A DNA stretch of 63,985 nucleotides, the filler included, from Octopus bimaculoides (Eukaryota): NCBI RefSeq assembly GCF_001194135.2. It is 6 parts of 6 records of this genome, joined end to end, with 100 filler letters (N's around TTAATTAATTAA, not from the genome) between each part and the next. Parts side by side here need not be neighbours in the genome. Positions count along the whole stretch, not along the records: positions 1 to 24,346 come from NC_069002.1; 5 more parts are not named here. One strand, written 5' to 3'. Below, in pieces: positions 1-63,985 of the stretch. Both the position numbers and the translations under genes were made by a program. The notes beneath the pieces were generated by a model, which saw only the letters and a list, made by a program, of their open reading frames with translations, was not told the DNA's origin and ran no database searches. How positions within the stretch are numbered: position 1 is the first letter of the stretch; each line of letters starts with the position of its first letter.

Positions 1-12035: not shown

Positions 12036-13125
12036 GAAAACATAGAAAACGAACTTTTTTTCGAGCAACGAAAAAAAACAGAGAAACGAGACATGCAACA
12101 TAAAGAATGTACCCCTTCTTCATTTTCTTTGCATTCATAATAATTTTTCCATCGTCTTGGCTCAACAGCCCTCACCGTTTGTTTTTACTGTCTTGTTCTC
12201 ACTGTCCTGTTCTTCTTAACACTTTCACTTTCCGCAAAAAATCCCAAATTTTATTTAATTTGTTTTGCAGGAAGAACTGCTTCAACAAAGTCGCGTATTG
12301 TCCTCGCCTTCGAAACGTAGAGAAGATGAAACAGGGACAACTGACGAAGGGGTAAACTCTTTTTGTTGCATGTCTCGTTTCTCTGTTTTTTTTCGTTGTT
12401 TGAAAAATGTTCGTTTTCTATGTTTTCGTTTCTCATTGTGTTTAATGTTTTTTTTAAGTCTTGTACCCATATATGCATGTATATATACATATATATGTAG
12501 GTATGTATGATCGAATGCCAGGCATCCTTTTCCAAGTAAGTTTTATCTTCTCTGTCTATCTCTCTCTCCCTCTCTTGTTCTTCATCCTTTCTGTTTTTCT
12601 CTCCCGCTCTTTCTCTTTACTTCTCTGCCTTTCACTGTTCCCTCTCTCTCTCTCTCACTCTTCCTCCTTAACCCTCTTGTCGCTGACACGTGACGAAAGG
12701 GGATCTCTCTTTCTGTCCACTGCCTTCCTAAAAAAAAAGACGTGCTTTTTTCTGTCTCTTCTCTCATGGCCCGTCTACCTAGCGTTCATAATAATTTCAA
12801 CAGCCCTCACTGTTTGTTCTCACTGTCCTGTTCTTCTTAACACTCACCCTCCGCAAAAAATCACAAATTTTATTTAATTTGTTTTGCAGGAAGAACAAAG
12901 TCACGTATTGTCCTCTCCTTCGGAACGCGGAGTAGATGAAACAGAGACAACTGACAAAGGGGTATACTCTTTATGTTGCATGTCTCGTTTCTCTGTTTGT
13001 TTTTTTCATTGTTCGAAACAAAGTTTGTTTTCTATGTTTTCATTTTTATGTTTTCGTTTCTCATTGTGTTTAACGGTTTTTTGATGTCCTGTACCCATAT
13101 ATGCATGTATATATACATATATATG
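12036..13125. repeat. Inverted repeat (about 80-bp arms, 12036-12118 and 12346-12427) plus a direct partial duplicate at about 12780-13125
   Basis: AACAGAGAAACGAGACATGCAACA..AAGA...TACCCC versus GGGGTA..CTCTTT.TGTTGCATGTCTCGTTTCTCTGTT; the second block repeats the internal segment and right arm. Confidence 0.85.
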
Positions 13126-13677
13126 TAGGTCTGTACATATATGTATGTATATATGCATATATTTAAAAGCACCCACTACACTCTCTGAGTGGTTGGTGTT
13201 AGGAAGGGCATCCAGCTGTAGAAACTCTGCCAAATTAGATTGGAGCCTGGTGTTGCCATCCGGTTTCACCAGTCCTCAGTCAAATCGTCCAACCCATGCT
13301 AGCATGGAAAGCGGACGTTAAACNNNNNNNNNNNNNNNNNNNNNNNNNNNNNNNNNNNNNNNNNNNNNNNNNNNNNNNNNNNNNNNNNNNNNNNNNNNNN
13401 NNNNNNNNNNNNNNNNNNNNNNNNNNNNNNNNNNNNNNNNNNNNNNNNNNNNNNNNNNNNNNNNNNNNNNNNNNNNNNNNNNNNNNNNNNNNNNNNNNNN
13501 NNNNNNNNNNNNNNNNNNNNNNNNNNNNNNNNNNNNNNNNNNNNNNNNNNNNNNNNNNNNNNNNNNNNNNNNNNNNNNNNNNNNNNNNNNNNNNNNNNNN
13601 NNNNNNNNNNNNNNNNNNNNNNNNNNNNNNNNNNNNNNNNNNNNNNNNNNNNNNNNNNNNNNNNNNNNNNNNNNNNN

Positions 13678-13709
<32 letters not shown>

Positions 13710-15815
13710 AATATGTATATAAAGAAAGTGCCAATAGCATAGACTTGCTTAAGGTGGACCTCAACTTGCCAGGTAGTGACCCACACACTTGTGGATTAGG
13801 TATACGGAAAATGAAACAAGCCCGTCATATTTATATATACATATGTATGTGTATATATGATTGTGTGTTTGTGTTTACATTCCTGTAACCTAACGGTTCA
13901 GCAAGAGAGACTGATAGAATAAGTACTAGGCTTACAAAGAATAAGTCCTGGGGTTGATTTGTTCGACTGAAGGCAGTGCTCCAGCATGGCTGCAGTCAAA
14001 TGACTGAAACATATATAAAAGAATTAAAGGATGTACACATACGTACATGTTTGTTTATTTAATAACAATTTGGCTTAGCTCCACATGACTCAGAGTTTCA
14101 TGGGGACCAAGCCATGTCTACCTCATCAGATGTTTGGAGAAAACTGTTGTTAAAAATCTATTTAACTCGTACCAAATATGTCAAGTGCTACTTTCTTTCA
14201 TTTGTCTACTCACCTATAAAAGCTAGGTTTCATATGGAAAGGTGGGGAAATATGATTACATGGAGGTATAGGTTGGGGGCAAAGGAAAGGGAGATGAAAT
14301 TCAATGGGTGAGTGGATGTAGGAGGACGTTGATTGTGTACTTTCTTTGGACTGTATTTTGTTAAAGAGATTATTACAATTGCTATGATGGTACTCTGAGT
14401 CCTGTATTCTATGACCACACAACCATCGTCTGCTATTTGGTCCATAACTGTGGTCCTTGTTATGTGTTACCACCCTGGGCCTGAGCAGACCTGAGAGCAG
14501 CAGTGACTAATGAGTAACTCTAGACTCCACAAAATTCCTGGACGCTCAAGCTGGAGCTGCACTTCCAGATACAGTTTAATGTCTTGCTGAGGACATGGTA
14601 CACATAGACATGTGTCCTGTGGAAGTAATACAGCCAAATGTAGCATGATAGTAATTGTAGTAACGGCAGTCAAATGTTCTATAGTGGTAACCAAAGCAAT
14701 ATAATAACCATAGCAATGGCAGTCATGTACCATCACAGTTACCATAGTAACGCTGGTCAAATATACCACCTTAGCAACCATAGTCAAGCAGTGTTGCATG
14801 GCAATAACCATAGTAATTGTAATTATCATGTGAGTAACTACAATCTGTGACCAGTTTAGGATGGAACCTTTATTGCTATATCCGTATGTTGCTGTATTAG
14901 AATCCATTGCTGTGTACACAAGTTCAGTCTTGGTACAAAATGCCACTAAACCTCTTTTTTAACTGACTATAGCTAGTTGTATAATGGGTATTAGCAATAG
15001 CAACGGAGTATAGGTATATTTACTGTGTTCACAGGAGTGTCAATGATAGCAAGGAAATGGTGACACATTTACTATGCTTTCAGGAGCATCAGTATATTTG
15101 TTATGTTTACAGGCTTATTGATGATAATGAGTATCAAGGTATTCCCTGAACCTTATGAAGGAGATGACAGAGGGCTGAGATGTGTGTTGCATTGTTCTAC
15201 TTAAGGAGACCATAAAACCAGGGTGCCACATTAAAAGCATTAGTGTCAAAAAGCACTGGTGCTGGTGCCACTTAAAAAGTGCCCAGTACACTCTGTGAAG
15301 TGGTTGGAATTAGGAAGGACATCCAGCTGTAGAAACCAAACCAGAAACAGACTATGGAACCTGGTGCGACCCCTGGTCTTGTCAGTTCCTGTTAAGCTGT
15401 CCAACCCATGCCAGCATGGAAAACAGATGTTAAATGTTGATGAAGATGATGATCGCAGGTGTATTACCATGATCAATGTCTTCACAGGTTATCTATGTAT
15501 CTGCTGTGCTTACAGATATATTACTTTAATTACTGTGACCAAATGAGTATAACTGTAATTGCCGTATTCACAGGAGCATCTGTTCAATCCGTACCCAGGA
15601 GTACAATTGTATTCACTTATATGTTTGCAAGGGTATTGGTGTAATCACTGTGTTCATAGGGGTATCAATAAATTTACTCTGTAAAGTGGTTGGCGTTAGG
15701 AAAGGTATCCAGCTATAGGAACCAAGCCAAAACAGATGACTGGAGACTGGTGCAGTTCTCTGACCTACCAGCTCCAGCCAAACCATCCGACCCATGCCAG
15801 CATGGAAAACAGACA

Positions 15816-16666
15816 TTAATCCTTTAGTATTTAAATTGGCCATATCTGGCCCAAATATTCTATCTGTTATATCTTCAAACTGGCCAGATCTGGCCTCTCA
15901 CACCTACCCTACAGTGTCATCCTAAAAATCAATCAATCACATCATCAAAATGTCAAAGCTACAAGATAAGGCATGACTAATTTAACCCTTTCGATACCAA
16001 CCCGGTTGGAACTGCCTCTGGTTCTATAGTCTTTGTTATATTCAAAATTAATTGAGAGACTCACAGAGCATCTCAACAGAAATACGGTAAGAAAAGGGGT
16101 AAAATATATAATAGAGAAACAATTCGTAACCCTTTTGATACCAACCTGGCTGAAACCACCTCTGGCTCTGTAGTACAAATGTCTTGTTTTCATAAGTTTT
16201 GAATTAAAATCTTCCACCAAACCTTTGTCACAATTTATGTTCCTAACACTAGCTTAATGATTACTAAGTTATTTTACTAAATTCTTTGTTATATTTAAAA
16301 TTAATTAAAAGAAACACAGAGCATCTCAACAGAAATATGGTAACAAAAGGGTTAAAATATATAATAGAGAAACAATTCTTAACCCTTTTGATACCAAGCC
16401 AACTGAAACCACCTCTGGCTCTGAGTACAAATGTCTTGTTTTCATCAGTTTTGAATTAAAATCTTCCACCAAACCTTAGTCACAATTAATGTTCCTAACA
16501 CTAGCTGAATGATTACTAAGTTATTTTACTAAATTCTTTGTTATATTTAAAATTAATTGAAAGAAACACAGAACATCTCAACAGCAATACGGTAATGAAA
16601 GGGTTAAAACAATGTGAATGAATAAGCAGTACATTAGACAGAATAATCTGAATGCTAAAGGGTGAA
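15816..16666. mobile_element. piggyBac-like MITE (host) carrying a nested insertion
   Basis: TTAATCCTTTAG...CTAAAGGGTGAA ends; uninterrupted homolog at about 20685-20903. Confidence 0.7.
15982..16607. mobile_element. Three tandem copies of a second piggyBac-like MITE (15982-16102, 16126-16355, 16379-16607)
   Basis: TTAA-CCCTTT...AAAGGG-TTAA type termini; identical 23-nt spacer AATATATAATAGAGAAACAATTC between copies. Confidence 0.8.
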
Positions 16667-16894
16667 ATGATGATGTTCACAGGAGTATCTTCACAGGAGT
16701 ATCAACGGATTCACTGCATTTATTGGAGTATAAATAAATTGACTGTATTCCAAAGAGTATCAATGTAATCACTGTTTATAAGAGAACTAATGAATTCACT
16801 GCATTCACAGGAGTATTACTATATTGATTGTATTCACAGGAATTTCAAATATATTCGTTGCATTCATTGGAGTTGCTACTTTATTGTCTCATAC

Positions 16895-18625
16895 TCTTTT
16901 ACTCTTTTACTTGTTTCAGTCATTTGATTGTGGCCATGCTGGAGCACCACTTTTAGTTGAGCAAATCGACCCCAAGACATATTCTTTGTAAGCCTAGTAC
17001 TTATTCTATCAGTCTCTTTTGCCGAACCTCTAAGTTACAGGGATGTAAACACACCAGCATCAGTTGTCAAGCGATGTTGGGGGGACAAACACAAACATAT
17101 ACACACATCATCATCATCATCATCATCGTTTAACGTCCGCTTTCCATGCTGGTATGGGTTGGACGGTTCAACTGGGGTCTGGGAAGCCAGAAGGCTGCAC
17201 CAGGCTCCAGTCTGATCTGGCAGAGTTTCTACATCTGGATGCCCTTCCTAACGCCAACCACTCCGAGAGTGTAGTGGGTGCTTTTACGAGCCACCGACAC
17301 GACGGCCAGTCAGGCGGTACTGGCAATGGCCATGCTCAAAAAGGTGTTTTTTACGTGCCACCTGCACAGGAGCCAGTCCAGCGGTACTGGCAACGACCTC
17401 GCTTGAATGATTTTCTAACATGCCACCATGCCACAAGTGCTAGAAGGCGACACTGGTAATGATTATGCTCAAATAGTGCTATTTACGGGCCACTAGCATG
17501 GAAGCCAGACACCTGCTCTGGCAATGAACACGCTTGGACAGTGTTGTTAGTGCTCAACTGGCGCAGGTGCCAGTCATCAAATATGGTTCAATTACGATTT
17601 TGATTTCACTTGCCCCAACAGGTCTTCGCAAGCAGAGTTTTTAGTGTCCAATGAAGTAAAGATATGAATAAGTTAGCTGGCTACACTTCTGGCAGAGGTC
17701 ACAGATTATGCTCTCACTTGCCTTGCCGGGTCTTCTCACGTACTGCATATTTCCAAAGGTCCCGGTCACAAGTCATTGCCTCGGCGAGGCCTAAAGTTCA
17801 AAGGCCGTGCTTCACCACCTCATCCCTGGTCTTCCTGGGTCTATCTTTTCCACAGGTTCCCTCAACTGCTAGGGTGTGGCACTTTTTCACACAGTTATCC
17901 TCGTCCATTCTCACCACATGTCCATACCAGCGCAGTCGTCTCTCTTGCACACCACAACTGATGCTTCGTAAGTTCAACTTTTCTCTCAAGGTACTAATAC
18001 TCTGTCGGGTATGCACACTGACATTACACATCCATCGGAGCATACTGGCTTCATTCCTTTCAAGCTTACGCGTGTCCTCAGCAGTCATGGGCCATGTTTC
18101 ACTGCCATGTAGCATGGCTGTTCGTACACATGCGTCATACAGTCTGCCTTTTACTCTGAGTGAGAGTCCCTTTGTCGCCAGCAGAGGTAAGAACTCTCTG
18201 AACTTTGCCCAGGCTATTCTTATTGTAGCAACTACACTTTCAGAGCACCCTCCCCCACTACTAACTTGGTCACCAAGATAGCGGAAGCTATCAACCACTT
18301 ATAGTTTTTCTCCCTGGAATGTGGCAGAAGTTGTTTTCTGCACATTCACAGTGTTTATTGCTCCTGAGCATCTGCCACATACAAAAACTAACTTCCTAGT
18401 TAACCTTCCTTTGATATTGCTGCACCTCTTATGTGTCCATAGCTTACACTGGGTACATCTTATGGAACAACGGGTTTCTTTCAGTTTCCGCCTACCAAAT
18501 CCACTCACAAGGCTTTGGTCGGCCCGAGGCTATAGTAGAAGACACTTGCCCAAGGTTCCATGCAGTGGGACTGAACCAGAACCATGTGGTTGGTAAGTAA
18601 GCTACTTACCACACAGCCACTCCTA
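16895..18625 (-). mobile_element. CORE SINE (family A-I) split into head (18472-18625) and tail (16895-17105) by an RTE insertion
   Basis: The two halves are collinear with the intact copy at 10619-11030 and join at the central microsatellite. Confidence 0.8.
17106..18471 (-). mobile_element. 5'-truncated RTE LINE (ORF2 C-terminus, 3' UTR, (GAT)n tail)
   Basis: ORFs 17798-18298 and 18299-18508: LWTHKRCS...VDSFRYLGD...RIAWAKFRE...LYDACVRTAMLHGSETW...RRLRWYGHVVRM...GKDRPRKT. Confidence 0.92.
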
Positions 18626-18680
18626 TGCCTATGTCTTTTTTTTTTTGGTTTTAATCTCCTAATACTCCTGTATTTTTTAG

Positions 18681-18806
18681 GTTTCCAAAACCACTGATGC
18701 CGACCAAAAGAAATTACAGAACAACATCCGTGATGACATCAGCAGCTTGATCTCAGCCTACCTCAAGAAATATCTTTTGACTGGATCTACAGCTTTCTTA
18801 GTTCAG
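18681..18806 (+). CDS. TERF1/TERF2: TRF homolog, TRFH domain exon (126 nt, phase 0 to 0)
   Basis: Acceptor ctgtattttttag, donor CAG|gtaatt; VSKTTDADQKKLQNNIRDDISSLISAYLKKYLLTGSTAFLVQ ends like TRF1 KSYVNYVLSEKSSTFLMK. Confidence 0.87.
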
Positions 18807-18957
18807 GTAATTAATTAAAACTGCTCCCTTGTTTGTGTTTTTATGTCATGTAACCTTCCTGCTCACAGCAACAGAATCACTTGCTGGATATGAATGATGG
18901 AGCCTTTAAATGGTGCTCGGCTTGGCTTGCTGGTAACAGCTGTCAGATCTAGTTCAA

Positions 18958-20138
18958 ATGGTTGCATTCATCCTGCCTCCAGACACCATCAATGCATTTA
19001 TAGAGCTTGTGGGTGACGATGATTTGCCACAAGAACTTGTGGCATATTTTGAAATGCATTACATTGGTGAGGGGAGAGGCAGGGGAGCTCGTAGACATAG
19101 AGTTCCTCCTACTTTTCTTATCGGTCTTTGGAATATGTATGGAAGAACCCTATATCAGCTGGAAACACCAACAATGGAGTAGAAGGTTTCCATAATGCAC
19201 TGCAAGAATCTGTTACAAATACTCATCCAAATTTATTGGAACTTATCAATGTCTTAAGAAATGAAGAATCTCTTTCTAAAAAGAAGGTAAACAATGCAAC
19301 AAGAGGAGAAACTGCAACCAAGGAAAAAAACAAAGATGTTTGTAAGCGCATACTAAGCATTGTCAGAGGTTACGATCAAAATCAAAACCAGCATTATTTG
19401 AATGCAATTGCAATGAACTTAGATGATTTTTAGCTTTTTAGTTTTTTAGCTTAACTTTTTAAATAAAGAGTATGATTTAGAAAATTACTATTTTTAAATC
19501 TCACAATGAGAGATATTCAGCAACAGTACTTTGTAGTAAAGATTATTTGCCAACATAACATGGCAGTCCTGGTTTAGGACGAATGTTACTGTAACTTTAG
19601 AAACATTCATCCTAAACCAGGACTGCCATGTTATGTTGGCAGACAGTCTTTACTCCAAAGTACTGTTACTGAATATCTCTCGTTGTGAGATTTAAAAATA
19701 GTAATTTTCTAATTTATAGACCAGTGACTAGTTGTCACTTTGAAAACTATATATTTTGAACGGGAATTTGGCAGTGGCACCTCTATCCAAACAATTATTC
19801 TGTGCTGATGAAGGGAAATAACCTGGAAATCGCGATACAGATATTGTTTTGAAAATATAAGGACACAGATCATGTTGTATAGCCTGCTGGAGAGATGATG
19901 TCTCCCGGGGTTAAATTACAGCAACATTCGTCCTATACCAGGACTGCCATGTTATGTTGGCAGACAGTCTTTACTCCAAAGTGTATGACCTTCATTATTT
20001 TTATTTTTAATTTTATTTTTTATCCTTCTCTTCTTATGCTTTACTACAAAATGTCCTTGCGGTGAAATACCTGTATAGTGAATTGCCTTACAGTGAATAG
20101 TCCTACAGCCAATTGCTTTACGGCGTCTTGTCCTAGAA
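18958..20138 (+). mobile_element. MULE-type transposase C-terminal remnant with probable 3' terminus
   Basis: VAFILPPDTINAF..L..YFEMHYIG...PPTF..GLWNMY.R / TNNGVEGFHNAL...HPNLLELI.VL.NEE with one frameshift, stop at 19433; short GGTGAAAT/AGTGAAT-type tandem motifs at 20045-20138. Confidence 0.75.
19477..19712. repeat. Long inverted repeat (111-bp arms, 14-nt loop) inside the MULE remnant; third arm copy at 19914-19982
   Basis: TTGCCAACATAACATGGCAGTCCTGGTTTAGGA / TCCTAAACCAGGACTGCCATGTTATGTTGGCA. Confidence 0.9.
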
Positions 20139-22243
20139 AAGTGAATGTTAAAATGCTGATGTAATTATTGGATTCCCAGAGGAAGACATTTACTCCAAGA
20201 GCCTACTACTTTTATGAACTCATTTCTTATGTCATTGGTAATTAGTGTATGGTAATGAGATTTCTTTTGATCTTTTTTTTGTCTTCATTTTTATGTCTAT
20301 TTTTCTTTGGTAGCATGGGTTAGGTGAATATATTATTGGCCATTGTTATTACCCCTGGAAAAACAGACATAGAACGGACAAACAAGTAATAAACTGGTAG
20401 TGGAGTGTGAGAAGGGGGTGGATTATCATCATCATCACCATCATCAGCACCATCATCATTATCATTTAAGATCCATTTTCCATGCTGGTATGGGTTGGAC
20501 AGTTTGATAGAAACTTGTAAGGCTTGGGGTTGCACCAGGTTCCACAGTCTGCTTTGACATGGTTTGTACAACTGGACGCCATTCCTAATGCCACCCACTC
20601 CACAGAGTGTACTTGCTGCTTTTGAAGTGACACCACCACCCACACCAACGCTACTTATGTAGTAATTACAGTTTTTGGTACTTACACTGGCCATATCCGG
20701 CCCAAATATTCTCCCTGTTTTATGTTCAAACTGGCCAGATCTGGCCTCTCACACCTATCCAACAATGTCATTCTAAAAATAAACTATCACTTCATCAAAA
20801 TCTCAAAGCTACAAGATAAGGCATTGATTAATTCAAAGCTATGTAAATAAATAAGGGTTGCATCTAACAGAGAACCCTGAATGTGAAACGGTTAAAGGGT
20901 TAAAAGTATTCCTGATTCTGTGTACATTTTGTGTGTAGCTTTGTGGGTGCATCAGTGGAATAGATACCAGTCATATATTGAGGGAGAGGTTTGATTTAAT
21001 TAACTAATGGGTTCCAGGCATGGCTCCGTGGTTCATCATGTTTGCCTCAGTTACTATGTGGTGTTGGGTTCAATCCTACTGCATGGTACCGTGGGGGTAA
21101 ATGTCTTCTACTATTACAGCTTTGAGCTGACCAATGTCTTTGGAGTAGAATTGGTAGCAGAAAACTATATGGAAATCTATCGCATATATACATCTATTTA
21201 TTTCCTCTTATTCCTTTTTGTGGAAGAGCATTGGCTCGAAACGTAAAAGACATTTCCATTCTTTTTGAGCGTCAAACTAATACACTTATTTGTTGTTTCT
21301 ACACAAGTCTTCATCTTTGTTTTTCTATAAATTTGAACTACATCTACATGTATATATATATATATNNNNNNNNNNNNNNNNNNNNNNNNNNNNNNNNNNN
21401 NNNNNNNNNNNNNNNNNNNNNNNNNNNNNNNNNNNNNNNNNNNNNNNNNNNNNNNNNNNNNNNNNNNNNNNTATATAAAGCTGAAGTTGTGTGTCTGTGT
21501 GAAGCCTTTTTAAAAGTTTATAGAAATCCACATTTTCCACTTTTTCGTAAAAATTTTTACATCAATGGAATTTTCTCGATGTGAACTTTCCAGTGCAGTA
21601 ATTAGATTTTTTAAATTCCGTTTACTTTGTGTGATTTAAGGGAGATTTGGCTGTTGTTTCTAGCACCTTTTATATTTCTTCCTTTCTACCTGGAACAGCA
21701 TTCTTACACACGCGCTCAACAGAGAGAGAAAGTGATACATACAACGTCATAGATTAAACTTTACCTATTTTTCATAACATTGATACGCAAAAACACACAC
21801 AACCACACATACGTAATCTGTGCCAACAACATACACATTGCTCCCGTTCTCTATCTCCCCCTCTTCCTCTCTTCCTCTCTCGCTCTCTCAATCGCATACA
21901 CGTGCAAGTAAACACAATCATTCACGTTCGTCAATGTGGCATAACTACAGAGTTGTACTCACCGACTTTGGAAGGTCATAACTTTCAGAAAAAGTCTTGG
22001 TCCCCTGTTATCCCTTCTGTGAGTCCCAACTTTTGTAGATCCTTTCTCACCACTTGCCCTCCCCCATTGCTGGCCTTGTATCAAAATTTGAAACCAATAA
22101 TTCTACCAGCTCACAACTCTCCCTTCCTTTTACAGATTGCGGTCTTTCGTATCAATATAAATAAATCAATTTACGTCTCGTATTCTGAACCATATTCTAA
22201 GTGATGCCTTTAATGGTATCTGTTGTGTGTTTCCTATGTTTAG

Positions 22244-22314
22244 GCTGCCAGCAGAGCACTAGAAACGGAGAAGAAAGACAGTTCTGGTATCGTTGATAGC
22301 CAAAAGAAAATCAG
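22244..22314 (+). CDS. TERF1/TERF2: TRF homolog, end of TRFH domain and start of hinge (71 nt, phase 0 to 2)
   Basis: Acceptor ttcctatgtttag, donor CAG|gtaagt; AASRALETEKKDSSGIVDSQKKI versus TRF1 AAAKVVESKR. Confidence 0.85.
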
Positions 22315-22404
22315 GTAAGTTGCTATGGATACGGTGGAGTATTTTTCTCAGTTCTTAGCATTTTTGATTTCTGTTTCCTCACACAGTCACTGGTCTGATG
22401 GATG

Positions 22405-23370
22405 CATGCGTGGCTGTGTGGTTAAGATGTTTTCTTTCCAATAACACAGTTCAAGTTCAATCCTACTTCATGGCACCTTGGGTCAATATATGTTTTTTTG
22501 TAACAACCTTGAACTAATCAAAGTCCTTTGAGTGGATTTGTGAGATGGAAACTGAAAGAAGCCCATCACACACACACATACACATATATACATAAATATA
22601 TATTCATTCCTGAGCTCTAACTGTAGAGGGAACCTGTGGAAGGGGTAGACCCAGGAAGATGTGGGATGAAGTGGTGAAAAAGGATCCTTAGATGCTGGGC
22701 CTCACTGAAGAAATGACAAGGGACCAAGAGATGTGGCGATTTTCTGTGCTGGAGAAGACATGTCAAGCTAAGTAAAATTGCTATCATCCAATCAAACAGG
22801 CTTGTCCTTTACAGGTGCCGGTGCCACATGAAATGCAGTCAGTACATTCTATAAAGTGGTTGGCATTAGAAAGGGCATCCAGCTGTAGAAACCATGTCAC
22901 AACAGAAGATTGGAGCATGGACAGCGCCCTGGCTGGCCATCCCCATGTCAAAACGTCCAACTCATGCCAGCATGGAAAACAGATGTTAAATGATGATAAT
23001 GACGATGATGATATATATACACACACACACACACACACATATGCATGCCCACCCCACACACATGTACACACACACACACATGTACCCCCCACACGTGATG
23101 TCAAGACAATGAAACAGAAATGTGTGTGTGTGTCTCCTTGTTGTCTTGGCATTGCATGATAGTTGTAAACAAGCGCCACTGTCATACAAGCAGTGTTGTT
23201 CATTCTTCCAATATTCTGTATAAACATGTCCAATGTCCAGCCATGAAGAAATATTATCTTGCTTGGAAACAGGAGGGTTGGTGACAGAAAGAGCATCTGG
23301 CCATTGAAAATCTGTCACAATAAACTCTGTTCAACCCATAGAAGCATGAAAAATGCACATTAGAATGACA
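22405..23370 (+). mobile_element. CORE SINE (family A-II) interrupted by an RTE 3' fragment (about 22610-23010)
   Basis: SINE head 22405-22570; RTE LTVEGTCGRGRPRKMWDEVVK...MW; (GAT) tail; (CA)n; SINE tail 23100-23370. Confidence 0.75.
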
Positions 23371-23373
23371 ATA

Positions 23374-23425
<52 letters not shown>

Positions 23426-23955
23426 NNNNNNNNNNNNNNNNNNNNNNNNNNNNNNNNNNNNNNNNNNNNNNNNNNNNNNNNNNNNNNNNNNNNNNNNNNN
23501 NNNNNNNNNNNNNNNNNNNNNNNNNNNNNNNNNNNNNNNNNNNNNNNNNNNNNNNNNNNNNNNNNNNNNNNNNNNNNNNNNNNNNNNNNNNNNNNNNNNN
23601 NNNNNNNNNNNNNNNNNNNNNNNNNNNNNNNNNNNNNNNNNNNNNNNNNNNNNNNNNNNNNNNNNNNNNNNNNNNNNNNNNNNNNNNNNNNNNNNNNNNN
23701 NNNNNNNNNNNNNNNNNNNNNNNNNNNNNNNNNNNNNNNNNNNNNNNNNNNNNNNNNNNNNNNNNNNNNNNNNNNNNNNNNNNNNNNNNNNNNNNNNNNN
23801 NNNNNNNNNNNNNNNNNNNNNNNNNNNNNNNNNNNNNNNNNNNNNNNNNNNNNNNNNNNNNNNNNNNNNNNNNNNNNNNNNNNNNNNNNNNNNNNNNNNN
23901 NNNNNNNNNNNNTTTCACATATCTGTAATTTTTCAGATTAACACCCGCACGATTA

Positions 23956-24126
23956 CCCAACCCTAATCCTAAACCTAATCCTAACACTAACCCTAAACCC
24001 TAACCCTAACCCTAAAACCCTAACCCTGACCCTAAAACCGTAACCGTAACACTAATCCTAACCCTAACCGTAACCCTAAGCCCTAACCCTAAACCCTGAC
24101 CCTAAAACTGTAACTGTAACACTAAT

Positions 24127-24160
<34 letters not shown>

Positions 24161-24190
24161 GACCCTAAAACCGTAACCCTAACACCCTAG
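23956..24190. repeat. Interstitial telomere-like (CCCTAA)n/(TTAGGG)n degenerate array
   Basis: About 18 exact CCCTAA hexamers, longest pure run 3; variant CCCTGACCCTAAAA recurs at 24024, 24094, 24157 (63-70 bp higher-order period). Confidence 0.93.
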
Positions 24191-24827
24191 TGAAAATCGT
24201 GTTATATTTACAAAACATTGACGAACATGAGTTATATTTTACTGAATGATTGTGTACTTGCACGTGTATGCATTTGAGAGAGCGAGAGGGGGAGAAAGGA
24301 ATAGAGGTAGTTAAAAGTTTTCTTATGACGGCTTCTCTTCACTGCCNNNNNNNNNNNNNNNNNNNNNNNNNNNNNNNNNNNNNNNNNNNNTTAATTAATT
24401 AANNNNNNNNNNNNNNNNNNNNNNNNNNNNNNNNNNNNNNNNNNNNTGGGGGGTGGGGGCAGGGGTTGTTTTAATGATGAATAGCTTTAATTAGTCTGTT
24501 ACAACCTGTCACATAGGTGAATGTACCCCGGGGGTAAGTGTGCGGAGAATGGTGTGTGAGGAGGAAGGGGTGTGGTGTAAAAATGATGTTGGGTAGTTTG
24601 TGTTATATACATACGTATATATATATATATATACACACACACACATGAGTGTTTATAGAGAGAGATGTGTATATATGTGTGTATATTTACATATATGTAT
24701 GTATATGTGTGTATATATATATATGCATATGTACATCTGTGTGCGTGCGTGTATATATATATGTGTGTATGTGTATATATACACACGCGCACGCGTAGAT
24801 ACGTCGCATTTATTTACACATGCATGC

Positions 24828-24875
<48 letters not shown>

Positions 24876-26093
24876 CATCGCTTGACAACCGATGCTGGTG
24901 TGTTTACGTCCCCGTAACTTAGCTGTTCGGCAGAAGAGACCGATACAGTAAGTACTAGGCTTACAAAGAATAAGTCCTGGGGTCGATTTGCTCGACTAAA
25001 GGGCGGTGCTCCAGCATGGCCGCAGTCAAGTGACTGAAACAAATAAAAGAATAAAAGAAAAGTGTACTAAAACGGGTACTCTACTAAACAGACTGCGAAA
25101 TCCTTCAGTTTTACGTAAAATTGTTTTCATAGATNNNNNNNNNNNNNNNNNNNNNNNNNNNNNNNNNNNNNNNNNNNNNNNNNNNNNNNNNNNNNNNNNN
25201 NNNNNNNNNNNNNNNNNNNNNNNNNNNNNNNNNNNNNNNNNNNNNNNNNNNNNNNNNNNNNNNNNNNNNNNNNNNNNNNNNNNNNNNNNNNNNNNNNNNN
25301 NNNNNNNNNNNNNNNNNNNNNNNNNNNNNNNNNNNNNNNNNNNNNNNNNNNNNNNNNNNNNNNNNNNNNNNNNNNNNNNNNNNNNNNNNNNNNNNNNNNN
25401 NNNNNNNNNNNNNNNNNNNNNNNNNNNNNNNNNNNNNNNNNNNNNNNNNNNNNNNNNNNNNNNNNNNNNNNNNNNNNNNNNNNNNNNNNNNNNNNNNNNN
25501 NNNNNNNNNNNNNNNNNNNNNNNNNNNNNNNNNNNNNNNNNNNNNNNNNNNNNNNNNNNNNNNNNNNNNNNNNNNNNNNNNNNNNNNNNNNNNNNNNNNN
25601 NNNNNNNNNNNNNNNNNNNNNNNNNNNNNNNNNNNNNNNNNNNNNNNNNNNNNNNNNNNNNNNNNNNNNNNNNNNNNNNNNNNNNNNNNNNNNNNNNNNN
25701 NNNNNNNNNNNNNNNNNNNNNNNNNNNNNNNNNNNNNNNNNNNNNNNNNNNNNNNNNNNNNNNNNNNNNNNNNNNNNNNNNNNNNNNNNNNNNNNNNNNN
25801 NNNNNNNNNNNNNNNNNNNNNNNNNNNNNNNNNNNNNNNNNNNNNNNNNNNNNNNNNNNNNNNNNNNNNNNNNNNNNNNNNNNNNNNNNNNNNNNNNNNN
25901 NNNNNNNNNNNNNNNNNNNNNNNNNNNNNNNNNNNNNNNNNNNNNNNNNNNNNNNNNNNNNNNNNNNNNNNNNNNNNNNNNNNNNNNNNNNNNNNNNNNN
26001 NNNNNNNNNNNNNNNNNNNNNNNNNNNNNNNNNNNNNNNNNNNNNNNNNNNNNNNNNNNNNNNNNNNNNNNNNNNNNNNNNNCACATGCATGC

Positions 26094-26141
<48 letters not shown>

Positions 26142-26598
26142 CATCGCTTGACAACCGATGCTGGTGTGTTTACGTCCCCGTAACTTAGCTGTTCGGCAGA
26201 AGAGACCGATACAGTAAGTACTAGGCTTACAAAGAATAAGTCCTGGGGTCGATTTGCCCGACTAAAAGGCGGTGCTCCAGCATGGCCGCAGTCAAATGAC
26301 TGAAACAAGTAAAAGAGTAAAAGAGTAAAAGAGTATATATATATATATATAACCTTGCTTCCCAACCACATGGGTCCTGGTTTAGTCCCACTGCGTCCTT
26401 GGGCAAGTGTTTTCTCCTATAGCCTCGGGCCGACGTGCTTCTTTCTGTTTCCTTCTACCAAATCCACTCACAAAGCTTTGTTCGGCCCTAGAAGACACTT
26501 GCCCGAAGGGACTGAACCCGGAACCATGTGGCTGGTAAGCAACCTACTTACCATAAAGCCACTCCTATATGGAAACGGAAACGTTGACAGTCTCTTCA

Positions 26599-26659
<61 letters not shown>

Positions 26660-27258
26660 TTGTCTATCTATTGAGCTCTTTAGCTATTAAGCTATGTACG
26701 TATGCATGCATGTTTCTCCTTCTCTCTTTCTCTCTCTCTCTGTCTGATGTTTCTATGTGGCCTGCTTGTTTGTTGCACCTTGTTTACCATTTTGTCCTTG
26801 TTCTTTTGCCACGTCATGTACCCAGTTATGTATCTGTATGTACATGTAGATGAACGTATATACATACATGTACATATATATGCATATACTCATATATTNN
26901 NNNNNNNNNNNNNNNNNNNNNNNNNNNNNNNNNNNNNNNNNNNNNNNNNNNNNNNNNNNNNNNNNNNNNNNNNNNNNNNNNNNNNNNNNNNNNNNNNNNN
27001 NNNNNNNNNNNNNNNNNNNNNNNNNNNNNNNNNNNNNNNNNNNNNNNNNNNNNNNNNNNNNNNNNNNNNNNNNNNNNNNNNNNNNNNNNNNNNNNNNNNN
27101 NNNNNNNNNNNNNNNNNNNNNNNNNNNNNNNNNNNNNNNNNNNNNNNNNNNNNNNNNNNNNNNNNNNNNNNNNNNNNNNNNNNNNNNNNNNNNNNNNNNN
27201 NNNNNNNNNNNNNNNNNNNNNNNNNNNNNNNNNNNNNNNNNNNNNNNNNNNNNNNNNN

Positions 27259-27302
<44 letters not shown>

Positions 27303-27613
27303 GCATACATCGTGGCACTCCGTCGGTTACGACGACGAGGGTTCCAGTTGATCCGTTCAATAGAACAGCCTGCTCGTGAAATTAACCCCTCCTTCATTGG
27401 AATTTCTTCAATACCAACAGGGTGTTTTTGTATGTATGTATGTATTTATGTTAAGATTGATTGGAGATACATGGCGTATTTTATAAATATGCTTATTTAA
27501 AGTATCATAAAAGCATGAAACTATTAAAAGCGCTTTTGATATGTGCATTAAATTGATGTATATATATATATACCTCTCACAAGATGGAGTAGAATTTTTT
27601 TTGTTGATTCCAC

Positions 27614-27650
<37 letters not shown>

Positions 27651-27857
27651 TATATTTGTCTATCCATTCACCTACTGACCTACCTGTCTGACTGGCTAGC
27701 TGGCTAACCATGTGTCAGTCTATCTATCTATCTGGTGTTGTTATTATTATTGTTATTATTATTATTATCATAGCTGTCCCTATATTAACACTAATAGAAA
27801 ACTGTTGCTAGTACTATAAACAAGAAATAAAATAGAGAAACGAGCAGAAATTTACAG

Positions 27858-27907
<50 letters not shown>

Positions 27908-28139
27908 AAATTAATTTTATTTCTATTTTAGCCATTGTAATAATGCTAAGCCTTTTCGTGACCCGATTTAGCTGAGAAAGTTATTGTTTCATTTCATAAT
28001 ATACAAAACCGATTTTATTACTTAACCGTTAATCTATAGTTTTCTGCTCTTTTCTCTGTTTTATTTCCTGTTTATAAGTACTGGCAACAGTTTTTCTTTA
28101 TTAGTGTTAATATATTTTCGTGGAGACTGAATATTAAGG

Positions 28140-28193
<54 letters not shown>

Positions 28194-28423
28194 TTGATAC
28201 AAGGCCAGCAGTTTCGTGAGGGGGTGTGGTAGTCCGATTACATCGACCTCAGTATTCAGCTGGTACTCTACCAAGTCGCCGTCTCAAACATTATGTTTGG
28301 GGTAACAGAAAACAATTAAGCCACAGTAGTTAGCATTTTACTTCGTATAGTCTATAATAATAATAATTAATAGACGCAAAATTATGCCCGTCCGTCTGAC
28401 CATCCGGGATCCCTGTATTTCAG

Positions 28424-28532
28424 TCTATATTTGCTCTACAAAGACATCTTATACCTTTTTGGAATCAGGATAATCCCAGGTTTTAAAATCTGCCCTTCAT
28501 TTGGCTCTGGAACATCCAAGCATTGGGATCAG
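28424..28532 (+). CDS. Candidate exon (phase 2 to 0), possible continuation of the TRF gene or spurious
   Basis: Acceptor ccctgtatttcag, donor CAG|gtgagg, open frame LYLLYKDILYLFGIRIIPGFKICPSFGSGTSKHWDQ; no recognisable homology. Confidence 0.25.
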
Positions 28533-29420
28533 GTGAGGATGAAGATTTCTTATATGCCAACAGTTAGAAATTCAAATTTTAAAAGAACTCCAAAAATTCA
28601 TCAACTTACCAGTTTTTCATTTAAACTGAATTTACAGTAATACCATACTGGTAGGATACCAATACTCTTTTACTTGTTTCAGTCATTTGACTGTGGCCAT
28701 GCTGGAGCACCGCCTTCTAGTCGAGCTAATCAACCCCAGGACTTATTCTTTGTAAGCCTAGTACTTATTCTATCGGTCTCTTTAGCCGAACCGCTATGTT
28801 ACGGGGACGTAAACACACCAGCATCGGTTGTCAAGCGATGTTGGGGGGACAAACACAGACACACAAACGGAGTGCGGCTTTTAAACTACTAAAATATAAA
28901 CACATTTTGTAAGTCTTGGCTTTATACGGTTTGGTACCACTAGTAGTAAAGAACAAACTCTTTTAGTAAGCCTAATACTTCGTTTCATGGCACTTGGTGA
29001 AGTCCTCATTATATTCACGATATTGAAATCTTTTTCTTAAAATTATATAATTATAATTATAAGCTGATTTTTTTTTTTATTTCAATTAAATCTAGGTTAA
29101 ATTGGATTTAATGTATCTTAATTATATTAAGTAAATCTGAGGTTCCATTCTATGACGATTACAATATTTAATGAATCTCAGGTTACGTGCTGTAGTAACG
29201 CAACAAAACCGTGTCATTGTTTCGAATACTGAAGCAGAAATATCATAATAGCAAATATTCTGCTCAATACCACAGATTTGCTTGTCAGTTGCTTGACCTT
29301 AACCACTTGAGCATGTCTCTTAGTAGCTGACAAATATGTGCATCGCCAATCGTGAGCAGGAGTAGTGGAGTGTGGGTGCATCATAGCCATGTGTTGAGAG
29401 GGATTTTGGGGGTTTTCCAA

Positions 29421-29473
<53 letters not shown>

Positions 29474-29637
29474 GGCGGAGAGCTGGCAGAACTGTTACTA
29501 CACAAGGGAAAATGCTTAGCGGTAATTCGCCCGTCTTTACGATCTGAGTTCAAATTTCAGCGAGGGCGACTTTCCCTTTTATCCTTTCGGGGTCGAAACA
29601 CTGGGATGCATGCAACCGACTAGTCTCCTCAATCCAC

Positions 29638-29691
<54 letters not shown>

Positions 29692-29749
29692 ATCAAAGCT
29701 TGTTTATTGTTTACAAACCTATTATATAGTACAGTTCTATATTTAAGAG

Positions 29750-29870
29750 ATGAGGAATTATTTACATTATTTACATTATTTTACCTTTGACGGATATTCG
29801 TCCTCATCTTGTTTGTTGTTAACACAACGTTTCGGCTGATATACCCTCCAGCCTTCGTCAGGTGTCTTGG
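29750..29870 (-). mobile_element. Penelope-like terminal-repeat fragment
   Basis: Carries a hammerhead motif; flanks homologous to 31585-31725 in the opposite orientation. Confidence 0.6.
29821..29866 (-). ncRNA. Minimal type I hammerhead ribozyme motif
   Basis: GACAC-CTGACGA-A-GGCTG(gagggtatat)CAGCC-GAAAC-GTT-GTGTT; CUGANGA and GAAA core intact, 5-bp stems I and II, loopless palindromic stem III (AACGTT). Confidence 0.75.
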
Positions 29871-29970
29871 NNNNNNNNNNNNNNNNNNNNNNNNNNNNNN
29901 NNNNNNNNNNNNNNTTAATTAATTAANNNNNNNNNNNNNNNNNNNNNNNNNNNNNNNNNNNNNNNNNNNN

Positions 29971-30039
<69 letters not shown>

Positions 30040-31077
30040 TATATACGTATACTACAGGCTTCTTTCAGTTTTCGTCTACCAAATCTACTCATAAGGCTTT
30101 GTTCGGCCTGTGGCTTTAGTAGAAGACACTTGTCCAAGGTGCCACGCAGCTGGACTGAACGAGGAACCATGTGGCTGGTAAACAAGCTACCTACCACACA
30201 GCCACTGCTGCGCATGTGCCCTAACTCTTCGAAACACTTAGGCATAGAATGGTGGCAGCTGATGAAGGAAATATTCTCTATGTGGCCTGTGTGTTTTCTG
30301 TACTCCGTTTATTAATTTGTCAACGTTTTTTGCAACGTCCTGTAACCAGATATGCATCTATATATACATGTAGATGTAGGTATGCCCATATATGTATGTA
30401 TATATGCATATACTTATATATTATATATATATATATATATACGTCTATGTGTGTGTGTGTGTGTGTGTGTGTTTGTGTGTTATACTATTCTACTAGATTA
30501 ATTATGATTTCTATGAACAAATGGGACGAAGATGTAGGTTTCCAGTTTTTCCAATGCGTATGCGAATATTTTCGGTCTTTTTACGGACATTGACATACCG
30601 ATTTTTGTGTTGGGGATGAATCAATTTCCATACTTCTTTTAAACTTTACCAGATAATACTTAATATGGTGCAGGTAATAGAATGTAATGACTTTTCAATA
30701 TTATTTCGTGAATCTGATTTTCCTGTTAATATGTTATATTTCGTAGCGTTGAAAGTCGAGTTTGGTATGTTGTTTTCAAGGTATCATGGTGTGTTTCAAT
30801 AATAAATATTCAATACTAAATCATGAATTATTTATTAAAACTTTATACCTGTGCAGAAATGTATTGTAACATAATATATTCCTTGCTATTTTCTGTGATA
30901 TATATATTTATGCGATCTGGAGGTTTCTAAGAATACAAAATATTGGTATGAATTAAACATAGAGCAGAAAAATTTGGTATTACGAAGGCGTTGTTGCTAA
31001 TACGGTACGGAACAAAATAAAATGATGAAAATATGATACTTCCTTGAATACTAGGAACGGCTAAGTACATGTATATA

Positions 31078-31310
31078 CAGGTTTGGCCAAATGTCACCTG
31101 ACAGTAAATCAAAACGATTTAATTCCAATATTTATTTATGCTTAACAACTGAATGAATTAACTAAAAGCATTTAAACATGAAACATCATGGAAATTGTTC
31201 AAACTGAAGTCCTTCTTGAGCGACACATTTTTCCATTCCAGTCAATACAGAATTACAGATGGTATTTATGGAATTTTGATTTATTGTCGGGTGACTTTTG
31301 GCTAACATTA
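31078..31310 (-). mobile_element. Tc1/mariner-derived MITE (about 233 bp)
   Basis: Inverted homolog of 44051-44283; TIR-like CAGGTTTGGCCAAATGTCACC. Confidence 0.75.
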
Positions 31311-31480
31311 TATAAGTAGGCGTGGTTATGTGGTGAGAAGTTTGCTTGTCAAGCACGTGGTTCCGGTTTCTCTCCAACTGCGAGGCGTCTTGCTCAAATG
31401 TGTTCTACTATAGTCTAAGGCTGACCAAAGCCTTGTGAGTGAATCTGGGAGACACATTTTCTGAGTGGATCAGGCAGTGA

Positions 31481-31546
<66 letters not shown>

Positions 31547-31625
31547 TAATAATAATAATAATAATGATAATAATAACATCGAAAAATATCTTAGAAATAA
31601 GAACCCCGGTTTGAAAATTCTCCAA

Positions 31626-31671
31626 GATCCCTGATGAAAGTTGGAGGATATATCAACCGAAACGTTGTGAT
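31626..31671 (+). ncRNA. Hammerhead ribozyme motif, second copy of the 29821 family, weaker stems
   Basis: CTGATGA-A-AGTTG(gaggatatat)CAACC-GAAAC-GTT; stem II shows a C-G to T-A paired change relative to the 29821 copy. Confidence 0.6.
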
Positions 31672-32248
31672 AACAGCAAACAAGATGAGGACAAATATCC
31701 GTCAAATGTAAATAATATAAATAATGAAGGATGAAATCATTGATACATAAAGTGTCAAGGTTTAAACTCCAAGGTTAATACCCGAATGATTCTATACACA
31801 TACGAGTGTGTGTTTTTATATATGTATGTGTGTCTGGGTGTGTGCCTGTGTGTATATACGTATATTTATATATTTAATCCTTTATATTGAACACTCAATA
31901 TTCATCTATTCAATAAGACATTCAATACTTTATTTCATAGTACCATCCATTTTTATTTTATATTATATATTGTATATTCCATATTCTATATCCCGCATTG
32001 GTTTTGCAGGAATATAAATAAAACATAAAAAACAGACAGTGTTGGAACTCTTTTAAACAAAATAATATATTCCTCTATACACAATCATACAAACCCCCCC
32101 CCCCTTTTTTGTATTTATTTTTACTCGCATATATNNNNNNNNNNNNNNNNNNNNNNNNNNNNNNNNNNNNNNNNNNNNNNNNNNNNNNNNNNNNNNNNNN
32201 NNNNNNNNNNNNNNNNNNNNNNNNNNNNNNNNNNNNNNNNNNNNNNNN

Positions 32249-32305
<57 letters not shown>

Positions 32306-32491
32306 ATATATATGTATGTATGTATGTTTGTATGTATATATGCATGTATGTATGTATGTGTGTGTGTGCATATGCATATATATATAATGCTTAAGTATAT
32401 CTATATATGTGTGTGTCTGTATGTTTGTTGCGATGTTTCTATGTAAATATATATTCATGTATAATTATATACAGTAAGATCTGCTTAGTCA

Positions 32492-32798
32492 AGGCGCGTG
32501 ACTTAGTGGGTAGGATATTAAGATCGCAAGTTCGATTCCCGGCGGTGTGTTGTTTACTTGAGCAAGGCGCTTTATTTCACGTTGGTCCAGTCCAATCAGC
32601 TGGCAAAAATGAGTAGTACTTGTATATCAAAAGGCCGGCCTTGTCACACTCTGTCACGCTGAATCTCCTTGAGAAGTATGTGAAGAGGTAAGCGTGTCTG
32701 TGGAGTGCTCAGCCACTTGCACGTTAATCTAACGCGCAAGTTGTTCCGCTGATCGTATCAGCTGGGACCCTCGTCATCGTAAGCGACCGAGTGCCACT
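32492..32798 (+). mobile_element. tRNA-derived SINE sharing its 3' body with family C
   Basis: GTTCGATTCCC B box, then GGCCTTGTCACACTCTGTCACGCTGAATCTCC...GTGGAGTGCTCAGCCACTTGCACGTTAAT body. Confidence 0.75.
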
Positions 32799-32840
32799 TT
32801 TTAAATAGGCTACATATATGCTATGTATACACACACACAC

Positions 32841-32886
<46 letters not shown>

Positions 32887-33858
32887 NNNNNNNNNNNNNN
32901 NNNNNNNNNNNNNNNNNNNNNNNNNNNNNNNNNNNNNNNNNNNNNNNNNNNNNNNNNNNNNNNNNNNNNNNNNNNNNNNNNNNNNNNNNNNNNNNNNNNN
33001 NNNNNNNNNNNNNNNNNNNNNNNNNNNNNNNNNNNNNNNNNNNNNNNNNNNNNNNNNNNNNNNNNNNNNNNNNNNNNNNNNNNNNNNNNNNNNNNNNNNN
33101 NNNNNNNNNNNNNNNNNNNNNNNNNNNNNNNNNNNNNNNNNNNNNNNNNNNNNNNNNNNNNNNNNNNNNNNNNNNNNNNNNNNNNNNNNNNNNNNNNNNN
33201 NNNNNNNNNNNNNNNNNNNNNNNNNNNNNNNNNNNNNNNNNNNNNNNNNNNNNNNNNNNNNNNNNNNNNNNNNNNNNNNNNNNNNNNNNNNNNNNNNNNN
33301 NNNNNNNNNNNNNNNNNNNNNNNNNNNNNNNNNNNNNNNNNNNNNNNNNNNNNNNNNNNNNNNNNNNNNNNNNNNNNNNNNNNNNNNNNNNNNNNNNNNN
33401 NNNNNNNNNNNNNNNNNNNNNNNNNNNNNNNNNNNNNNNNNNNNNNNNNNNNNNNNNNNNNNNNNNNNNNNNNNNNNNNNNNNNNNNNNNNNNNNNNNNN
33501 NNNNNNNNNNNNNNNNNNNNNNNNNNNNNNNNNNNNNNNNNNNNNNNNNNNNNNNNNNNNNNNNNNNNNNNNNNNNNNNNNNNNNNNNNNNNNNNNNNNN
33601 NNNNNNNNNNNNNNNNNNNNNNNNNNNNNNNNNNNNNNNNNNNNNNNNNNNNNNNNNNNNNNNNNNNNNNNNNNNNNNNNNNNNNNNNNNNNNNNNNNNN
33701 NNNNNNNNNNNNNNNNNNNNNNNNNNNNNNNNNNNNNNNNNNNNNNNNNNNNNNNNNNNNNNNNNNNNNNNNNNNNNNNNNNNNNNNNNNNNNNNNNNNN
33801 NNNNNNNNNNNNNNNNNNNNNNNNNNNNNNNNNNNNNNNNNNNNNNNNNNNNNNNNNN

Positions 33859-34040
33859 CACAGAATGTACAATGAAAATGTACTCCTCAGCTGCATAGAC
33901 TTGTCTGTGGAACAGCAGCATAGTCGAGATGATATGTTTTCTTCTCTTACTTTTGTTTTTTGCAAACATCCTCAAAATGACTTTCTAAAATGAAATTCCA
34001 TTATGCAGCTGAGGAGTACATTTTCATTGTACATTCTGTG
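33859..34040. mobile_element. MITE-like element with perfect 39-bp inverted repeats
   Basis: CACAGAATGTACAATGAAAATGTACTCCTCAGCTGCATA at 33859-33897 and its reverse complement at 34002-34040; left end abuts a gap. Confidence 0.75.
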
Positions 34041-34200
34041 GTGTTCTCACCACATGAATAAATGGAGCTTGTACGAAACGTACGTACTGCTATAACCTAT
34101 TGAATATTTGTTGCTTATCTTCAAATAAATGCATACATATATATATATATGCATAAAAAACAGTAAACGTCAAGAAAAAAAAAACTTTAAAAAAACACCT

Positions 34201-34648
34201 TACAAGAGCGAAATTCTCGGCAGAGAATAAAACCGAATTCTACGTAAAAGAGTGTGGAGATGGTAGATGTGGAACCTGCAGCAACCCCATCTACAAATAT
34301 ATAGAGGGGAACAAACAGATAAAATTTAAGAGTGGTCACACATTCAATGTAAATGCAGACATGAACTGCAAGACGCAGAATGTAATATACTGCATAACCT
34401 GCCCCACATGCAAGGAGTATTATATAGGTGAAACTTGAAATTCCTTATGTCAACGAGCCAGAATTCACCGACAACATGTCCGACAGGAGGAACTACGGAA
34501 AATTCCACTGAGTGAACACCTAGGAACATGTGAGGAAGGAAAATTTAAGATCTTTCCCTTCTATAAATGTTCAAGAAACGATACCTCCTTCAGGAAAAAT
34601 ACGGAGAAATACTTCATAGCAAAATTCTCACCAAAACTGAATGGCTGA
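34201..34648 (+). mobile_element. Penelope-like element GIY-YIG endonuclease remnant
   Basis: VKECGDGRCGTC linker, then MNCKTQNVIYCITCPTCKEYYIGET*NSLCQRARIHRQH...EKYFIAKFSPKLNG*; one in-frame stop. Confidence 0.9.
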
Positions 34649-35774
34649 AACATGCAGATCACAACCCATCTAGGATCTTCAACTTTGGAACAATAGACCC
34701 TAAAAAAACGGCAAGAAACCCAGGTAGTGGGACATATTTGTACCAACAAGAATTGAACCCAGTTACCTAGGTTCTCATATTTCTCTCCTAACTTTTTTTG
34801 AACTAACCAGCTGTATAGATATAATCACAATTCCTTCCTTCCCTTTTACACCCCTTTCAGACACACATGCACGCACACACACACACACACACNNNNNNNN
34901 NNNNNNNNNNNNNNNNNNNNNNNNNNNNNNNNNNNNNNNNNNNNNNNNNNNNNNNNNNNNNNNNNNNNNNNNNNNNNNNNNNNNNNNNNNNNNNNNNNNN
35001 NNNNNNNNNNNNNNNNNNNNNNNNNNNNNNNNNNNNNNNNNNNNNNNNNNNNNNNNNNNNNNNNNNNNNNNNNNNNNNNNNNNNNNNNNNNNNNNNNNNN
35101 NNNNNNNNNNNNNNNNNNNNNNNNNNNNNNNNNNNNNNNNNNNNNNNNNNNNNNNNNNNNNNNNNNNNNNNNNNNNNNNNNNNNNNNNNNNNNNNNNNNN
35201 NNNNNNNNNNNNNNNNNNNNNNNNNNNNNNNNNNNNNNNNNNNNNNNNNNNNNNNNNNNNNNNNNNNNNNNNNNNNNNNNNNNNNNNNNNNNNNNNNNNN
35301 NNNNNNNNNNNNNNNNNNNNNNNNNNNNNNNNNNNNNNNNNNNNNNNNNNNNNNNNNNNNNNNNNNNNNNNNNNNNNNNNNNNNNNNNNNNNNNNNNNNN
35401 NNNNNNNNNNNNNNNNNNNNNNNNNNNNNNNNNNNNNNNNNNNNNNNNNNNNNNNNNNNNNNNNNNNNNNNNNNNNNNNNNNNNNNNNNNNNNNNNNNNN
35501 NNNNNNNNNNNNNNNNNNNNNNNNNNNNNNNNNNNNNNNNNNNNNNNNNNNNNNNNNNNNNNNNNNNNNNNNNNNNNNNNNNNNNNNNNNNNNNNNNNNN
35601 NNNNNNNNNNNNNNNNNNNNNNNNNNNNNNNNNNNNNNNNNNNNNNNNNNNNNNNNNNNNNNNNNNNNNNNNNNNNNNNNNNNNNNNNNNNNNNNNNNNN
35701 NNNNNNNNNNNNNNNNNNNNNNNNNNNNNNNNNNNNNNNNNNNNNNNNNNNNNNNNNNNNNNNNNNNNNNNNNN

Positions 35775-35823
<49 letters not shown>

Positions 35824-36242
35824 ATATATATATTACAACATGTATTATTGTCTTTTATACAAAAACTATCCATATAAAGAGCTTTTGAAATAATTTCAAA
35901 TTCTAAACATGCTAATTGGCTGCAGATTATATTTATTATCGCCACAGTTGAACGACTTTCACTTCAAACGTTTTGCTATGCTAAAGAAAGCGCTAAAATT
36001 TGAAAGTGAAGAGCTTTTTTGATAAGAATAAAGTATTAGAGAGGGACGGTTGTGAGGCAAGAATATTATCAAAATTTAATTTTCTTGTAAAAGAGCAGAG
36101 TATTTATTTACTAAAACGCTAACTTCACTTACGGGAACCGTTTATTGTAAATGTTTTGTGGGTATATTGGTGTATAGTTCATAAGAATAATAATGATAAT
36201 GTCAGCTACTAAGACAACACCACCACCACTAACGACAACAGC

Positions 36243-36294
<52 letters not shown>

Positions 36295-36499
36295 GCAACT
36301 ACAACAACAAAATCAACAACAATAAGCAACGAGTAATCTTTGACTAATTTAAGGCCACATTTGCTTCTCGCAAAATTTAAAAAATAAATTCAAAACGCTC
36401 TCCAGAACTGATTGCTATAGAATATGAACAGTGTAAATCTTAAGAAGTTAGATTTGCTACGAAAGCTCTAAAGTTCAACTGATGCTTTAACAAACTCAG

Positions 36500-36616
36500 T
36501 TTACTGTGAAACACCTTCAAGATAATATATATCTTCGTAAAATACACTCATCAAACGCCGTAAACATACGAGTGGTGTCGGATAGCTTATATAATAAAAT
36601 AAGAGCGGCGTTGCAG
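36500..36616 (+). CDS. Candidate internal exon (117 nt, phase 0 to 0), unknown protein
   Basis: Strong donor CAG|gtaagt, weak acceptor aaactcag; open frame FTVKHLQDNIYLRKIHSSNAVNIRVVSDSLYNKIRAALQ. Confidence 0.35.
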
Positions 36617-37724
36617 GTAAGTGTCGGATGACGAGAGTTTGCAAGGTAAAATCAGTCACTATGCGGCCTAGTGAATATTTAGCTTTTGTGTCCAAAAACT
36701 GATGCGAGCTTTTGAAAAACGCAACGAGAAATTTATGTGGGACTTAAAGCCATAGTACTGAGCGACTCTGTCACTGAAATGCAAAACTTCATTTAGACTA
36801 TTTTGTGTTTCTTCCCCGAGAAAAGGATATCATCAATAAACGGCAACCAGTGTATTTGTTCTTGACCGCCTAAAAATCTATAACTGCATCCCAGTAGCCG
36901 TATCTCAAATTTTGTCATGGAGACAAATACATTATCTAATTCATTATTTTCTTACTTAAGCTTTATTACATGACGTTAGTGTGCATGAAGAGCCATCGTT
37001 TAAAGATATCAGGTTAAAAGGAACCTCCATGCCAGCGTTTTGAGACAAGATCAAAAGTATAGCAAGCTCTCAACACTAGAAAAGCAATGGCCGGTATGCA
37101 TTTATTTACCAGTTTTCTCCTAGATGCTGGCGTATTGTCGTTAATACTCAGGGTCTGCTTTTATAGTGATCCGAACCTGTGAGATTCCTGGGTGGTAGGA
37201 AACCATGTCCAATTTTCCATTTTATTCCAAATTTTTATAGATATTTTAATCACTAAATGATATTTCATTGTATTGTATAGATTTCTAGTGCTACAGTATG
37301 TGACCCAACATCATGCATCTCAGTTGCATAACATTCTTTCCCGTTTGATTTTCGTAATACAATTTCTAAACATGTAACTGTTCATATCTCTTTATTTATG
37401 TAGAATTGGTTCGGTGCTGGTAACTGTAAGTCTTGTGCTATATAAGACTTACAAGGTTCTAGGAATTACGTGTAGATCAGACATGGCTGAAGTAAGAATA
37501 GATGGAGGAGGAAAGAGAGAGACAGAAAAACGGACATACAGGCAGGCATAGGAGTATAAAGACATAAATATCATCGTTAGCAATAACATTTTCTCACCTA
37601 AAAAACAGTTTTCTTATTCCTTGGGCCAAAAAGGAATGAAGATTTATAGAAGAGAAAATTGTTTGGAATGACGTTCTGATATCAATCATGTTTTTGAACC
37701 TCTTTCCATCACTAAAGCATGATA

Positions 37725-38440
37725 GGCGCAGGAGTGGCTGTTTGGTAAGTAGCTTGCATCCCGACCACATAGTTCCGGGTTCAGTCCCACTGCGTGGCAC
37801 CTTGGGCAAGCGTCTTCTACTATAGCCTCGAGCCGACCAAAACCTTCTGACTGGATTTGGTAGACGGAAACTGACGGAAACTGACAGAAGCCCTTCGTAT
37901 ATATATATATATATNNNNNNNNNNNNNNNNNNNNNNNNNNNNNNNNNNNNNNNNNNNNNNNNNNNNNNNNNNNNNNNNNNNNNNNNNNNNNNNNNNNNNN
38001 NNNNNNNNNNNNNNNNNNNNNNNNNNNNNNNNNNNNNNNNNNNNNNNNNNNNNNNNNNNNNNNNNNNNNNNNNNNNNNNNNNNNNNNNNNNNNNNNNNNN
38101 NNNNNNNNNNNNNNNNNNNNNNNNNNNNNNNNNNNNNNNNNNNNNNNNNNNNNNNNNNNNNNNNNNNNNNNNNNNNNNNNNNNNNNNNNNNNNNNNNNNN
38201 NNNNNNNNNNNNNNNGTGTGTGTGTGTGTGTGTGTGTGCGTGTGCGTATGTGTGTGTGTATGCGCGTGTGTGTGGTGTTGGTGTGTTTATGTCCCCGTAA
38301 CGTAGTGTTTCAGCAAAAGATACCGATAGAATAAGTACTAGGCTTACAAAAAATAAGTCCCGGGGTCGATTTGTTAGACTAAAGGTGGTGCTCCAGCATG
38401 GCCGCAGTCAAATGACTGAAACAAATAGAAGAATAAAAGA
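37725..38440 (+). mobile_element. CORE SINE family A-I, central microsatellite lost in a gap
   Basis: Head and tail match 10619-11030. Confidence 0.85.
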
Positions 38441-40010
38441 AAAAAACATTCAAGTGATTTAAGTAATTAAAAATCTGATGATTTTTATGCTTGGTGAGTT
38501 GGGATGTTGAGGGTTACATTCGATGTATGTGGTGACCTAGCGTTTTCATGCGGTAGGATGACCCTCTTTTAGTTGTATCCACTTGCCTTCTCTTTACTCT
38601 TTCCCCGTCTGCGTGAGATACTTTGCACAATGAACCAAGGTTCATTAAGCACCAGGGATAAATCCCCGATGCATTGACGCCTACCCTCTTATGGTGTGAC
38701 GTGAGACTACTTGCTTGAAAATACGGCATTACGTTTTGGTACCCCCAATAGATTAGTATTTGCAGCACAGCTAATACTTCTACAACTTGCCATACGATTC
38801 AATTCCCCACATGCGAAACAAATGTCCATAAGATAACCACTCACCGTGTTTAAGACTAAAATACACATATGTATTATGGTATTCAATAAATTATACGCTG
38901 AATATAAAGGATTGTCAAGGACGGAGTTCATTTAATCAGGATTAATTTGGGATTCTAAACGACAAGAACCTGATTTAAATGCCGTGGTCAAGAACATTAG
39001 GTACGGTGAAAGAAAATGTACCCACTGTCCCCTTCTTCTAGACAGACTATGTATATCACGTGAATGGACATATTTAGAGATTTTTTTTTTGTGGAAATGA
39101 TATTAGTCAGCGTATATAATTTTCGCTGAAATTACACGAAGAAGCAACGAACAATAAAACGATTATGACAATACTAGAACAACAGAATAGAAAACAAGTA
39201 TAAAAATGAGATAACAACGTCATGTAAGAGCGAAAGGTTTTCCAAGATTATTTGATTTATTTCGAAAATTTCATGCTAAATAAGGATTAAAAGTTATCAA
39301 TTATAATGAAAATCGGATTTCTATAATCTTGGAAATTTGTAATAATCTTTCGAATAGCGCAACGAAGAGGAAAAGGAAGAACTGAATATAAATATAAGCC
39401 ATANNNNNNNNNNNNNNNNNNNNNNNNNNNNNNNNNNNNNNNNNNNNNNNNNNNNNNNNNNNNNNNNNNNNNNNNNNNNNNNNNNNNNNNNNNNNNNNNN
39501 NNNNNNNNNNNNNNNNNNNNNNNNNNNNNNNNNNNNNNNNNNNNNNNNNNNNNNNNNNNNNNNNNNNNNNNNNNNNNNNNNNNNNNNNNNNNNNNNNNNN
39601 NNNNNNNNNNNNNNNNNNNNNNNNNNNNNNNNNNNNNNNNNNNNNNNNNNNNNNNNNNNNNNNNNNNNNNNNNNNNNNNNNNNNNNNNNNNNNNNNNNNN
39701 NNNNNNNNNNNNNNNNNNNNNNNNNNNNNNNNNNNNNNNNNNNNNNNNNNNNNNNNNNNNNNNNNNNNNNNNNNNNNNNNNNNNNNNNNNNNNNNNNATA
39801 ACATAATCCCCCCACCAAAAAAAAAACGAACTGTATTTACTTATCTCCTTACAGTGAAAGTTAAAAAGCGTTTTAATATAAGAGGTAGAACACAAAAAAT
39901 CCCAAGAGGGGGTGGGGGTGCATAGAATTTGGACATGTCGAATTTCGTTATTCACACACATATATACATACCTCTCACAAGTGTATGTTTAAATATGTGT
40001 ACATACATAT

Positions 40011-40410
40011 GTAAGTAGCTTGCTTACGAACCACATGGTTCCGGATTCAGTCCCACTGCGTGGCACCTTGGGCAAGTGTCTTCTACTATAGCCTCGGGCC
40101 GACTAAAGCCTTGTGAGTGGATTTGGTAGACGGAAACTGAAAGAAGCCCGTCGTATATATGTTTATATGTATGTATGTGTGTGTATATGTTTGTGTGTCA
40201 ATGTTTGTCCCCCCCAACATCGCTTGACAACTGATGCTGGTGTGTTTACGTCTCCATAACTGAGCGGTTCGGCAAAAGAGCCCGATAAAATAAGTACTAT
40301 GCTTACAAAGAATAAGTCCTGGGTTCGATGTGCTCGACTAAAGGCGGTGCTCCAGCATGGCCACAGTTACATGACTGAAACAAGTAAAAGAGTAAAAGAG
40401 TAAAAAGAGT
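40011..40410 (+). mobile_element. CORE SINE family A-I, near full length, young
   Basis: CpGs retained; (GAGTAAAA)n tail; other halves at 28664-28866, 30049-30213, 59243-59493 (-) and 24873-25058, 26139-26333 (+). Confidence 0.88.
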
Positions 40411-41129
40411 ATATGTATGTATGCATATGCATAAACACACTCACGCAAGCACAAAATACAAACACACACACACATGATTGCATGTGTGTGTGAGTATTTT
40501 TCTGTATATTTGTGCGAGTATAAATAAGATCATTGGTTCTTAACCAGTGTCCACGTGACCCTTTAGTGTGCATATCAGATTTTTTTGATAAAATCTGTGA
40601 AATAAATTGGTCATACTTCTACAATACAGAAAATATTTCAACGATTTCGTTATGCACTTCCTAATAGTATTTAATTCTAAGAATATCATAGGATATTTGA
40701 AACACTGAACGACTATGAGGTTCCACTTGAGTAATACAAGAGTGAAAGAGTTCTGTAGGTAAAAGATTGTGTGAGAACTACTGACTTAGATGATCAAAAC
40801 AACAGCAGGCAATAAATTTGCCAGAGTGTATATTTATTAAGATTATAATTTTATCTCAGTTTTCCTATAACTAGAGCTCAGGAGTAAATCATGAAATCCT
40901 GCAATATGTAGAAATTGTTATTTTGTTTCACAGTATATCCAAAATGTTTTTAATACGATGAGTCATCACTAGTGGACTATATCACTTTAATGCGTTTCCT
41001 CCTGCTTTGTTTAGTGAGTGCTCTAATTTTGTTCCAGTAAGTATCAGGCGCATCAACTCTCCAATTCCTTGTTACTGCTTATTTCACTGCTGTAGAGTAT
41101 AAAGTGTGGTATGGATTGTTATTGCTGTT

Positions 41130-41505
41130 GGCAGTCCGTCGCTTACGACGTCGAGGGTTCCAGTTGATCCCATCAACGGAACAGCCTGCTCGTGAAATTA
41201 ACGTGTAAGTGGCTGAGCACTCCACAGACACGTGTACCCTTAACGTAGTTCTCAGGGATATTCAGCATGACACAGTGTGACAAGGCTGAACTTTTGAATT
41301 ACAGGTACAACAGAAACAGGAAGTAAGAGTGAGAGAAAGTTGTGGTGAAAGAGTACAGCAGGGTTCGCCACCATCCCCTGCCGGAGTCTAGTGGAGCTTT
41401 AGGGGTTTTCGCTCAATAAACACTCACAACGCCCGGTCTGGGAATCGAAACCGCGATCCTATGACCGCGAGTACGCTGCCCTAACCACTGGGCCATTGCG
41501 CCTCC
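41130..41505 (-). mobile_element. Full-length tRNA-derived SINE (family C)
   Basis: Minus: GGAGGCGCAATGGCCCAGTGGTTAGGG (A box)...GGTTTCGATTCCC (B box); partial copies 27312-27385, 43310-43510, 62817-62869. Confidence 0.88.
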
Positions 41506-42192
41506 ATGGTTTTTTATACACAACGACATACAAGATAATAATGTACACTTCATTAATGAAATCTGTCATAAGTATGGAGGATTTTTATGAGGCATCATAT
41601 GAAGAGTTTACAAGCTACCATAGAAGATATAGTAATATGCATTCTCTGGAAATATTCCTTCTACTTAGAATCTCTGGAGAAATGTTACTCATCAAGGCGA
41701 GCCGTTACTTTTCTGCAATGAGAGTTCACAGCTCCTAGAAGTTGGATTTGGGATTAGAATGTCGCAGGAAATAATTGTAAGACAGTTGGATCATGTATAT
41801 ATACTTAGATTGTTGCACTTTGAAATCCAACCAAAAGGTTTAATGATGGATGCTTTTGATAGGACCCTGTGGAGGGGTTGCTTGAGTACTCTACTCCCAA
41901 AACTCATCCAGGAATGGTGGGTGAAGATAGATAGATGGACAAGTATCAGTTTGTCTACCACTATTCCAACATTTCAGTATAATTTTATACAAATTGTTTG
42001 AAGAAATATAAGTTGCTGAATTTCATCTTTTAATTGTGATATCCTACATCAATCTTCAGAAATGTGTCTCTACATTGCGGAGCAAGCTACGCTGTGATAT
42101 GCAGAACAGTAACAAATGCGAGAAAATATCTTCGTATTATAATGCAGCTATTTATAACTATCTATTAAATATGAATACTACTCGAATAAATA

Positions 42193-42600
42193 AAAGACTA
42201 GCGTTTGGTCCCTGTGCTATCCGCCCGCTACAAAAATCGATCTCAAGACACATAACATTACGATACAACCACTTTACTTCTCTTTAATATTACACTTAGT
42301 GTTATATTTAGCTCTCTTTAATATTATACCAGAATTCATCAAAACGGAAATAGATCCCATAAAATCCAAAAGTTCTCTGGAGAAATTTCTCAAAAAAATT
42401 CCGAACCAGCCTCCAACTGATATGGTCAGTATTGAATAATATGTCTCCAACAATAACAACTCTTTGCCAGAGTGGGCCATGGTGTCCCATATATGACTGA
42501 GGTGTGAATCATGATCTAAAAATCTTCACCAGGTGGCGCCAATAAGTTAGACATGGCCTGGGCCTATTCTGGCCGAAACCCATCTAAGTTATATACTGTC
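42193..42600 (+). mobile_element. CR1/L2-group LINE ORF2 C-terminal remnant
   Basis: KRLAFGPCAIRPLQKSISRHITLRYNHFTS...ALFNIIPEFIKTEIDPIKSKSSLEKFLKKIPNQP fits the LFN.LP...F.K.LDKFL..IPDQP pattern. Confidence 0.65.
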
Positions 42601-43522
42601 GCAAAAGTTTACATTACAAACTGAAATTAAACAATAAAGCAGCAAAAAAGTAATGCTGTATTACACTCTAAAGCCATTTGACTCTCATCATAAGTGCATG
42701 AAACTTGTGAGTCACATAATAATAAGAAATAATAACAATTTGGTCACCAAAGCGACTGTTCCCGCAATGGATTAACAGCTCTACATACATTATTTGCCTT
42801 TAAAATAATACGAGTTCATATTTCAACAATTCGATACTGACGAATTCTGTTGCTCGATAGCGAAAAGTTAATGCGTCAGTGCCCAAGAATTGTAGAACAC
42901 ATATAAACATATAAATGATTATACTAATACCATTATGTAGGTAACAAAGCAAATAAAAAATGCCACGGAAAACGTATCAGAATTCAGTATAGGAATTCGA
43001 TATATCCAAAATACACTGGAGAAGAAATCTACCACAATACATATAGGCTTACACAGAGATTATGGGTTTGATAAGTCCCGACATGCCAACTGACGCATAA
43101 CTTTTATGCATAAGTGGCCACGAAATGAATTTCATTTGTTGTGGTCCGAAAATACTTATATATAATAACCTAAATACTAGAAATTTCTTAGATGTTAAGA
43201 CAAAAGTAACGATAGTCGAATATAAAACTCGTGGAAAAGTTAATGTCGCATACATGTTAACAGAGATACTAATATCCAGCCTAATTTTTTTAAACCGATC
43301 AACGGAACATTAACGTGCAAGTGGGTGAGCACTGCAGAATCACGTGTACCCTTAACGTAGTTCTCGGGGGAGATTCAGCGTGACACAGAGTGTGACAAGG
43401 CTGACCCTTTGAAATTCAGGTACAACAGAAACAGGAAGAAAGAGTGAGAAAAATTTGTGGTGAAAGAATACAGCAGAGTTCACTACCACCCCCTTGCCGG
43501 AGCCTCGAGTACTACCACCACC

Positions 43523-43598
<76 letters not shown>

Positions 43599-44050
43599 TA
43601 GTGATAAGATAATTTTCTGTATCTTGATGGTTCTTTTCCTCTCGCTTTATGTCATGCGAGGTGACAAACGTATTTATGCGCATGCACATTGATGGTTAGA
43701 CGAATTGTATTTTTTTGTGATCATAAGAATTAACTTCAGATGTGTTTTTTTTTCTTCTGCAATACATTGTTTAGGAAGTAATCGATCACTTTCTCCCCAC
43801 CAGTTTATATAAATAATTCAGTAAAGTAATAGCTACGCGCAAAATAATTACCCATCATTTATATCTACTAGAATGGAACATTGTTTTATCGACCTCGGGG
43901 GAAAGAAAACTAACTTGATGTCAATGAGATTTGAACACGGATCATGATTATCCGTACGATATTGAGAAAACCATATGTTTATTGATACTTTAACTGCTCT
44001 ACAAGCTCTGTAAAACTATTTTTGTCTCCCATATATAACGAATGTATATA

Positions 44051-44283
44051 CAGGGTTGACCAAAAGCCACCCAAGAGTAGATCAAAATTCCATAAATGCT
44101 ATCTGTAATTCTGTATTGACTCGAATAGGAGAATGTGTCGCTCAAGAAGAACTTCAGTTTGAACAATGTCTATGATGTTTCATATTTAGATTCTTTTATT
44201 CAATTCAATCAGTTGTTAAACATAAATAAATCTTGCAATTAAATGGATTTGATTTACTGTCAGGTGACATTTGGCCAACACTG
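44051..44283 (+). mobile_element. Tc1/mariner-derived MITE with TA flanks
   Basis: TA-CAGGGTTGACCAAAAGCCACC...GGTGACATTTGGCCAACACTG-TA; interior encodes a transposase-tail remnant QNSINAICNSVLTRIGECVAQEELQFEQCL*. Confidence 0.8.
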
Positions 44284-44386
44284 TATTTGGGCAACTAATT
44301 TTTTTTTCTATATTTTACTATTGCTTCGGGTCGACCAAGGACTTATGAGTAGATCTGGTAGACGGAAATAGACTACTTCCATTGTG

Positions 44387-44435
<49 letters not shown>

Positions 44436-45543
44436 CACAAATATCTTATCCGAACCCACGTGTGTTTTAAGTCGATGACATGATTTACGTGGCACAGTAC
44501 AGAATATTTACAGGGATGCGTCAATTTTTAGTCGTCAATTTTTAGTTACGGATATAAGGTAAAGTACATTTCGATTAACTGATGCTGTTTTCACTGTAAT
44601 TTCAGTCAATTCAGCTTAATTACTTAAGAGAAAGTGAATCTCCAGTATCGCTGTCACTAATACACTAACGTGCACGACGCGATCTACATCATAAAACCTA
44701 TAAAGCCAATAATCTCTCTTATGATACTTGCTTAATTTCTATCGTGATAAGCAATTTAACATCGCTCACATTGTCAAGATTCGTACTTATATCCTAGCCG
44801 ACAAATATATCGAAGTGCGTGCCCATTGATTGCTAGATTGATTACGTATTTTCGTGAAAATCAGAATTGTAATAGAGACGCCCTTTTGTGGAGCTTTTGT
44901 TTCTGATGCAATCGATGTCTTTTTTTTCCAAAGTTCTTCGTATAAAATTGCTGTAAAACAATGACATGCACAAAATAACTATCAATCATCTACAGCTACG
45001 ACATGTTCCAAAAGGCAGACGATAGTTCTTTGTCTCAGTTATTTTGCATTTTGTATAGAAAAACGAAAATTTTCAGATTTTTTGACTTTGAAGGTGCAAA
45101 GCAATTATTTATCCACACACACGCACACACATATATGTATACACGTATGAATATATATATNNNNNNNNNNNNNNNNNNNNNNNNNNNNNNNNNNNNNNNN
45201 NNNNNNNNNNNNNNNNNNNNNNNNNNNNNNNNNNNNNNNNNNNNNNNNNNNNNNNNNNNNNNNNNNNNNNNNNNNNNNNNNNNNNNNNNNNNNNNNNNNN
45301 NNNNNNNNNNNNNNNNNNNNNNNNNNNNNNNNNNNNNNNNNNNNNNNNNNNNNNNNNNNNNNNNNNNNNNNNNNNNNNNNNNNNNNNNNNNNNNNNNNNN
45401 NNNNNNNNNNNNNNNNNNNNNNNNNNNNNNNNNNNNNNNNNNNNNNNNNNNNNNNNNNNNNNNNNNNNNNNNNNNNNNNNNNNNNNNNNNNNNNNNNNNN
45501 NNNNNNNNNNNNNNNNNNNNNNNATATATACATTCATACATAT

Positions 45544-45578
<35 letters not shown>

Positions 45579-45710
45579 CAAGTAAAGGTTATAAACATCA
45601 TTAAACGATAATAAATACAACGAAAATACTGGTTAGTTACCAAGCTATAGAAAGTTCAACAATAAGGTAACCATACACACCGTGGTTCATATATTTACAT
45701 ATTTAATAAA

Positions 45711-46022
45711 TAAGGAAAAAATGGAGAGGTAATTAATAAAATTATTTATTAATTATAAAATATGACAGCATATCTGACAGCTGTTTCGATTCAGTAATCT
45801 GTAGATAATTAATTTATAAAATTAAAATCTCTTAACGGTTCATAGCTGTTATCTCAACATGAATTTCTATCTTTACTACCTCGGAAGAGATTCATCTTAT
45901 TGTGATTTTAATTTTATAAATTAATTAGCTATAGATTGCTGAATCGAAACAGCTGTCAGAGATGTTCTCATATTTTATAATTGATAGATAACTTTATTAA
46001 TTACCTCTCCATTTTCTTCTTA
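45711..46022. repeat. Inverted repeat (about 119-bp arms, 74-bp spacer), Penelope-like inverted terminal repeat
   Basis: 45711-45829 versus 45904-46022; right arm overlaps a hammerhead-like motif. Confidence 0.85.
45882..45962 (+). ncRNA. Degenerate hammerhead-like motif with long stem II loop
   Basis: CGGAAGA-GATTCA...TGAATC-GAAAC-AGCT-GTC-AGAGA; palindromic stem III ACAGCTGT, GUC triplet; U4 is G and stem I is weak. Confidence 0.45.
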
Positions 46023-46383
46023 TACTATATATATTGTTGTATTGCTGGCGGTAATTTTTCTTTTGCCAAATAAACAGACGTTCTATATATTTGTTCTTCA
46101 TGCGTTTGTTACTGTTCTTATGTTTTTTTTTTTCATTTTTAGTTTAACTCGTGTCCAATTTTCACATATACGCTCTCTTGTGCAGCATGCAGTCTCTGCA
46201 ATGTAGTTAGTTATCATGTTTCTGCACCGTCACTCAGTACATCGTAAGCTACATTTCAACCTTCACATGTAACCCGTGTGTTTCATCCTTCATACAACAC
46301 AATTGTACTCCGTACAGGGGGCCTTATCAAAAGGATAGGAGAGTGTATCGGTGAACATTGGCGAGACATGACTGCCCAAATCT

Positions 46384-46625
46384 ATATCAACGTATCTGTC
46401 AAGACCTACCAAAACCTGAGCTAGTATAAAGATCTTGAAATAGAAATTGGCAAAATGTGGAACCTCAAAACTAAAACAATACCTCTTTTCATAGGTGCCC
46501 AACGAATGATAGCAAAAGGGGCTGATTGCTACCTAGCTCAGATACTAGGAAACTCCAAAATCGCAGAAATTCAAAAGATAGTGCTCATGGGAACTGCCCA
46601 TATCCTACGTAAAATACAATCTTAA
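46384..46625 (+). mobile_element. R4/Dong-type non-LTR element, restriction-like endonuclease C-terminal remnant
   Basis: YKDLEIEIGKMWNLKTKTIPLFIG...AEIQKIVLMGTAHILRKI. Confidence 0.8.
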
Positions 46626-46895
46626 ATTTTAAAACAAACACATCATTTTCTTATGTTTTCTTAAACATTCTCTTGAACAATATTATGTAGAAAACGAAAT
46701 ATATGGCACCCTAGACGTAACACCAACATGAACTTAAAAGAATCCTATGCATTTAAATGTCTGAGTTGGTATTACATGAAGATATTTCGCTGCAAGCCCT
46801 GCCACTTCCCCTCCCCATTTTTTTAGTCATACTCTAACATCTCTTATCTTTCACTCGCCCAAGGACGGTAACAAACATGCAGATTAAAAGTATTG

Positions 46896-46977
<82 letters not shown>

Positions 46978-47776
46978 TAGTAACAATAATAATAACAAGA
47001 ACAACAAAAACAACAAGTTGTTTTTGTATACAAGGCCACACATTTGTAAGGAAATATTAAATTGAACGGATCGATATCTCATCCATTACTGCAAACAACT
47101 TTTTATCGACCCTGGTAACATACAGGGATAAGCCGCATAAAAGTATAATTGCTTTTCAACTGATAACTACTTGGAATTTAATTATGTACACAATGTGGGT
47201 ACTTAACTACACAGCGGACTGCATGAAATACGTTATGATAGGAACAAAGGAAGTAAGACCAACGTTAATCAGTCGGCGTCGAAAACGAAGACAGTTCACA
47301 CTGTGCTCCGTAGAAACCACATTAACAAATCCAGCGTTTGTATCTTGCGTCAACGTCTTCATTAGTATTACCACCGCTACAAACGTAACAAATATTATCC
47401 TGTATAAATATAACAAGAAGGCTCAGAAAGAGCAAGCCTCCGCCAAGGTAACACCAACGTCCTCTCAACGATTAGCCGGAGATTACTTTTTGAAATTAGA
47501 ATGTCTGAAATAAACTCGACCGTTCTCACAAACAAGAATACTAAACATGAACCTGATCGCTCTCAAAAATTAAGTAAAAAAAAAAAAAAAAAAAANNNNN
47601 NNNNNNNNNNNNNNNNNNNNNNNNNNNNNNNNNNNNNNNTTAATTAATTAANNNNNNNNNNNNNNNNNNNNNNNNNNNNNNNNNNNNNNNNNNNNACTGA
47701 ACCGCGAACCTTGTGATTGCGAACTAAGCTTCTTGCCAAACGGTCACATCAGCTCCTACGGACATATATTCACACA

Positions 47777-47834
<58 letters not shown>

Positions 47835-48521
47835 TTTACATATAATGATGATGTCAACTGTTATATTTTTGTTTATCAACAGAAATATAACAGAGATGGT
47901 ATGAACATGTGGTGTAAACATGGTGTGAACATGTGGTGTGTATGAAGGATGACAGTTTTGGAAGGAAGTGCTGAGCGATCAAAGAGGAAGGAACAACCTG
48001 TTAAAGACAAAAAAGAAAAAAAAAGGACACAAAAAACATATGATAAAAGGTTGAAGTCTGATCCTGAGATGGTAAACCTTACAAAAGAGATGACAAACAG
48101 CAGGAAGAGGTGGTGAGATGTTGTGGTACAGAAGATCTATTGAACTCATGTGAATAAGCAAAAAAAAAAAGACCAAATGCAGAATAATGGTGATGACGAT
48201 GATGAAAATGATGATGATGATGATGATGATGATGATATATTTAACTGAACCTGACAGTGCGTGCGCGCGTGTGTGTGTGGTTCTTCTCAGCTCTTTGGAG
48301 ATTTTTAATTCTGTTCTATAGATCTCTATGCATATTCATGCAGACATCCATCCAGTGCGCAATTTATCCATTTGTCTCTTCATCTCTCTCTCCATCTGCT
48401 TATCTGTTGGTCTCTCTATTCATTCCACTTCCTCTCCCTCTATCTATCTGTCTGTCTGTCTGTCTGTCTATCTCTGTGTATATGTGTGTACAATGCACAC
48501 ACATATATATACACATACATA

Positions 48522-48561
<40 letters not shown>

Positions 48562-48689
48562 GCTAGATAAATAGATATATACATACATTATATATATGTT
48601 TATACATACATACATATATATATAAATATTTATATGTCACTATTTTATGTTTCATTTTGTGCCTGTGCATTGTTTGCTCTTGATTTTTT

Positions 48690-49880
48690 TGACTACACAG
48701 TATAGTAGGGTCAGTTGGGCACCACCTGTGAGAAAGCCAACACCATGATGCAATTTACTCTTCCAAAAATTTAGGTATGACATGCTGTGATGCTTGGCAT
48801 TCATGCTATAAGCTCCAATTCGAATATTTCAGGGTGTTTGGGTGTCAATCTGAGAACAGTGCAGAGGATTCGGAAAGATTTGGATGAGTCTAATGGTGAT
48901 TACGAAGGCACAGCAGCTCAGAAAACTCATTTTGATTGTTCTGATAAGGAAAGAACTCCTGAATTTGTTGGTGTGATCCATGCCATGATTGACAATGATC
49001 CCTCCAAATCAATCAGGTCCATCGCCAGGGAGATGGGAGTGTCTGAGTTTCTTATCAGGCAGGTAGGGCAGGAAGACATTCGATATTCCTCACACAAGAT
49101 GAGAAAGGGACAATTTTTATCCCAAGCCATCAAAGACAAGAGGAAAAACTGTACTACGAGGCTTTTGAACAAATTCGAGCTTCCCCTCCAACTGAACACA
49201 CTTTGGTTTTTCTCAGATGAGAAAAATTACTGCCAGGGTCAGATGGTGAACACACAGTGCAACCGTTGGCTTGCTGTGTCCCCAAACCGAGAGTGATAAA
49301 ATCAAATATCCAATCAACATCACGATGTTTGGAGTGATCACTAGTGATGGCGACATTATGCCTCCATTCATCTTCCCACACGGCCTCACACTCAACATGG
49401 AGGCCTATATCAAGTGCCTGGAGGTGGTAGTGCTGCCCTGGATCAAGAGAGTGGCTGCTGGAAGACCCTACGTCTGGCAACAGGACTCTGCACCATGCCA
49501 CACAAGCAGGAGAACCCAGTCATGGCTGTCAGACAATTTCTGCAACCACATCACCCCTAACATCTGGCCACCTAACTCCCCAGACTGCAACCCCTTTCAT
49601 TATTATTGTGGAGCACAGTTGAGCAAGAGATCAACAAAACTTCTTGTAATACCAAAGATGAACTGAAGGCAAGGATTATGGCAGCATTCACTAACTTAAA
49701 CAAGGAGACCATCCAGAAGAGTTGTATGAGATATTGAAATCATCTGGAGGCCATGGTTGAAACCAATGATGATTTTATTGAATAAATTTACTCTTTAGTA
49801 TTTCAAGATATTTTCATGTAATTTTGGTAAGTATATCTGTTAAAATGAGATGTCAGCATTACTTTTTTTTGCATACCATA
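48690..49880 (+). mobile_element. Mariner-like DD37D (maT) transposon, frameshifted
   Basis: HTH region, WFFSDEK, VWQQDSAPCH, WPPNSPDCNP; 37 residues between the second Asp and the third catalytic position (His here); left TIR not seen. Confidence 0.88.
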
Positions 49881-50182
49881 GACGACAATTTATTCACTGC
49901 CACCTCTTCCACCTCCTCCTCCTTATCATCATTTAGCGTCTGTTCTCCATGCTGGCATGGGTTGGACGGTTTGACCAGGACTGGTAAGCTGGCAGGCTGC
50001 ACCAGGCTCCAGTCTGATTTGGCATGGTTTTCTATGGCTGGATGCCCTTCCTAATGCCAACCACTCCGAGAGTGTAATGGGTGCTTTCATGTGCCACTGG
50101 CATGGGTGCCATTTATGTGACACTGGTAATCTGCCATGACTGCCATTTTTACTTGGCTTGATGGGGCTTCTTGCGGCTTCCA

Positions 50183-50236
<54 letters not shown>

Positions 50237-50333
50237 ACACACACACACACACATATATGTAATATTCTTTTATTCTTTTCCTTGTTTCAATCATTTGACT
50301 GTGGCCATCTCTCTTTCTCCATCTCTCTCTCTC

Positions 50334-50395
<62 letters not shown>

Positions 50396-50790
50396 CATAT
50401 GCATGCACACACACTCAGACACACACACACACACACACATACAGACCCCCCCACACACAGTCATTCCTATAATCTCTACTTTCAACAAGTTAGCCACAAT
50501 TTAACCATTACTCAATGGAATTCTTGTCAAATCTCAAACAATAATGGATACTTTCCAACAACACAAGAACCATCATAATTAGATTAAATATTATTTTGTT
50601 ATTTTTCTAGTATTAAAAAGCATTTTTTTCGCAAAATTCTATTTTCATAGTTTTCTGGGTTCACACAACCCCTGTCCTTTTGCTCACATCTCCCTTAAAT
50701 TTTATTACTAATCAATAACATTGATACTGACATATAACTAATAAATGTAAAGTATTTCATAACTTACCCATACCTATTTTTTTAAATATT

Positions 50791-50837
<47 letters not shown>

Positions 50838-63985: not shown

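What the first reader, a model, noticed from the sequence alone, without database searches (positions are those of the whole stretch)
23956..24190. Telomere-like TTAGGG array inside an intron of the putative telomere-binding factor gene
Seen: about 18 exact CCCTAA units plus variants with a 63-70 bp higher-order period, 1.6 kb after an exon that ends in a phase-2 donor, so the gene must continue. Established: TRF proteins bind duplex TTAGGG and can occupy interstitial sites. Inference: a possible autoregulatory or telomere-sensing site for the gene's own product; the G-rich strand is the template strand. Caveats: the array's right flank (24216-24290) is a dispersed repeat also found inverted at 21880-21945, so the array may be transposon cargo, and an N gap (23425-23911) separates it from the exon.
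Basis: partly seen in the sequence, partly recalled or inferred. Interest (0 to 1): 0.72.

Follow-up and report, generated by a model that had tools for sequence, protein, structure and literature searches.

The report
Decayed telomere repeat in octopus TRF intron
A real but decayed block of telomere-type repeats lies inside what I show to be the Octopus bimaculoides telomere-repeat-binding-factor gene. It is missing from the same intron in two related octopods, so it is most likely an ordinary interstitial telomeric sequence, not a proven feedback site.

Summary
Positions 23955-24190 carry 18 exact CCCTAA units among variants, in about 3.4 higher-order copies of 63-70 bp. No shuffle came near this count.

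The host gene is O. bimaculoides LOC106873135, annotated as 'uncharacterized protein'. It is a TRF homologue. Its N-terminal domain matches human TRF1/TRF2 TRFH domains (hhalign 96% probability; PDB profile hits). Its Argonauta and O. sinensis orthologues end in a telobox-type Myb domain.

The array lies 1.64 kb past exon 5, and the gene does continue beyond the window. An N gap separates the array from the exon, so linkage rests on scaffolding alone.

The array is not conserved. The orthologous introns of O. sinensis and Argonauta hians have none. It is degenerate, shows CpG-to-TpG differences between copies, and its longest perfect runs are three units.

Best reading: a lineage-specific interstitial telomeric sequence, amplified in blocks and decaying. 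It could bind TRF, but there is no evidence that it regulates the gene.

One curiosity remains. Both other octopod TRF loci carry a different same-strand CCCTAA array within 10 kb. Whether that is chance depends on a genome-wide density I could not measure.

The parts
23955..24190 (+). Degenerate telomere-type array. CCCTAA-like units lie on the gene's sense strand and TTAGGG on the template strand. It holds 18 exact hexamers, 11 YAACCCTAR sites, 5 perfect dimers and 2 perfect trimers.
23955..24023 (+). Higher-order copy 1 (69 nt)
24024..24093 (+). Higher-order copy 2 (70 nt), containing CCGTAA variants
24094..24156 (+). Higher-order copy 3 (63 nt). It has CTGTAA where copy 2 has CCGTAA, a CpG-to-TpG difference.
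24157..24190 (+). Truncated higher-order copy 4 (34 nt)
23426..23912 (.). Assembly gap (487 N) between the exon-bearing contig and the contig that holds the array. The left edge abuts an (AT)24 microsatellite at 23377-23425.
22244..22314 (+). Exon 5 of LOC106873135 (aa 196-218, end of the TRFH domain), with a phase-2 donor
18681..18806 (+). Exon 4 (aa 154-195)
5415..5501 (+). Exon 3 (aa 124-152/153)
2154..2371 (+). Exon 2 (aa about 51-123)
24215..24313 (+). Right arm of a two-copy inverted repeat. It starts 25 nt after the array.
21852..21940 (-). Left arm of the same inverted repeat, upstream of exon 5. No telomere-like sequence lies next to it.

Best explanation
The feature is a lineage-specific interstitial telomeric sequence (ITS) in intron 5 of the O. 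bimaculoides TRF homologue.

Proposed history (inferred, not shown): a run of the species' own telomere motif entered the intron, for example when telomerase healed a chromosome break or through recombination. It then accumulated point mutations and was amplified locally in blocks of about 11 hexamers (63-70 bp) by unequal exchange or replication slippage.

What is shown: the array, its higher-order structure, its decay, the identity of the host gene, and the array's absence from the orthologous intron of two other octopods.

What remains inferred: the mode of origin, its neutrality, and any protein binding. It still carries 11 half-sites of the kind TRF Myb domains recognise, so TRF proteins, including this gene's own product, may bind it incidentally, as shelterin does at some human ITSs. 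Nothing indicates that the site is maintained for regulation.
For: Signs of decay: only 18 of about 36 units are exact; the longest perfect runs are 3 units; higher-order copies are 75-84% identical; CCGTAA in copy 2 corresponds to CTGTAA in copy 3.

TTAGGG is the experimentally determined octopus telomere motif (Adachi 2014, as cited in PMC13218726).

Host gene: the four window exons are 100% identical to XP_052831708.1, LOC106873135 isoform X3. It is TRF-like.

Not conserved: the orthologous intron in O. sinensis and A. hians has no telomere-like array.

Independent ITS formation is seen in Argonauta, where a 66-bp higher-order CCCTAA array begins abruptly inside a truncated SINE copy. Telomere-type arrays therefore arise de novo at arbitrary sites in octopods.

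O. bimaculoides has the most microsatellites of 719 eukaryotes surveyed (PMC6387519).

ITS classes and shelterin binding at ITSs are reviewed in PMC6410037.
Against: All three octopod TRF loci examined carry a CCCTAA-strand array within 10 kb of the gene, on the sense strand. That would be unlikely unless such arrays occur at least about once per 130 kb genome-wide, and I could not measure that density. The array contig is joined to the exon only across an N gap. No orthology anchor exists in the 434 bp visible after the gap, so I cannot tell insertion in O. bimaculoides from loss in the relatives.
Confidence: 0.7

Rival explanations
1. Autoregulatory or telomere-sensing site. The TRF protein binds the TTAGGG array in its own gene. 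The amount of free TRF, or telomere length acting through TRF sequestration or looping, then feeds back on transcription, elongation or splicing. Binding-site position could turn over between species, as happens with enhancers.
For: The gene is a TRF homologue. The array has 11 consensus half-sites. O. sinensis has a 5-unit array 1.35 kb upstream of the ATG (L001 8615-8660). A. hians has a higher-order array of at least 157 bp, 9.85 kb downstream of the stop codon. All three arrays lie on the same strand. Shelterin occupies some genic ITSs in human cells (PMC6410037).
Against: The array is not at the orthologous position in any other species. The Argonauta array lies beyond another gene. The decapodiform TRF locus (29.7 kb, L003 plus L004) has none. 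The array is decaying. No binding or expression data exist. The background density is unknown and could make the co-location trivial.
Confidence: 0.1
2. Mis-scaffolding. The array is genuine octopus DNA, but its short contig was placed into this gap wrongly. It could be subtelomeric or from another ITS, and so not in the TRF intron at all.
For: A 487-N gap lies immediately before it. Only 434 bp are visible after the gap, and none of them aligns to the O. sinensis intron. Repeat-rich short contigs are prone to misplacement (general knowledge).
Against: The only other copy of the array's right-flank sequence lies 2.3 kb away in the same intron neighbourhood, which suggests a local origin. From O. 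sinensis, the expected intron length (3.5 kb) leaves room for the array.
Confidence: 0.12
3. Transposon cargo. The array is an internal or terminal minisatellite of a mobile element and arrived with it.
For: The array ends 25 nt from a sequence that has a second, inverted copy nearby.
Against: That second copy has no array next to it. Similarity stops at CACATTGACGAAC. No further copies occur in about 128 kb of cephalopod sequence held here. No transposase or reverse-transcriptase ORF adjoins it. In Argonauta the array interrupts a SINE and is not part of it.
Confidence: 0.08

Closest known systems
Short or degenerate interstitial telomeric sequences (ITSs) of vertebrates, e.g. human short ITSs and the degenerate 2q14 block
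   Same: Internal tandem copies of the species' telomere hexamer; variable degeneracy; genic or intronic locations are common; they can be bound by TRF1/TRF2 (PMC6410037).
   Different: This one is in a cephalopod. It is organised in a 63-70-bp (about 11-unit) higher-order repeat, whereas a fresh telomerase insertion would be a simple perfect run. It has a single orientation, so it is not a head-to-head fusion ITS. It sits in the TRF gene itself.
Telomere-derived minisatellites or satellites with higher-order units (heterochromatic ITS blocks)
   Same: Variant hexamers fixed in a longer period and amplified as blocks. Argonauta shows a comparable 66-bp unit at 97% identity.
   Different: Only about 236 bp and 3.4 copies here, not a large heterochromatic block. 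The Octopus and Argonauta units carry different variant hexamers, so they look independent.
Vertebrate TRF1/TRF2 (TERF1/TERF2), for the host gene
   Same: An N-terminal TRFH-type helical domain aligned over its full length (hhalign 96.3%, 187 columns), and a C-terminal single Myb domain with a telobox-like NLKDKWR motif in orthologues.
   Different: Only about 19% identity in the TRFH domain. Pfam's TRF model does not detect it. The annotated O. bimaculoides isoform X3 lacks the Myb domain. It cannot be assigned to TRF1 versus TRF2.

Membership tests
Interstitial telomeric sequence (ITS) | Tandem repeats of the organism's own telomere motif | tested here: met
   18 exact CCCTAA units plus variants. 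TTAGGG is the octopus telomere motif (PMC13218726 citing Adachi 2014).
Interstitial telomeric sequence (ITS) | Internal chromosomal position, not a chromosome end | tested here: inconclusive
   It lies between exon 5 and the expected exon 6 of a gene whose orthologues are internal (A. hians locus at 5.9 Mb of a 28.9-Mb contig). However, it is joined to the exon only across an N gap.
Fusion-type ITS | Head-to-head (TTAGGG)n-(CCCTAA)n arrangement | tested here: not met
   All units are in one orientation.
TRF / TERF family (host gene) | TRFH dimerisation domain | tested here: met
The profile hits TRFH-only PDB chains 3bu8_A (2e-4) and 8w8g/3bqo/1h6o (1e-3 to 4e-3). The top six Foldseek hits are TRF1/TRF2 TRFH, but from a weak model (pLDDT 50). 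Pfam's own model gives no hit.
TRF / TERF family (host gene) | C-terminal single Myb domain of telobox type | tested here: met
   Met in the orthologues: A. hians P0003 PF00249 E 4e-9, and P0004 E 1e-6. The best PDB matches are TRF2 and TRF1 Myb domains. The O. sinensis exon at L001 33367-33645 encodes ...NLKDKWRSF.... For O. bimaculoides the exon lies outside the piece, and isoform X3 lacks it.
TRF / TERF family (host gene) | Binds duplex TTAGGG at telomeres | not testable with these tools
   Needs EMSA, ChIP or localisation experiments.
Cis-regulatory (autoregulatory) element | Conserved at the orthologous position in related species | tested here: not met
   No telomere-like array in O. sinensis L001 23301-26817 or in A. 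hians L002 13775-15394.
Transposon-borne array | The same array-flank junction repeated at other loci | tested here: not met
   The only other flank copy (21852-21940) has no array, and there are no other copies in the sequence held. A genome-wide test was not possible.

The most novel reading that the evidence does not exclude
Octopod TRF genes may keep a sense-strand CCCTAA array somewhere within about 10 kb of the gene: intron 5 in O. bimaculoides, 1.35 kb upstream in O. sinensis, and 9.85 kb downstream in Argonauta. The site's position would turn over, while its function would be to give the telomere-binding protein a handle on its own locus, as a dosage or telomere-length feedback.
Probability: 0.1. 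Interest if true: 0.75.

Novelty: new member of a known kind. Interest (0 to 1): 0.35.

Why it matters
If the array is only an ITS, its value is descriptive. It is a clear cephalopod example of a telomere-derived minisatellite with higher-order structure.

The more useful by-product is the gene. LOC106873135 and LOC115229010 are annotated as 'uncharacterized', and they can now be named as the cephalopod TRF homologue (TRFH plus Myb). This gives a shelterin entry point in a group where, according to a 2026 cuttlefish genome paper, only the telomere motif of one octopus has been determined experimentally.

If the recurrence of arrays at TRF loci proved non-random, it would be a rare case of a telomere protein wired to its own gene through telomere-like DNA. 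That could be tested directly with ChIP and deletions.

Tried and rejected
- **Exon 2 alone as a protein query:** no hit, although P0001 contains it. This is a word-index limitation.
- **Pfam and PDB searches with single exons or the joined 166 aa:** no TRF hit, only weak designed-armadillo matches, rejected as helical-repeat noise.
- **Regex search for a Myb/telobox in six frames of the window:** none found. The exon lies outside the piece.
- **AlphaFold2 with 2 sequences:** pLDDT 38, unusable. With 6 sequences: pLDDT 50, used only as weak support.
- **Final profile search of the big protein database:** returned only P0003.
- **Fetching the O. bimaculoides locus from another assembly:** isoform X3 and a window ORF are not on record.
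- **Getting control octopod loci to measure background ITS density:** The neighbouring zf-CCHC gene is single-copy. Three reconstructed models of the 331-aa Argonauta neighbour were not exact matches.
- **Literature searches for octopod ITS counts:** nothing found.
- **Rfam and tRNA scans of the window:** nothing found.
- **A shared origin for the Octopus and Argonauta higher-order units:** rejected, because the variant hexamers differ.
- **The array as a SINE tail:** rejected, because in Argonauta the array replaces the 3' part of a SINE.

Full report
**Observation.** Positions 23955-24190 read as a run of CCCTAA-like hexamers on the + strand. There are 18 exact CCCTAA units, all between 23961 and 24182. 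The rest of the 24.3-kb piece has none, and only one TTAGGG. Tandem Repeats Finder reports a period-6 array (36.3 copies, 77% matches) and a period-70 array (3.6 copies, 83% matches). CCCTAACCCTAA with at most one mismatch occurs 16 times, all inside the array, against 0.09 expected from shuffles. Cutting at the recurring anchor CCCTGACCCTAAAAC gives higher-order copies of 69, 70, 63 and 34 nt. The three full copies are 75-84% identical to one another. The array holds 11 matches to YAACCCTAR, the C-strand form of the YTAGGGTTR site of TRF Myb domains. It also holds five perfect dimers and two perfect trimers, so the longest perfect runs are short. Copy 2 has CCGTAA where copy 3 has CTGTAA, the pattern expected from CpG decay. 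The N gap is 23426-23912 and follows an (AT)24 run.

**The gene.** Splice-site scanning found four + strand exons: 2154-2371, 5415-5501, 18681-18806 and 22244-22314. Their joined translation is 100% identical to XP_052831708.1, 'uncharacterized protein LOC106873135 isoform X3 [Octopus bimaculoides]' (272 aa). It is 75% identical to LOC115229010 of O. sinensis. P0001 has 54 further residues, so the gene continues beyond the piece.

**Is it a telomere-binding factor?**
- Pfam and single-sequence PDB searches said nothing.
- An exhaustive HMMER search found two longer relatives: Argonauta hians GAB1607677.1 (516 aa, E 4e-51) and a 394-aa transcript product. Both carry the same N-terminal helical domain plus a C-terminal Myb domain (PF00249, E 4e-9 and 1e-6) with an NLKDKWR telobox-like motif.
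- A profile of the four proteins has TRF2 (1e-10) and TRF1 (4e-8) as its best PDB matches. It makes separate significant hits to TRFH-only chains (3bu8_A 2e-4; 8w8g, 3bqo and 1h6o 1e-3 to 4e-3) and to Myb-only chains (TRF2 4e-7).
- hhalign of the N-terminal domain against human TRF1+TRF2 TRFH gives 96.3% probability over 187 columns, end to end.
- A weak AlphaFold model (pLDDT 50) has TRF1/TRF2 TRFH as its top six Foldseek hits.
- In O. sinensis a Myb exon (…KLWTEEQEEEFYEAVKLMGVGKWAEIRDYLGTQRSNVNLKDKWRSF…) lies at L001 33367-33645, downstream of the truncated annotated model.

**Position of the array.** In O. sinensis the intron after the orthologous exon is 3.5 kb long (L001 23301-26817). In O. 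bimaculoides the array begins 1.64 kb after exon 5, so an intronic position is what one would expect. However, the array sits on a contig joined only through the N gap. None of the 434 bp visible after the gap aligns to the O. sinensis intron. I could not retrieve another O. bimaculoides assembly.

**Conservation.** The orthologous intron has no telomere-like array in O. sinensis or in A. hians (L002 13775-15394).

**Flank.** The right flank has one inverted partner upstream of exon 5 (21852-21940 against 24215-24313; 85% over 73 nt, partly low-complexity). Similarity stops at CACATTGACGAAC, 25 nt from the array, and the partner has no array beside it. No other copy exists in the window or in the related loci. 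'Transposon cargo' is therefore not supported, although it has not been tested genome-wide.

**An unexpected recurrence.**
- O. sinensis has a five-unit CCCTAA run 1.35 kb upstream of the start codon (L001 8615-8660).
- A. hians has an array of at least 157 bp with a 66-bp higher-order unit (97% identity), 9.85 kb downstream of the stop codon and cut by the end of the fetched locus.
- Both have the C-rich strand on the gene's sense strand, as in the window.
- The Argonauta array starts abruptly inside a truncated SINE copy. Its variant hexamers differ from those of Octopus, so the arrays arose independently.
- A decapodiform TRF locus (29.7 kb, L003 plus L004) has none. Neither does an extra 6 kb upstream in Argonauta.
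- That makes two arrays in about 104 kb of independently fetched sequence. For this to be unremarkable, such arrays must occur at least about once per 130 kb genome-wide.
- O. bimaculoides is the most microsatellite-rich of 719 eukaryotes surveyed (PMC6387519), so a high density is plausible. I found no motif-specific count and could not fetch control loci.

**Interpretation.** The anatomy is degenerate units, block amplification, CpG decay and lineage-specific presence. This fits a neutral interstitial telomeric sequence that is decaying and being reshuffled. Such sequences are a known class, and shelterin proteins bind a subset of them, preferentially the longer and better-conserved ones in genic regions (PMC6410037). 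Binding by the octopus TRF is therefore possible but unshown, and regulation is unsupported. I put this reading at about 0.7. The alternatives are a feedback site at about 0.1, mis-scaffolding at about 0.12, and transposon cargo at about 0.08.

**Verdict.** The functional reading is speculative and partly contradicted. Interest is moderate to low, unless a genome-wide count shows that the recurrence at TRF loci is non-random.

Noticed in passing
window 2154-22314 (exons); L001 10001-33645; L002 10001-21278: LOC106873135 (O. bimaculoides), LOC115229010 (O. sinensis) and GAB1607677.1 (A. hians) are all annotated as 'uncharacterized', but they are the cephalopod TRF homologue (TRFH plus Myb/telobox). 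The O. sinensis 227-aa model is truncated and misses exon 6 onward, including the Myb exon at L001 33367-33645.
   Followed up: yes
L001 8615-8660: A short interstitial telomeric run (about 5 CCCTAA units) lies 1.35 kb upstream of the O. sinensis TRF start codon, on the same strand as the window's array.
   Followed up: partly
L002 31121-31278 (cut by the locus end): Argonauta hians has a CCCTAA-type array with a 66-bp higher-order unit (97% identity) 9.85 kb downstream of its TRF gene. It begins inside a truncated SINE copy at ...GGGATTGACAAAAC|CTAACCC.
   Followed up: partly
outside the window (C-terminus of P0001); L001 26818-26981: O. bimaculoides isoform X3 ends ...IWEKVNDFKYFHFFS and lacks the Myb domain. 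Its tail looks like read-through of the exon-6 donor. If translated, such a TRFH-only product might act as a natural dominant-negative form.
   Followed up: partly
window 21852-21940 and 24215-24313: A two-copy inverted repeat brackets exon 5. Pairs like this can promote back-splicing or exon skipping in other animals.
   Followed up: partly
L002 18184-18434: A 33-bp coding tandem repeat (7.6 copies, 97%) encodes RGHSEVTERPD repeats in the linker between the TRFH and Myb domains of the Argonauta protein.
   Followed up: no
window 19471-19718: A near-perfect palindrome with 120-nt arms (92% complementary) and an 8-nt spacer. It looks MITE-like or hairpin-like.
   Followed up: no
window 16030-16609: A 252-bp tandem repeat, 2.3 copies at 92% identity.
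   Followed up: no
window 58-480 (+) and 17801-18340 (-): Two inverted copies (about 90% identical) of what looks like a retrotransposon fragment (conserved VVDSFRYLGDQVSSGGGC... ORF, no Pfam match), plus many copies of a SINE-like dispersed repeat (e.g. 1344-1550, 1672-1878, 3505-3710, 6918-7077, 7150-7307), fill the TRF introns.
   Followed up: partly
window 2154-2371: The word-indexed protein search returned nothing for the 77-aa exon-2 query, although the database holds a protein containing it exactly. Negative results from that tool with short queries are unreliable.
   Followed up: yes
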